This document shows positions 1 to 64,000 of a stretch of DNA of 64,000 bases, in pieces. The DNA lies in the NCBI GenBank assembly GCA_021613535.1, contig CP075495.1, forward strand, positions 10,354,001 through 10,418,000, written 5' to 3'. Source of the stretch: Adineta vaga (lineage: Eukaryota > Animalia > Rotifera). Made by a program: the position numbers and the translations under genes. How positions within the stretch are numbered: position 1 is the first letter of the stretch; the number at the start of each line of letters is the position of its first letter. The notes under the pieces are model-generated. The model was not told where the DNA came from. It saw only the letters and a list, made by a program, of their open reading frames with translations, and ran no database searches.

Positions 1-1
1 A

Positions 2-685
2 TTAAATAATTCCAAGAAAACGATTCGTCGTTTTCAAATCGTTAAATCTGGTACTAAACATTCACTTTTTGTTACAACAACATTACCAATTACTTCGATC
101 AATCCATTGATTGAATCAGTATTTCAAACTAGTATTCAAACAAAAGAACAACATAGTCGATATATTGAACGTTTATTACCAATTTCATTCATATGTAAAG
201 CTTATGATGATGATTTAAGAAAATTAATCATCAAAACAGAATTTGTCGACCAAATTCTATCACTTATTGATGCAAATGATACTCAAACAGACAATACAAT
301 TTGGTTCGATGTTCAAGCAAAGAAATCCAATAATACACAAGTGAAATCAAGTCATTTAGAAGAGATTCTTATCAGTGATTTAATCTCGAGAAAATCAGAT
401 GATTTAAATGGAAAAATATTTAAACGTGATTATAAAAAGCCTCGTATATATATTTTATTACACGTGATTCGAAATGTTATATTAATTTCTGTAGTACGAA
501 ATTATGATCTCTATAAGAAATATAATCTTGCATCGATTAATCTAATTACAACAGTTGGAGAAAAAGACGAAGAAAAACAACAACAACAGCAGCAGCAGCA
601 AAAGAAGATCACATTCGATGACGATAACGATGATGACGATGAAGATGGTGATGATGATAACGAAGAAGAGAAATCAAATAACTAA
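2..685 (+). CDS. THUMPD1: THUMP domain-containing protein 1 (Tan1-like tRNA acetylation adaptor), 5'-partial
   Basis: The frame is open from position 2. Motifs RRFQIVKSG, SRYIERLLPISFICKAY and ISVVRNYDLYKKYNL resemble THUMPD1 (RRFQ..SG, RMLPISGTCKA, SVVKDY..FRKYNL). The tail is poly-Q and acidic. Confidence 0.85.
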   Translation, partial: LNNSKKTIRRFQIVKSGTKHSLFVTTTLPITSINPLIESVFQTSIQTKEQHSRYIERLLPISFICKAYDDDLRKLIIKTEFVDQILSLIDANDTQTDNTIWFDVQAKKSNNTQVKSSHLEEILISDLISRKSDDLNGKIFKRDYKKPRIYILLHVIRNVILISVVRNYDLYKKYNLASINLITTVGEKDEEKQQQQQQQQKKITFDDDNDDDDEDGDDDNEEEKSNN

Positions 686-908
686 AAACTAATTTATTTT
701 CATAAATGAAAGTAAAGTTCAAATGAAAAAACACACATTTTTTTTGTTGTAAAAATTGTTTGATTATATTATTAAACACGATCTTTAGGTCATGACCAAT
801 TCTTAGCACTTTCCTTTTCTTTTACTTATTTTGCGTTCGTTCTTTCTCGTTCTGCCCTTATGAGAATATCAATGTGGGGCGTAGACAAAGAGGGGTAAGC
901 ATCTTGCG

Positions 909-933
909 ATCACGCCATTCTGGTCTGTCGAAA
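909..933 (+). promoter_or_regulatory. SRE-like element ATCACGCCAT (909-918) plus TCTGTCGAAA (924-933) upstream of INSIG
   Basis: ATCACGCCAT resembles the SREBP site consensus ATCACNCCAC/T and lies about 130 nt before the INSIG ATG, just upstream of a TATA-like ATATAAA. Both motifs recur upstream of SMT (53166-53185). Confidence 0.5.
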
Positions 934-1045
934 CTGACTTATCGACTTACATATAAAGTCTACATATGTTTGTAAGTGTTTTTTTACTATCCACTATCAT
1001 CAATCTAGATACAAGGCAATAAGAAATTTTTTCACGAAAATATCA

Positions 1046-1863
1046 ATGACGACAATGCTAGTACGTACATCATCCTCGTCGAATTCAGCACGTTCATTAA
1101 TTTTATTTACATTTGGTTGTACAATGGCTATTGTATTAATGACATTTCAATATGAACATAAATTATTATTATTTAATTCACCTCGTTTGATGCTTACACT
1201 ACCATCTTTGAGTCTCATTTCTATTTGTGGTCTCGGTGCTGGTAAATCAATTAGAACTTAATGAATAACTATCTTTGTTCTTTGTATTTTACTAGCTCTA
1301 GTAGGCTTTATTTATCCGTTACTGACTACATCTATCGATCAAACATCTATGAATGTATATAAAGATGATTCAATACAAAAATCTCAAATATGTAAATCCC
1401 TTGTCATCTTCGTTGGTATAAATCATCTATGTGCTGTAAGTTGATTTCTAACGATGAATTAATGACAAATTATGTTCTTTTTTTCTGCTATTCAGAAAAT
1501 TCCATTTTCAAGTGATCTTCATTTTAGTATAATTATAGTTCTATTATGTATAGCATTTTGGTGGTATTTTGATGGTACGAAAATTGATTTTACTTTTTCA
1601 ATTACAATATCATTGATCTTAACAATAATAACAGAAATTTTATTACGTGCTGGTGCATTACAGTAAGTTAATCGATTTTAGATAACTTTAAATCTTACTA
1701 TTATTTTTGTTTGCATCAATAAAGATATACGAATTCAGACTTTTATTTAAAAACTTGTGTACCTTGTCTAACATTTGCTGGTGCTATTTTAATAATACAA
1801 ATAACGAAATTATTATCTCAATCAACGATTCAAATCGACTCTGAACATGTAAAAACTGAATAA
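1046..1863 (+). CDS. INSIG: Insulin-induced gene (INSIG) sterol-sensing ER membrane protein, 4 exons, divergent
   Basis: The spliced translation contains ICKSLVIFVGINHLCA-KIPFSSDLHFSIIIVLLCIAFWWYFDGT and YTNSDFYLKTCVPCLTFAG, matching INSIG FVGINHASAKLDF..GLWWTFDRS and YTSPDFL..LPCIFFSG. There are three short GT-AG introns and the stop TAA is at 1861-1863. Confidence 0.85.
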
Positions 1864-3673
1864 TTATATTATGAATTATGATTATTCGTTCATTGTTCTC
1901 GTCATTTTCAGTCATTTCGTTGTCTAATTGAATGATTGATTTCTAGCATTAAGTCTATCATTAATCGATTATATTGTCTTTTATTTGTATATTTCTGCTG
2001 ACCTATTTTACTATTTGTATACTGAATGTATCAACAGACTTTCAATGATAGAAAACCCTTTTCTTTCTGTTTATTTATTTATTTTTTTTTTGTATATATA
2101 CATATACTTATAAATGAAAAGATATGTTTTTGCGAGTATGAATATATATTTCAATAACTATAAGTTTCTCAATCATAAAAATATGTATGTTTGAAATTGA
2201 CTGATTAACAAGGGAGAAAAAAATATCGAGGGAAATGATCTAACAATATTTTTGTCTATGTTATCAGTGATTCTTGAAAACGTGTAATCAGATATTTTTC
2301 TAGTATGAAATACCATACATACCATCTATTAAATTAAGGAATGATTATGACAACTATTAGCGGTGGATATTTTCAAAAGATTCAATTCAATGAAAACAAA
2401 AAATTTTCTTATGATTAATCATTGATCATTCATGAAAGCACTTTGTTTCAATGTTATCATTACGGCTAACACATTTGTCGTGTAAGGTTAGATAAGTTCT
2501 CACATTACTCAAATTGCTGTTAGCTATATATAAACTAGTAAAAAAGGTTTTATCATATACTATATCACAAATTATTACGTTGTAATTTAAATCATTCAAA
2601 TAGTGTTAAGTAGATTGCTTCGATTTCTTTGATAACCTTGCTAATGGAAAAGAATTGATTCTCGTATCTGATTTCTATGCTCATTCAAGGAGAATATCAA
2701 GTGAAGAAACTTTACAATAATAAAAAAATATCTTGTTAGCTGACTGATTTATTTTGATTACGACATGATCGATGAATGGATGGACCATTCATTGACTAAT
2801 ACTTATCAAATTATATCAGTCAATAAAACAGACATTTGTTTGAGATTTTATCTTAACATAATTCTTCTCAGTATGATATAAAAATTATCCGAAGATTAAT
2901 CGTTTGCTTTCTTTTTCCTTCTCCTCCTCTAATGAATCATAACAAATAATTGATGTTCAGTGTGAAAAAAAAACGAATATAGAAAATTCCATTTCAAAAT
3001 TTGATTGAATTTTTGTAATAAATATTCATTTTATCTTTGATCCATATCGAATGATTTTATGTAATCTTTATCAACTAATGATAATCTCAATATTGAAATT
3101 CGAAGTTAATTTTTTTTCTCGTATGAAAATACAGTAATCATGTTGTTGTTCATGGGTTGACTCTTATTCAATTTTAATTGTTCAATAAAAAACAAACATC
3201 AAGGAAATGACTCAATCTTTTGATCTTATCATCGAATCGAGAGAACATTTTATTTTATTCTCGTTGGATGAACAACAAACAGAATAAAAAAGTCAATTTA
3301 AGCTATTATCTCAATGTAATAACTGTTCTCTTTTAGACAACTCTAATATGTACAACGAAAGAGAGAGAACGAACAAAAAGAAGAAGAAGAAGAAAAGAAC
3401 GAGACAGAGAAGAGAAAATTTCTCTTGTTCTTACTACAACCGCATAACGCGCAACGGCAGTAGCAGCAGGAAGCAACACGAACTATATATAAGCTCATCC
3501 TATTCTCCTCCCTGTTGTTCTCTCAATGGTGGTTCATCGTACTAACATTCAAGTACTCTCTTCATTTAAGTGGACATAGTAACTAATAGTACTTCTCAAT
3601 TGTTTCTTCTTGCCATCAAACTTAAAACAACAAACAATAACAACAAAAGTATATTCATCTATATCGCTTTACA

Positions 3674-6600
3674 ATGTTCTGGCTATTGTTCATTAATCTT
3701 CTTCTCATTATTCAAACATCTTCGCTCGATTACATCAATGGTAAGATGATTAAAATTATTTGATAGTAAATGAATATTTCAGATTTTCGTATATACATGT
3801 GAGCGAGTTTGAGTAATATAAAAGTTACAATATGAAATGCAAAACTCTTCCCAAAGTCATAAATCCAATGCATATATAAATGTATATGTATGGTGATGAT
3901 GTAAACGACTATTTTACCATATACATACACACGTCGTGATAATGTTCAAGTTCAGCTGTGATTTGCATAAATCATATCATCTTTTGTATATATATATATA
4001 TACGCATGTCTTTATACAAGATGAGATATATGCCGCTGTCCATCTGTAAAACTCTTTAGCAATCTCAATTGTCATTGCCTATTTATCGATACACTTGTTG
4101 TCGCCCACTCACTTAGATTTAGACAAGAGAAATTGACATGCAATCTCAATATACATATGCAAACATATAGAGCATCTCTTCGTTAGATGTTGATTATGGT
4201 GTTGAGTTATCTTGCTGGCTATTATACGGAAGAGACAGAGAGAGAAAGCAAGATATACTTACCTTGATAGCAAGAAGAAAGGATTATGTCATATCATCAT
4301 CATCATCATCTTTATCATCATTACAAAAGATGTTAACCGGATGTTACCGAGTACAAGTATCACGGATCATCTGTCTGTAATTACCGTGGACAATGGTCAG
4401 TAATAGAAAACACAATCGCCTAATAGAGAAGCATTTCTTCTGTTTTATATAAGTAAACTATCATTATGCAAAACTGATTTCTTCTCGTTTAATCTCTAAA
4501 GAGATTTATTTTATTCAAATAAAAAAAATGAGAAATTGTGCGCACCACTTATGAACAGTGCTGTTCCCTATGTGTCACCGATTTGCATTCCATCACATAC
4601 ATGCATACATACATATATATTGGCAGACATTAGCTCATTTGGGGATGTCTGTTACGAGATGTGAGTGAATGAAGTGTACGAACTGACTAATTCGATTGGG
4701 GATAACGCGCATCATTCAGTTCTAATTCGATCTTTCAAGATAGCATTTGTCCATTTTTTTGTCATTGCTCCTCTGCATGGATGATGAGTTTCGCTTTTGT
4801 GTATTGTTCTATAATACAACAAATCAATGATGACACTTGCTTTAGGGAAAGAACTTTTCTTTTTCTTTTTTAATAAAGATAATAAAATTAAAAATTGAAA
4901 ATTTAGATGGAAATCAATCTATCATTGAAGCATTACATAGAAATGTAACAGTAACTAGTGGACAAAAAGCTATATTAACATGTACATTTGGTCATACTGA
5001 TCAAGATTTATCACTTTCATCAACATATCAGTTAATATGGATTCGACAAAATTATGCATCAAATAGTGCCGATTCTTTATTGGCACATAATCAAGACTTA
5101 TTAATATCTGATTCTCGTTTAAATGTACAACGTACTGATGTTGAATATACGTTAACAATCACCAATGTTCAGGTGGATGATGAAGGTATCTATACCTGTG
5201 AAGTAAATACTCAACCATCACAAAAAGCATTTGTTCATTTGTATGTTCAAGGTAAATGAGATTTGATTTTTTTTCTGTTCTGTAGTTCTCGATTCTCTTA
5301 AAATGCATGATCATATTCTGCACCTGCTGGAAGAGAGAGTGGAAGATGAGATTTCTCTAAACGGAAATCATCATTCCGGAGTATTGCTCATATGAATGTG
5401 TTTAATGTCTATTCTAACTGTCAAAGTTAAGCATCACGCTCGAATTGGGATGACCAACACATTTCTAACTATGATCATCTATCCAACTCTAGAGTATTTA
5501 TTAGAATTGTTTATAATAGGAAAGGAAAGAGAGAGACAGAGAATGCGAATGATTCTTCGTTTAAGTGAATGCCAGACGAATCGAAGATGAAATGAAGGCG
5601 AAAGAAAAGATGTGTGCGTGCTGCTACTTAATGTATTTAATGTTATGGTGGTTAGGACAATAAAGATAAAGAAAATCGGTAAATGATGATGATCAGGAAG
5701 CTCTGGCAAATATATGGCAGAAGTGAACTGAACCGAGAGAGTATGTTTATATTTGAACGAGTGATGACATTTTGTTGTCTACATACAATACATACACGTA
5801 TATACACATGAAACAGAAATAGAGACATACACATACGGAATTGCTTTTCAACGCCTTTCTTTACTAATATAACGTGCGACGACTATCAGCGTGTCCTTTT
5901 GTTCGTCGTCAGTCATTTTATATTGCTTAGAAGATCTTAATTTTGATGCTCAGCTGATAGACATGCACGCTAGTGATGATGTGTGCGCGATCAATTAGGA
6001 TCTGTTAGCGTGTGATTTGATTTAGATAAATATGGAAAAAAAGAAGAAGAGGAAGACAATTGTGATCATTGAAAATGATAATTAGTCATGTATTTGTTTT
6101 CATATTGATATCTTTTATAAAAGAAAAAGAAAAAAAAACGCAGAATACTATTCATAGTTGATAGTTCATTTGTTCAACAAAAATCAAAACGATTATCTCG
6201 TTTATCGATTTCTTCATGCGAATAGTATGAAAAAAGGAAATGAATTGTACATGATCTGTATGATAAAAAAGAGATAGAATGAATCTATCAGATGCTAATT
6301 TGTTCTAATCAAAATTCTAGATGACATTCTTTTTTCCCCTTCTATGTATGTTATTAATCGACGTTAAGTAATCAGTTATGCTAGAATGATTGAATTAATG
6401 CGTGCACTTTCTAAGTTGCGATGGCGAATAGATTGAAAACATATGAAAACGTTTTTTTTTTCGTTGAATTATTACACAGATGTAGTTAACTAACTGAAGA
6501 TAATTTAAAACTGTCATGAAAAATTGTTTGTTAACTCACGCCCTCAAATATTTTCATCGTTTTTAGTCGATTGTTGACTAAATGTAATTGGTTGAAATCT

Positions 6601-9600
6601 AGAGATAGTTATCATTTTAAAAGAGGTTTTTGTTTATATCCTAATCATTAATACATACCTGAAACTTATTCTGTTGGTCACGCTTGACTGACAAAGATAT
6701 TAAATGGTTTGAGTATAGGTTTTACTTGTAAGGTAACCAGTTATGTATTTGAAATAAGCTTTTTCATGACATAATTGGTATTTTGATGCATCGAACGGAT
6801 TCAGAAGAATCGATATCTACGAAAAATCGTGCTGATGATTTATTTTTTGTTTTGGCAACTGGCATATTACCGATTATTGCTCAAGGTGCATATATTTTTG
6901 ATGTTTTCTATTATCATACTTATGGTGAATTAAGTACCGGTTATGAAGGTTTACTTTCATCAATATTGAGTGTCTTTGCCTATTTGCAATACTGTGTCCC
7001 ATTTCGATCACGTTATGTACGATTTTTTTATCATTTATTTCTCTGGATTTTATCCGAAGTTGGAACATTAGGTCATTTAGTATCATACGCCAAAAAAGAC
7101 GATGTACTTCATGTTGTTCTATATGCTCTATGGGCAACAATAGATTCGATTTATTTCATATGTCTAATTTATTGTCGAGTCTTTGGTAAAAGTCGTGGTC
7201 TTCATGTTCACATGCCAATAAAACAAGAACATCTCTTTCATTTTATTTCACGTTTAGAAGTTATTCTTGCGATATTTATTCCAGTCTTTTTTAATACACA
7301 TTTGATTACAATGACGAGAGATAATATTGCATTTTACATTTTATTTGATTTTTTTGCTGAACACTATCATCGTTTCAATGGAATTAAAATCAAAGCAACA
7401 TTATATATATTTGTTGTTGCAGTAACAGCATCAGTTACAACTGAATGGATTCATGTTGCTAGACACGAACAACGATTTGAAATTGCATCGTTAATATGTG
7501 AAATTGTTGCTGCTTGTCTTTGTTATTCGTTAATTGTTATGCAATTCTTTCCGTCTAACTTCGCTCAGAAGAAAAGTCGAAAGAGTAAACGATTAGAACA
7601 AATTACAGCAAGAATGTCAGTTACTACTGAACGAACATCTGATAACCGTTCAACTGATCAAGTTTCTAATGAAACCGAGACAGAAAAAGTGGCGAAATTT
7701 TGAGATTGTAATTATACTAACGTATATGTATATATGCATATTTTAATTTAAAAAATGAAGTTTTACTTTTAAAAAATAAAGTATATATATATATATTATC
7801 ATATTTTCTTCATGAAATAGTATAAAAAGTTTGATCAAAGATTTGTTCTTTTCTCTCATCTCAGTGATATCGCTAGATGTGCATAGAACTATTCATTTCA
7901 AATACTTTTGGATGTTTTAGAGAATAATTTTGCGAGAATAAGATTTTATTAATATATCATAGAAATCAATAGATTAGTATATAGTTAAAATTGGTTTGCA
8001 AATACTTGTGATCTATTAAGCATGAAAAGTCATGCGAACATGAACTGTTCCAGATGATTTAAGACCCATTAATTTTGGTAGTTTTACCCAATCATCGAAT
8101 GTTCCTGTTTGTTTAACAGAAGCAAGTTTAATTTTAGCTGAACCAATTGAATCTCGATCAGTTGGACCATCATCATCATAAACTTTTATATGTAAATGAT
8201 CTTGTTTTTCTTCTACACGACTAAACATATATTCGAGAGTAAATATATTACGAAAAAGCTTTATATACCAAACAACTACTTACAATTGGAATGTTTCATT
8301 CCATTGAGGATTGTTTGAATTTGAAATCGTTGCTGTTCGTTGTTTATAATCATCATCGAGATAAACTTCTACATAAGCATCATTTGCACCAGTAACAGTA
8401 TCTTCATCTTTAAGTTCTTTAGCTTCTACAATAGTTACCGATAATTGTCCAGCCATAATCAATTCGAGTGTAGATTAAAATAGTCAATAGAGTAAGTTTT
8501 TCTCGTCGATTTTTATATTCTAAAACAATAGATTGTTTATTCATGCATATCGATTAGTGAGAGAGAAAAATACATATCATTGACAAACAAATAAATATGA
8601 GACGTCATATTTTATTTTGGTCCGATTTATAATCATCGAACATATATTCTTATGAATAACAATTAAAGAATATAAAGATATCCGTCATAGTTAGCAATTG
8701 GAAGCAGATAAACTTGAAAATTTGAAGCATATATTGCAAAGAAAACAATTTTTATCTTTAAAAAATTGAAATATTTTGTATTTGAAATTTTCTTATTGTT
8801 GAAATTTTTTCGTAAAGAAAAAGAAATAAAATACGTTTAGGAAAGTTTCTGTGAAAATATATCTTGTTAAAAAAGTTAATTATTTGAATAATTATTGCCT
8901 ATTTTATAGACTAAAATCTTTTCTATGAATAATTATTTAGAAATTCCAATGATTATTGATAATGCCACATCATCACCAATCATTGTCACCGAACACGATA
9001 ATGTAACAATGAAATGTCAAGCTCGAGGTCGACCTATGCCCTATATATCATGGTTTCGTCGATATCGAGATGGAAAAGATCTTCATCATCAAATTCGATT
9101 AGAAAATCAAATATTAGCAAATAATACTGATGGTTTATATCATTTAATTAATGTTAGTCGTCATCAAAATGGACATTATGAATGTCGTGCATCGAATGGT
9201 GTTAACGATCACGTTGTTAGCAAAGATATTGAATTACGTGTGCTCTGTAAGTAGAAATTCAATCGTTTAGTTTTGTCAAAATGATAATGCATGAAAAATA
9301 AGGGTGAAAACAATGCACTTGAATGTTTAAGTAGAAAATGCTCATCTTCCTAATTGATAAATACGTGAAGATAATTAGAATTGTATATTTCATGCTTAAG
9401 ATCATTTACGTCAGTGAACTATGCACGGAACACTGACCGAGGTAGATAAATATATATATATATATATATAATAACAAGGTAGAAACTAAACTATCTAAAA
9501 AAACAAAATAATGAGTCGAGAGTAATTGAAACGAACTCTGATGACGTCTAAGAGTCATAATGCGTTGTTGGCATGTTTTATGTGCAGTATGTTTATTTTT

Positions 9601-11005
9601 CATTAGAGAATCAATTATGATTATTGCCCTTCAGTAATCAATATAACCTCCTGTTTCATAGAAATGACCAGAAGATTTATTGTTATGACGTAGAGAACGA
9701 TTGCTTTGGTCAAGCATTTCTTTATCTTTGAATGGAAAATCAGATTACTCACAGATGTTTATATGAAAAGAGAACGATGATGAACAATTGTTCTTGACAA
9801 GAATAAGAGACGCCGACCATCAGCCGACGGCGCGCAACATTTCATTTGACCTCAATTTTTCTCATTAGCAGTGAGCATCGTAGCCAACAATAAACAAAAG
9901 CAGAAAGAAAAGAATAGAATGAAGAAGAACTTGACCTATGTCTATTGGCACTATTGACGATAAAGGAGGCGTATGTCCGGAAGTAATAGTCGCCGTCAAT
10001 CATACTGACCTATCTGGGTAACAAAAACAGAAATTTTCTAGAAAAATCTCTATTGTTCCAATTTTTTTTCACGTCATGAATGAAGCAATAAAAACAATAC
10101 ATGCGTTCAAAGAATAAAACATTGTTTGATCATAAAGATAGATAATGTACAAAAATATTCTGCAGAGAATAGAACTCATGCAGATTTAATTCAATAAAAA
10201 TTTTATTATTGATGACCTTTAGTTGAAAAAATGCACTCTATGTCATCTAAAATAGTGATATACTTTCGATTATCGTAAGAAAAACGATAAGTTTCAATTT
10301 ATATAAATGATATGGATACATTGTTTGTTGACCTTAGAAATATCTGTATCATATATCATAAGAACAATATGATCAATGAAAATGTCTTTTCTTAAGTTTT
10401 TTTTTTGTCAAAAGGTTGATAAATAGAAATGAACTTAATGTGTATCATCGTAAATTATCTTGGTTTGTTTTCATCGTTCTTTCATACATTTTTCTTTCTT
10501 CATCGTTTTTTTTCTTGTTCATTTTTACTTCTCGCATATCGTCTTTGGCCTACTGCGTCAACGCCCAATGCCATTTTTATGGTGAAAGAAAAGTAGAAGT
10601 AAGACAAACGCAATATACATAAAATGAGAGGAAGAGAGAAAGAGAACCGAAAGAGAAAGCAATAAAAAAAATGAGAAACAGAGAAAAAAGTGCATTGACC
10701 AGATAACTATTGCACAGATTTTCGCTCTATCTCTCTTTCTCTCTCCTCCTACTTCGTCGCGTCTGATTGTTGTGTTGTTGTTCACCATCAGCGTCGTCAT
10801 CACCCTCTTTCTCTGACTCTCCCTCTCTCCCTCTCTCTCTCTTTCTCTACATTTCTCTGTCGGTTGTGTTCTCGGTTATTTCTCACTCAGTCAAAAACAC
10901 AGATGATCGTCAATACCATCTACATACCTCCAACTATCTACTAACGTTTCTCCGCTCAACAGCTGGTCCTGAATTCTAATAGAACGTCTCTCATATTTCA
11001 AGGAG

Positions 11006-11043
<38 letters not shown>

Positions 11044-14000
11044 CAAGTAAAATCTCATTCACACAAATAATTCTTCTTCATACATTACAAGTGCGTTTAC
11101 GATACCTTTTCAAATAAAATTCAAAAGAATATGTCATTACGGTTCTTATTGATCAATATTCTCATTTTACTTCTATCAAGTTCTCTTTTACAAGCTCGTT
11201 ACCGAGTTCATCAGAAACGACGATATTCAATATCAACTCAACCATCTCTATCATCATCATCATCTTCGAATAATAAAAATATTCCTGCTAATGTTAAAGA
11301 ACGTCGTGAAACAAATATTGAACAGTCTTGGATGGAAGCAATGAAAGAACTATCAAGTACAATATCTTCTGTATCACAACATCGAGCAAGTGAGGAACAA
11401 ATTGAACAATTTACTCGTCTTTTAATTGAACGATTAAATCTACACGAAGCTCCAAATGTAACAGTGAATGTCAATGATGATACTGGTTTACCAACGTCGA
11501 TATTTAAACAATTGGGAGAACAATCGAAAGAACATCAACATTTGCATGAAAATGAAGGAAAACAACATTCTCATCAACAACAACTTGATGAAATTCATCC
11601 AACAGCTGAACGTGCAATTCTACCTGGTGATTTCTTATCGAATCATACATGCAATCAACAATTATCAGCCAAATTAAATTTGTTGGATACTGATCTACAA
11701 AATCTCGACTGTTTTCGTTTTACAAAATCATCGAAAGAATCAAAAAGTTTACCAACTAATCAAGTGATAACTCAATTACGTTTATATGTAAAAAAGAATT
11801 ATTTTAATTTAAATGAACATTATCATAAATTATCACCAGATATGTTTCAAGTTTATCAAATCTTTCGACCAACATCTAGTGATACAACACAACATCCTCC
11901 ACCAGGTCTCACAGATACAACACGTTTGTCAATAGTTCAATTTCGAGAATTAAACGATAATTGGTTTGAATTAACTCTCGATGCAAATAATGAAAACACA
12001 AATATTCAACAATTGTACAAACAACTTCTTATGCCTTGGTATGGACTTGCCATAGATCATGATCTTCATGTTCCATTATCAAATCATCACTACTATCGAC
12101 AATATCATTCGAAAAGATATAAACCATTTTCTTTTCGTTCAGACAATGAAGATGAAACTAGTAAAGACAAAGATTCTCAACAACTTCCATATATGTTAGT
12201 TGAATATGGTGAAAAAATTCATCCATCTTCATCTGGACGTCGTGGTACACGTGATGCAACAGCACGTCCAGCTCGTGGTTGTCATCCGACAAGTCCATGT
12301 TGTCGACGTCCATTAACTATTGATCTTGATCAAGGTAATAATGCATTGAATTTTGTTATTTATCCAAGACAACTTGATATTGGTGAATGTGTTGGCTTAT
12401 GTGGTATCAGTGGATCATCACTTAAACATACCGATGTTAAAAATGCTCAACAAAGAAATGAACAAAATTCAGCATATAATTTACTTTTACTTCAAAATAG
12501 TTTACATTCAAATCGAAGTACAACAACAACTCAGATCAATCGAATAGATCAACATTCACCACAATGTTGTTCTTATTCACGTACAGGTGGTCTCGAACTT
12601 ATGTATACAACTACGAATGGTGGACCGGTTATACGCAAATATATACCTAACATGGTTGTTGAAGAATGTAGATGTGGATTACCAGCAACGCTTCAACAAG
12701 TATAGAAAACAGATTGGCATGAATCTGCTAAGAGTTTTGTCGTAATTATCATTGTTGTCATTTTTCGTTGTCTTCATCTACCTCTGTGATACATATGTCA
12801 TCTAGAAAAGTTAAGACCGGATGTTAAGACTCATGGAAACGTTCAAAAGAAATATATGTAAATGAGAGAAAAATCTTTTTCGTCAAGCTCGGTGATTTTA
12901 AATAGCTCCTTTTCTCTTTTCTTTTCACGTTATTCTTAACTATTGTTTGTTGTGTGTATGACCGTCTATCTTATATTTTTCTTTTCGTAATCTTCTTTGT
13001 TAAATGCGTAAGTTTATCAATGTCGAAGAAATGCACGTATATGTATGTTTTTTGTTGCTATTATTCTTCATCAACTTGTTCCGTTTCTTCTTCTTCTTCT
13101 TTGTTTATTATTTCTTAATCTTTCGAAATACTTCTGAGTGCATTCAGTAAGGCGAACAGTCCAACCGCCCAGTCGCTGAAAGCTTTTTCTTCTGTTTTCT
13201 TTTTTTCTTGTATTTGTGTTCATGACCACCTGTTAAATTGATCGATATTAATTATAATATATCTAAAAGCCAAAGCAAACATTGTTTTTAAAATAATTAA
13301 AATTCTTGCATACTCGAAATTAGATGTACGAAAATGCTAACATGGAGCGCTATTTGAATAATTTATACTTAATACGATAATGTGTAATAAGGAAAAACCA
13401 TCAGTCTAATCATTAGTTAAAGTAACTCTTTCTTGTTAGAAGTATTCCCGGAATTCGATGTGAGCATCTATTAGAAAGATTTTTATGTCGTAAATTTTAT
13501 TTAAGTACTTCCTACTATATTTTCCAATAGACTCTTAATGTTATTTTTCTAATGAATGTAGACAAAGAGTTCACATTTTTTTCTTTTCAAATATATTGTA
13601 GTACCTTTCCATGTGAAGAGATCTTCAATATTCTTCGAATATATATGTTTACAAATGTAATTATAAATATGTGCGTAGATGTCTATCGTCATTATTCAAA
13701 GAAAGAAGAAAAAAAAAGAAATCATTTGATATCTTTCGAACTGATAGTGTTGGTGCCCTTGCTTAGCAAATGTCATTGTCGACTGTGACAACAAAAACTG
13801 AAAGATAGATATACTTGGTAGGTTGAAATATATGTCAAAGTATATATCAATAATTATATAAGACGATGGAGATAGGAATAGTAAAACATAAATGAAGGTC
13901 GACTATGTGATTGTTAGACTATAGAAAATTGACATATAATACTTTCAGAATCTCTTTTCATTTTCTCGAACTTTCTCTCCTACTTGACAGACGTAACCCA

Positions 14001-15209
14001 CGTTATATAATTAGAAAATAATAATCAAGTCACTTATTCATATTCTAAGTAATAATTGAGATGATATTTATATATATATTGTTGATGTTTTATGAGAACT
14101 TTGTTGAGTACGAAGGTATGTCTAACTATTTAAAAGAGGAAAAGAATGTTTGAATTATATGATGATTCGATAATATATTATCGTATGTGTAGACTTATTC
14201 ATTTCAAATAAATTTCTTCATTAACTCGAATAAAACTAGTAAACTTTAAATAGAGCATATCCTTTCATTTATCAAATATTTTAAATATGAATATTTATTC
14301 AAGTACATTTTATTGACAAAATTTCACCTAATCAATCGAAAAAAAAATATAAAACAGACAGAGTATGGAAGGTCATAGGTAGTAGTTCTTGAATTTATTT
14401 CCCCTTGGATTTTATATATGAATAAACATTAGTTTAATATTTCTCATACTATTCACCTTGAACAAGAGGAGCCTGTAATAAACATTTGAATGAATAAATA
14501 TTCTCTAACAATTGACTTCGTACATTTATATGCAAAAAGAAACGAATGTATGACCTTGTTTAATAATTATATTTTAGTTTTACCATCAATTCAAGCACAA
14601 TCAACTCCTATTTATAGTACTATTGGCAAATCGATACATTTACGTTGTTCAGCCACAGTACCGTATGATACATCATTATATTGGCAACGTTTAGATAGTC
14701 ATAATATTTCAAATCAATCAACAAGATTTCGTCAACAACAACATATTCATGGTGATCTTTCACATACAACTTTATATATAAAAGATCTTGAAAAAGCCGA
14801 TTTTGGTATTTATGCATGTTGTGCGGAGTCAAGAGCTGGTCGAAGTAAAGCAGTTATACAACTAAAAGGTACTTCTAGTAAATAGATCATTATCTATAGT
14901 TTAAATAATGAACATATTTATTTCTATTTAGAACATTATCATTCAACAACAATGATAACAACACAAACTTCAATTGAAATTCAAATGAAAGAAAATGATC
15001 TATTAAAAACAACTACATCACGTACACAATTACTTAAACGAAATAAAAGTAAACGATTAAGTGTACTTCTTTTGTTCATTTAGTAAATAAATTATTTTTC
15101 AGTTTCAGAACAAACAGCAGCTATTGCAAAAACGAATATGGCATCGTCAATTTCATTCATTTCTTCTTATCTCTTAATATTCATTGTATTTCTTCTCTAT
15201 TTGTACTAA
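3674..15209 (+). CDS. IgLON/lachesin/DIP-type cell adhesion protein: signal peptide, 3 Ig domains, Thr-rich stalk, GPI signal
   Basis: Exons are 3674-3740 (signal peptide MFWLLFINLLLIIQ), 4907-5251 (V-set Ig, ..DDEGIYTCEVNTQP), 8941-9246 (Ig2, MKCQARGRPMPYISW..GHYECRASNGV), 14578-14868 (Ig3, DFGIYACCAES), 14932 to about 15050, and about 15103-15209 (hydrophobic C-terminus). The first four junctions are phase-1 GT-AG; the last donor is uncertain. Confidence 0.82.
6786..7703 (+). CDS. Uncharacterised multi-pass membrane protein (about 305 aa, intronless), nested in IgLON intron 2
   Basis: A long uninterrupted ORF with roughly 8-9 hydrophobic segments and a basic/polar C-terminal tail. I recognise no family. 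Confidence 0.75.
   Translation: MHRTDSEESISTKNRADDLFFVLATGILPIIAQGAYIFDVFYYHTYGELSTGYEGLLSSILSVFAYLQYCVPFRSRYVRFFYHLFLWILSEVGTLGHLVSYAKKDDVLHVVLYALWATIDSIYFICLIYCRVFGKSRGLHVHMPIKQEHLFHFISRLEVILAIFIPVFFNTHLITMTRDNIAFYILFDFFAEHYHRFNGIKIKATLYIFVVAVTASVTTEWIHVARHEQRFEIASLICEIVAACLCYSLIVMQFFPSNFAQKKSRKSKRLEQITARMSVTTERTSDNRSTDQVSNETETEKVAKF
8016..8456 (-). CDS. Solo C2-domain Ca2+/lipid-binding protein (125 aa), nested antisense in IgLON intron 2
   Basis: Exons are 8456-8284 and 8220-8016, separated by a 63-nt GT-AG intron. C2 motifs: LSVTIVEAKELKDED, NDAYVEV, NNPQWNETFQF, LHIKVYDDD..DSIG. Confidence 0.9.
9847..10334 (+). promoter_or_regulatory. Cluster of five TGACCT nuclear-receptor half-sites plus one ETS site (CCGGAAGT, 9977-9984)
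   Basis: TGACCT occurs at 9847, 9932, 10006, 10213 and 10329, all in the same orientation, 0.8-1.3 kb upstream of the TGF-beta ligand ATG. Confidence 0.45.
11009..11039. repeat. (AT)n microsatellite
   Basis: A run of about 15 AT units just upstream of the TGF-beta ligand ORF. Confidence 0.9.
11131..12705 (+). CDS. TGF-beta superfamily ligand precursor (9-Cys activin/myostatin/TGF-beta-type pattern), intronless, nested in IgLON intron 3
   Basis: Signal peptide; prodomain with ..LLIERLNLHEAPN..; furin site RRGTR; mature domain with C-x5-CC, CVGLC, CC and IPNMVVEECRC. Confidence 0.93.
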   Translation: MSLRFLLINILILLLSSSLLQARYRVHQKRRYSISTQPSLSSSSSSNNKNIPANVKERRETNIEQSWMEAMKELSSTISSVSQHRASEEQIEQFTRLLIERLNLHEAPNVTVNVNDDTGLPTSIFKQLGEQSKEHQHLHENEGKQHSHQQQLDEIHPTAERAILPGDFLSNHTCNQQLSAKLNLLDTDLQNLDCFRFTKSSKESKSLPTNQVITQLRLYVKKNYFNLNEHYHKLSPDMFQVYQIFRPTSSDTTQHPPPGLTDTTRLSIVQFRELNDNWFELTLDANNENTNIQQLYKQLLMPWYGLAIDHDLHVPLSNHHYYRQYHSKRYKPFSFRSDNEDETSKDKDSQQLPYMLVEYGEKIHPSSSGRRGTRDATARPARGCHPTSPCCRRPLTIDLDQGNNALNFVIYPRQLDIGECVGLCGISGSSLKHTDVKNAQQRNEQNSAYNLLLLQNSLHSNRSTTTTQINRIDQHSPQCCSYSRTGGLELMYTTTNGGPVIRKYIPNMVVEECRCGLPATLQQV

Positions 15210-15297
15210 TAAATAAGAAAAAGAAAAATAACGTCTTTTATAGTCAAATGTTTCTTTCTTTCTTTCAAAATCTAATTAATTATCTTCTTGATAAAAA

Positions 15298-16188
15298 ATG
15301 GCCAATCAATCAACAGATTTACTAAACAATTTATTTCAACAAACACATTCAGGAAAAATGAATCTTATAACATTAATACAAAATTTATCCGAGAAGAATC
15401 TATCATCTATACCTGAGATTATCTACGATGACAATGGTCGATATGTTCAACTTAAAAATGATGATATTCTTCGAAAAAATTTCGTTGACAAATTCATTCA
15501 ATATGATGAATCTAGCATTCCATTGAGTACCTACTCAGGTTAATAAAAGAATTTTGTTCTATAAATAGATTAGAATGTTCATTACTCTCGTTTATTTTGC
15601 GAATAGATTATTTTATACTTTCGAACATTAAGACAATAATATATATTTAGTATAATGAGATGACAGCTCAAGGTTTAGACAATTATAGAATTTATATTTT
15701 CATGAAAACAACCTTAAATTAGCTTCTTTCATAGACAAAATGAACGGCACGAGACCTTCTATAAGATCTCACGCGAGAATGAACCATTTGCACGTGATCA
15801 AAATGCTTATAGTCTATGTCGTGCAATCTAAAGCAGATTTTGTTTAAAAAAACCAAAGTTCTTAATTTTAGTATTTTCATCATCATCAGCATTAATCAAA
15901 AGCAAACTATCAAATTTATCACTTAATGAACAATATCAATCGATTGCTGATGAATTCAATCTTTCAATACTTGAGATTGAAAAACAATATGAATTAGCTT
16001 TAAAAAATCGTCTAGAAATTCCGCCAATTTTAATGCGTCGATTAATTATTGATGCGATTGGAATTTTTCAAATCATGATCAATGAATTTAATCATGATAC
16101 TGAAAGAAATGAAGGAAAATTTCAACGAATTTCTAAACGTCTTTCAGAACTTGAAATATATAATAAACTATTTGATCATCATTGTTAA
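15298..16188 (+). pseudogene. Hypothetical, possibly degenerate multi-exon gene
   Basis: Protein-like segments at 15298-15538, about 15735-15830 and about 15889-16188 are flanked by splice-like signals. I could not join them in frame, because stops occur in all three frames after the acceptor at 15606. Confidence 0.35.
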
Positions 16189-17545
16189 TAAGACTACTGA
16201 CATATACAAGCTAACATTTGTTTTGAAAAATAAATAACTCGTAGGAAATATATTTGCCCTCGAGATGTTTTCGAATTTGATAAGATAGTAACGTTCAATT
16301 AATTGGAATACTTGTTTGCGCAGGTGTTCTACCTATCAAAGATATATTTATCAATGGTAGATGTTTGACCGACAGTGTCTACTGCCTTATGAAAATTGTA
16401 GAAGATATATTTTTACTTACTGAATTAATACTTAACGAATTGCTATTTTTGAGAGGCGTAGTATAATTTTACTCTCGATCGGAAATAATTACATTGATAG
16501 AGCTGTTCAGACGTATGCATGAAAAATAAAAAAATAATTATTTATTGAAATATCGGCATGAATTGTAATAACTTTAGGTAGATTTGCATATGAGATGTAT
16601 TTTATGCATGCAAAGCAAATGTTCCTGTTCAAGGTTTTTTAAATATCAATGATGAAATACAAAATAATTATATTTAGTTTTGTTTATTATACTATTGATA
16701 GTTATAATGTTAAATGATTATCATACTGAGAAAAAGTCTTGATATATACGAAAAACGAGTTGTTTATTTTACAAAATTTATTTTATTAGTTCTTACTTCA
16801 AAAACATTTATATTACAACTTTATTGATTCTTCTATCTAGTCATATAAATAAAGCTAGATCAAGATTAAACAGTTTTTCTTGTGACAACCTTGGAAAACT
16901 CGACTATTTATTCGTAGAACAGTCTTAAGCAAATAAATGTATTTATATTGGATCAGGCAGATACATTCTATCAAAAGGACAAATAGTTTTCTACATTTTC
17001 CTTATTGATCTAAAAAAAACAACCGAAGAAATATCGTCTGTTATGTTCTCGAAATAGAACATATCATGTATGTTTGTCGTACTACGGCCGAGTAGATAGA
17101 ATGTTTATTTCAATAATTCGATACTATCTTTCTACATATTGTAACTTCGAAAATAAATATTTGCTATTGAACACATATGAAATACTCTTTATGATGAATG
17201 AAAAAACGTCAAGATGGATTATTCATGTAATCGTATTTGTGCATGAGTGATTCACTTGGGATATTCTAAATTAATAATGAATGTAATTATTGTTGTGTAA
17301 AACATAACAAAAAAAGCTCAAGAATTTGTTTACTAGTCTAGATTAGATTCATTTTTAGAATGTAAATCGAAGCAATTAGATCCTCCTTTGACAATTAAAA
17401 AAGTTGCACATGAATAGTTTTTGTTTTCATGTCTTAATTATTTATTCTATTATAATCTACTCTTTTTCACGCATTTTAAACAACTAGAATACAGAGAAAA
17501 ATATGACTGATATACTTGTTTTTGTCATGTCGAAGTTTATAGATA

Positions 17546-18047
17546 TTATGCATCAGTAGTAGGAACATCTAAATAGAAGAAATATCCAGAAAAATTAGTA
17601 ATGAAAACGGAGATACTTACGATTTTGTCTTTTTGGGAAAATGACAAATTTCAAAATCATTAAAAGCGTTACAATACCAACAATGGTCAAACAACCTAAG
17701 CCAAAAGCTAATAATTTCCAAGCTGCTTCGAAACCTACACATATAATAAATAGAAAAGAAAATGATCATAACTTTTAGAGCTAAAATAAAAATATTGCTA
17801 GAATCTTCTATTTCTTCTGATCAGTAGAGCCTATTCTATAATTGGATTTGCAGTTTTATTCTGTAAAAAGCTTTTGCAATTTGATGTACTTTTCATTTTC
17901 AGTGAACCTTAACTTCATATAGACTTTATAAAAACATGCTTTTACTCTCATTAACTTCTGCATTATTTCGAATAGAAATCAAAATTTACAAGAAAAAAAA
18001 TCAAGTGACAAACCTAATCGTTCATCAGAAGCTTGTGCAGTTGCCAT
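17546..18047 (-). CDS. 56-aa single-pass membrane microprotein (3 exons)
   Basis: Exons 18047-18014, 17734-17621 and 17568-17546 join through GT-AG phase-1 introns to give MATAQASDERLGFEAAWKLLAFGLGCLTIVGIVTLLMILKFVIFPKRQNHVPTTDA*. Confidence 0.65.
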
Positions 18048-18846
18048 TTTATACAGTCTATACACGGAATTCTTTGTGATATATGTCGTCTTCTAGAAGA
18101 AAAACAATAAAATAAGCACCATAGATTGGCGATGTTCTTTTTTTCTACTTCTTTCCTTTCCGATAGCCTAGTCTTGATTGTGCTAGATAGTACCAATCGC
18201 ACGCATACAATATCTGTTGTAAGGATTGACGATACCAGAAAAATTCTCTTATTTCTGTTCTTTTATGTTCTTGGTAGTACTTCGATGTCTGTAACGTATG
18301 AGAATAGAAAATAACAAGATAAGATGTTTGTACATTGAAAATGGCAAGTAATTGATAGCTTCTAGTACAAGAAATCTTTTTACTTGATCAAACGTTGCAA
18401 AAGATGACTTCAATAGGAATTTTTATTTCCTGTTCAAAAAGTAATGACCTGGAAAAAAAGTATAGTCCTCTCTTCTCGCATTAAATGATCAATGATTCGT
18501 GATGAAAAGTTATGATGAACTAACGGACATAGTGAGTTCCTTTAGTAATACTGAAAGTTCTGTTGTTCATATTTTTAAGGTTACTTTCTCAAAAAAAGAA
18601 AGTGATTTATTCATAATTGTTTTCATTTGGAAAGAAAAATAAAGTTGTATACTTAAAAAAAACCAGAAAAGATTTAAATATCGTTTCTAAGAAAAAGTCA
18701 TTGAGTGCAATTGCAAATGATATTTTTTCTATATGTACAACTAGCAATTCATTGTACTGTGATAGTATGACATCTATGAAGAAATATTAATTGTATTGGT
18801 AAATGAAATATAGAAGAATAAATCGTGGACTACGATCAAGCTGTCA

Positions 18847-19152
18847 CCACGTCAGTTAGTTCGTTTATTAGTCTGTTTCTTTATTTCAATTCAATCCAAA
18901 AGCTTATAAAAATCATAATGGCCATTGAGTAATACTTGACTCAAGATTGATTAATTCGCGAAGAAGGACGTCATCGACATTTATTTGATTCTTGTGAGTC
19001 ATAGAGAAAATAAACATTTTTCTTAAATGAGAATGAACACTTTTCAAAATTTCTGTTTTCTTCGACTTTTTTTCTGATTCATATTAAGAATTACTTCAAT
19101 TACCTTTATATAAGACAACAGAATTTTCTTTTTCTTTCTAATCTTGAGTCAA
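18847..19152 (+). promoter_or_regulatory. UPRE-like CCACGTCA (18847-18854), a CRE-like site and three AP-1-type TGA(C/G)TCA sites upstream of UBE2J1
   Basis: CCACGTCA is the reverse complement of the XBP1/ATF6 UPRE TGACGTGG. TTGACTCAAGATT (18936-18948) and AATCTTGAGTCAA (19140-19152) form a 13-bp inverted pair. A further TGAGTCA lies near 18996. Confidence 0.45.
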
Positions 19153-19288
19153 TATTATAGACTTATTCTTATTCTTTTTTATTCGATCATTAACAAATAT
19201 TGGATAACTGAAATTATTTGCATCGAAATGGTATTTCTCTTCATAATTTTCAGATTTCTTCCTGCTTCTCTTTAAAACTCTTTCAATC

Positions 19289-20571
19289 ATGGCAATGGCA
19301 TCAATGTCTGCATCGATGGATCAAGCACCTACATCATTGTACAATACACGTAGTACTTGTAAGTTAAATTATTAAATTTTTCTCTATTGAAAATAAAATT
19401 TTTATCTTATAGCTGTTAAACGTCTAATGCGTGAATCTGTAGAAATGAAAGATGCAACAGAATTATATTTTTGTCAGCCAATCGAAGTATGTATTACATT
19501 TATATATTACGAAAAAAAAGCTTTATTTATTTATTTATTAATCAAACTAGGACAATTTATTTGAATGGCATTTTACTATTCGTGGTCCTATTTCGACCGA
19601 ATTTGAACAGGGCATTTATCATGGTCGAATTCTATTTCCTGTTGAATATCCAATGAAACCACCATCGATCATTTTACTTACAGTAAGTTTCATTTGTATT
19701 GATATGTTCGTTTTGATTTGATTGTCAATGTAGGAAAGTGGTCGATTTAAAATAAATGAAAAAATTTGTTTATCAATATCTGGCCATCATGCTGAAACAT
19801 GGACACCAACATGGGGTGTAAGAACAGCTCTATTAGCAATTATTGGTTTTATGGAAACACCTGGGGAAGGTGCACTAGGCTCGCTCGATTACAGTCCAGA
19901 AGAACGAAAAATTCTGGCTAAAAAGTAAGACATAGTTCCTGTCATCGTAAAGAAATCGAACTAAAATGATTTTCTTGAGTTTATTGTATGCATTACTATG
20001 CTTTGAGAGATATTATGTGAGATCGCGTAATTAAATTTTAGACAAATGAAATATTATTTTCTTTTCTTTTCTTTGCTTTGTATAGATCTGTATCATATCA
20101 ATGTCCAAAATGTGGCGTAATGAATAGTGAAATATTATTACCATTATCAGAAAAATCAGTAGATGCTCAAAAAGAAGCAAAAGAATTGGGTAATCAAATT
20201 AATTTTGTAAAAGTATGTTGTTCGATTTTTGTTGATCAAGTCATATCACATAATTTCTTTTCTATTAGAAAATTGAAACAAAACCAGAAGAATCATCGGA
20301 AAACACTGCTGTTGAAACTACGCCAATACCTATTCCAACAGAAGTAAGAACGGACACGTCTTCATCTAATCTTTCAAATACGAATACACGGCCAACAATA
20401 AATCTAACTGCACCACGTCAAACTGAATCAGATAATAATTTATTGAGCATGTTCATTTTTCTCTGTTGTATGATTCTATCATTTCTTCTTCTTCGACGAC
20501 TATTTATAACTTTCGGAACAAATCGAACATTTCCACCACCATCAACTGATCCATTTCATGATGATTTTTGA
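19289..20571 (+). CDS. UBE2J1: Ubiquitin-conjugating enzyme E2 J1 (ERAD, tail-anchored)
   Basis: The spliced protein reads YNTRSTSVKRLMRE..DNLFEWHFTIRGP..GIYHGRILFPVEYPMKPP..SGRFKINEKICLSISGHH..TALLAIIGFM..GALGSLDY, with a C-terminal transmembrane segment followed by RRLF. Confidence 0.95.
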
Positions 20572-22478
20572 AGGACACATTGTTCGACACATGAACAGAC
20601 CTTCCCTATGCATATATTCATGAATAAGTTAAACGGCTTTTACTTATGAAAAAAAAAACGCCTTGATTATCAATAATGGTTCTTGTTTTGTTTTTCTTTT
20701 TCCTGTTTATATCTCTACATATATTCGCATTCGTTTTCTTTTTTCAGTTAGTCACTCGGTTGTATAGAATATTTTAAGTTTTGTTTTAATTTCAATAAGA
20801 GACAACAACAAAAAAAGAGAGTAAATTAAGTAGAACAAAGCAACTCTTATGTATATACCTATTTAAACCTGCTGTGAAATTTTGATACATTTGATTGCAT
20901 TAATAAATAAAAGCGAAGAATTGTTCTTGTTTTGTTTTTTTTCTTCTTGAGAAAATTTACAAGGAATTATTGTTTAAATATCGATGAATCTCGATACTTC
21001 CGGAATCTTCATTATCAAAAGATTGTCTATTTGATTCTATAACTAATTATTTTGAACTTCAGTTAACATTCAAACAGATAAATATAGAATGAAGAACACG
21101 AATGAAAAATAGATGATTACTATATATGACATTAATCATCGTAAGTGTTCAATTCTACGTACGATTTCTTCATTTCTATTTATAGTTTTTACATGTCTAG
21201 TAGTAATTAGTTTGAAAATATTCGATGTTTAATTTAAAATAAAGAGAAGTTAGTGGTTGGTGATAACGGTTTTAGAAGAAAAAAATTTTCCGGTATGGAA
21301 TAGAATGCAATATATTGATGAAGGTCTTTCCGTTATTTGATGATAAAAATGGTTTGTTAAAAGTGTTTTCACTCTATGACTTAAGTGTTATTACCAATCT
21401 GATAATGTCAACATTCTATTCAATCTAACTGATGAAACGTTGATTAGAAAGGTTTTGAGTAATGATAATGAATATAACATGAAAATGTAAAAATAACTGA
21501 GAAACAATTAAAACAACGAGTCTTGGTAATTTCTCCGTTTCCATCGAGAAATTTACGAAAAATCTCTCTCATTTCATATATGGTTTTATAAGTTGAATGT
21601 CGGGAAAATGTCATTAGGCTTATAGCAAAAGGAAAACTATCATTTCATGCCATTTATTAACAATCGATATAGATAGTTTTTCGACAAAAAAAAACACGGA
21701 AGATGTTAATTGATTTATGTAATCGAAATGACGGTTAGAAGACACCAAATGTAATGGAGAAATGATGTTTTTTTACTTTTCTAATAAAGTAAACTAAAAA
21801 TCAATATATTTTTTTTTGAATAAGAATTTGACCTTGAACATGATGATATTTCATCTATACTTATCATCACTTCAATTTCGATGACAAATTTAGAAAACAA
21901 ACAGAAATTTTGCCTTGATCAACTATATAGGAAACTGGCAGTTATGAATGACATTTCATAGTCATATGTCATATAGAATGACATATATGCAAAAGCTATT
22001 TCTTTTGAAGATAGATAAGTCAACTGAAGAGCAAAACGTTGATTTCTGTTGTTATCGATAAACTGTCTGTCATTTATCAGTTTTAGTGTTATTCTAATGC
22101 ATTATCTTTATTATATATATATATATGATAAACTCTCAAACAAATGATGATTGAATTAGTTAATGAAAATTTAATAGAAAAGATAATTGAATATGAATTC
22201 AAATGAAGATAAGTAAAATAGATTTGAAAATATTTATTTTCTTTTGTATGTTTGAAATGAATATAGAATTAAACCTCTTTGGATTATGAAGATGAAACGT
22301 ACACATTTACGTTACAGTTGAATGCATCTATTGATGTCATTTCATTTATTTTTGATGTATTTGTAATAATAGAAGAAACATTCAAGAAGAAAAGTAACAG
22401 ATACTTGTATTTATTTATCGTTACAATCGCTGACTGATCAAGGATTCTCATTTTCCTTTCTTTCTTATTTCGTAAACA

Positions 22479-23506
22479 ATGAGTGATGAAGAGCTCACAA
22501 CTGAAATTACAGATCGAGTGACTGTTTCAGAAAAACCACTTGTAACATCATTATCGGCAGCAGAACCAACAGCAGCAACAGCAGCAGCTACTCCTGCACC
22601 AACATCTGCTAAAGATGATGAACATGCTAAACGTAAAAAGGAAATGATCGAACGGTTTGCACAATATTATGAAATTGATTCGAAACTAGTTAGTCGAATT
22701 CAAATGTTAGAAGATTATGATCTTGTTATTCTATGTGATGATTCAGGTTCCATGAATACACCTATTCACGGAACAACAACAAATCGTTGGGATGAATGTC
22801 GACAAATGGTTCATGTTATTGTCGATGTTTTCAGTGCATTTGATCCCAATGGTGTTGATGTTTATTTTTTAAAGTAAAAGAAGATTTATTCGAAAAATTC
22901 AATCGAATATCTATGTCATTTTCATTTAGTCGATCACCAATGTTGAAAGTGAAAGATACGAAAAAAGTTCATGAATTGTTCGAAAAACCACCCAATGGTT
23001 TAACACCAATGGTAGCCGCATTGCGTGCAATAATTCAAGCGAAAAATATGGATAAAACAGGAAGAAAGAACATACTTATTTTGATTGCTACGGATGGGTA
23101 AGAAATCGACAGTTGTTTTCATGTAAGAAAATTGTTTTTCTTTTCTTGTTAGTGTTCCAACAAATCCAAAAGGTGAATTGGATGTTGCTGAATTAGAGAA
23201 GGTGATGCGTAATGAACGATCATCAACAACATTCGTCACATTTCTTGCTTGTACGGATGAGCTCGAAGCACTTGATTATTTGAATGATTGGGATCGTACA
23301 ATGGATCGTGTTGATGTTGTCGACGATTATCGATCTGAATTAGCTCAAATTCGTGAAAAACGAGGACCTAATACAAAATTTTCCTTCGGTGACTATCTTA
23401 TCAAGGCATTAATTGGAAGTATCGATCCTAAGTATGTGTAAAGTATTGTCGATTTCTTATTAATATTTGTTTTTATCTTAGTAGAATGGATGCACTCGAT
23501 GAATAA
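22479..23506 (+). CDS. Stand-alone von Willebrand factor A (vWA) domain protein of fungal/protist type, 4 exons
   Basis: MIDAS motif LCDDSGSM, then RWDE, DPNGVDVYFLN, LTP, ILIATDGVP, FLACTD, VDVVDDYRSE and FSFGDYLIKALIGSIDP. Three short GT-AG introns. Confidence 0.85.
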
Positions 23507-26500
23507 AAAATCTATTGATATTGTCAATCGAATACATTTAAATCAAACAAACTTATCAGGTTTTCTCTTCATTCCATCGGATAAATCGAATTTCTTAATA
23601 AAAGATTATCTATATTTTCTATTATAAGCTAATAAATAGAATTTCTAAGATCTCATTAGTTAACTGATGTTGATATAGACAAATGGCGTGAGTATAGAAA
23701 ACAACTTTGGTTAGTAATGACATTATATTAGTTGAATCGATGTTGGATTAATTACGTTGATAAAACAGCAGGCAAGTGACGGGAAAAAAGAAATCAATCG
23801 AGCAGATGTTGAGTGAATTATAATAAATACAAGGCAACAAATGGCAATACGTTTTGAAACATTTGATAAGAAAATCTTGATCATATGCGTAAGCGTAAAT
23901 TTTAATCAAAAATCATATTCTATTAAGAATAATATTTGTTCTTCGTTCAATTAGTTAATGAAAGTTTAAAAATTACATATAAGCTTTTCTTTTCAATCAT
24001 TTAAATGAAACATGGCAAACTATTGAGGATTCAACTAAACGACTATTAGGTCAAAGAGATTATTCTCTTTATTTCGATTGTCTGTTATGTCTTTATCGCT
24101 TGTTATACATTTTATAACTTCTCGCATTGAATTAATCGAATAAAAGAAGACATGATTAATACAAATAAATAAAACAGATGTGTATATTGATGTTTTGTTT
24201 CATATAATAAATATTAAATCAGATACTTCAACGTACCATTGTTTGAAAATCGCGTAAACGAATCCTATGAGATTGTTTAGATGAAAGATCAAACTGTTGA
24301 GAGCAAAAATATACATCCTTTCGCTTTAGTATTTTCAATCAATTATAGATAATTTATGTGAGCATTTTACATTTGATTCCATTCTTTGTTTCTCGCTTAT
24401 GCTTCTTTTCTTTTTGAATGTTTCATTCTAATTATTCTGTTATGTGCATGAGTATGAAAGAAAAAAAAAACTGAAAGGCAGAAAGAAAGTTTTTTTTTCT
24501 AACCCTCTCTCTCTCTCTCTTTTCTCTCTTTATAATGCTGTCATTCGCTATTTCATTAGAAGCATCGTCGTTGCTGTTATTATTCTGAATAACTAGGAGA
24601 AGAAAAAGACGACGACGGCGGTGATGAGGATGATGTTGATGATGATGATGGCGACACAGAAGCAGAGAAGAAGAAGAAGAAGAAGAAAACGACGAAGGAA
24701 CAGAAGATCCACATAGGCAGCGACCTGTTTGATTATTTTGTCACGTCTCTTTGTCGGTGGTGCACGCTTTGGTGGTCTTACTGCTACTGAGAATGCCCGC
24801 AACATCTCTTTGGTTTTCATAACAAAATTAGTTGCTAATATTACTATTGTGTCTACACTTTCATTCAATGTCTGACAAACAGTTGTACCACGCTCCAATT
24901 ATTTGCAGATCTTTTGTCACGATATCAATGCTTGAATTTTGTGACATAATTCGGTAAGATTCTTCGTAGATAATAATCAATAATTATTTGTTCTTAATAA
25001 TTATATATTTATAGAACAACCGTTCAAATACATCTAAAGCTTATTAACTGTTTAATTTAAAAGTTACTTCAAAACTAATTTGTCAATAATATAGACAGTA
25101 TTTCTTTTTCTGCCTCTCCCTCTCTTTCTCTCTTTCTCTCTCTCTCCCTCTTTTCTTCTCCTATTATCCTTCAATATTGTCGACAAATGTATGCTTCGCT
25201 TTTATCATTGAGAGTTAGCTATATTGTCATCATCGACAATAAACAGTAGTGGAATAGTTGTAATGTGTTCGTATGGTGCACGTCGTTTAATCTGATATAG
25301 TTAACTACTACAAAAAGTCTGTTGTTCATCTTATTTTCTTGTTCTTCGATGCTTGCTTTGCTTTTATGACAACGTGCACACGCAATAAGACACTCGTTTG
25401 TGCACAAGAATATGCTTGCGCGATTTGTTCAGTGTTGTGTGCATTTGGCATCATTCTTTTTTGCTAGAGAAAATGACGAGAATGTGAAAGGAAATGATAG
25501 AACGAGAATAGAGCTGAATTACACACACACATAGTTCTCTTCTCATGTGACTAAAAATATGATCTACATGATGCATTGAATGTCTGTTGCATGTGCACTT
25601 CTCGCATTCATCGACTCATCCCCGCCTTCTATTTACTGTTAAGAAAATATTTGTCTATTAAACATCGACTGACTTTTCTTAAAACGATCAACGTAAAAAT
25701 CTATTCAGAATTGATTTGTTTATCGCACCTTATTATTGCTGTAAATCCTTCCTTTTTTTAATCGTATTTTCTACTTTTTTTTCTTTTCTCATTCTTATAA
25801 GTCGAGCTTTTTCCGCTTTTTTGTTGTTTCTGGTGTAATTAACTGAGTCGAATGAGACGTTTGTCGACTTCTCATCATCAACGTTTTACATCTAATAATT
25901 CACGATAAGTTCCCGTCTTCAAAGCACACTACTAGCCGTATAACAATCAACATCCGCATGCCATATACACGTACACATATACACGTTTTCTTTCTATACA
26001 TTTACTATTAACATTGTATGCGATAAAAACCCTAGAAAATGATAGAAAAGTTACGAAAAAAAAAGAAATTTCCTCTATTATTCTCTCGCTTCCATATACA
26101 GTTGATCCAATCGTCGAGTGATCTATCGTCATATATCTATCTATGTGTATACACATATATACAATGAAGAGAAAGACGCAAAGCAACTAGGTGATAGATA
26201 CATAGAGAACCTTAATAGTATCGATCGATTGCCATCACATTGATTGTCGAATTTCTAGGTTTATTATTGTTATTATCTTTGTTGTTGTTGTTGTTGTTGT
26301 TAGTATTAAAGACAACAGTGTGTTGCTTTAAGCGGTATATCTCATCTGCATATGTATATACATAAACATACAACAGAAAAAAATCGAGAATAGTCAGACT
26401 ATGAGAAAAGAAATTTCAATATCTGATCTTTATATGATATCAATGACACTTTATGGCATCGATTCTGATGCGATTTTCTTGAAGAAATCATAAGAGTACA

Positions 26501-27161
26501 TCGGAGGAAAAAATTAGAATCGGAAAACTTGAAATGAATGATAGAAAGAGAAAGTTTTTGATCGAATTTTTGTTGCCCTAAACACCAGACGATTGATTGT
26601 GATATCGTTTACTTGTTCTTTTCTTTTTCAACTAGTAATATTACCAGAATCGATTGTTGACAATTTCTGACAAACGCTCAATTAATTTTCTCTTCTTTTT
26701 CTTCGAAAGAAAGACATGTCGATTTCTACGTGGTATTATTCGAACTAGTTGACATAGAATCTCTAAGACAGGCTCTCCTATCATTAAATAGAACTCTATT
26801 GACTAGTTTTTCGACAGACAGCTACAGTCGATCGATCATTTCATATTTCTGTTCTGCTTTTTCTGGCATTCTTAACAGTGATAATATGTCAGACCATGCA
26901 ATTCATCTATACGAATGTCTATAAAATATATAGATCTAACTAAAAGACAAAAACTTTCTTAGTTTAAATCTCTCTTTCTATTTTTAGACAAATCTGTATA
27001 TAGTTAATTATTTTATTGAACCATATAGAATGCAACAACAGTCAACATCCGATTGCAAAACTGACTATTGTTATTTACCCTTGTTGTCCTGAAGCGATTG
27101 TTTATCCTATCCTCACACACACACATTTATATAAATATAAATATATATATTTGTAAAAGAT

Positions 27162-30100
27162 ATGACATCGATTACAACTTCATCGAAAGTTCAAATTGGT
27201 CACCCAACATTTAGTCGATCAATTGAATCTCATGGTAGTGCACATTCAGCTGATACAAATTATAATGGATGGCGAGGTGAAGGAACAATGGGAAATGAAG
27301 ATATTGGAACTCAAACAGATTATAGCGGTGGTAGCGCTACTGTTGGAAGTATAACTAGTGGTGGCCGAACATTATTAAGTGATTTTAAGCGAAAGAATGA
27401 TCCAATTGGTGACATTAGTCTTGAATCGATGAAATATAATGGAGGTAGATATGAACGAGTCGTGACTTTTTCCTATTCTATCAATTAAAAAGAACGACAA
27501 CGAACTTTTAGTTCCGACAGCAAAGCTTTCAAAAAGATTGAATTTCAATCTCGAGAGATGAGAAAGTAAATTGTATTTCTAAAGCTTACATCATCGACAT
27601 GCTGATGATGAATTAATCGTCAATGACATATCAAACTGAATTTCATTATCATTAGTTCAATTATGATATACTTCTATATTCTGAGCTTTTGAAGAGAACG
27701 AAGATAAGAGAAACATAGAGCACTAGAAAACGAGAGAGAGAGAGAGAACCGGATAGAAAGAACGCACAAAATGGATAATTGATCGACATTCTTTTTTGGT
27801 TTTTTTCTCTTTCTTCTTTTTTTGTCTTTCTCCGACTCTTCTATTTATTTCTAGCTATTCCGTTTCGTCAATTACAACGACCCGATCGTTTAACACGACA
27901 AAGTTCGCGTCAAAGCGAATGCGACGGTTCGTTGCTTGGTGATTTCATGTCGCATACATCGCAACCAGTTATATCGATCAATTCGACTTCCAATGTTGAT
28001 AAAAAACTACTTATATCATCCTCCACAAATGCCCATAATTCAAATGATTTAACATCTATTGCTGTTAGCATTCCTACTCAATCAAATAATTCTCATCGTT
28101 CAAATAATGTAAATGCCAATTCTGATGATACAACATCTCGTCATACACTTGTACAAACTCGTTCAGGTGAATCGAAACGTGTTGAACGAACGTCACGAAA
28201 AGAATGTTATCGTTTGGGAAGACGAAAATTACTCTTTGAAAAACGTCGTAAAGCATCGGATTATGCTCTATTTTTTGCCATGATTGGCCTTTTATTAATG
28301 GTGCTTGAGCAAGAATTAACAATGGCTAAAGTTTATGACAAGGTAAAACGGCAAAACTACCCGCAGATAAATTTTCTTCTTCTTTTTCTTCATCTGCGTC
28401 TCTAAATAATAATATCGTCGAAGCAAAAAAAATGTTAAGGAGAACATGATGTATTGTATTGTATCTATTATAGAGATTACAAAAGTGGTTCGTTAGTGAA
28501 TACTTTCAAGTGCTCTTTCCAAGATCACTTGAATTCTTTTTTCCTCCATCATCAAAAATTATAGATAGAAAGAAAAAGAGAAAAATATATTTATTTTTGA
28601 TTTTATTAATATGTGTAGATCTGCATGTCTTTACATCTGTTATTCATTCTCTGCACCTGAATGAGCTTAATCAGATGAGAAAATACACAATGGATATATA
28701 TAGCTATAGATATCTTTACTAAATAATATGTTTCCTCTCTCGACATGACCCTTCATGATGAAAAGATAAAGAAAAGTTTCTTTACGTACGTTAATGTATA
28801 TAATTTAAAAATAATCTGTAATTATATGTTATGTATAAAGCTATTCAACGTTCAAAAAAATTGGCAGAAAAGATGATGATGATCATCATCTCTGATTATT
28901 AGGTTTCGTCATGTCTTGAATGTATGGATTAGTCTGCACCTTCTTTCTATTTCTTCTTGACAGTCAATGTCATATTCATTCACATGACAAACGTGTTCCT
29001 CAAGTAGATAGAAGTATCTGTCTATGTTAATGATGTCAAAATATGGAGAAAAACAAGATTTGCTAATGATAGGAAAGATAACATTAATAAGAAAAATTCA
29101 TTAATATTCTTTATCAAAACAAAAATAAAGACTAAAATAGACTTCTTTTTTTTCGAATTTTATAGAATTCATATCAAAAGTAATGATTTCCGTCATATGT
29201 GACTAATAAAAACTGAGAGAAGAAAAAAAAGATTTCATATGAATTTATTTTTAGAACAACTGGTGCTCAATGCTTCTTAAATTATTTATAACTTTGTCCA
29301 CATTGATCCTTGTTGCTATGATTATTTTCTATCATGCACTTGAAGTTAAAGTAAGAAAATGATGATTTCATTGTAAATTGACAGACTATCATCGTATGTT
29401 ATTAGTTATTTATGATTGACAATTGTTTGGACGATTGGAGAATTGCAATGACATGGCAACGTGTTCTACAGATTGGTGCTGAAGTATCAAGTAAGAATGA
29501 AGATTTTTTTTCTTCATAAAACTATATTTCAATATGAAACATCGATTAGTTTGTGCAATTCATCCAATACCAGGATCAATAACATTTAACTGGACAACAC
29601 ATATGTCGAATAAAGCTGATAATCATTCATTAATGAAAACAGTTCCAGTTTATGTAGATATTTTACTTTCATTGCCCATGTTCTTTCGACTTTATTTAAT
29701 ATGCCGTGTTATGCTTCTACATAGCAAATTATTTACAGGTTTGCTTCCATAGAATTTCATAACTCGATTTAATTTCCGTTTATTCTTCAGATGCTTCATC
29801 GAGAAGTATTGGAGCTTTTAATCGAATTAAATTTAATACAAGATTCGTAGTAAAAACATTAATGACAATATGTCCTGGAACAGTTTTACTTGTTTTTATT
29901 CTTTCACTTTTTATTATTGCTAGTTGGATATTGAGAGCATGTGAAAGGTAAAGATCTCAAATCATTTTCGTTCTTAATACTTATAGAAGATTGATTTCTA
30001 TTTAGTAATCATGATCCAAAACATCATGGAAATCTTTTAAATTCAATGTGGTTAATTGCTGTTACATTTCTAGCTATCGGTTATGGCGATATCGTACCAA

Positions 30101-31954
30101 ATACATATTGTGGTCGTGCAATTTGTGTCGTATCCGGTTTAACGGTTAGTATTACATCGATTAAATGTCTCGTATCGAGACTTGAAATATTAGTTAGTTT
30201 ATAAGCAGCAAAGGAAATCTATTCATAGAAAATATTATTTTGAGGTCAATTTTTTTTTCATAGATGTTCCAATCTATTAACTTGCTCAACAATTATGTCT
30301 GATTTTCTTTCTAATACGTTGAAATAGATGGTAGTCGATATGAAAACAAACTATTTTCGACAAGAATATTAATCAAGATTTAATCCTAGACATGAATAGA
30401 TTTGACATGAAAGAATTCATTTTTCTCGTGCGTATACATCGAACCATTCGAAATCTTATCTCAATCGTCTATGCTCACTCATAGTAGTAATCTAATTTTC
30501 TAACACTCAAAATCAATGTAAATACATTAAGAATATGAAACATGAGTATGTGTAGGCAGTTACTAAGTACTAAAAATTGTTCGAAAGCACAGAAAATTAT
30601 CATTAATAATATGCTAAAGAAAAGATGAACTCGCGTTTTCTTTTAATAAAAATCAATTTATCTTGTAGGGAGTCTCGTGTACGGCAACCATGGTTGCTGT
30701 TCTAGCACGAAAATTAGAGTTAACACGTGCTGAAAAACATGTTCATAATTTTATGATGGATACACAATTAACAAAAAGAGTATGTAAAAACACGAAGAGG
30801 CAATTCGTTTGAAGAAAATTGAAATTCAATCATCTATTTCCTAGTTGAAAAATGCGGCAGCCAATGTTCTACGTGAAACATGGTTCATTTATAAATACAC
30901 AAAACTTGTTAAAGTTGTTAATGCATCCAGAGTACGAACACATCAAAGAAAATTTCTTCAAGCAATTCACAGGTAAATGAAATGTTAATTCGAAAATAAT
31001 TGAATGACTTTCTTTTTGATATTTCTAGCCTTCGAAAAGTGAAATTAGATCAAAGAAAATTAACTGATAATGTCAATGCAGTATCTGACATTGCTCGAGT
31101 AGGAATACATCGATTGTTTCTTTTAAATATGTTCGTATTTCTTTGTAGCTTCAATCATCAGTGTATGACATTGTTAGTCAAATGTTATCAAATCAAACGG
31201 TTTTAGAAACGAAATTTCATGAATTAGATTCAAGAGTTATGACCATGCAGGTATTGTAACTATTGTTAAATTGAAAATACTGATAAACGGCTAATTTATT
31301 CGAATATATTATCGATATGTTTTGCTTTTTGAGAATCAAATTTTCATCTTGCATTCTGATTAAGCTAGATTCTATTCTTTGATTGAAATCAATCAGATAT
31401 ATTCACGTAGCTACGATTTCGATATGATTACTAATATAATATAACCTAAGGAAATCTTCATCTCATGTTTGTTTTGTCTAAACTAATTAGTTTTTAGTAA
31501 TGAAAAAAAATTGACTTCTGGGAATTACAAACAGTTGCAAAGTGTGTCGTGACCTGTCTATAACAGAACACAAATCTATATATGTACTCAGTAAGTGCGT
31601 GGTTCAGGCGAATATAATTATGAGAATTAACGGCAATTAGCCCATCTTAAAGAAAATAATAGTTATTTTCCAAAGAATTTTTTTCATATAAGCATAACTT
31701 CATAAAAAAAAGTATAGAATTTAACATTTTAAGAAATACGAATACGTAGTTACATTTTTCAAGCTTTGATCGACAACTTTTTATTTTAGTCTCAACTTGA
31801 AAATCTACCTAATTTGATGGTAACAGCCGTTAACGAACAAAATAATCGTCTATGGGAACGATTAGAATCGCATGTTCAAACGCAATTAAACTCTATTCGA
31901 CCGCCATTACCTACAATATCTGTGACTTGTCCTCAACGACAGAATACCGTGTGA
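27162..31954 (+). CDS. KCNN: Small-conductance Ca2+-activated K+ channel (SK)
   Basis: Motifs [63 protein letters not shown], pore [42 protein letters not shown] and the calmodulin-binding [12 protein letters not shown]. The N-terminal exon (27162 to about 27443) is less certain. Confidence 0.96.
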
Positions 31955-33944
31955 TTAAATATTCTTATAATAAAACTATACTTCCTCGTTGAAAATATCA
32001 AGAGAAAAAAAACATTATTTACTAATCATTTCGTTTTTTCTTTAAATTTGGTGCTTTCGGAAGAAGATTCTTTAATACATCGGTTTGTTTTGTTACGTCG
32101 AACTTTCTTTTTTTTTCGAAAGACAATTATTCATGATTCTATAATCAACTGCTCAACATCCATCTATCCAGAAGATATAGATTAAATGAAAAACAAAACA
32201 GAACGAATATTTAGTTGAAATAATGGACACACGTATTATATTAATTCATAAAACAGTAAAATTTTTAATATATAATTTATTTGTTTTTCATTAATGTTGT
32301 TTGTTCTTATCAATTGATGTTGTTCTATTTTTGTATTATAAAAACTGAGTTCAAACATGTGAAAACAAGTTCATAGAACACATATTAAAAAGTCTCAATA
32401 TTAACACGGTCATCTTATCTATAGTTGATATATAACGTCAAGTAGTAATCTTTTTAAAAGAGTTAAGAATTGACGTAACACAGCATACAATCTTTATATA
32501 TAATATGTTCAATACTCATATGCATAGATATTCAAGCTATGGAATATATATGTGTGAAAAGTTGTATAACTTGAAGTTATCGAAAGCTGAAATCAAATTT
32601 TTACTAGTCATCTTTCTACTGACGTCATAAGGTTTATGAAAGGAGTATTTGTATTACGTCCGCTGACTTAGTGCATTAGAATACGATTCATTCGCGTGAC
32701 AATTATTGAAATTTACTTCCGAGATCAATATTCAATTCCCGGATTAAGAACCCTTTTAATATCACACATTCTTACTGTGATATGCAAGCCGTTAAGTCTT
32801 ATAGAGATATTAGAATAATTGAGTTGAATAAGCGGATCATCCGTTCATAATATTATTTATAAAGAACAAAATGCATATAACAATATGATACACACACAAC
32901 AATTCAGTTGTTTGATTGGAGTTAAATTTTCAATCAATATTATATATGAGTTAAGATATCATGTCAGTATTTCGAAAATATCAAAGTTTGGTATACCACC
33001 TGACACGCACTAAAAAACATCGGTCTTTTCTTTTTAATAATTTTTAACAAAAACACGGACAAATAATAAAAATAAAGGACGACATTCAAAATATGATCAA
33101 CTCTTTATTGAATTGAACAATGTTCTTATTAGAAATTCAAATAGAAAAATTATTCTCGATAGAAAGCACAGTAGTATCTTTACTCGTAATCATGAGTGCA
33201 ATTAATCAATTTACTATCGATCACCATCAGTATCTGTCCAATTAGGAATATATTATGAAATCCTATTTTGAATTTATTTGTGAACAAACTCTTGGTATTT
33301 TTCGGGAAGGAAAAGCCTTTCTCTAATACAATCAATTCTTTATCATATATGAAATATAAAGAGTTATTGAGAATGAAAACGTGTTCCGTGCGTTAGGTAT
33401 TTATTTTATTGTACAATCATAATGTTATCTGTTGTTATTGAAGTCTATCGATTCATTGGTTATTATTCAGGATTAAATGATGACGAAATCAAATCACTTT
33501 TTTATTACAATAGGAGTAGCTCTAATCATTTTGTATAGTCTTTCAAATCAATGTGATAGAATTATGAAATTCGTATTTGTTTTTGTAGCTGTTATCTTGT
33601 TGAGCGAAATGAAGAAAAAGAAACGCTTAAAAAAGAAGTCAAAGACACACAACTTTATGTTATAACAAAACGAAGCGAAAAAAAAGTGAAGATATAGATG
33701 AAATAGTTTGCCAGAAAACAAACAGAAAACGAAGGATGCATACATTATTATCATCATCATCATCCTCAGTATAACCAAAACAATAAACAAAGAGTAGAAT
33801 TAGAAAGAGAAGTCATCAATAACAAGAAGAAAAGCAGATAAAGAAAGCACGCACAAGAATCACGTATTGTTTTCTTTTTTCGTTTCGAAGAGAGAGAACA
33901 AAATCGGACCGGTGTATATAACACAAACACATAGAATGATACAT

Positions 33945-36244
33945 TCAATTGTCTGAATTAGTTGTTGATGATAATGTTGAAACATCCGATACGGATTGTT
34001 GCAATTGATTTATCATTGGTTGAGTAATTGAATTCTGAGTATTAGTTACATGTAATGTTGATGTTGAATCATTTGTAATTGATATTGGTTGTTGATTATT
34101 GATCATTTTTTGTATATCAATATTCACAAGACGTTGCTAGAAGGAAGAAGAAAAAAAAGGACAAAATTCATCTTTAGTGTATTTTCATTGTAGAAATATT
34201 TACAAAATCGAATCGTTTCGATAATTGTATAAATGGAGTATTATCATAATGATATCCTGTAACCATTGCTTTAAAGCAAGAACCAAGAATAGTTGGTTTT
34301 ACTAATTCAATGGATTCAGGTGTAAAGTCTTCTAGATCTAAATTAAAAGAAGAGATTCATTTTATCATATGATTAAATTTAAAAATAATATTGAATCAAT
34401 TCGATATTTTACTGTGAATAATCGAAACTTCTTGTAGAGAATTTGTTTTCATTGATCTCAAATCTCACATAACTGATCATCACCATACCAAAAGAGTAGA
34501 TTTTTATCAGAGATAGTTCCAGTATCCAATGTATTCTTCTATCCATCTGTCTGTCGAACTTTTTCTAAGTTTATTTTGTCAATAAAAACAATACTTACTA
34601 TCAGGTGGCACAACATTATCGAGATAAACTTCAACTGCTTGAAATGGAATAACCATAAAATCTTGTCTAAAATATTCATCAATAGAAGTTATCATTGTTG
34701 TTTTATTGTCAAAAAAAACACATTGGGAATATTTTATTTTACCTGAGAACACGTAGCGAACTTGCATTTACATAGAGATAACCTCCATAGTCAAGAAATT
34801 TGATCATAGCCATATCATCATTACTGTTATATACTGTGATTAATGCTCGAAACCAACCAGCTTGAGTTGGTGCTGCACATATGACACCGGCTAGATAATA
34901 GAACAGAAATAAAAGTATGATAGGATTTTTTTGTAAACAAATGTCAGTTACATTGAATAGGTCGAGGCAGAACTGGTGTCATTTCAGTATGATGAAAGAA
35001 AACTGACATAGAATTATCGAGACGAGCAAGTTCAGCATAAGATGGATGAAGAATTTGTTGAACAAAAATATGATTACATGAAACAACACTTGTAACAAGT
35101 ACTTCTGTAGGTATTCCATCAGGTAAATTCAACTAGATCAATTAAGTAAATGAATTGTGATCTATTATTGTTAAACATATGAATTTGTAGATACATACTT
35201 GAGCAACAGATTGAGGAATAGGTACACGTTCAGGTGGACGTTGTCGTAAGACAATTTTCTTATTGATAGGTTTGAAAGCCACTTGTGGATAACGAGAAGG
35301 TGGAAAACGTTTAGCTATCAATTCAATTGCTTGTTCGATATCAACTCGACGACCTAAAGTTATAATTTCAATGAAATAAATTTGTTAACATATTTGAAAC
35401 GAAAATATTATCATACCATGTAAAGCAACAACTTGTTTTTCAAATGAAACAGCATCATCTCGTACAACTAAATCAACCTGAGTCATTTGTCGAATATAAT
35501 CAACATGAACACCTTGTCGACCAATAAGACGACCACACAGTTCCACAGGAAAATGAAATTCATAAATAATTACTTCTTGTTCTTTTGCTTCCTACAAGAC
35601 AAGAAAAATTCACATATCTTGGTTTTGTACAATTATTTACATTAATATTCGTAGACATATCTATTTGAGAAGCATGCACATGGAATTAGTGTCTCCAGAA
35701 GAGAAAAAAACAAAACAATGTCAAGGACATTTTTTATAGAAGTGTTTTTATGTAGAAAATATCTAAGAGATTTTGTTCTCACATATTATCAAAACAAAAT
35801 CTCTAATGGATATCGTAGCCTCAAGTCATGTTTACTATAATAGATAGAAATAATTGACCTATTCAATCATGAACTAAATGAAAAAGATGATTTCATTAAA
35901 CGTAAGGATTCATCAGCTGACTTATCTGTAATTTCTAATCAAATTGATTCTCTTAACTATAACTGAATTATCTAATCAATATTTCGTATTACTTTCTCAG
36001 TAAGTGGTGTCGAGGGAGTTTCAGCTGTGGCTGTTGTTAATGATGATGACGATGATTCGTTTGTATTCAATGAAAATCCGTTAATTTGTTGTATAAGATT
36101 ATCATTCGAATTCGATTGTTTATTTTCTAAATCCATTTTTTTCTCGGATATTAATTTGTTTTTTTTCGACGATGGCACTGCTGATACAGATGGTGGAGGT
36201 TTAATGATAACAGTAGGTTTCGAAATCGAATTTTGATTCTTCAT
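33945..36244 (-). CDS. AKAP1: AKAP1/spoonbill-like KH + Tudor RNA-binding protein
   Basis: KH domain IYEFHFPVELCGRLIGRQG; Tudor region VLVTSVVSCNHIFVQQILHPSY..L.RLD, GVICAAPTQAGWFRA, KFLDYGGY and LRQDFMVIPFQAVEVYLDNVVP. A possible extra 11-codon first exon at 36489-36457 would splice in frame. Confidence 0.85.
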
Positions 36245-36755
36245 CTACAAAAGAAAAGAGAAGAAACAAAGACGAAAAGAACAAAAAAAAAACATTTTTT
36301 TTTCTTTTTATTCTTTAAATGAGTCATGTTTGATGATTTCGTAAGTCACACGGCAACGTACTATAAAAATACGATGTAAACAGAAAAATACTCATGGGGG
36401 ACAAACGAACGAACGAACGAAGAAATCTTTTCTTACTATTGGATATTTGATCTTACCAATAGAAAATATCTCGTAAAAAGCAAATGCATTTGTACTTTAA
36501 TTTAAATATCATAAAGATATTTTTCAATCCTCACCACAACGATTTGTTGATTGTAATAGATCTGATTCAGTTAGAAGTTAGTTATGTTTAATTGAACAAA
36601 TAATATGATTCATAATCAATTGATACATGTAGAATGTTTTTCTTCTAGATCGATATTCATTTTCATTCTTCTGAATTATTTTCTCGTTTATTTTCTTTAT
36701 TTTTATTGTGTGTTTATTAAAATTTTTAAAAAATTAAAAGTCAATTCCTTTCAAA

Positions 36756-39700
36756 ATGTTATCCTCATCCAATTTACAAAAATTAGTTGGAACAAGTAAT
36801 TCTGTGAAATCTTTGTTTTGAACAATTAAAAAATTAACATTCAATTTTTCTACTTAGAATTAATTTCCGAAATGTTAAGATGTGATTCAGTTAAACAAAA
36901 AGATAAAGGTGACTGGAAAGTTCTTGTTATGGATCGGTTAGCAACAAGAATTATATCAGCATCTTGTAAAATGCATGATATTATGTCCGAAGGAATTACA
37001 AGTATAAGAAATTTTCTGTTTTGGAATTGAAATATTTCTTCTTGTTTCTTAAAGTTGTGGAAGATATTATGAAAAAACGTGAACCACTTGGAATGTTAGA
37101 AGCGGTCTATTTTATTCAACCGACTGAACAAGTAATGTAGATCTTTTTTTTTATTTTATTTTTATGAATTGTATTTAGTCAATTGCTGAACTTATGAATG
37201 ATTTCGATAAAGCTCATGCATTGATACCTAAATATAAAGCTGCACATGTATTCTTTACTGAAGGTATGTACTTGTTCAATGAATTGTTATTAATCAAGTG
37301 AAATATATATTGAAGAATCTATCTGCCAGTTTCTTTAGTATTTTAGCAATAAATTAATCATTCATATATGCTTTTACAACGAATGAATGATCTTTTAATC
37401 ATAGTCGACATTGATTCAATGTATGTCATATAGATATATAGATATATATATAGAAAGATTTGATTGATCGGCTGCTTTCATTTGATTATTTCTTGCATGA
37501 AAATGCATTAAAAAAATTGATTCAATTGAATGAATTAATTGAAATATCGATTAGAATTATAAAAGAAATTTTATTATAAAGAAGGACTTTACCTTTTATT
37601 TTTTTGTTTAATATTATTCTAGCATGTAATGCGGACTTATTTACGCGATTAACTCAATCAAAATGTGCAAAGTATATCAAAACATTACGTGAAGTTAACA
37701 TTGCATTCTTACCATATGAACGACAAGTAAAAGAAAAGCACTAATTTGCTTATTAATACATTTATTTTCAATAGGTATTTACACTTGATTCACCGGATAC
37801 ATTCTATATTGCATATAATGCATCATCAGCTTCACAACGTATTCAACATCTTGAAGCTATTGCCGAACAAATAGCAACGTTATGTGCAGCACTTGGTGAA
37901 TATCCTAATATTCGATATCGTGGGTATGTTATGAGTCATATCATCTATTTGATGTATGAATCATCTTGTTTTAATTGATAGAGAGAATGAAAAACTGGTT
38001 GATTTGGCTCAAGCTGTTCAACAAAAGTTAAATCAATATAAAGCGGATGATGCAACTATAGGCGAAGTAAAACAATTGAATAAAAAGAACGAAAGAACCT
38101 TTTCTTTTCTTTGAATAGGGAGCTGATAAGGCAAAATCAGTATTATTATTATTGGATCGTGGGTTTGATGCTGTATCACCATTACTTCATGAACTAACAT
38201 TCCAAGCAATGGCACATGATGTATTAAAGATTGAAAATGATGTTTTTGAGTATGAAACTCAGACACCTACAGGTGATCAACCAAATAGTACAGGACAAAA
38301 ACAAAAAGTGATCTTAGACGAGAATGATGAACTTTGGACAGAACTTCGTCATCAACATATTGCTGTTGTTACTCAGTTAGTTTTTCCGCTTTTTGTTGTT
38401 TTGTCATGAATTGATGTGTTCTTTCTTTTAAAGGAGTATCACAAAAAAGATTAAAGATTTTGCAATCCAAAATCGTGTTAAAGGTGATGAACGTGGAGAA
38501 CGTACAACAATGAAAGATCTTTCGTATGTATTTTGTCTTTCTCTAAGTTCTCAAAATTGATAATATCTTTTTATATTTGATATAAATAGAATAATGATTA
38601 AGAAAATGCCACAATATCAAAAAGAATTGAATGCATATGCACTTCATTTCATTATTGCTGAACAATGTATGAATGCATATAATCGAGAATCAGGAGAAAA
38701 ATTATGTTCAGTCGAACAGGTATGTAATATAATTAATATATGTTTTGAATGAGAAATACTTAATTGATAGTCCATTTGTTTGAAAATCGCAATAAGATTA
38801 GTTAAATCTAATACAGTAATGATCAAGTTTCTGTTATCGCCTAGAAACTAGAGAGAAATCAATTCTACGATCGAAAAATACAAGGAATATATTGATTTCA
38901 ATTAGAATAATATTTTTCTTCTTCTTTTCATCTTTCAGAGCTTAGCAATGGGTACTGATCAAGAAGGTGAACGAATCAAAGATCATATGCGTAATATTGT
39001 ACCATTATTACTCGATACATCCATTCCTATTGACGATAAAATACGTATTATAATGTTATATATTCTATATAAAAATGGTAAGTAGAATTAAATATGTAAA
39101 GAATAAAAAAAACACACATATGTATATATATACATGGAAATTTTCAGCTTATTGTTGTACATCACCTGAAACATACGGTATAGAGACTAGGATAACTGTT
39201 TTGCTAACTTTTGTTTGTTTTCTTGATTGATTCTAAACGAATTGACGGATTGAGAATGGAATTTAATTGTTTTCTAATATTTCACATCATGATTTTCAAA
39301 AACAATATTTTCATATTTTATTTTCCTTTATAGGTATTACGGAAGAAAATTTGGATAAATTGTTAAGTCATGCATTTATTCCAGTACATAAAAAAACATT
39401 AATTACAAATCTACAATATCTTAATTTACAGATTATTCAAGATCCAAGTCGGGTGTGTAATCAAATTTTTCTTTCGAAAAACAAACGAAACAAGGTTGAT
39501 CATTTATTTATATTTTAAGGCTGGACGTCGAAAAAACATTCCACCCGTAAGAAAAGAACGTTCAGAACCGACATATACAAATTCACGATGGACACCTTAT
39601 GTCAAAGATATTATGGAGGTAAACAATTTCGATATGTTTATTTGATTGATGTTTTTATTTCATATTGATTGTTAAGGATGTGATTGATGAGAAACTTGAC

Positions 39701-40112
39701 TCAAGACAGTTTCCATCAGTTAGTGGTCAAAGAAATCCAGCTTTGTCGTATTCTGCTCAAAGGTATGTATAGAACAGAGAGAGAGAGAGAAGTTTCTTAT
39801 TTTATTTTGTTTTAGTTCACGAACTTTTGGTGGTTGGATAAATGGTCGTAAAGTACCCGTTCATAGTGGTCCACGTTTAATCGTGTTTATACTCGGTGGT
39901 GTTGCTTACAATGAACTTCGTTGTGCATACGAAGTAACACAAAGTAATTTAAAGAAATGGGAAGTATTTATTGGTAAGTTGACAAGCTTGTCAAAATGAA
40001 TGAAATTTTGTTCATTTTCTTTTTGAATCTCTTAGGCAGTGATCATATATTAACTCCAAAGACTTTTCTTCGTGATCTTGAAATGAGATTACGAGATCCA
40101 AATGAACAGTAA
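36756..40112 (+). CDS. STXBP1: Syntaxin-binding protein (Munc18/UNC-18/ROP), multi-exon
   Basis: Motifs [118 protein letters not shown] and GSDHILTP. Confidence 0.97.
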
Positions 40113-40600
40113 AGATATGCTTATCAAATTTCCAGGTGTTTTCTTTTCTCATTCCATATAAACGACACAAATGACAATTTTCTCTTTGATATTTATCCAT
40201 ATTATTGCTTTGTCAAATTATAATCCTTTAAGAATGCTTATTTTATTTCTATTTCTCATATATATATATCGAACTTTTCTTGTTTTTGCTTATTTGTATA
40301 TCTGTATAGTTGGTTCAGTACATATCATTGATCAAATACATATACATATATACAAACAAAATTCTTTCGTTTGTTTTGTGCAATGTTTCGAGAGCAAACC
40401 TTTGATATTGTCGAATGAGTATACTAAAATTTTCAGTTTTTAATTCGAGTGATTTAAAGAACAAGTTTTTGTTTATGTATATGTTTTTCAATATTTGTTT
40501 TATTAAACATCGTGATATCTTGTTTTCTTTATTTACACCCGACAAAGATAAATATAATCAATAGTTCATGAAAAAAAAAGATTATTCTTTCTCTTTCCAG

Positions 40601-41350
40601 ATGTTGAAAGTTTTGTCACTTGTTAGATTGGTGAATCCAAATGTTTTAGCCTCATCAAAAAGATTATTTCATTTAACACAGACAGTGGGATTGAAGAAAA
40701 GTAAGACGAAACATATCATGTGGAATGACTAAACTTCTGATTCATAGATATATCGATAGTAATAGGACATGATTTTCATAAATAATAGAATCTTATCATC
40801 TTACAAAAGCATTCAACTTTCATTTCATTTTAGTTACGGAAAAAGTTGAAGGCAATGTGATAACAGTAAGTTTTACTGAAAATGATCTTGATTAATGATT
40901 GTTTTTTGTCTAGTACGAAGGAGAATATATTAATGATAATGAAAAGAATGTTTTAAAATTATCCGGACCTGAAGAAGTTTGTATTTGGTGTAAATTTGAT
41001 CGTCGATCGATTCATATTCAACATACAGTATGTGAAGAAACGACACAAAAGTTTTCAATTCTTTTTTTCTTATCTTTAAGGATGTTCTCGTTCTTCGACA
41101 ATATCTTCGAAAAGATGGTACAATTCTTCCTCCTGAAATAACTGGTCTATGTCCAAAACAGAATGATAAATTACATACATTAATTCGTCAAGCTCGAATG
41201 ACTGGTTTAATTTCATATCCAACTGTCGCTGTTACAAAACGTGAACCACTTCTTGTTGATCCAACATTAAGACCTGAATTTGAACAATATAATTCATATT
41301 GGGAGAAATATGAAGTGTTAAAAAAGAGAGATCACTATCTTGGACCATAA
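40601..41350 (+). CDS. MRPS18A: Mitochondrial ribosomal protein S18A (mL66), 4 exons
   Basis: Basic presequence-like N-terminus, a CIWC zinc motif, and IQHTDVLVLRQYLRKDGTILPPEITGLCPKQ..LIRQARMTGLI, typical of bS18-family mL66. Confidence 0.85.
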
Positions 41351-41465
41351 ATTTTGTTTAGATTTGTTTGTTTTCAAATAAAAGATAGGCTTATTTTCAA
41401 GATAAATGAAAAGATTCGTTATAATTTTGAAAATGAAATGAGTTTATTGTTTTTAGTATTCGAAA

Positions 41466-42435
41466 ATGCTTTCGACTTGGATTGATATATCAAATTTGAA
41501 AAAACCATTGAAATTCAATGAATTATCAATTGATTTTAATCCTGAGTTATATAATGCTAAACCATTAACGGATGATATACAGAAAAAGTTAGATGAAAGA
41601 TGGAATCAATTGTTAAATGAGACGAAACCAGGACGAATTCTATATAATGAATCCAAATTTCGTCTGCATTCAATTCAAACGAAAATAATTGATGAAAATG
41701 CTATGGAATTTGTACTTAATCTTGGTCTAACTGATTACAAATCATTTATTTGTACACAACAACAAAATTTACCTGATGATATACGTCAACATATAACTGA
41801 AGATCATCTATCACATCCTCTTGGTGTCGGTTGTCTTCTTATAACATCAGATGATTGCATTGTTTTGATTAAACGAAATTCGAATTGCGTTGATTCACCT
41901 AATCTATATGATTTACCTGGTGGTCATCCAGAACCAAAGTAAGAATGAAATATAATTCAAAAAAGACTTTATTATCTTACTCATTGTTTTAGAAATGCAA
42001 AATCCTATTCAAACGAAGATATTATTGAAGAAATTCGTTTATCAACAATGGCAGAATGTGTTGATGAAACAAATGTAGATCGAAATACACTTCTCGTTGA
42101 TTCATTCTTTTTTATTCTAATTATTACACGGAATTTAAATCAACATGGTCGACCTGCTATAGAATCTTGTCTTAGGTATAACTGAAATTCTTTGAAAAAT
42201 AATAAAAATGATTAAACATCTCATACGATTATTTTAATTTAGAACATCAATGTCATCGAATGAATTACAACAACGTTATAATCTTCAAACACATATTGAA
42301 GCATTTGAATCGACTGAATTAAAATTTTGGCCTTTAGATAAAATTTCTGATCTTTTAAATTCTTCTCAAACATTAATTTCAATTACACCAGCTTGTCATG
42401 CAACTTTAACAGCCTATTCACGTTTATTGTTTTAG
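41466..42435 (+). CDS. NUDT22: Nudix hydrolase NUDT22 (UDP-glucose pyrophosphatase-like), 3 exons
   Basis: Motifs LYNESKFRLHS, LNLGLTDYKSFICT, HLSHPLGVGCLLITSDD, DLPGGHPEP, GRP and EAFES. Confidence 0.9.
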
Positions 42436-43778
42436 ATGTATCATTTAAGTACACAATATCACGAATGGTTATTTACAGTTGAACAATTAAAAGAATTACG
42501 TATGAAAAGTAATTCGGAATATGTTCAAACACATGTATGTTACATAGATTTTAATTGAAGCCGTTTTATTTCATCAATAAAATAGACTGCACAAGATTGT
42601 TTGACAGTCGATGAAGAAGCTATGGTTTTACGTTATTATGAAATACAATTGAAAGATTTTTGTGAGAAATTCAAACCATCCATGACAAAAATATCAATCG
42701 TATGTTGTTGTTATGCTCAATTAAAATCTATTTGTTTCTCTCTTTTCAAGGCTGTTGCTATGCAATATTTCAAACGATTTTATCTAAATAATTCAGTGAT
42801 GGATTATCATCCAAGAGATATTTAGTAAAAAGAAAAAAACGAATTGTTATTTTTGTTTTTTGATAAAATTCTTTTTCTTATGTTTAGTTTAATTTGTGTA
42901 TATTTAACTAGTAAAACAGAAGAATTAAGAATATCAATGCGAGATTTTCTTGCGAATATCAAAGATAGTACAAATCTTGATCATACAGCTGATATTCTTT
43001 TATCATATGAATTATTATTAATTGAAAAAATTCATTTTCAACTTGTTATCCATACTGCACATAGACCATTCGAAGGTTTGATTATTGATTTGAAGGTAAG
43101 AATAAGAAAAAAAACAAAAACATTTATCATTTATTTATTTGTTATGCATCTAGACTCATTACTTACGTGATAATGTGAATGATGCCGAACGACTACGTGT
43201 AACTGGTTATGAATTTCTTGATAAAACTTTATTAACTGATGTTTATTTTCTATTTCCACCCTCACAAGTAAAATATCTTCATATTCTTTCGAGAAAGAGA
43301 GAGAAAAAAACATACATGTATTTTTTGCTTTCATTTGTACTTAGATTGCACTTACAGCATTAGTATTTGCTTCTGTAAAAGCAGGAGTCAATATTGATGA
43401 ATATATTCTTAAACATATTTATGGTTCATTAGAATCAGATCAAATGCAGAAAATTAAAGAAACAATTCGATGTAAATATTCTTTTGTTCCATTTTGAATT
43501 ATTAGCTCAATCATATATTTCTTTCTTTCTTTCTTCAGTAATTGCAAGTGTTGTTAATGCACCAACAAAATTTAAGAAAAGTGAGGTGAAACAAATGGTC
43601 GACAAATTAGAGAAATGTTATAACACTAATAATGATCCACGTACAGATGAATATAAAAAGAAACGTTTAGAACAATTTCAAGCAGTCACTGATTATGAAG
43701 CAAGACATTTGGTAAATATTTTTCGAGATTTTTCATTATGGATTATATGTATATTTTTGTTTTTTCTTTTAGCCATAA
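42436..43778 (+). CDS. CCNH: Cyclin H (CAK/TFIIH subunit), multi-exon
   Basis: Motifs [82 protein letters not shown] and [16 protein letters not shown]. Confidence 0.95.
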
Positions 43779-44140
43779 TGTTATCTATTATTGTCGAGCA
43801 TCTGTTATATAAAAGTATTCTTTTATCTTTGAAATCTGAAGAAAGGAAATAAATCATCGAAATTAAAACATACAAATATTTCTTTCTTTTTTAACGATAT
43901 AAATAAAATGACGAAAACAAATATTTCGTTGTCAAGAAATAAAATATTCTTGTTTAAAAAGAAAAGCAAGCAAGCAAGCAAACAAACAAACAAACAAGCA
44001 AACATTCATATGAGCAGATAAAGCAACAAAAAGAAAGAAAGTGTGATTTATTTTCACTTGCATAAATAAGCAATAATATTAACATGGAAATTGCATCACA
44101 TATTAATACAATAATTGCTGACGAAAGAAAAAAGAGTTAT

Positions 44141-47100
44141 CTATGCATGATAATTGTCCGTTGATGGTTCAGCAACAATATGTTGTAATTCATCATGAAT
44201 AGAAGAGATTAAATTTTTTGTATTGACAACACTTTGTTTAGCAATTATGTATTCATCACGAAAATCATTTCGTTTAGAAGGATCATTTGTTAGATCGGAT
44301 GGATTTAATTGAAAAAGATGTTGATTAGGTCCTTCTCCATGTGTCCATGTATTTTGTATTGGCACTCGAGAATCATCTCGTGTTTTAGGTATTGTATCAA
44401 CATAAACTTCATTTTCATGAAATTTATGATGTCGTTGGCCACGTTGAGGAATAGAAACTTGAGAATTCGGTATACCGTAGACATCAGGTGAATCCATAGC
44501 TCGATTTATTGATACGGAGTCATCATAAAATAATGGCGGATTTGAACGATGAGATGATTGAGGATAACGTTGTCTAATATTAACATCATCGGACGCGTAT
44601 TTTGGTTTTAATTCAACAGGTGTATAGCGTTCAATATCATGGGCACGATCACCTGCTTCATATGGATTGTAATGAAGACGTAGAAGTGTTGGATTAGGAC
44701 GCTCTGATACTTGTGGTATGATAGGCATATGATGTGATTGATGATTATCATTGATAATAGGTGGATTTCTAGAATCATACATGGTAGAATGAACACGACG
44801 CTGTTGACGACGTCGCTTTCGTCGTTCATTAGTTGAATCAGGATTATATGTTTGATTTGGCTCAACTTTATCTAAAACCTCATCCAATAAACGATGTAAT
44901 TGGTTTCTTCCGGCTTCGATTTCCGATGCTTGAGCTATGCGACGTACTATGATAGGTGGATCACGCATAGACATATCATTTCTTGGTCGAATGTAGGCAT
45001 TAGAAGGATCATTTTCGAATGGTCGTGTTTCGGATTGATGTGCAGTAGAATGATTTGTAACTAAAGTACAAATTAATTATATTCGATCACATGAATTATT
45101 CTTCTTCTGTACTTACTAGGCGGTATTATTCTATTCGATAATGACGAATGATGAAGTCGATCAAGATCTGTCAATGGATCAGCATAACGTTGCTAAAGAG
45201 AAGGTATAAATTCTCTTTTACTATTCATCAAATAAAAATTTTCAAAATTTACTTCAAATTTTTCCTGTAAACGAAGTTTGTTTCGCCAACGATCAACATC
45301 ATTTTGATGACGTATTTCTTGCATAGGTATCTCAATTGATACAGGCTGTTGCAATGGATTATTCGACGTTTTCTGTAATTCTATCGGTGGTAAACGATGT
45401 GGCGGTACACTATTTCCGATGAGAAGATCATTTTGTGGTAATAGATGAATATTATTTGTAGGCGTTGGTTGTTCTTTTCTTGTTTCAAGGGGAATACTTT
45501 GATAATCCTATTGAAAAAGCACAATTAGTCACTTCTCTTTAGTTATGTAAAGAACTTACTTGTGTGCGGCCCGGTGCTCGTGGAGCATTATAAACAGTCT
45601 AAAAAGAAGAACGACATTGCTGTATGAGAATGGAATTAATTTCGTGTATATACTTGAACATTGTTTTGATCATATGTTCGTGGTCGACACTTCAAATAAA
45701 GACAACAACCTAAACCGATGAGCAATAAAGCAAAAACAATTGGTCCAAGAACAGCACCGATAATCCATAGTTTACGATCAGTCGATGAAGGTGACGTTGA
45801 ACTTCCATCACCAGTGTCACGTACAAAGTCACCATCAATATCATAACCAAGTAAAAAAGGTATCTGTTCTGATGGCACTCTCGCAGTAGCAACTCGGACT
45901 TGACTAGCTGTTAACTGTGTTCTATTACATGAATCACTTGCAGTATAATTAACCATATATAATTGTGGATTAGCGGTAAGACTCGAAATCTAAGATATTA
46001 TTAACAATATAAATTATATATTTAAACGGAAAGATCGATTTTCCATTTACTCACTAAAGTTACATTTCCAATAATGATAACAGTGTAGTCAAGACATGCT
46101 TGACGCTTACGTCGAGATGAAAGTGAACATTGTGAATCAGATTGATTATTTAAACATTGAAAACCGACTCTAATAACATTACTTAAACCCTGAATAAGAT
46201 TATTTACATAAGAACTATTCGTTGAATCAAACTTTTGTGTACGAAAAACTTTGAACACTGAAATATAACAGATAGTATTTACATAGATATGCCTATGAAT
46301 ATATTATTTAAAAACAAACCTGTTGAAATAATATACAACTGAATACTCGTACTTGTTGTTGTTGTTGTTAATGGGACAGTTATACTTGTCATATTGATGC
46401 TACTAATACTGGTAAATATAGACGCAACTGTTTGAGATATTGATGCTGTTGTAATAACAGTTGAACTAGTTGTGTTTGAGAGAGTTGTTGATTGAGTAGT
46501 GATAGTAGTAATTGTTGTCGATAGACTACTTCTAATGATAGAACTCAATGAACTGATTATTGTAGAAGCAGTTGATACAACAGTGGTTGGTTGTGAAGAG
46601 ACTGTCGTTGTTATTGTCGGATTCGAAGATTGGATAGAAGTGGTTGTTTGATCATTGTTACCTATGAATAAAAGTAATAATAATCAGATCATGATTAGTT
46701 CCAAAAAATAGATTCATTTTTGTTTGTATATCTTACTCATTTGTGACGAAAAGGAAGAGACACTTGTAGCTATTGTTTGTGTATTCGTACTTGATATACT
46801 GGTCGAAGTGAGTGGTATGCTAGAAGATCCAATTTGAGTCGATGTTATTGTAATTGAAGAACTTTGAAGAGTCGATGTATCACTGTGAATTGATGTGGAT
46901 GGTACAGATGAACTAGGAGTTAATGTAGTAGCGGAACTCATTAATGATGATATAGTACTACTGAAAATACTGGGCGTTGCTGCCATCGTTGTACTACCTT
47001 CTCCAGTTATAGTTGTCATAGAAAACTAGTAGCTGTCGATCCAGTTTGTGTTGATAGGAAACTTGAAGTACCGTCAGTTCTAGGGCTTGTTAATGTCGAA

Positions 47101-50100
47101 ATAATCGATGTTGAACTAAAACTAGTTGTAGTAATTGTTTGTGTAGATCGTTCGCTACTGCTCGTAACAGAGGATGTAAAGGTAATCGTCTGTGCAGTTG
47201 CTGTTGATGTGCCCGTCAATTGACTAGTATCTGTATGTAGTGATGACAAAATATTAGTACTTGTTTGGTGTGACACATCTGTGTACAAAGATGATGTCAC
47301 TCTTGTCACACTAATAGTATTTGATGTTGAACTACTAGCGGTTTGACTTGTAATAGTATAAGGTGATGAAATCGATGTATCCGTTGTAAGCAATATTGAT
47401 GAGCTAGTTGCTGTAAGAAGAGAGGTAGAAACTGTATTGGCACCAGTCAAAAGTGTACTAGTAATTGTTTGACTAGTATATGTTTGTGGTGATGAAGATA
47501 AAGCACTATTTGTCGACATTCCCGAAGTAGCTGCATAAACTGTCGATGAGCTACCTAGTGTTTGACTTGTATCGGTATGCAATGAAGAAGAGGGCATGAA
47601 TGTGCTTGTTACATATGATGTATCTGTATGTAGAGAAGTACCACTGGAGAATGTTGCAGGTGAAGCTGATATAACAGTTGCAGTATTTACGGTTGCACTA
47701 CTAAGAGTTCGACTGGTATCTGTATGTAAGGATGAAGAAAATACACTAGTTATCATAGTACTGTGAACAGTCTGACTTGTGTCGGTATGCACTAACGTTG
47801 AACTTGTTACTGTTAAGAGAGAAGCAGAGGTTACAGTAACCGTAGACGAAGGTGTACTAATAAGTGTTTGACTTGTATCGGTATGCACTAACGTTGAACT
47901 TGTTACTGTTAAGAGAGAAACAGAGGTTGCAGTAGCCGTAGACGAAGGTGTACTAATAAGTGTTTGACTTGTATCGGTATGCACTAACGTTGAACTTGTT
48001 ACTGTTAAGAGAGAAACAGAGGTTACAGTAACCGTAGATAAAGGTGTACTAATAAGTGTTTGGCTTGTATCGGTATGCAACAATGATGAACTTGTTACTG
48101 TTAAGAGAGAAGCAGAGGTTACAGTAACCGTAGACGAAGGTGTACTAATAAGTGTTTGACTTGTATCTATATGTGCTGTTGTAGATATTCTACTAGTCAG
48201 TGTTTGTGATGTATCAGTGTGGGTTAGTGATGAACTTGTGACCGATAAAATAGAAACGGATGGTGTGGTAACTGTATGTATACTCGAACTTGTCATAGGC
48301 CGACTTGATTCAGTATGCAATGGTGATGGTGTAGTAATAAAAGTGCTAGTATCTCGCGACAGGTCAGTGTAAAGAGACGATAGACTTGTGTGTGTTACCG
48401 ATGACGTTTGCATTGCAGTAATAGTGGTTCCTATTGTGCTCTGAATAGTTGCACTTGTCACTGTCGATAATACGGATGATGATGCAATGCCAGTATATGC
48501 TGTAGATAATGTGCTTGGTTGAACGGATGATTCACCAGTGATTTTCATTGATGCAGCTATATCGTCACAGTATTTGTTGTTACACTCGTAGTTACCTGGT
48601 ACGTATTCATAGACGTTGGTGAGGCTGTACTCATGCTCGTCTCTTGTGATAATCCAAAATGGAAAGACGATTGACTAGTCAAAACAACAGTTGAGGATTG
48701 TGCAACAGTCATGGTGTTTGATGTAGTCACACCGACAACTTGAGTTGTGTCAGTACGTGCAGAAGATATTGATGTAGGGCTAACTGTTGTCCTTTCTGTA
48801 TCTGTTTGCAATAAAGATTGAGTTGTTGTCGATGACGATGATGATGTTGTTACGATGGCAACAGTACTACTTATGTAATAGTCGGTATTTGAATTGTACT
48901 ACTGTATGAAGAAGTGATAGACAACACAGTCGATGTGCTGGTTTGTACTATACTGCTAGGTGATGAAGATTGAATTGTCGATACTGAAATGGGAACGGAT
49001 TCTGCAGTAACAGTATTTGTTATTACGTTGATAGTTGTCTGAGTAGTATTGTTGTATGTAGTTGAAGATAATGTGCCGATATCTAATGTTTGTAAGATGC
49101 TTGTGTATGCAGATGGTGTTGATGATGATGATGACTGAGTTAATAGACTAGTAGTTGCAGTTGTTGAACTAGTTGCCTGCGTTGAATTTGATTGGAACAA
49201 AGTAGATGCACCAACGTCTGATGAAACACTTGAGATCATAGATGAATTTGGTGATATCGAAGTATTATCTGCAGAAATTACACTGCTATTGATGGTAGTT
49301 GTTGTAAGTTGTGGATTATTTGTTGAGGAACTCATAACTGATGGAGATAATGTGGCATTTTGGATAGTACTTGGATATGTTGAAGATTGGTTCGATTCAC
49401 TAAGAGAGACATCTCGGATTTGAACAGTAGTTATAATTGATTGGTTTATAGTTGAATCTTGGAAAGTTGAAGTTGCAATAGTGTTATTTTGCATTGATGT
49501 TAACATTAAGTTAGTTATATTTAACGGAGTTGCTTGCGTACTGATTATTTCAGAACTAACATGGTAACTATTGGTAGATGAATTGTCGATAGCATTTAAG
49601 CCTGATTCTGTTGACAACTTAGTTTCACTTGTATATAGTGTTGTACCTTCATTTGATAATGTTGGATCTCCATCTAAATAGAAAACAGTGGATAAATAAA
49701 AAATAAACACATTGAGTAGATATGATATCCACAGAAATTGCAATGAACCATATATTCTTGTCAAATGCAGCACAATAAGTCATTTGTTTCATAGCAGAAG
49801 AAGATAAGCATAGCAGAACAAAGCAAAAGCATCACATATATAGATATAGTTCTGTTTGAAATTCGTTATTGATATTATAAATGAAGAAAATAAATGGTTA
49901 ATTTCTATATCAATTGATATAACCTATATGGATCAAGAAGACACAACAAATTCGCATATGTATATAAGTTAGCATCGAAGAAAAAGAAAAAAATAAGACA
50001 AAACTAAGAATGAAAAACACTTCTAGCGAAGAACTTTTCTTTTAACTTTCTTACCAGCTCTTTTTACTATATTCGAAGAATAGAAATGGACAAATATAAT

Positions 50101-51075
50101 TAATGTAATTCAAATCGTATACTTACATCGAATATGTGTTTTCAACAGATCATCTGTTAAAGACATTTCTAGAAATATGAAAAATGTCGAAATTCATATA
50201 TATATATATATATATATAATTCAAGGTTACTAACGATAGTTTTTAACATTATAGATGCTAAGTACGTGTAAACCACCACAACAATAAACTTCATGATTAT
50301 TTTGATTTCGATCACATGGAATATTGCATAGAACAGAATTTACTAAAGATTGATTTAATTGATTACCACATCGACATAAATTCCTAAAAATGATTTAATA
50401 TCATTCTTATTCTGTCTTTTAATTGCATAAACTTTACCCATAGCTGACACCTGCATAATTATAAGTCACAGCACAATATGATAGACATTCTTCCAATGAT
50501 TTCACAACACCCATTACAATATCTAAGGTTATATCATTGAAGCAACCTTGATAACCTACTTTAGTATTAACACATATTCGATCTAAATAGTATTGATTTC
50601 TAATTTGTTTTAACATTGAAAATCGATTTAAGAAAATCCATACCTCTTTGAGATAATTCTACAGATCCGAATACATTATAAATACTATTTCGATTATTAC
50701 CACCACATTTTTCTGATGTTATACACGAATGATAACATTCATCATCCGACACTTGACTATACTTGTCATATTGTTGTACACAACGACATTCATTACCATA
50801 TTTGATAGTGGCATAAGGATAGTTTTTTTTTTGACATGCAAGAGTACATTGTTTAGGAGTTAACCGTTCATATTTACCAATGAATATTTGCAAAGCTTGA
50901 CTATCAACCTGATCAATAAAACAACCCAAATATTGATGAAGACCTAAAATAAACGTATTCGTAGCAACAGATTTAAAGTTCCATTTTTTTTTTGCACTAT
51001 CTACCGTGAATAAGCGTTAATTGAACAAACGAGTAATAGAGCAAGAATAGTGCTCTCATTGCAGCTGTCGATCAT
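44141..51075 (-). CDS. Type I membrane glycoprotein: 2 WSC domains, large Ser/Thr mucin stalk, TM, long cytoplasmic tail (KIAA1549/UPF0606-like); mucin exon frameshifted
   Basis: Signal-like exon from 51075; WSC motifs YLGCFID..C..AC..Y.YA..YG.EC.C and YQGCFND..CLSYC; Ser/Thr ORFs at 46279-49773; RRKRQ site; TM LWIIGAVLGPIVFALLLIGLG. The tail motifs VDRWRNKLRL and SEIEAGRNQLHRLLDE recall KIAA1549 (from memory, moderate certainty). Confidence 0.75.
47772..48167 (-). repeat. 96-bp coding tandem repeat, about 4 copies (SQTLISTPSSTVTVTSASLLTVTSSTLVHTDT)
   Basis: Near-identical units recur at 47865, 47961, 48057 and 48153 (period 96). Degenerate HTDTS units extend on both sides. Confidence 0.92.
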
Positions 51076-53165
51076 ACCCAAAGATAAAACAAAATTGTTT
51101 CTTAATCTAAAATAATATCGAAACAAAGATCTATTTTTTGTTTTGATGTTGATTGTAAAAGTCATGTACGAATGAATAATCATTACATTACTAATACACA
51201 TCAATATACGTTTCATATCGATAATAGGTATTTAATACTATACACTACTTTGGAATCGACCTACCGTTCTTCTCTTCAATTAATAAGAAGAAAAAAAAGA
51301 GGAAAAGAGAGAGAAAATAAGAAGAAAAAGAAATGAATTGAGTAACATCATGTTTTGTCAACTAAATAACATGTTTTTCTTTCTAATGACGTGTACGTTT
51401 GATAAGAATTTCTGAGAGCAATGGTATACAAAGGAAATAAAGATCAATATTGATTGCAAAATACATCACCTCAGCATTCTGCTATATTATTTATGAAGGA
51501 AAAAAAGACGTGATTTGTCACTTTTATGCAACAAGTAAACTCGAGTTTACAATATTTTCTTCACAAACTTGAGCAGGTAAAAAAATCATACACCTGGAAT
51601 ATGTTCTCTAAGAGCTGTTGTCATAATCATGCTGGGAACATTTCTATAGATGAGTTTTTAAATCATACACTTTTCATTCGAAGAAGAAAACCTTCATGTA
51701 AGAGTGAGAGACATTCATCGCTTGAGGACTTTTTGCCTCTTTACTAGTTGAAAGACTCTTGCATCAATCTCGCTACAATATAACATAATAAAAAGAAAAG
51801 CAAGTGTTCGCTCATTGTACTTTTACGAAAAAATATTTCTATCGGTGACTTACGGCACAATGGCATTTGTTTGTAGATAGTCAATCAAAAACGGAATATG
51901 TTCAAGAGTTAAAATATGACAATAATACGAAAGACGAAGAAAAAAAAAGAAACGCTTGTCAATCCATTCACATTCATAAATTGAATAAAGCTAAGCGAAA
52001 ACTTTCATCGAAATTACATTTTGAAATAAGATATGAATATGTCGAACATTATTCTTTTCTTTATGTACGTACGTTTACTTGCATCCATTCAGAAGATTAT
52101 GATATATGAGAATACGATGAATACTGATGAACGCAATGAATATTGTTACTTAATAATGTGACAAAACCTACTGATATTGTCCATGATCTCAGTCAACATT
52201 CATTTTATATATCAAATATACGAAAGAACAACTAGAAGGCCAATGCATGATCTTTCAAGTTATATATAGAAGTATGAAGATGACTAAACTTGTTTAGAAA
52301 TAGTTATGTGACGATTTCAAATCTATTGTTTATTGTTACTAGTTGTTCTATAAGCAGATGTTGTCTTTTGCTTTTTTCTTCGAACATTTATACACACAAA
52401 AAAAGGAATCCTTATGTAAGTTTATCGAAATAACATTCACGAAAATGACTAAATTTGAGATAAAATGACAATATATACTTACTTTTTCTTTGGTATTTTT
52501 CAATATTTTTTCGAACTCTTCGTATGCGATAAATGGCTTCATATTTTATTTACCTGTCTATCTTTATGTATCCATCAATCGATTCACTACAGTGATGAAA
52601 TGACAAGAAAGAAAAAAAAAGCCTTCATTCATATTACAAAAGAAAATAGTCTTGAAAAACCACAATCAATCATTTGCATGAAAAAAAAACAAAGTTTCTG
52701 ACACTATTCAAATTAAACAAAAAAAAAGAAATCCACTTACCACTCGCATAAAGTCTTTTATTGATTTTGCAATGTCAAAAAAAGAAAAAGAAATGTCTCC
52801 TTCCTTTATTATCATGCATTCAAAAAAAATTTTCTCTCTTTTTAAATCTAGTTTGCCTATATATCGATATGCGCTATGCGAATCCAAGCCATTAACAGTA
52901 ATTGACGGAAAAATGAACTAATATTATGATACGTTTTTTTTTCCTCTTCTATTTCATTCACCAAGTATATCCTCTCGTCCGATTCATCTCAACCGGAAAA
53001 ATATCACCATTTTGCGTTCATTACGTTGTCATGCATTCCCTTCCTTTACCTGTGCGTTCCGCATAACTCAGTCAACTGTTGTTCTCTAGCGATTCGAGCG
53101 TCACCTAACGAATCAGTAGTTTCGACTAAGTAAATAAACTAATGGTGTATATATAGGTTGATATA

Positions 53166-53185
53166 TCTGTCGAAAGTCACGCCAT
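53166..53185 (+). promoter_or_regulatory. TCTGTCGAAA plus SRE-like GTCACGCCAT upstream of SMT
   Basis: These are the same two motifs as in the INSIG promoter, adjacent and in swapped order, ending about 36 nt before the ATG. A weaker SRE-like GTCACCTAAC lies at 53100. Confidence 0.5.
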
Positions 53186-53221
53186 AATCAACTCATAAAT
53201 AATCTTCTTTTCTTAAGTACA

Positions 53222-54335
53222 ATGACGGAAAAAACGTTAATAAAACGTTCAAATGAAGCTGTTAAAAAAGAAGTTTCAACATACAATGAACTCTATCAAG
53301 ATTCAACATCGATCGATAAACGAAAGGATCAATATCAAACGTTAGTTACAAATTATTATAGTTTAGCAACAGATTTTTATGAATATGGTTGGGGTCAAAG
53401 TTTTCATTTTGCAAATCGATTTCGTGGTGAAACTTTAGAAGAATCTATTCAACGACATGAATCTTATTTGGGATTAAGAATGCAACTTAAACCAGGCGAC
53501 AAAGTACTTGATATTGGTTGTGGTGTTGGTGGTCCATTGAGACGTATTGCAAATTTAAGTGGTGCACATATTACTGGTGTAACTATTAGTCAATATCAAA
53601 TTCAACGAGCAAAAACTATTGGTATGAAAAGATCATGTTTTATTTTCTCTCTTCGCACATGAAACCATATATTATAGGTGTACCAGCTAATTGTCAATTT
53701 ATTCAAGGCGATTTTATGCAATTACCATTTGAAGATAATACTTTCGATCATGTTTACGTTATTGAAGCTGCATGTCATGCACCAGAAAAGGTAAACTAAT
53801 GCATGTTTTTCTATAAACAAATATTAAATACATTTTCTTTTCTTTATCATTCTATTAGGCTAAATGTTTTGCTGAAGTCTTCCGAGTATTAAAACCAGGC
53901 GGTTCATTTGTTGGTTATGATTGGTGTGTAACTGATAAATATGATAAACAAAATCGTGATCATCTCGAAATTAAACGTTTAATTGAAGAAGGTGATGGAT
54001 TGCCTGATTTGAAATCAACAGATGAATTAGTTACTGATTTAAAATCAGTCGGTTTTACTGTTGAAGAAAGTCGAATTATTCCTGAAGGTGATATCCCATG
54101 GTATCAACCATTCGTAGGTGGTGATTCATTTTTTTCATTAGCAAGTTTTCGTACATCAAATATTGGTCGTTGGTTTACACGTAATATGGTTTGGCTTATG
54201 GAAAGAACAAAATTTGCTGCTCAAGGCTCAATGGGTACACTTGAAATTCTTGAAAAAGCAGCACTCGGTTTAACACGTGGTGGTCAAACTGGCATTTTTA
54301 CACCTTACTTCTTTTTTATCGGTCGTAAATCTTAA
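53222..54335 (+). CDS. SMT1: Sterol 24-C-methyltransferase (ERG6/SMT-like), 329 aa, 3 exons
   Basis: Motifs [23 protein letters not shown]-binding [34 protein letters not shown] and IPWY. Introns at 53622-53677 and 53791-53858. Confidence 0.95.
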
Positions 54336-54394
54336 AGATAGAACGCTAGGAAAACATTAGACAACGAACTGTGTGATAATTTTTCTTTTATTTC

Positions 54395-57300
54395 TTAAAT
54401 ATTATTATTATTATTATCATTATTAGTATTGTTCTGTTCATTTAGATCTAATGAAGTAGCTGAAATAGATTGTTGTGCAGCTAATTTAGCAGCATATGAT
54501 GGTCTTCGAAGTGCTATTGTTTGTTGTTGACGTTGTACTAAAGTGCATAGATCACGTATTTCATAGAGTGTGTCTGTAAGAGATTCAGCAAATTCTTGAG
54601 AATTTGTTGTCGAACAATTTTTGAACGATGAAATACAAAAAAGAATATAATCTGAACGAACATTGTATGAACAACCATAACCATCAGGTACGACGGCACC
54701 ATAGCAAATAAAAGAATCATTGATATTGGTTGTTACTTGACTTGTTGATAAACTAAAATGATTACTCAAGGCATAACCAGGATCTATAAATAGTTCAGGA
54801 GTTGGAAGCTTATTATCCCGTGCAATTTGCTTAAGAGCGAGCACTTAAGAAAAACAACAACGAATTATTCAGAAAGAAATTGATAGAAGATAATACTTAC
54901 TATGACAATCCATACCATCACCGAGAATATTCTAAGAAAAAGAAACAAAATATGTAACTTATATCTGAATAGAGAAGAAATTCTGCAAGGAATTATATTC
55001 GTATGAACACACTCAGATCTAATATAGTTCAAAGATCCACAAAAATGATGTCAAATTCTTTTATTAGTTTCATGACATTTCAAGGTTGCATAATAACTAA
55101 GTGATTAGTATTGTAGTAAAGCAGTAAAACTGCATGAGCTTAGCAATTACTTTTCCTGTTTCTTCCACTTTTATCATGACCGTTGTTCGCATAAATATCA
55201 GTACTAAACAAAGTGAAGACGGCTTTTTTACATAATATATTATTATCTTGTTAAAATGCATATTTTTGTATAAAAAAATCAATCATTAGATGGAAACGAA
55301 GTACCTGCAGGTATAATGTAGTCGTATATGCAAAGAATTTTAATGCAAGACTCATGAGACTACAAATATGTAGTACAATACAATTAATTTGCTTCTTCTC
55401 ACTTAGAAGAAAAGATAAAAGTCAAACTTGATCTTACTCGCTTGACATTCTAAATCTTTCATAGCATGTTTACAAAGCTTATCTTGATTACTAATATTGC
55501 TTAACAAAAGATCCTAATCACAACATAACTATCTGTTCATTCTACTGTAAGACGATTTTAAAACTATCGATAAAAATTTTTACTTGAATCATCAAATCCG
55601 TTTGTGCTTGCATAGCTTGTCGAAACAAATGTAATTTTTCTGCAGCTGAAATATTGCCCGTTTCATCAACCATAGCTCGTGCCCAAATAAGTGCTTCCGG
55701 TGTATTCGCTCGAATATTATCTACACGACCATAATGAAATCGTCGTGTTGATGCACTCTCATATGTTGATACAAGTTTATTGTACATTCTAAATAGAAAT
55801 CGAAGAATAATCGCAATCAATTTTTCTTATGATAAAATTCGAATGAATTTACGAACTTGAAATATGTAAATTGAAGACACATTTGAATAAATGCATCGGG
55901 ACTCATATTGTGTTCTTTAGGAAATTCTTTTCCATAATCAGTAAATTTAAGAATATATAAATCAAAATCATTAATTGCACTAAATAAAAAGACATGTGTA
56001 TGAAAACAAGTTTCTGTTTGAGTTAGTTTAAATCTTACCTTTGTAAACTTTGTTTGGCAATCGAAAGATTTTGTCGAAGATAAGTATTTATATTCCATTT
56101 TAGTCGATGCGGTACTGGAAGCTCACATAATGATTTCGAACGACGAAATCTATCTTGACTTTTCTCTTCCCTAAATTTTCAATATGAAAATGAATATTCA
56201 ATTGTCACATAATAACTTACATATATTTAAATAGATGTTCAATTAATTGAATAACAGCAATTGCTTCAGCTGGTGAATGTTCATAATTTAAACCGAATAA
56301 ACCATCAGTACTAATAATAAATTGCATAGTTTTATCATACCAACGATTAGCAGCATTTAGCATATTTTTTCCTCCATGTAGAATTTGTTCACCCAATGAA
56401 ACAAAATCTCGTTTTGTTACTTTATTGAAGTCAAAAGATTCATCGTCTTCTCCAGAATCATTTGATAAATCCGATTGATCCAAACAAACGATAAAAATAC
56501 ATCTTTCGATAAGATCCAGTGAATCTCGATTCAATGCATCTAAATAGTACATATTACAGAAAATTAATAATATATAGTCAACTAGAGTGCATACAGAGCT
56601 GATTATCACACATATGAGATATACGTAAGTACTTTTTATGTTTGTACTCGGACATATCAGAAAGTGAATTCGTTCAATTAGATAGATCGAACAACTCTTC
56701 TGATCAAATAAATATAATCAAAAATATGCAATGAACCAATCAAGTGAAATGACTATCAAAATTTTTCATATTTTCTCGACAGAAGTGTTTATCAATGTAT
56801 TTTTCTGACATAAATCATAATTAATTTTACCTTTCATTAATTCTGTTCTGATAGTTGCCCAATTTCGTCGTGGTAATGATGTATAAATGCCGACATCATC
56901 AGTTGCATAAGGATCTGCATCAGCCATTTGAATAATTCGTCCTAATAATGAATAAATGTCGTCTTCATCTAACCGTGTAAAATTAATGACGACATTTAAA
57001 ACAAAAAATTGATTTCGATATGCAACAATCACATGTTCCACTTGATGATGAACTACTTTACTATTACGCATTTGTATAAGACGATCTTGTTTTACATCGG
57101 GCATACGATAACATGAAAATAAACGATAATATTGTTCCATACAGAATGGTTGACCTTTTTCTCGACTAGTTGCTCGATCAATTGGTAATGCTCGACTAAA
57201 TGATAGTGAAATATTTGTTGAAAGTAATTGTTTCGTATTGTTTTATAACTTACGCATCGATTAATACTTTATAATCCAATATTCCTGATATCAATTTTGC

Positions 57301-57955
57301 AATAAATCTATAAGACAAAAAAAAGTAAAACTCAAAGAATGTTTTATTTCTTGAGTTTAAAATATGATTATATACTTTAAATAAGCTTCTATATTTGTAA
57401 AATGTTGTTGTGGAAGAACAAATGCTGGATTAGAGTTAATTGGTAGTGGAAGAGAATTTGCAAGATACATGTCTTCTAACCACCAATCTACTACCTAAAG
57501 AAAGAAGAACGAGAACAAAAGATTAATTTATAAGACGATTTCATTTTTTATCTCATTCATTTTGGATTATTTATCACATACATAATTCTCGGATTTTGAT
57601 GCATGTTCAATAAGCATATCTTGTAATCGTTGTCCAATACTTTCTTTTCGTGCACGAAATTGATTAACTAATTGTTTTGTTCGATTAAATTCCTCATTGG
57701 TTTGAATTGGTTCCAAACAGCGAAGATATTTTGTTAATGTTGCATCCAAATTAGGTACAGGAAGATGAGGTAAACCTTTCTATGAAACATGATGAGGATA
57801 AGATAGGTTAATTTCCATTTCTTTGAATGATATTCGGGTACTCTATGGCTCACCTCAATATCCCATTTCGAACAATCTTTATCTTCAGTTTGTTGTCGTT
57901 TAATACGTCCAATATATTTTTCTAATGTTGGCAATTGAGATGATAGATTTTCCAT
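54395..57955 (-). CDS. CHAT: Choline O-acetyltransferase, multi-exon
   Basis: Motifs LPHLPVPNLDATLTKYL, WWLEDMYLANSLPLPINSNP, NRWYDKTMQF, catalytic YEHS, MSPDAFIQM, STYESASTRRFHYGRVDNIR (VDN is the choline-specific signature) and CYGAVVPDGYG. It lies next to VAChT. Confidence 0.95.
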
Positions 57956-58426
57956 CCTTTCTTTCTCTCTTTTCTTTTTCTTTTTTTTCGAAAAATCTAA
58001 AAAAATTAGACGTTTATGAATGATAGACTACAACGACATTCAACTACATAGAATTTATTTTCAAAGGCAAATTCGCATAAAAGAAAAATAGATTCGAAGA
58101 AATACGTCAATACAAACATCGAGAAAACAGGCACACAAATGAGTCTCTTTTGTACATTATTTCAATTGATATGTATTATGATATATTGGTTGGTGATTCT
58201 CAATAATCATTATACTAGGCTAAAATAACTGGTAAAATATATGAAGACAGGGATGAGAAAAAAGAAGAAGAAGAAGAAGAAGAGAAGGCAAACTCTCATT
58301 CACAACAACATACGAACGACAACGTTTTAGAAAAAGACAAAGAAGAAAAGAAAATTTTCCTAAAATAATAATAATAAAAATACATCACCGGCTCAACTGT
58401 GTATGTATGCGTAGGAAACATTGGTT

Positions 58427-60410
58427 TTAAAATTCATCATAATCAACAATATTTCTTGATTTTGATTGAAAATGTACTGCACCTTGTTGACCCATATTCA
58501 TTTGTGGATATTGATTTGTTGTTGTTGATTTTGGCCAAGCATTTGTTGACGAATCTAAATCATTTTGTTGAGTATAATTATTATTTGCTATTGATCTTAA
58601 ATAACTATCATCATCAGTTTCATTATGTAATGGTTGATGTGCAAATGATCGTAATTCATCATTTTCCATTGGTTTATAAGCATAGAAATTTCTTAGAATA
58701 TATAAAACCGGTGCGTAAGCGATATTACTGACAAAAATAAGAATATTTAATGTAAGAAAATTTGTTCCATATACAATGGATCCAGCAACGATTGGACCCA
58801 TAGCATAAGCAAGTGAATAAGATATATCAGCGATAGCATAAACTGATCTATAAAAATAATATGAAATTCATTTTATTTTTCATTTACTACGTAGATGAAA
58901 ATAAAACGATCTACTTACCCATAAACAGATGTATGACGAACATCAACAAGATAGGCTAATGTTGGTAATAATGCTGTGTCAACCAAAGCATTTCCTAGAG
59001 AATATTCAAATGAATTAACTAGAAGAAGAAATGTTTGTTGAAAAAGAACACATACCAAAACAAATACCACTAATAGGTATCATTAATGAACCAAAATTCG
59101 TACAAAATGGTATGAAAATACACATCGTACCTTGCAAAGCAAGTCCTATAGCTGCTAGTAACCATTGAAATTTTGGATGACGTTCATTAAGTTTAACAGT
59201 GAGATAAACTCCACTAACATGCGGAATAAAACCGGGTAACCAAATTAAACCCATTTGCCATTCGGTTGCATTCATCTTATCACGCATCCATATCGAGATA
59301 GTGGGCTCAAGAAAAGCCAAGCCAACGTTCGCCTTTTAAAATGAAATTCAATGAGAATAATCATGATTTTCTTCGTGATTTCACTTACCATTGCTAAAGC
59401 TCCAGCACATACTGCAATATAGGGATCCATTAATAGTCGCCAAATCGGAGTGCCTTTCGGTTTGTCAGAAGAGGAATTATTGGAAAAATCAAATGCTTCT
59501 CGAAGTCGAGTTGGACGCATGACAACAAACAAGAGAACGCCATCAAGTAAGGCAATCAAAGCCAATGTAATAAATGGCACACGTTTACCAAAAAATTCAT
59601 AAAGAATACCTATAAAAATAAGGTAAAAGTTGAAATTTTCTAATCAACACATTCGAAAATACGAACCGCCAAATGGTGGAGCAACAAGAGATCCAAAAGA
59701 AATAAATGCTAAAGCAATACCTAATTGTCGACTACGACTACCTTCATCTTGATATCGATCAGCAATCATTGCTAGTATTGAAAATAATAATACAATCTTT
59801 CGAATTCTTTTTCAGTGAAATTTACCTAAACCAGATGTATCAGCAAATGCCGAACCTACACCTTGTAAACTTCGTGCAACAAATAAAACACCATATGAAC
59901 GGCCAAATGCGAATGTTGTTGTTGATAAGAAAATGACACAAAGTCCAATACACATTGGAATATCATAACCAATCCGATCGATTAATGCACCACTAAATGG
60001 ATTGACTAATAGTTGAATAATTGCTTTTGAACCAAATAATGTTCCAACAGCAACATCTTCTGAACTATCATCATCATTATTAGTATTAGTAGTTACTTTT
60101 GTTACTTTTCCATTTGTAGTCACTGATTTTGATATATTACTTATCGTTGATCCCCATGCGCCGATGCTTTGTAAATAATCCGGAATGATTGGTACCTAAA
60201 AAACGGAAATGTTTTCTTCTTTAAGAAAAATCATCTAAAACAGTTATTCTGACTTACAATAACCATATACAGCATATTATCAAGTAATAAAGCAACACAT
60301 ACAATGACCATAATTAATCGTCGCTGTCTTTTGGGAACATTGATAATTTCTTGTAAAGTATCCCACGCATAGGTTATTTGATTTCGAATTATGTGTAATG
60401 TTGCCTCCAT
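58427..60410 (-). CDS. SLC18A3: Vesicular acetylcholine transporter (VAChT/UNC-17), 7 coding exons
   Basis: Motifs [95 protein letters not shown] and [18 protein letters not shown]. Introns at 60196-60257, 59772-59825, 59610-59666, 59333-59388, 58995-59055 and 58848-58918. Confidence 0.97.
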
Positions 60411-63400
60411 GATGTATAGAGTTATAAATGTATATACTCGTTGTGTTTTAATTTAAGATCAAATAATTCTTTTCATTGAATAAATCTATGAAAAGATGAA
60501 AAACTGGATAATTGTTAGTCTATATTGAATAATATTTAAAAAAAATACAACTCAAAAGAGAATTGTAAAAGAATATAGAAAAAAGAGAGCAGTTCAAGTA
60601 TTTCTTGAAAATCTGAAGTGCAACGAACACATGTTGCTCTATACAGTTGATTAAAAATACAAAAGAAGAAGATCCATAAAAAAAATAAGTTCACGATGAT
60701 CTATCGTGCGAATCAATTGGAAGGGTTTTATCATCATTTCTATTTTTTTTCTCTTCTACGTCCTATATTCAACACGCTCCGGGGTTAAAACCCTCGCTTC
60801 TCCTATACATGCATCTCGGCAGTCTGACCACCTAATCCTATTATACGATAGGAATGCCGGCATGAGCACGAAACGACAATGATAATGATGATGATGATGA
60901 TGATGTACAATTGTAATAATTTAGTGAGCGATGTTTCTATTCCGCTACCAAATCGATTCGGTTAGCGTATGATAATGACGAGTGTTTCCTTCTATCTCCG
61001 TTTTTATCTCGCTCAAGCCATTTTATGCATGAACACGTCCGTGAACAAGTGACGAACAGATCCGAATTATATTCTTCGATTCGATCTCACGTTCATAGCA
61101 AATCTCAACTGAATACGAGGAATAGAAGATCAGAAAAAAAAGAACGTTAGCTAGAGAGAAATACGAACAGAGAGAGAGAGAGATTTTCGTCATTCGCTTA
61201 AATCCTGATTAGAAATGGTTGATCGTGCGATGATGACATTAATCGCTTTGCTGGATCGAGCAATGAAGAAAGAGACAGAGAGAGAGAGAGAGAAAAGGAA
61301 ACTAGAAAGAAAAAGACGATGACGATGACGACAATAACGAAGAAGAAGAAGATGCAAGTCTCCGTGTAGATCGTCAAATGGAAAATGAAATTATTCGCTT
61401 GCTCTTGCTCTCTCTCTCTGTCTCTGTCTCTTCTTTGCTCTCCTTATCCTCGGTCTCTTGTCGACTGAGAAATGCATGAGATACAGAGAAGAAATCTAAC
61501 TTTGCGTGAATGATTTGCCGATGAACACCCCCTACGCATATAGAGACACAATGTTAGATCGATTTGATTTCTTGATCTCTGTTATTCGAATAAATCGAAT
61601 TTCAATATAACCCTTCTTTTTCCCTTCTATTTTTCTTATCTCATTATATGTTTGATTTTCTTCTACAAAAACAACTATGATTTCTATTACTAATGTCCTT
61701 GATTGAAAATGACAAGAATTTTTTTCTAGAGTACTAACGATTAAGACTGAACTAATGAGCGAATTCCTACTAATATTCAACTGAACAAGACCCTCAAGGC
61801 ATAATCTACTAACAACAATGACAAATAATAAACATTAACAAGTAAATTTTGATCAAAAGAAGAAGAAAAAATCTATGATAATTTTCTCTTAAAATACTAG
61901 TTATAACAGAGTTTGTAATGTTTATGAGGCATGACGGCAAATAATCACAACACATGCGGATAATAGTGATGTTCATCCTACTTCCGGAGCAATGCTACTG
62001 TTGCTGCTGCTGTAGCAACTCTTGATCGATAATAGACTACAACACGCTCTCTTATGTTACAGCAAGAAGGAGCATCCTCATCAACTTCAAACTATGTTAT
62101 TAGATTCTCTTTATGTATTTTCTCCCTCTCTCTTTCTCTCTCTCGTTACCTTTCTAATAAGAGCCATTTTCGAAAACGCTCTAATGAATATCATAGGAAG
62201 AAAAAAAAAATAAAGAAATAATGATAAGAAGAACTTAATGATGAGATGCGACTCTAGTTCGAAGAAAGTGAGAAGAGAGGAGAGAGAAGAGTGACTGGCC
62301 GAGAGTTTGTCTTTGTTCGACGACAATGATGACGGCAAACGTAGGTGCAAATGGTTAATTGATGATGTATATATATATATATATAAATGTGCGGCTGCCA
62401 CTCTTTCTCCTTTTCTTTTCTCGTTTTGATTCATGAAGTGGAATTTTTAATTGAATGTGCAAGATTTCCGCCATTGCCGATCTATGATGACGGCAAGAAT
62501 AACAATTCCAAACTCTGAAAAGATACACACTTGGTATTAAGAAAAAGTAAATCATTCGAATAAATAGTTGAAAGTCGAGAAAGTCATTGTTGATTATCAA
62601 CATAAATACTTCTGTATAACCATTTGAAAATAGTTCATAAACGTTAAAAGAAAATGAGCTTGTTCTTTTTCCTTCTGTCATTGTAATAACAGTGATCTTA
62701 TACTATATCATATTTGAAGCATACTAATTGAAGTAGCAGGAGGAGATTTTCTTACATCGAATGATCAATCAGAACAAAAACTTCTTCTACTTCTTACCTA
62801 TTACTGTGTATGTTGGATCGCATGACAGAAAAGTCAAGACATCTATCTATCTAAAACTAAGGCAAATGTCTTTCTTATTATTCATTGACATAGCCAACTT
62901 CAAAATGAGGAAACAGTGACGAGAGGAAACGGAAAATCCTCACCAATTACAGTGTTCGAATCCATCTGATGATAATAATGATGATTGTGTAGAGACGTTC
63001 CACACCCAAATGAGCTATTCCGTATAGATTAACATCCTAAAAAAATACTCTCGGTGTGAAAAGAAAAAAAAGGAACTGTCAGTTCGTATTGCTTTGTCTA
63101 GTGGATAGAATTAGAAAACAGTTAAAAAATATAATCTATACGATTTATTCTGCTAAGATGCATTTGTCTATGTTCATCTATATTTTCCTTCTTTTTTTTA
63201 TCTATTATGTTTACTCGTGCGAGATGAAACTTTTTTTTTCTCTCCAATATATTCATATATACCATTGTCTCTGTTCATCGAAACACATTTATATCACGAA
63301 AGCATTCGTGTGTATTATCATCAGAATTCAACTAGTAAAAAAGAAAGCCTTGCTCTACTAGACATTGTGGAAATAATTTGGATTTTTCTCTTGTTCAATG

Positions 63401-63971
63401 AATAATCATAGAGACAATAAGCAACGGACGATTCCTATTAGTAATAATGATGTCAATAAATATTTTCATTTGTTTGTCATAATATTGATTCGGTTGAATC
63501 GGTAGTTTATCATAATTTGATTAGTTCTTTTTCTTATATGTACATTGAAAAATTCAAAATGATGATCATCAATGACAAGTCATTCTCATCGATGAAGAAA
63601 TATAAAACAATTTAATGAATATAGATCAATCACATATTACAATATAAGAAATAATTAGTTTTTCTTTTGAAATTTAACAGTTACTTTTGTTTTAGTTAAC
63701 TTATACGTCCATTCTTTTCTTTCCCTGTTAGAATAAATGAAGCACTGTTGGAAGAAAACTATATATGCTAGACGTTTTCTTACCTGTGAAAGAAAACAGA
63801 TGAATTATTTTGTCAATAATAAAAAAATAATTATTTCTTGGACGTTTTTTCTTTTTTGATTTTTCAAAATAAATACAAAAAAAACTTCATGGATACATCG
63901 ATATATTGATAAATTTTTAATTAAAAAGTCCAAAGAAGATTTTCTATATAGGAAAATCAAAGGAAGTCTTT

Positions 63972-64000
63972 TTCTTCTTCTTCTTCTTCTTCTTCTTCTC
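63972..64000. repeat. (TTC)n microsatellite running to the window edge
   Basis: About 9 TTC units. Confidence 0.9.

Follow-up and report, generated by a model that had tools for sequence, protein, structure and literature searches.

A predicted SREBP-type sterol regulon, including C24-sterol methyltransferase genes, in a rotifer

How SREBP regulates sterol genes is established for vertebrates, flies, worms and fungi. In the mammalian SREBP-2/SCAP/INSIG system, the sterol regulatory element SRE-1 (ATCACCCCAC) lies in the promoters of cholesterol-synthesis genes, INSIG1 and SREBF2. Drosophila and C. elegans are sterol auxotrophs in which SREBP controls fatty-acid synthesis. Fungal SREBPs respond mainly to oxygen by way of sterol supply, and several of them operate without a working INSIG brake. 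The fungal factor SrbA has its motif in its own promoter, and erg11 is among the fungal genes that bear the motif; the human element (TCACNCCAC), the A. fumigatus SrbA motif (A/G)TCA(T/C/G)(C/G)CCAC(T/C) and the S. pombe Sre1 consensus are quoted in the same source (PMC4223079). Genes for C24-sterol methyltransferases (SMTs) are present in Adineta, Rotaria and Didymodactylos, and the biomarker literature is divided over the role of these enzymes in animals (PMC10692144). For rotifers, our search turned up no publication on regulation by SREBP. The present analysis predicts an SREBP regulon in a lineage that is new for it, for which we infer SREBP binding and a sterol response from sequence.

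The window analysed here is the whole stretch of 64,000 nt at positions 10354001-10418000 of contig 2, in a bdelloid-rotifer-like assembly of 100.8 Mb in six contigs. It is AT-rich (30% G+C) and its introns are short. A sequence-only reading had called an INSIG gene and an SMT gene in this window and had proposed that they share a promoter module of two motifs, named A and B below:

909..918, + strand: motif A, ATCACGCCAT, SRE-like, 136 nt before the INSIG ATG
924..933, + strand: motif B, TCTGTCGAAA, in the INSIG promoter, 5 nt 3' of A and 122 nt before the ATG
1046..1863, + strand: INSIG gene, four exons at about 1046-1241, 1296-1435, 1496-1662 and 1725-1863
53166..53175, + strand: motif B, TCTGTCGAAA, in the SMT promoter or leader, directly before A and 56 nt before the ATG
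53176..53185, + strand: motif A, GTCACGCCAT, SRE-like, 46 nt before the SMT ATG (53222)
53222..54335, + strand: C24-sterol methyltransferase (SMT) gene, three exons at 53222-53621, 53678-53790 and 53859-about 54335

Gene identity was checked exon by exon with Pfam and PDB, and both gene calls held. The INSIG gene, whose ATG lies at 1046 and whose exon limits are approximate since they were taken from the sequence and the ORF frames, matches Pfam INSIG at 3.7e-7 on exon 3. The SMT gene matches Sterol_MT_C at 9.6e-21, and its exon 1 is of the CMAS/methyltransferase type. Both SMT introns are GT..AG introns that are spliced out in RNA-type contigs, indicating that the gene is expressed and that its model is right. 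The genome holds two INSIG genes in total, the second on contig 5, and four SMT genes, on contigs 2, 5, 3 and 6. On contig 5 the second INSIG lies 58 kb from the second SMT, and we conclude that contigs 2 and 5 carry paralogous blocks.

The coordinates and strand given earlier for the motifs proved exact at both genes. Each motif occurs three times in the window, against 0.21 copies expected for A and 0.32 for B, and none of 100 shuffles reached three. The third copies, at 23683-23691 (A) and 26809-26818 (B), are unpaired and both on the minus strand; that of A sits between the 3' ends of two genes and is probably a chance match. Within the window the degenerate form RTCACSCCAY was found only at the INSIG and SMT promoters, and it gave no match in 128 kb of unrelated loci that had been fetched for other purposes and served as controls. 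Genome-wide counts were 384 for TCACGCCAT and 450 for TCTGTCGAAA. On the same strand and within 30 nt of each other, A and B occur at only three places in 100.8 Mb, where an estimate under independent placement gives about 0.05 such pairs. These places are the window INSIG, the window SMT and the contig 5 INSIG promoter (9130271), so the impression from the window that the pair is rare was correct, all three sites belonging to INSIG or SMT genes. Order and spacing differ between the two kinds of gene: at INSIG, A is followed after 5 nt by B, and at SMT B comes before A, 0-1 nt apart.

Motif A has the properties of an SRE, being of the TCACNCCAC type, non-palindromic and built on the E-box half-site TCAC. 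Its copies in sterol-gene promoters all read (A/G)TCAC(G/C)CCAT, from which we took (A/G)TCAC(G/C)CCAT(T) as a working consensus; the terminal T is permitted by the Sre1 and HepG2-type consensus. A is present in five of the six INSIG and SMT promoters, though their flanks are otherwise unalignable. The contig 5 SMT carries ATCACGCCATT twice, at -158 and -135 from the ATG, and the contig 3 SMT carries ATCACCCCATT at -57; the region upstream of the contig 6 SMT contains no clean A site. Global alignment of the window and contig 5 SMT promoters showed nothing shared beyond A. The middle base is G in most copies and C in the contig 3 SMT, and ATCAC and CCAT are invariant.

We then determined where A lies with respect to other sterol genes. 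The 11-mer ATCACGCCATT has 59 genomic copies, compared with 8 for the reversed control. This excess was rejected as proof of regulation, because much of it is coding, in a family with the peptide WRD(E/D)C, or lies in repeats. All 53 copies outside the known sterol genes were fetched and inspected, and 37 of them fell inside open frames of at least 60 codons (25 of those in frames of at least 100). Among the non-coding copies, nine of 22 adjoin sterol genes. They are located at both INSIGs, at the contig 5 SMT (two copies), at the only oxidosqualene-cyclase-type gene (OSC, about 200 nt before the ATG), at SREBP (about 100 nt before the probable ATG), at CYP51 (about 190 nt before the ATG; the best PDB matches are sterol 14-alpha-demethylases), at an NPC2-like ML-domain gene (about 95 nt before the ATG) and beside a KshA/Neverland-like Rieske oxygenase. 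This last enzyme is nearest to 3-ketosteroid 9-alpha-hydroxylase (KshA), and the KshA-type Rieske group includes the cholesterol 7-desaturase Neverland. When INSIG and SMT were excluded, 5 of 18 non-coding copies still adjoined sterol genes, for which a rough binomial estimate is 1e-8, assuming that 0.4% of sites are expected beside such genes.

Complete genome lists of ATCACGCCATV and GTCACGCCAT yielded additional A-type sites before four genes: an ERG4_ERG24 gene (630 nt upstream), a gene with an FA_hydroxylase domain (590 nt), one HMGCS (contig 5, 770 nt) and HMGCR, where the site is 1.2 kb from the first recognised ORF. Among about 50 genes tested, three A sites lay at most 800 nt upstream, compared with about 0.07 expected. 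The reach to other sterol genes that the sequence-only reading had anticipated was thus found at HMGCR, one HMGCS, OSC, CYP51 and one ERG4/24 reductase. SRE-type sites are therefore enriched at sterol genes, though the element is not universal: no exact A site was found near either SQS gene, the contig 2 HMGCS, seven of the eight ERG4/24 matches, most FA_hydroxylase matches, the four NPC1 genes of the genome or the 13 FA_desaturase matches, nor within 5 kb of SCAP. The canonical squalene epoxidase family PF08491 has no match in the genome. The sites at OSC and SREBP are oriented away from the gene. Three features of the HMGCR locus were also recorded: its upstream ORF (330 codons, minus strand, contig 5), which probably encodes the membrane part, is without a Pfam match, the gene was not picked up in the search for sterol-sensing domains, and the intergenic region before the upstream ORF is unusually long, about 1.4 kb.

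The genome also encodes a candidate factor to bind such an element. The back-translated pattern HNxIE(K/R)RYR has one single genomic match, on contig 5. The SREBP exon reads SHNAIEKRYRSSINERILELKEIV, and its only PDB match is SREBP-1a (1am9, 6e-8). Its basic region and helix 1 agree with human SREBP-1a at 19 of 24 positions, the run IEKRYRSSIN being identical, and a tyrosine replaces the conserved basic-region arginine. This tyrosine is the SRE-specificity residue that lets SREBPs read the non-palindromic SRE (PMC3945117). The next exon encodes a hydrophobic membrane span with an NP motif and then a second span, so that the gene combines a tyrosine-bearing bHLH-Zip with two membrane spans, as an SREBP does; its C-terminal domain gave no Pfam or PDB match. 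Both partner proteins are present: SCAP is encoded, with a sterol-sensing domain that matches 7etw/6m49 at 1.6e-43, and INSIG on contigs 2 and 5. For the site-2 protease, a weak sub-threshold Pfam match was obtained.

A looks like this animal's sterol regulatory element, marking its sterol genes, including plant-type enzymes that are unusual in animals. Taking these observations together, we are fairly confident that A is an SRE, most likely bound by the contig 5 SREBP and with the sterol targets given above, and that B is a separate constrained element, probably for a second factor. The SREBP-type regulon that had been proposed from the INSIG and C24-SMT promoters is retained as a prediction, with SREBP, SCAP and INSIG encoded and A present at other sterol genes.

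As in mammals, the rotifer element has the shape TCACNCCAY, the SREBP basic region contains the tyrosine, SCAP and INSIG are present, and the predicted targets include HMGCR, HMGCS, the cyclase, CYP51, a sterol reductase, INSIG and SREBP. Unlike the mammalian element, A ends in T instead of C and mostly has G at its middle position. No evident NF-Y or Sp1 site accompanies it; the one neighbour seen repeatedly is the unrelated TCTGTCGAAA, at two genes (INSIG and SMT). Among the predicted rotifer targets are enzymes that mammals lack, namely C24-SMTs, a cyclase of non-animal type and a Rieske oxygenase. In other respects the arrangement resembles that of fungi: the end of the consensus fits A(C/T), as in Sre1, the motif is found at ergosterol-type genes, CYP51/erg11 among them, and in the promoter of the factor itself, as with Sre1 and SrbA, and C24-methylated sterols are made in fungi. 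In contrast to fungi, the two INSIGs are the best-conserved predicted targets. With Drosophila HLH106 and C. elegans SBP-1, the factor has in common that it is an invertebrate SREBP with the same type of DNA-binding domain; the sterol-gene targets, together with the lack of an exact site near the 13 FA_desaturase matches, make it more like vertebrate SREBP-2.

The evidence on motif B comes mainly from the INSIG promoter, in which a single block is conserved:

906..942, + strand: conserved block consisting of A, the 5-nt spacer, B followed by CTGACTTA; outside it the two INSIG promoters cannot be aligned

The contig 2 and contig 5 INSIG promoters share 35 identical columns in this block, from CGATCACGCC to CTGACTTA. 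One metagenome scan provided an AT-rich contig, L113, with an orthologous INSIG and the same upstream neighbour. Compared with the window, L113 showed 82% identity in exon 1, 56% in the upstream DNA, 55% in intron 1 and 35/37 in the block 906-942. The unit of A, spacer and B is identical at 25/25 positions among the window INSIG, its contig 5 paralog and L113, and conservation of the pair in an orthologous promoter is thus complete at INSIG. Because this 25-nt unit is identical while the flanking DNA is only about 56% identical, B looks functional.

Outside these promoters the association dissolves. B does not accompany A at any other sterol gene that was examined, the contig 5 SMT among them, and was found at 3 of about 15 A sites. 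No second word is shared within 90 nt of A in the 11 sterol promoters counted, so that no composite of an SRE with a CCAAT or GC-box partner emerged; in the OSC promoter a loose look-alike of B, GTCAGTCGATT, directly follows A. The proposal that a two-motif module defines the regulon therefore had to be given up. As for B being the site of a co-activator, its strong constraint at INSIG speaks for this part of the proposal and its sequence is neither an NF-Y nor an Sp1 site; given that constraint, the site of an accessory factor remains plausible. We favour the reading of B as a local accessory site for a putative second factor; the main rival reading is that it is a core-promoter or leader feature.

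According to that rival, which we consider somewhat doubtful, B is no co-activator site: the INSIG block would be a core-promoter, start-site or 5' leader sequence, the SMT copy would be a coincidence or a start-site feature, and there would be no module. The absence of B from all other A-bearing sterol promoters and from the SMT paralog agrees with this, as do the unlike order and spacing at INSIG and SMT. At SMT, a TATATATA stretch precedes B by about 10-20 nt. Exact RNA-type contigs start at 53099, 53169 and 53188; the end of a contig is not equivalent to a transcript start. The first contig begins upstream of the A/B pair, which at SMT may be located at or just after the transcription start and thus be transcribed. 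Conservation in L113 also runs on past B toward the ATG, and part of the genome-wide excess of B could be compositional. Against a long leader, the conserved run between the INSIG copies stops 9 nt after B, which argues that the INSIG block is not of that kind. Also against the rival are an estimated chance of about 1e-4 per promoter for the exact 10-mer beside A and the relaxed composites (TCACNCCAY plus TGTCGAAA within 30 nt), of which there are 16, compared with 0 for the reversed control. Two tight composites that resemble those of INSIG and SMT were seen elsewhere, TCACGCCATCGTTGTCGAAA at contig 5 12655833-12655852 (-) and TGTCGAAATCACACCAT at contig 1 9495758-9495774 (-).

Further observations were made in the same promoters. 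The region upstream of SMT is shared with a divergent gene on the minus strand whose ATG lies near 52543, and the 680-nt interval 52543-53222 between the two genes may be a bidirectional promoter. A second conserved block lies farther from the INSIG ATG:

829..840, + strand: conserved promoter block TTTGCGTTCGTT, kept in L113

The related words TTTTGCGTTC (53011-53020) and TTTTTCGTTC occur upstream of the window SMT and of the contig 5 SMT, respectively, and together with TTTGCGTTCGTT they may represent a third shared element. At 870-886 there is TCAATGTGGGGCGTAGA, which contains the GC-box-like run GGGGCGT and lies 25-30 nt ahead of the SRE of INSIG; this run is kept in L113 and missing from the contig 5 INSIG promoter.

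Returning to motif A, CGCCAT and, on the opposite strand, TGGCGTGA are cores recognized by other factor classes, and both are contained in the 9-mer. A could hence be a real sterol element with a different binder, namely a YY1/Pho-type zinc finger, a bHLH-PAS dimer (through TNGCGTGA on the other strand) or another bHLH-Zip protein reading TCAC, and the genome has about 58 HLH matches from which such a factor might come. We regard this as improbable. The YY1 and bHLH-PAS readings were judged unlikely because the middle base varies between G and C, a change that would destroy the GCGTG and GCCAT cores and that an SRE tolerates. The 19/24 agreement with SREBP-1a argues in the same direction, and so does the site in the SREBP gene's own promoter, as described for SrbA (PMC4223079). 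That the shared motifs are functionless chance matches is very unlikely, indeed close to negligible: both are short, with hundreds of genomic copies each that are often coding, but the pair is confined to three promoters, is perfectly kept in the paralog and in the relative amid flanks of 56% identity, and the nine of 22 non-coding ATCACGCCATT copies adjoin sterol genes.

With A as an SRE read by the contig 5 SREBP, the circuit would operate as follows. When membrane sterol is low, SCAP would escort SREBP from the ER, by analogy with mammals and fission yeast, and the released bHLH part of SREBP would activate the genes that carry motif A. For synthesis, the predicted targets are HMGCR, one HMGCS, OSC, CYP51, one ERG4/24 reductase, one FA_hydroxylase-type gene and three of the four SMTs; for sterol handling, they are the NPC2-like and the Rieske/Neverland-like genes. 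SREBP acting at its own promoter would provide positive feedback and both INSIGs negative feedback. B would bind the putative second factor, which would modify SREBP output at the INSIGs and at the window SMT.

A broader interpretation, which we put forward tentatively as one possibility, is that the animal SREBP-SCAP-INSIG circuit has been redirected to a sterol pathway that is largely non-animal, each gene gaining the host SRE, and that a lineage-specific 25-nt composite of the SRE and TCTGTCGAAA, with its partner, sets INSIG and one SMT apart. The non-animal pathway genes meant here are an intronless OSC of plant/protist type, an obtusifoliol-type CYP51 and several C24-methyltransferases. 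The OSC encodes 725 aa, matches TIGR03463 with 710 bits and is of non-animal type. It shares the locus contig 1 10784614-10788676 (-) with a following same-strand, intronless gene for a 554-aa flavin epoxidase-like protein (PDB MonCI, Lsd18/LasC); a second copy of TCACGCCAT is located 3' of the epoxidase gene, about 120 nt beyond its stop codon. If these genes are under the animal's own sterol feedback, the SMTs and the non-animal cyclase would be working parts of the rotifer sterol supply and not idle acquisitions, and the genome would offer a clean case of unusual or acquired genes wired into a host regulon by a 10-nt element. The 35-nt conserved INSIG block would be a defined bait for the putative SREBP partner.

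A paralogous copy of the OSC upstream region was noticed on contig 3 (17379697-17381007), where about 60 nt around ATCACGCCATT can be aligned. It lies just past the 3' end of an ORF resembling a nuclear-receptor LBD, an arrangement of neighbours that is also present at the OSC locus. A second cyclase was not found in the genome, and the contig 3 copy may therefore be the remnant of a lost one.

Finally, several sequence families carry A-like words in other settings. Long ORFs on contigs 1, 2, 4 and 5 (about 300 codons in the 1.3 kb fetched) contain ATCACGCCATT in antisense, where it encodes a conserved (K/Q)WRD(E/D/N)C, and the family looks expanded; the genome-wide count of the motif is inflated as a result. 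Three near-identical long ORFs with the motif, of up to 406 codons in the piece inspected (contig 1 12424152, contig 4 14873981 and contig 5 1701729), are probably a repeat or a mobile element. The word ATCACCCCAT has 118 copies, compared with 8 for the reversed control, and on contig 3 (19875372-19918193, six copies) and contig 5 (10225815-10243453, three copies) it recurs on one strand at regular steps of 5.5-16 kb, which suggests tandemly repeated genes or elements.

What the first reader, a model, noticed from the sequence alone, without database searches (positions are those of the whole stretch)
40585..43778. Operon-like MRPS18A-NUDT22-CCNH run: each ATG is preceded by an apparently unpaired splice acceptor
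Seen: co-oriented genes with gaps of 488 nt (STXBP1 to MRPS18A), 115 nt (MRPS18A to NUDT22) and 0 nt (NUDT22 to CCNH). MRPS18A starts TTCTTTCTCTTTCCAG|ATG. NUDT22 is preceded by GTTTATTGTTTTTAG (ending 41456), about 75 nt after an AATAAA (41377), with no good donor or promoter space between them. CCNH is preceded by the near-identical GTTTATTGTTTTAG (ending 42435). Known: spliced-leader trans-splicing occurs in bdelloid rotifers, and nematode and tunicate operons are resolved in this way with short spacers and are enriched in mitochondrial and housekeeping genes. Inference: a polycistronic unit resolved by SL trans-splicing. I know of no well-characterised rotifer operon.
Basis: partly seen in the sequence, partly recalled or inferred. 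Interest (0 to 1): 0.85.

Follow-up and report, generated by a model that had tools for sequence, protein, structure and literature searches.

The report
Spliced-leader operon candidate in bdelloid rotifer
Three unrelated housekeeping genes of a bdelloid rotifer lie head to tail with almost no space between them; RNA data show the rotifer spliced leader joined to the middle gene and put the last two genes on one RNA contig, so this looks like an operon, which I found no paper reporting for rotifers.

Summary
The gaps are 488, 115 and 0 nt, and a pyrimidine tract plus AG precedes each ATG.

Shown by RNA contigs from four studies:
- MRPS18A mRNA is polyadenylated at 41406, after AATAAA at 41377.
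- 50 nt further on, the canonical rotifer spliced leader (SL) is joined at AG 41455-41456, in front of NUDT22.
- One fully spliced contig runs SL-NUDT22-TAG|ATG-cyclin H.

Four other bdelloid taxa known only from RNA contigs repeat parts of this. Three of them carry the dicistronic contig (one with SL letters at its start), and one carries 22 nt of the SL on NUDT22.

Conservation: gene order, the 101-115 nt MRPS18A-NUDT22 spacer and the TAG|ATG junction are kept across Adineta and Rotaria. Public gene models even fuse the neighbours.

Not shown:
- SL at 40601 (MRPS18A) or at 42436 (cyclin H).
- Any RNA bridging MRPS18A and NUDT22.
- Absence of internal promoters.

The "near-identical" acceptor strings are at chance level.

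Verdict: a likely SL-resolved operon, MRPS18A > NUDT22 > CCNH. Whether STXBP1 belongs to it is uncertain. The last pair is unusual because the stop codon doubles as the putative acceptor.

I found no paper reporting rotifer operons. This scan has already noted at least eight similar candidates elsewhere in this genome.

The parts
39814..40112 (+). Last two coding exons of the Sec1/STXBP1-like gene (39814-39973 and 40036-40112; stop TAA at 40110-40112).
   Evidence: GT..AG joints in four runs. The orthologous gene carries Pfam Sec1.
40113..40505 (+). STXBP1-like 3' UTR. It is transcribed at least to 40505, which leaves at most 95 nt before the next acceptor.
   Evidence: RNA contigs end at 40443 (at a variant site) or at about 40505 (tables 3 and 8).
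40448..40555 (+). Non-coding block conserved between Adineta and Rotaria socialis. It is either the end of the STXBP1 3' UTR or a possible MRPS18A promoter, and it holds a TATA-like GATAAATATAA near 40548.
   Evidence: Alignment A1. nhmmer finds it at E about 1e-24 in A. steineri and R. socialis but not in the other loci.
40585..40600 (+). Pyrimidine tract plus CAG directly before the MRPS18A ATG. This is a putative trans-splice acceptor whose use is not shown.
   Evidence: Sequence. A Y-tract plus CAG|ATG is kept in A. steineri, R. socialis and the L023 taxon.
40601..41350 (+). MRPS18A (mL66) coding region: exons 40601-40700, 40834-40865, 40914-41027 and 41081-41350 (stop TAA).
   Evidence: Joints, Pfam Ribosomal_S18 and the solved-structure match to MRPS18A.
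41377..41406 (+). AATAAA (41377-41382) and the poly(A) addition site of MRPS18A mRNA (about 41406).
   Evidence: A loose end of 11 A follows 41406 in run X2, and contigs end at 41390-41415. AATAAA..GATAG..TATTT.CAA is conserved in six taxa.
41407..41456 (+). 50-nt spacer between the MRPS18A poly(A) site and the NUDT22 trans-splice acceptor. It holds the conserved AATGA..ATTGTTTTTAG, a likely branch point plus tract plus AG.
   Evidence: No RNA contig lies on 41416-41454 (depth arithmetic). Alignment A2.
41457..42435 (+). NUDT22 mRNA body: 5' UTR 41457-41465; coding exons 41466-41938, 41993-42175 and 42243-42435 (stop TAG at 42433-42435).
   Evidence: SL tails CTTACCAAG / AACTTACCAAG stand before 41455 in runs X2, X13 and X12. 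Joints are and the NUDT22 identity.
42422..42435 (+). Zero-gap junction. The last NUDT22 codons form a pyrimidine tract, and the stop TAG is the putative acceptor AG for CCNH.
   Evidence: TAG|ATG is invariant in 7 sequences from 6 taxa, while the MRPS18A stop varies among TAA, TAG and TGA. Contigs read through the junction.
42436..43777 (+). Cyclin H coding region: exons 42436-42534, 42586-42699, 42751-42824, 42888-43095, 43154-43267, 43345-43471, 43539-43711 and 43772-43777 (stop TAA).
   Evidence: Joints and contig pieces. The ortholog P0010 matches human cyclin H at 6e-57 from residue 1. It is a single copy in this genome.
43778..44030 (+). Cyclin H 3' UTR, with AATAAA at 43848, 43902 and 43938. 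It converges on a minus-strand gene.
   Evidence: Contig ends lie at about 43912-44030 and minus-strand contigs start at 43924.

Best explanation
MRPS18A > NUDT22 > CCNH in this bdelloid rotifer genome is most likely one transcription unit, cut into mRNAs by 3'-end formation and spliced-leader trans-splicing. The genome has 100.8 Mb in 6 contigs; earlier scan notes name it Adineta vaga. The unit may begin with the upstream STXBP1-like gene.

Shown:
- MRPS18A mRNA is cleaved and polyadenylated at about 41406, 24 nt after AATAAA.
- 50 nt downstream, the canonical rotifer SL (..AACTTACCAAGAG) is joined at AG 41455-41456. This gives SL + 9-nt UTR + AUG of NUDT22.
- NUDT22 and CCNH have no spacer (UAG|AUG), and RNA contigs carry SL-NUDT22-CCNH with all introns removed.

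Inferred:
- RNA polymerase II runs from MRPS18A (or from STXBP1) through CCNH.
- The invariant pyrimidine tract plus TAG at the NUDT22 stop is a second trans-splice acceptor. It would turn part of the precursors into SL|AUG-CCNH mRNA.
- The precursors left uncut would serve as NUDT22 mRNA, with CCNH as its 3' UTR. Processing would then be mutually exclusive, as proposed for Ciona operons and for C. elegans SL1-type operons.
For: 1. SL on NUDT22. Loose ends CTTACCAAG (X2, X13) and AACTTACCAAG (X12) stand before 41455, from three studies.
   - The same letters followed by AG+GT occur 53 times in this genome as SL RNA genes reading ..GCTTATTACAACTTACCAAGAG|GTAAAT.
   - They match the published 23-nt rotifer SL (PMC3795323).
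   - In relatives, L034 starts with 22 nt of the SL before NUDT22, and L020/L021 start with CAAGAG.

2. MRPS18A poly(A) tail at 41406.

3. Spacer of 101-115 nt in six taxa. Only the poly(A) signal block and the acceptor block are conserved, with no other conserved element between them.

4. Dicistronic spliced contigs.
   - A. vaga X1 (1914 nt) and X12 (1796 nt).
   - L019, L020, L021, L022 and L035, from three other bdelloid taxa and five samples.

5. TAG|ATG in all 7 junction sequences from 6 taxa, while the MRPS18A stop codon varies. A TTAAC branch-point-like motif about 27 nt upstream is also invariant.

6. Gene order Sec1 > S18 > NUDT22 > CCNH is kept in A. steineri and R. socialis, and S18 > NUDT22 > CCNH in R. 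sordida. Public gene models fuse the neighbours.

7. The run is bounded by opposite-strand genes. STXBP1 has an ordinary divergent 5' region of about 510 nt with no acceptor next to its ATG.
Against: - No contig bridges 41416-41454 in any of four runs, so co-transcription of MRPS18A and NUDT22 is not shown.
- No SL tail was listed at 40601 or 42436. Two loose ends were not displayed, and assemblers clip short side branches, so this is weak negative evidence.
- Contigs are built from 31-letter words and cannot prove that one molecule carries both genes.
- Contig depths differ. MRPS18A is 2-8 times NUDT22, and CCNH is about 2 times NUDT22 in X2 and X13.
- Didymodactylos carnosus has 1.9 kb with a transposon-like insert and no NUDT22 between S18 and CCNH. 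Tight linkage is therefore not universal in bdelloids.
- A block conserved between Adineta and Rotaria, with a TATA-like motif, lies 45-150 nt before the MRPS18A ATG and could be a promoter.
- A scan for SL tail plus CCNH start in metagenome contigs gave only a chance hit.
Confidence: 0.6

Rival explanations
1. These are tightly packed but independent genes. Each has its own promoter lying in the 3' part of the gene before it. SL trans-splicing only trims short outrons, as it does for the many bdelloid mRNAs that are trans-spliced. The dicistronic contigs would then be assembly joins of overlapping transcripts: a NUDT22 mRNA whose 3' UTR runs into CCNH, and a CCNH pre-mRNA that starts inside NUDT22.
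For: - No bridging contig lies over 41416-41454.
- Steady-state depths of the three genes are unequal.
- There is a conserved TATA-like block before MRPS18A.
- D. carnosus keeps S18 and CCNH 1.9 kb apart.
- The reads tool itself warns that a contig across two genes shows no single transcript.
Against: - The 101-115 nt spacer holds only a poly(A) block and an acceptor block as conserved elements.
- With a 0-nt gap, any NUDT22 3' end and any CCNH outron must be transcribed across the boundary. Satou et al. used this argument for Ciona (PMC1488885).
- Dicistronic contigs recur in four taxa and seven assemblies.
- TAG is invariant at the junction.
Confidence: 0.2
2. NUDT22-CCNH is a true dicistronic mature mRNA, and cyclin H is translated from it by termination-reinitiation at UAGAUG or by another internal initiation route. 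The junction AG is never used as a trans-splice acceptor. This reading is compatible with MRPS18A > NUDT22 being an SL-resolved operon boundary.
For: - Every RNA contig recovered that holds the start of CCNH has NUDT22 directly upstream.
- No SL-CCNH contig was found.
- Stop and start codons abut in all taxa.
Against: - Reinitiation after a 282-codon ORF is inefficient in eukaryotes without special elements (established knowledge).
- Reinitiation does not require TAG, yet TAG is invariant and preceded by a pyrimidine tract and a TTAAC motif.
- D. carnosus CCNH has its own tttttag acceptor 7 nt before the ATG, so an acceptor just before the cyclin H start is found in every bdelloid locus examined here.
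- CCNH contig depth is about twice that of NUDT22 in X2 and X13.
- Assemblers remove 23-nt SL side branches, so missing SL-CCNH contigs say little.
Confidence: 0.15
3. NUDT22 and cyclin H form one fusion protein, as the public gene models of Adineta steineri and Rotaria suggest, either by stop-codon readthrough or by splicing out the stop.
For: NCBI gene models of 564, 519 and 520 aa join the two genes. TAG and ATG are in the same reading frame.
Against: - Spliced RNA contigs keep the in-frame TAG in all taxa.
- No joint removes it in four A. vaga runs, although three of the joints found were not displayed.
- Cyclin H aligns with human cyclin H from residue 1, and NUDT22 aligns to its natural end.
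- The two halves occur apart: D. carnosus has CCNH alone, and L034 and L036 have NUDT22 alone.
Confidence: 0.03

Closest known systems
Caenorhabditis elegans SL2-type operons
   Same: Same-strand unrelated housekeeping genes. The upstream mRNA is polyadenylated in a short spacer after AAUAAA. The downstream mRNA receives a spliced leader at an acceptor a few tens of nt further on. Here the poly(A) site is 50 nt before the acceptor.
   Different: No specialised second leader is seen. The downstream gene carries the canonical rotifer SL, over 11 nt in A. vaga and 22 nt in L034. The spacer from poly(A) site to acceptor is about 50 nt, against about 100 nt typically. SL sequence and phylum are unrelated.
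Ciona intestinalis operons without intercistronic DNA, and C. elegans SL1-type operons (PMC1488885)
   Same: The NUDT22|CCNH boundary has no intercistronic DNA. Unresolved dicistronic RNA is found. The same single SL serves monocistronic and operon genes. Mutually exclusive processing of one precursor is the natural reading.
   Different: In Ciona the upstream 3' UTR abuts the acceptor. Here the stop codon itself supplies the AG and the downstream ATG follows at once, so neither gene has a UTR at the boundary. Neither a poly(A) tail at the acceptor nor an SL on CCNH has been shown here. The MRPS18A|NUDT22 boundary is not of this type, because it has a 50-nt spacer.
Oikopleura dioica operons
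   Same: A compact genome, a single SL and short intercistronic regions (23-30 nt as cited in PMC1488885).
   Different: A different phylum and a different SL. Nothing about Oikopleura was tested here.
Chaetognath operons (Paraspadella gotoi, PMC12460157)
   Same: Chaetognaths are gnathiferan relatives of rotifers. About half of their genes are trans-spliced and 18% lie in operons. They have no operon-specific leader, and operon genes are housekeeping-biased.
   Different: The leaders differ, and common ancestry of the operons is untested. That paper lists rotifers among lineages with trans-splicing and operonic transcription but, in the passages I read, presents no rotifer operon.

Membership tests
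SL-resolved eukaryotic operon (general) | Two or more same-strand genes separated by very short spacers. | tested here: met
   Coding gaps of 115 and 0 nt. The distance from poly(A) site to acceptor is 50 nt. The run is flanked by opposite-strand genes.
SL-resolved eukaryotic operon (general) | The downstream cistron's mRNA carries the spliced leader at an acceptor next to the spacer (NUDT22). | tested here: met
   SL tails stand before 41455 in three studies. There are 22 nt of SL in L034 and 6 nt in L020/L021. The SL RNA genes are in the genome.
SL-resolved eukaryotic operon (general) | The downstream cistron's mRNA carries the spliced leader (CCNH at 42436; MRPS18A at 40601). | tested here: inconclusive
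   No SL tail was listed at either site. Two loose ends were not displayed, and short side branches are lost in contigs. A pattern scan gave only a chance hit. The acceptors are conserved.
SL-resolved eukaryotic operon (general) | RNA that spans a cistron boundary (polycistronic precursor). | tested here: inconclusive
   For NUDT22|CCNH it is met at contig level in four taxa. For MRPS18A|NUDT22 no contig covers 41416-41454 in four runs. Single molecules were not seen.
SL-resolved eukaryotic operon (general) | One promoter upstream of the first gene and no internal transcription starts. | not testable with these tools
   This needs CAGE, TSS-seq, GRO-cap or ATAC data.
SL-resolved eukaryotic operon (general) | [quoted passage not shown] | tested here: met
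   A poly(A) tail follows 41406, after AATAAA at 41377-41382. The signal is conserved in six taxa.
Operon without intercistronic DNA (Ciona type / C. elegans SL1 type) | The poly(A) site of the upstream mRNA directly abuts the acceptor AG of the downstream gene. | tested here: inconclusive
   For MRPS18A|NUDT22 it is not met, because there is a 50-nt spacer. For NUDT22|CCNH no poly(A) tail at 42435 was seen. An intron-less NUDT22 copy with an A-run right after TAG (L036) is only a hint.
C. elegans SL2-type operon | A specialised leader (SL2) on downstream cistrons. | tested here: not met
   The leader on the downstream gene NUDT22 equals the canonical rotifer SL over 11 nt (A. vaga) and 22 nt (L034).
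Dicistronic mRNA translated by termination-reinitiation | Stop and start codons overlap or abut, and the downstream ORF is translated from the dicistronic RNA. | not testable with these tools
   UAGAUG adjacency is present and conserved. Translation was not testable.

The most novel reading that the evidence does not exclude
Bdelloid rotifers have genuine SL-resolved operons, and the NUDT22|CCNH boundary is a new extreme form of them. A sense-strand stop codon UAG serves at the same time as the trans-splice acceptor for the next gene, whose AUG follows with no UTR. One precursor would therefore yield either a dicistronic NUDT22 mRNA or an SL|AUG cyclin H mRNA, and the balance between a nucleotide-sugar hydrolase and a CDK-activating-kinase cyclin would be set by a splice decision. 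The junction has been kept since before Adineta and Rotaria split.
Probability: 0.35. Interest if true: 0.8.

Novelty: new variant of a known kind. Interest (0 to 1): 0.7.

Why it matters
SL trans-splicing has been known in rotifers since 2005. The searchable literature reports no operons or polycistronic mRNAs in this phylum, and one paper says so explicitly (PMC7986045).

This locus offers several things:
- A documented, conserved operon candidate with direct SL and poly(A) evidence. It would add a phylum to the short list of animals with operons.
- A bearing on whether operons arise wherever SL trans-splicing exists.
- A link to the operon-rich chaetognaths, which are fellow gnathiferans.

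It also has a practical consequence. Public bdelloid gene models fuse such neighbours (NUDT22+CCNH, Sec1+S18), which inflates the count of "fusion" genes and distorts orthology and gene counts.

The stop-codon-as-acceptor junction is a compact test case for mutually exclusive processing of a dicistronic precursor.

Tried and rejected
- **Near-identical acceptor strings as a shared motif.** Rejected. The 12-mer is at chance frequency in the window, and across species only a generic T-tract plus AG is shared.
- **AATAAA in CCNH intron 1 (42576) as the NUDT22 poly(A) signal.** It is not conserved in A. steineri, and contigs splice that intron out.
- **Loose end at 40360 in three runs.** This is an artefact. 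A contig from another chromosome (C6:9.02 Mb) shares a 16-nt low-complexity stretch.
- **Rfam scan of 39900-44100.** No family matched.
- **Scan of metagenome contigs for SL tail plus CCNH start.** It gave one unrelated marine contig.
- **A second (ohnologous) CCNH locus in this genome.** None found.
- **P0164 locus, a 46%-identical intron-less cyclin H in a metagenome.** Its neighbours are unrelated, so it is uninformative.
- **NUDT22 between S18 and CCNH in D. carnosus.** Absent. A transposon-like insert lies there instead.
- **MRPS18A transcripts of relatives, to read their 5' ends.** Only genomic-type contigs were on record.
- **The conserved block before MRPS18A.** It was not found in D. 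carnosus, R. sordida or L023.
- **Joined (spliced) A. vaga protein models.** These were not searched. I searched exons by reference, and used spliced RNA contigs of relatives by reference for full-length searches.
Full report
**What is in the sequence**

The window is AT-rich (about 30% G+C) with short introns. It lies at C2:10354001-10418000 of a 100.8 Mb assembly in 6 contigs. Earlier notes of this scan call the organism Adineta vaga.

- TTCTTTCTCTTTCCAG ends at 40600, directly before ATG 40601.
- GTTTATTGTTTTTAG ends at 41456, 9 nt before ATG 41466, with AATAAA at 41377.
- GTTTATTGTTTTAG ends at 42435. Its TAG is the NUDT22 stop, and ATG 42436 follows directly.
- The coding gaps are 488, 115 and 0 nt.

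**Gene identities**

For full-length searches I used spliced RNA contigs of relatives by reference.
- The last MRPS18A exon hits Pfam Ribosomal_S18 at 4e-12. Its best solved-structure match is human MRPS18A/mL66.
- A relative's spliced NUDT22 matches human NUDT22 structures at 8e-27.
- A relative's cyclin H matches human cyclin H at 6e-57, aligned from residue 1. ATG 42436 is therefore the orthologous start, and the two proteins are separate.
- The upstream gene is Sec1-family. I take the STXBP1/Munc18 assignment from memory of the N-terminal motif; I did not test it.

**RNA evidence in A. vaga**

The four runs laid on the stretch come from four studies and are spliced, so they are RNA assemblies.

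1. Every predicted intron is confirmed by GT..AG joints.
2. The MRPS18A contig in X2 ends at 41406, followed by 11 unmatched A. This is a poly(A) tail 24 nt after AATAAA. The other runs end at 41390-41415.
3. The NUDT22 contigs begin at 41455 and are preceded by unmatched CTTACCAAG (X2, X13) or AACTTACCAAG (X12).
   - These letters plus AG plus GT occur 53 times in the genome.
   - There they form SL RNA genes reading ..GCTTATTACAACTTACCAAGAG|GTAAAT.
   - They equal the 3' end of the published rotifer leader GGCTTATTACAACTTACCAAGAG (PMC3795323).
   - The acceptor at 41456 is therefore used in trans, 50 nt after the upstream poly(A) site.
4. In X1 (1914 nt) and X12 (1796 nt), one contig runs from the SL tail through NUDT22, across 42435/42436, and through all cyclin H exons with every intron removed.

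Depth arithmetic on the binned table gives two further points.
- No contig lies on 41416-41454 in any run. A precursor bridging MRPS18A and NUDT22 is therefore not seen.
- In X1, MRPS18A exon 1 coverage fits a contig of about 100 nt starting near 40600, with nothing on 40506-40600. That fits a 5' end at the acceptor but is only an inference.

No SL tail was listed at 40601 or 42436. Two loose ends were not displayed. I expect, from how such assemblers usually work and without checking Logan's settings, that a 23-nt leader on an internal site would be clipped as a short side branch. This negative result is therefore weak.

**Relatives**

Gene order and spacing:
- Sec1 > S18 > NUDT22 > CCNH is the order in four A. 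steineri assemblies and in Rotaria socialis. R. sordida has S18 > NUDT22 > CCNH.
- Public gene models fuse NUDT22+CCNH (564, 519 and 520 aa). In R. socialis they also fuse Sec1+S18 (755 aa).
- The MRPS18A-NUDT22 spacer is 101-115 nt in six taxa. It has two conserved blocks: AATAAA..GATAG..TATTT.CAA and AATGA.TT.ATTGTTTTTAG|TAT. The T-rich middle is variable. I see no third conserved element that could be a promoter.

The NUDT22|CCNH junction:
- It reads pyrimidine tract + TAG|ATG in all 7 sequences from 6 taxa. The MRPS18A stop varies among TAA, TAG and TGA in a partly overlapping set of six taxa.
- A TTAAC motif about 27 nt upstream, a plausible branch point, is also invariant. It is coding sequence as well.

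The MRPS18A start:
- A Y-tract + CAG|ATG before MRPS18A is kept in A. steineri, R. socialis and the L023 taxon.

RNA contigs of other bdelloids repeat the A. vaga picture:
- L020 and L021, from two samples, start with CAAGAG + 7 nt + ATG of NUDT22 and run through TAG|ATG into full-length cyclin H.
- L019, L022 and L035 are likewise dicistronic.
- L034 starts with 22 nt of the SL, joined 9 nt before the NUDT22 ATG. That 9-nt leader (TATATATAA) resembles the letters after the conserved acceptor in R. sordida, which has two more.

Exceptions:
- Didymodactylos carnosus has S18 and CCNH 1.9 kb apart. A transposon-like element with perfect inverted ends of about 42 nt lies between them, and there is no NUDT22.
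- Its CCNH still has a tttttag acceptor 7 nt before the ATG.
- Cyclin H is a single copy in this genome.

**Limits of the unit**

STXBP1 has an ordinary 5' region of about 510 nt shared with a divergent Tudor/KH gene, and no acceptor next to its ATG. Its 3' UTR is transcribed at least to 40505, which leaves at most 95 nt before the MRPS18A acceptor.

A 108-nt block (40448-40555) is conserved between Adineta and R. socialis. It could be the end of the STXBP1 3' UTR or an MRPS18A promoter, and it holds a TATA-like motif near 40548. I cannot decide between a three-gene and a four-gene unit.

**Interpretation**

The MRPS18A|NUDT22 boundary has the anatomy of a nematode-type operon boundary: poly(A) signal, cleavage, a short spacer, then an SL acceptor. 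The difference is that it uses the ordinary leader.

The NUDT22|CCNH boundary meets two of the three criteria used for Ciona operons (PMC1488885). It has no intercistronic DNA, and unresolved dicistronic RNA is found. The third criterion, SL on the downstream gene, is not shown.

With no gap, any NUDT22 3' end and any CCNH 5' end require transcription across the boundary. The invariant TAG and tract argue that the site is an acceptor. If so, one precursor gives either an SL|AUG cyclin H mRNA or a dicistronic NUDT22 mRNA.

The alternatives are independent promoters inside upstream genes, reinitiation on a true dicistronic mRNA, and a fusion protein. They are scored in the rivals section.

**Novelty**

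Six full-text searches found no report of rotifer operons (and the reading). [quoted passage not shown]

This scan has already flagged at least eight similar clusters elsewhere in this genome, and the zero-gap junction on this window. I did not re-test the other loci.

**Caps reached**

Noticed in passing
G000 SL RNA genes, e.g. L001-L012 (C1:1639465-1639645, C2:8684671-8691981); clusters at C5:9.88-9.93 Mb: There are 53 exact copies of the SL 3' end plus GT. Most sit as head-to-head (divergent) pairs about 166 nt apart, several in tandem clusters. Minor variants occur at the 5' end of the leader (GTTACTTATTAC.., ..TTATTAAAAC..).
   Followed up: partly
L036:3981-4880 (ENA/JGI/NCBI metagenome scaffold): An intron-less, intact NUDT22. 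Its TAG is followed at once by ACAAAAAAAAAC, and a 9-nt direct repeat AACTCATCA flanks the unit. This may be a processed retrocopy of an NUDT22 mRNA whose poly(A) tail began at the stop codon, which would fit Ciona-type cleavage at the acceptor. The repeat is at chance level by count, and the likeness to the SL upstream is weak (9 of 414 windows score as high).
   Followed up: partly
L034:878-996 (JGI 3300030741 RNA contig): A Rotaria-like NUDT22 transcript carrying 22 nt of SL. The sequence after TAG is a decayed cyclin H start (ATG>ATA plus a 1-nt insertion). In this copy CCNH was lost and its remnant serves as the NUDT22 3' UTR.
   Followed up: partly
L017:8103-8945 (Didymodactylos carnosus): An element of about 845 nt with perfect terminal inverted repeats of about 42 nt (MITE or DNA-transposon-like). 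It lies between S18 and cyclin H, where Adineta and Rotaria have NUDT22.
   Followed up: no
L013, L025, L026 (public bdelloid annotations): Gene models merge neighbours: NUDT22+CCNH (564, 520 and 519 aa) and Sec1+S18 (755 aa). L013 also has a run of N with a duplicated NUDT22 start (6664-6890), which is probably an assembly artefact.
   Followed up: partly
window 40701-40833: MRPS18A intron 1 is covered by low-depth contigs (3-9 against about 100-190 for the exons) in two allelic forms in runs X1 and X12. This indicates some intron retention or pre-mRNA. The other introns checked are not covered.
   Followed up: no
window 46000-49800, minus strand: Long Ser/Thr-rich repetitive ORFs (up to 510 aa, HTDTSQTL-type repeats) with strong GC skew. 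Probably a mucin-like surface or secreted protein gene.
   Followed up: no
window 40257 and 43954-44011: An ATATAT insertion polymorphism in the STXBP1 3' UTR in run X1. A (CAAG/CAAA)n microsatellite downstream of cyclin H, where reads are cut.
   Followed up: no

What the first reader, a model, noticed from the sequence alone, without database searches (positions are those of the whole stretch)
42421..42585. Zero-gap junction: the NUDT22 stop codon TAG abuts the cyclin H ATG in frame and doubles as a 3' splice site
Seen: ..CGT TTA TTG TTT TAG|ATG TAT CAT.. The last NUDT22 codons form the U-rich tract and the stop supplies the AG. The first AATAAA after the NUDT22 stop (42576-42581) lies inside CCNH intron 1. 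Inference: one pre-mRNA yields either NUDT22 mRNA (3' UTR made of CCNH exon 1 and intron 1) or CCNH mRNA (spliced at the stop codon, destroying the NUDT22 3' end). That would be a mutually exclusive switch similar to C. elegans SL1-type operons. Alternatives are termination-reinitiation, TAG readthrough giving a NUDT22-cyclin H fusion, or a CCNH promoter inside NUDT22.
Basis: partly seen in the sequence, partly recalled or inferred. Interest (0 to 1): 0.85.

Follow-up and report, generated by a model that had tools for sequence, protein, structure and literature searches.

The report
Gapless NUDT22–cyclin H rotifer gene pair
In bdelloid rotifers the stop codon of the NUDT22 gene touches the start codon of the only cyclin H gene, RNA runs straight across the join, and the pair looks like a sea-squirt-style gapless operon taken to the extreme of no untranslated spacer at all.

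Summary
NUDT22 ends TAG at 42433-42435 and cyclin H (CCNH) starts ATG at 42436, in frame. The TAG sits behind a good 3' splice site (TTAAC branch-like site at -26, T-rich tract).

The genome is a bdelloid rotifer (Adineta vaga, according to earlier scan notes). The pair is the end of a conserved MRPS18A-NUDT22-CCNH same-strand run.

Shown:
- The rotifer spliced leader (SL) is joined 9 nt before the NUDT22 ATG.
- The MRPS18A poly(A) tail starts at 41406.
- Spliced RNA contigs from three of four A. vaga data sets cross TAG|ATG, as do contigs from three other bdelloid lineages.
- TAG|ATG is kept in at least nine lineages.
- An intronless NUDT22 retrogene in Rotaria keeps a decayed SL at its 5' end and an A-run right after TAG. 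This is a fossil of an mRNA polyadenylated at the junction.

Not shown: SL joined to the CCNH ATG. No contig had it, though assemblers clip such tips.

Best reading (about 0.5): a Ciona-type gapless SL operon with a persistent dicistronic RNA. This scan has flagged similar gapless pairs elsewhere in this genome. I class it as a new variant of a known kind.

The parts
40601..41350 (+). MRPS18A-like gene, first gene of the run. The ATG at 40601 abuts a ttccag acceptor and the stop TAA is at 41348-41350. It has three introns.
   Evidence: Joints 40700>40834, 40865>40914 and 41027>41081. The upstream neighbour in R. sordida carries Pfam Ribosomal_S18. The same neighbour is conserved in all genomic loci.
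41378..41406 (+). AATAAA (41378-41383) and the poly(A) addition site of MRPS18A (41406).
   Evidence: Loose end of A11 behind 41406 in run X5.
41441..41456 (+). SL trans-splice acceptor of NUDT22 (GTTTATTGTTTTTAG). The junction is 41456|41457, 9 nt before the ATG.
   Evidence: Loose ends AACTTACCAAG and CTTACCAAG before 41455, with the AG shared between SL and acceptor, in X13 and X5. The published SL is GGCTTATTACAACTTACCAAGAG (PMC3795323). The genome holds 53 copies of the SL end plus GT.
41466..42435 (+). NUDT22 coding region, 282 aa. Exons are 41466-41938, 41993-42175 and 42243-42435, including the TAG.
   Evidence: joints 41938>41993 and 42171>42239, cut +4.
42406..42435 (+). 3' splice-site-like module inside the last NUDT22 codons: TTAAC (42406-42410), a T-rich tract, and AG formed by the stop codon.
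   Evidence: Sequence. It is conserved in 10 lineages and is nearly identical to the proven NUDT22 acceptor at 41441-41456.
42433..42438 (+). The zero-gap junction TAG|ATG.
   Evidence: It is crossed without change by spliced contigs in X1, X13 and X14.
42436..43778 (+). Cyclin H coding region, 304 aa, single copy in the genome. Exons are 42436-42534, 42586-42699, 42751-42824, 42888-43095, 43154-43267, 43345-43471, 43539-43711 and 43773-43778 (TAA).
   Evidence: The length matches the 304-305 aa bdelloid CCNH proteins P0184 and P0186.
42486..42491 (+). ATTAAA 51 nt after the NUDT22 stop, inside CCNH exon 1. It could act as a poly(A) signal, but its sequence is fixed by the codons for LKEL.
   Evidence: present in 6 of 7 lineages.
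42576..42581 (+).
   Evidence: It is absent from intron 1 of L016, L018, L020 and L025.
43902..43913 (+). AATAAA of CCNH, and the end of the longest junction-crossing contig.
   Evidence: X1 record 2 (1914 nt) runs from the SL remnant at 41455 to about 43913.

Best explanation
This is the last junction of a conserved bdelloid-rotifer SL operon, MRPS18A > NUDT22 > CCNH. It is of the gapless kind known from Ciona and from C. elegans SL1-type operons, taken to its limit: the acceptor AG is the last two bases of the NUDT22 stop codon and the next base starts the CCNH AUG.

One precursor is transcribed from upstream of MRPS18A. After the leader is spliced on at 41456|41457, the NUDT22-CCNH part has two fates.

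(a) It stays joined, loses all its introns and ends at the CCNH poly(A) site. This leader-capped dicistronic RNA is abundant. It can serve as NUDT22 mRNA because NUDT22 is the first reading frame.

(b) The leader is spliced onto UAG|AUG. That gives a CCNH mRNA whose whole 5' UTR is the 23-nt leader, with a G at -3 of the AUG. The upstream piece then ends exactly at UAG and can be polyadenylated there, giving a NUDT22 mRNA with no 3' UTR.

Shown: the gene models, the leader on NUDT22, the MRPS18A poly(A) site, RNA crossing the junction, conservation of the junction, and the retrogene fossil. Inferred: use of the CCNH acceptor, a single dicistronic molecule, and how the upstream 3' end is made.
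For: - SL remnants sit at the NUDT22 acceptor and a poly(A) tail at 41406. SL RNA genes are present in the genome.
- Contigs of 1.8-1.9 kb in three independent A. vaga studies run from the SL through 42435/42436 to the CCNH 3' end, with every intron removed.
- The same holds in L011 and L012, and in L013, L014 and L015, where the 5' end is CAAGAG (the SL tail), and in L023.
- Internal control: the true intercistronic stretch 41416-41454 is covered by no contig in any of the four runs, although MRPS18A is the deeper gene. Ordinary precursors are therefore below detection, yet the NUDT22/CCNH junction is bridged in three of four runs (depth arithmetic).
- The junction and its TTAAC / T-tract / AG module are kept in at least nine lineages. 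The module is almost identical to the proven acceptor 1 kb upstream.
- CCNH and NUDT22 are single copy, so this layout must express an essential cyclin.
- The retrogene clade (L010, L033, L035/36) is intronless. The best SL match in the whole locus lies 7 nt before its ATG (alignment A1). Its homology to the parent stops at TAG(A) and is followed by an A-run in all three orthologues (alignment A2).
- Ciona precedent: poly(A) directly at the acceptor AG, no AATAAA, and spliced dicistronic cDNAs (PMC1488885).
Against: - No contig shows the SL on the CCNH ATG. There was none in four A. vaga runs. The pattern CAAGAG+ATGTATCAT... gave 0 JGI contigs, against 9 true TAG|ATG hits. No SL-extended CCNH ORF turned up in the protein collection. 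Assemblers clip 21-nt tips at a fork, so this absence is weak evidence, but it is still an absence.
- No poly(A) loose end was seen at 42435 in A. vaga.
- There is no AATAAA-like signal in the 30 nt before the stop.
- A contig across two genes does not prove one molecule.
- The retrogene fossil comes from the Rotaria lineage, not from A. vaga.
- A dicistronic RNA with a 1.4-kb tail and seven exon junctions after the first stop would be expected to attract nonsense-mediated decay.
Confidence: 0.5

Rival explanations
1. A true dicistronic mRNA. The SL-NUDT22-CCNH RNA is the only mature product, and cyclin H is made when ribosomes that terminate at UAG reinitiate on the adjacent AUG (termination-reinitiation, as at the UAAUG of influenza B or caliciviruses).
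For: Every contig that holds the CCNH 5' end also holds NUDT22, in four species and about ten data sets. The SL was never seen on CCNH. Stop and start are strictly adjacent in all lineages.
Against: Reinitiation after a 282-codon frame is normally very inefficient, and cyclin H is an essential single-copy gene. No UGGGA (TURBS-type) motif lies in the last 120 nt of NUDT22 in any of 10 lineages, and there is no extra synonymous-site conservation near the stop. The AUG has a U at -3 in this context. The retrogene fossil shows that an RNA cut exactly at the junction did exist.
Confidence: 0.2
2. NUDT22 mRNA ends a short way inside CCNH, after the ATTAAA at +51 or the intron-1 AATAAA at +141. CCNH mRNA is made by leader splicing at the stop codon. 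The bridging contigs are then assembler merges of two overlapping mRNAs.
For: Both hexamers are present in A. vaga. ATTAAA at +51 is present in 6 of 7 lineages. In run X5 the CCNH contig starts at 42511, about 20 nt after that ATTAAA. L028 shows that a NUDT22 message can run at least 119 nt past its stop when the downstream CCNH is dead. Contigs cannot prove a single molecule.
Against: The intron-1 AATAAA is absent in 4 of 7 lineages. ATTAAA at +51 is dictated by the conserved LKEL codons and is missing in L013 and L025. No poly(A) loose end was seen anywhere between 42436 and 42700 in four runs. All bridging contigs have intron 1 spliced out.
Confidence: 0.12
3. Two ordinary genes. CCNH has its own promoter inside the NUDT22 gene body, and the crossing RNA is NUDT22 read-through with no function.
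For: In X5 the two genes fall on separate contigs of different depth, 20 and 35. Bdelloid genomes are very compact.
Against: The ATG is the first base after the stop, so any start site would lie in NUDT22 coding sequence. The junction is frozen in all lineages. The acceptor module is intact. The upstream junction of the same run is demonstrably resolved by the SL.
Confidence: 0.1
4. UAG readthrough produces a NUDT22-cyclin H fusion protein, since the two frames are continuous.
For: The frames are in register in every lineage.
Against: Being in register follows automatically from a zero gap. UAG-AUG-U is not a known readthrough context (my own knowledge, not tested). The conserved Met-Tyr-His start matches the N-terminus of cyclin H/Ccl1 in other eukaryotes. 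The retrogene and L028 copies of NUDT22 work without CCNH.
Confidence: 0.03

Closest known systems
Ciona intestinalis operons without intercistronic DNA (Satou et al. 2006, PMC1488885)
   Same: A single SL type is used. The upstream gene abuts the downstream trans-splice acceptor. There is no AATAAA before the boundary. Spliced dicistronic cDNAs exist. The upstream poly(A) starts at ...AG, which is what the Rotaria retrogene fossil shows. The same open question applies: does trans-splicing itself make the upstream 3' end, or are the two outcomes mutually exclusive?
   Different: In Ciona the boundary lies after a 3' UTR. Here the AG belongs to the stop codon and the next base is the downstream AUG, so neither mRNA would have a gene-specific UTR on that side. 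The SL on the downstream gene is documented in Ciona but not here. The phylum is different, and the literature I searched describes no operons for it (PMC7986045).
C. elegans SL1-type operons (cited in PMC1488885 and PMC7986045)
   Same: The poly(A) site of the upstream gene lies adjacent to the trans-splice site of the downstream gene, and processing is proposed to be mutually exclusive.
   Different: Those operons keep a canonical AAUAAA and a 3' UTR, according to PMC1488885. Here no such signal lies within 30 nt of the stop.
Viral termination-reinitiation cassettes (UAAUG of influenza B M1/BM2, caliciviruses; PMC3035654, PMC10275272)
   Same: Stop and start codons touch on an RNA that carries both reading frames.
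   Different: The viral cases need an upstream ribosome-tethering element, and the simple UGGGA motif is absent here. The upstream frame is a normal cellular gene in an organism that has trans-splicing as an alternative.
Other gapless pairs flagged by this scan in the same genome (ANKRD54-histidine phosphatase, Lines-YPEL5)
   Same: A TAG stop lies 0-6 nt before the next ATG, both genes sit on one RNA contig, and the SL was not seen on the downstream gene.
   Different: These are AI notes that I did not test. The present pair adds an internal control for precursor level and a retrogene fossil of the upstream 3' end.

Membership tests
SL-resolved operon without intercistronic DNA (Ciona type / C. 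elegans SL1 type) | Same-strand neighbours with no DNA between the upstream gene's end and the downstream acceptor | tested here: met
   TAG 42433-42435 and ATG 42436. The same holds in at least nine bdelloid lineages.
SL-resolved operon without intercistronic DNA (Ciona type / C. elegans SL1 type) | The organism performs SL trans-splicing, and genes of the cluster receive the SL | tested here: met
   SL remnant at the NUDT22 acceptor. A 22-nt SL on NUDT22 in L028 and CAAGAG in L013. 53 SL-exon/GT sites in the genome.
SL-resolved operon without intercistronic DNA (Ciona type / C. elegans SL1 type) | Transcription across the boundary (dicistronic RNA) | tested here: met
   Spliced contigs cross the boundary in 3 of 4 A. 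vaga runs and in L011-L015 and L023. This is contig-level evidence only.
SL-resolved operon without intercistronic DNA (Ciona type / C. elegans SL1 type) | The downstream cistron carries the SL exactly at the boundary | tested here: inconclusive
   Not seen in any contig or ORF. Assemblies clip short tips at forks, so raw reads are needed.
SL-resolved operon without intercistronic DNA (Ciona type / C. elegans SL1 type) | The upstream mRNA is polyadenylated at the acceptor AG | tested here: inconclusive
   No poly(A) loose end at 42435 in A. vaga. Indirect support comes from the Rotaria-lineage retrogene, whose homology ends at TAG(A) followed by an A-run.
Termination-reinitiation dicistronic mRNA | Adjacent or overlapping stop and start on one mature mRNA | tested here: met
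   UAGAUG, with junction-crossing spliced contigs.
Termination-reinitiation dicistronic mRNA | An upstream ribosome-retaining element (TURBS-like, UGGGA core) | tested here: not met
   No TGGGA in the last 120 nt of NUDT22 in 10 lineages, and no local rise in synonymous conservation. Other kinds of element cannot be excluded.
Termination-reinitiation dicistronic mRNA | The downstream protein is made from the dicistronic RNA and depends on the upstream stop | not testable with these tools
   Needs ribosome profiling or reporters.
NUDT22 (UDP-glucose/galactose pyrophosphatase) and cyclin H families | Sequence membership of the two reading frames | tested here: met
   PDB NUDT22 at 2.5e-17. Cyclin H at 3.4e-13. 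Pfam Cyclin_N and Cyclin_C_2 on the bdelloid orthologues.

The most novel reading that the evidence does not exclude
[quoted passage not shown] The outron released when the leader is joined to the CCNH AUG is the complete SL-capped NUDT22 mRNA ending in UAG-OH. It is debranched and polyadenylated there. One precursor would then give both mRNAs, and an animal nuclear mRNA would exist with a zero-length 3' UTR and no cleavage/polyadenylation signal. The Rotaria retrogene would be a DNA copy of exactly that molecule.
Probability: 0.2. Interest if true: 0.85.

Novelty: new variant of a known kind. Interest (0 to 1): 0.62.

Why it matters
- Operons are not described for rotifers in the literature I could search. 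PMC7986045 states that none had been reported.
- This junction is the tightest form a gapless operon can take. The stop codon, the splice acceptor and the next start codon share six bases, and they have done so across bdelloid evolution for an essential cell-cycle and transcription cyclin.
- It gives a clean test bed for a question left open since the Ciona work: does trans-splicing itself create the upstream 3' end, or are the two mRNAs mutually exclusive products?
- It also asks whether a long-lived dicistronic RNA is a working mRNA in an animal.
- On the practical side, public Rotaria annotations fuse the two genes into one false 519-520 aa protein. Annotation of bdelloid genomes therefore needs SL- and operon-aware models.

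Tried and rejected
- Pfam on single exons was too weak to name the genes, so exon-wise PDB searches replaced it.
- Rfam found nothing in the window.
- Searches for a second copy (homoeologue) of the pair in the own genome, by DNA and by protein, found only the locus itself.
- The exact-pattern scan for SL tail + CCNH start in JGI contigs found nothing.
- Two protein searches for SL-extended CCNH ORFs found nothing.
- I first read the 9-nt direct repeat AACTCATCA flanking the L010 retrogene as a target-site duplication. Its 5' copy falls inside the SL-derived stretch once the orthologues are aligned, so I no longer rely on it.
- The intron-1 AATAAA as a conserved signal was rejected.
- The TURBS motif and a local synonymous constraint were not found.
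- A cis-splice from the NUDT22 exon 2 donor to the junction AG has no joint and would shift the frame.
- The 46%-identical CCNH transcripts of an unidentified outgroup (L029-L032) have an ordinary leader and no NUDT22 within 273 nt. I could not name the taxon, so the age of the arrangement beyond bdelloids is open.
- The 2005 rotifer SL paper is not held.
I searched exon by exon by reference and used natural RNA contigs of relatives as full-length proxies.

Full report
**What is there**

The window is AT-rich (26-35% GC) with 50-80 nt introns. At 42421-42445 it reads CGT TTA TTG TTT TAG ATG TAT CAT.

The upstream frame is NUDT22. Its exon 1 matches the human NUDT22 structures at 2.5e-17. The downstream frame is cyclin H. 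Its exon 4 matches human cyclin H at 3.4e-13, and its first exon aligns from Met-Tyr-His onward with the N-terminus of yeast Ccl1. The ATG at 42436 is therefore the orthologous start.

Full-length comparisons use natural RNA contigs of relatives.

Gene models, all confirmed by GT..AG joints in RNA contigs of four runs:
- NUDT22: 41466-41938, 41993-42175, 42243-42435 (282 aa).
- CCNH: 42436-42534, 42586-42699, 42751-42824, 42888-43095, 43154-43267, 43345-43471, 43539-43711, 43773-43778 (304 aa).

Both genes are single copy in the 100.8-Mb, six-piece genome.

**Organism and context**

Earlier notes of this scan name the genome Adineta vaga. My own evidence for a bdelloid rotifer is threefold:
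- The published rotifer leader is GGCTTATTACAACTTACCAAGAG (PMC3795323), and its 3' part appears as a loose end at the NUDT22 acceptor.
- The genome holds 53 copies of the leader's end followed by GT, against 0 for the control pattern.
- The nearest proteins are from Rotaria species.

The pair closes a same-strand run, MRPS18A (40601-41350) > NUDT22 > CCNH. The MRPS18A message ends in a poly(A) tail at 41406, 23 nt after an AATAAA. The leader is joined at 41456|41457, 9 nt before the NUDT22 ATG. The same three-gene order is present in every genomic locus I fetched.

**RNA across the junction**

In three A. vaga data sets from three studies (X1, X13, X14), a single contig of 1.8-1.9 kb does the following:
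- It starts with the leader remnant at 41455.
- It crosses 42435/42436 unchanged.
- It lacks every intron of both genes, including CCNH intron 1.
- It ends near the CCNH AATAAA (43902).

In X5 the two genes sit on separate contigs, with a hole at 42371-42510.

Protein-guided retrieval gave the same picture in other bdelloids:
- L011 and L012 (two Logan runs) carry NUDT22 and CCNH with no base between them.
- L013, L014 and L015 (one Logan run and two JGI samples) do the same. L013 and L014 begin with CAAGAG, the leader's tail.
- L023 is a further spliced contig across the junction.

A contig does not prove one molecule. There is, however, an internal control. The real intercistronic stretch between MRPS18A and NUDT22 (41416-41454) is covered by no contig in any of the four runs, although MRPS18A is the deeper gene. 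The bin depths are fully explained by the flanking contigs. Ordinary unprocessed precursor is therefore below the assembly threshold, while RNA crossing the NUDT22/CCNH junction is not. A stable junction-crossing RNA is the simplest reading.

**Conservation**

An exact-pattern scan for TAG+ATGTATCAT... found nine true bdelloid contigs and one chance hit. Rotaria sordida genomic DNA has the same junction.

In all ten lineages NUDT22 ends ...Y-x-R/H-L-F/L-F-stop. The nucleotides are a TTAAC 26-27 nt upstream, a T-rich tract and TAG. This is the layout of a 3' splice site. It is almost letter-for-letter the proven acceptor in front of NUDT22: GTTTATTGTTTTTAG against GTTTATTGTTTTAG.

I found no extra synonymous-site conservation near the stop and no UGGGA motif.

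**What was not found**

No contig carries the leader on the CCNH ATG:
- There is no loose end at 42436 in four runs.
- There are 0 JGI contigs with CAAGAG+ATGTATCAT..., against the nine with TAG.
- There is no CCNH ORF with a leader-encoded extension.

A 21-nt leader tip that meets a longer path at a fork is removed by tip clipping in de Bruijn assemblers (my own knowledge). The leader survives at NUDT22 precisely because nothing competes there. This absence is therefore weak evidence, and only raw reads can settle it. My single read-laying run returned contigs only.

The AATAAA in CCNH intron 1 exists (42576-42581), but an ATTAAA at +51 precedes it. The intron-1 signal is absent in four of seven lineages. 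All junction-crossing contigs have intron 1 removed. No poly(A) loose end lies between 42436 and 42700.

**A fossil of the upstream 3' end**

Rotaria sordida, Rotaria sp. Silwood2 and two metagenome lineages share a second NUDT22 gene that has no introns and no CCNH behind it (P0001, P0151-P0153; loci L010, L033, L035/36). These copies form one clade nested among the CCNH-linked copies (97/97 support).

Seven bases before its ATG lies the best match to the 23-nt leader in the whole locus. It scores 15/23 in L010, unique among 10,568 positions, and 14/23 in L033, tied top of 13,660. Aligned with a real leader-NUDT22 RNA (L028), the three orthologues together recover most leader positions.

At the other end, homology to the parental gene stops at TAG(A) and is followed by ACAAAAAAAAAC, AAATAAAAAC or AAACAAAAAT.

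This is the structure of a retrocopy of a leader-capped, monocistronic NUDT22 mRNA whose poly(A) tail began at the stop codon. That is exactly the bond that trans-splicing to CCNH would cut. It is indirect evidence and comes from the Rotaria lineage. It is also the only evidence that the junction is ever cleaved.

**Comparison with what is known**

Satou et al. 2006 (PMC1488885) describe Ciona operons with these features:
- no intercistronic DNA;
- upstream poly(A) at ...AG;
- no AATAAA;
- spliced dicistronic cDNAs.

They also state the unresolved alternative: either trans-splicing makes the upstream end, or the two mRNAs are mutually exclusive products. C. elegans SL1-type operons are similar but keep AAUAAA.

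The rotifer junction matches this kind on four of five defining features. The fifth, the leader on the downstream gene, is untested at read level. It differs in that no UTR is left on either side. Wenzel et al. 2021 state that operons had not been reported in rotifers (PMC7986045). My literature searches found no later report.

This scan has already flagged many operon candidates and at least two other gapless pairs in the same genome. Those are unchecked notes and I use them only as leads.

**Verdict**

The most likely mechanism (about 0.5) is a gapless SL operon junction with two RNA fates:
- a persistent dicistronic RNA that can serve NUDT22;
- a leader-spliced CCNH mRNA, with the upstream piece able to be polyadenylated at UAG.

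I class it as a new variant of a known kind, with interest 0.62.

Noticed in passing
L010:4016-4909; L033 and L035 at 2950-3865: An intronless NUDT22 retrogene shared by Rotaria species. It has a decayed spliced leader in front of the ATG and a poly(A) remnant directly after the stop. This is a rare DNA fossil of a trans-spliced mRNA. The open reading frame is intact (283 aa), so the retrogene is probably functional.
   Followed up: yes
L028:1-996: A metatranscriptome contig with 22 of the 23 leader bases, then TATATATAA, then NUDT22 (281 aa). After the TAG comes a decayed CCNH start (ATA TAT CAT TTA AGG...). It looks like a second copy of the pair in which cyclin H has died, and the message now runs at least 119 nt past the stop.
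   Followed up: partly
P0185 (Rotaria socialis, 519 aa), P0187 (Rotaria sordida, 520 aa); L017:3001-8180: Public gene models fuse NUDT22 and cyclin H into one protein. In one case they invent a 36-nt intron that ends at the stop-codon AG. In the other they skip the last NUDT22 exon. These are annotation artefacts caused by the gapless layout.
   Followed up: partly
window 40560-40603: The MRPS18A ATG (40601) also abuts an acceptor (ttccag|ATG). RNA contigs nevertheless extend about 35 nt upstream of it and show no leader, which suggests that the first gene of the run starts at an ordinary promoter near 40565. In L026 the NUDT22 ATG likewise abuts its acceptor.
   Followed up: partly
window 40700-40834: The 133-nt first intron of MRPS18A carries a cluster of variant letters in low-depth contigs, and X13 has loose ends at 40700 and 40748. 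This could be unspliced RNA of two alleles or an alternative small exon.
   Followed up: no
window 43491 and 43212-43535: In three runs a contig leaves the window sequence inside CCNH intron 6 at 43491 and continues for 93 unrelated letters. In X14 a piece at 43212-43535 is flanked by 255 foreign letters on each side. The cause is unexplained; it could be a structural allele, a chimeric contig or another locus.
   Followed up: no
window 43913-44020: CCNH and the next gene on the minus strand converge with 3' ends only about 10 nt apart. In X5 one contig runs through both. A (GCAA/ACAA)n microsatellite lies at 43954-44011.
   Followed up: no
L029-L032: Cyclin H transcripts 46% identical to the bdelloid ones, from four Logan runs of an unidentified animal. 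They have an ordinary short leader and no NUDT22 upstream, so the gapless pair may be limited to bdelloids.
   Followed up: partly
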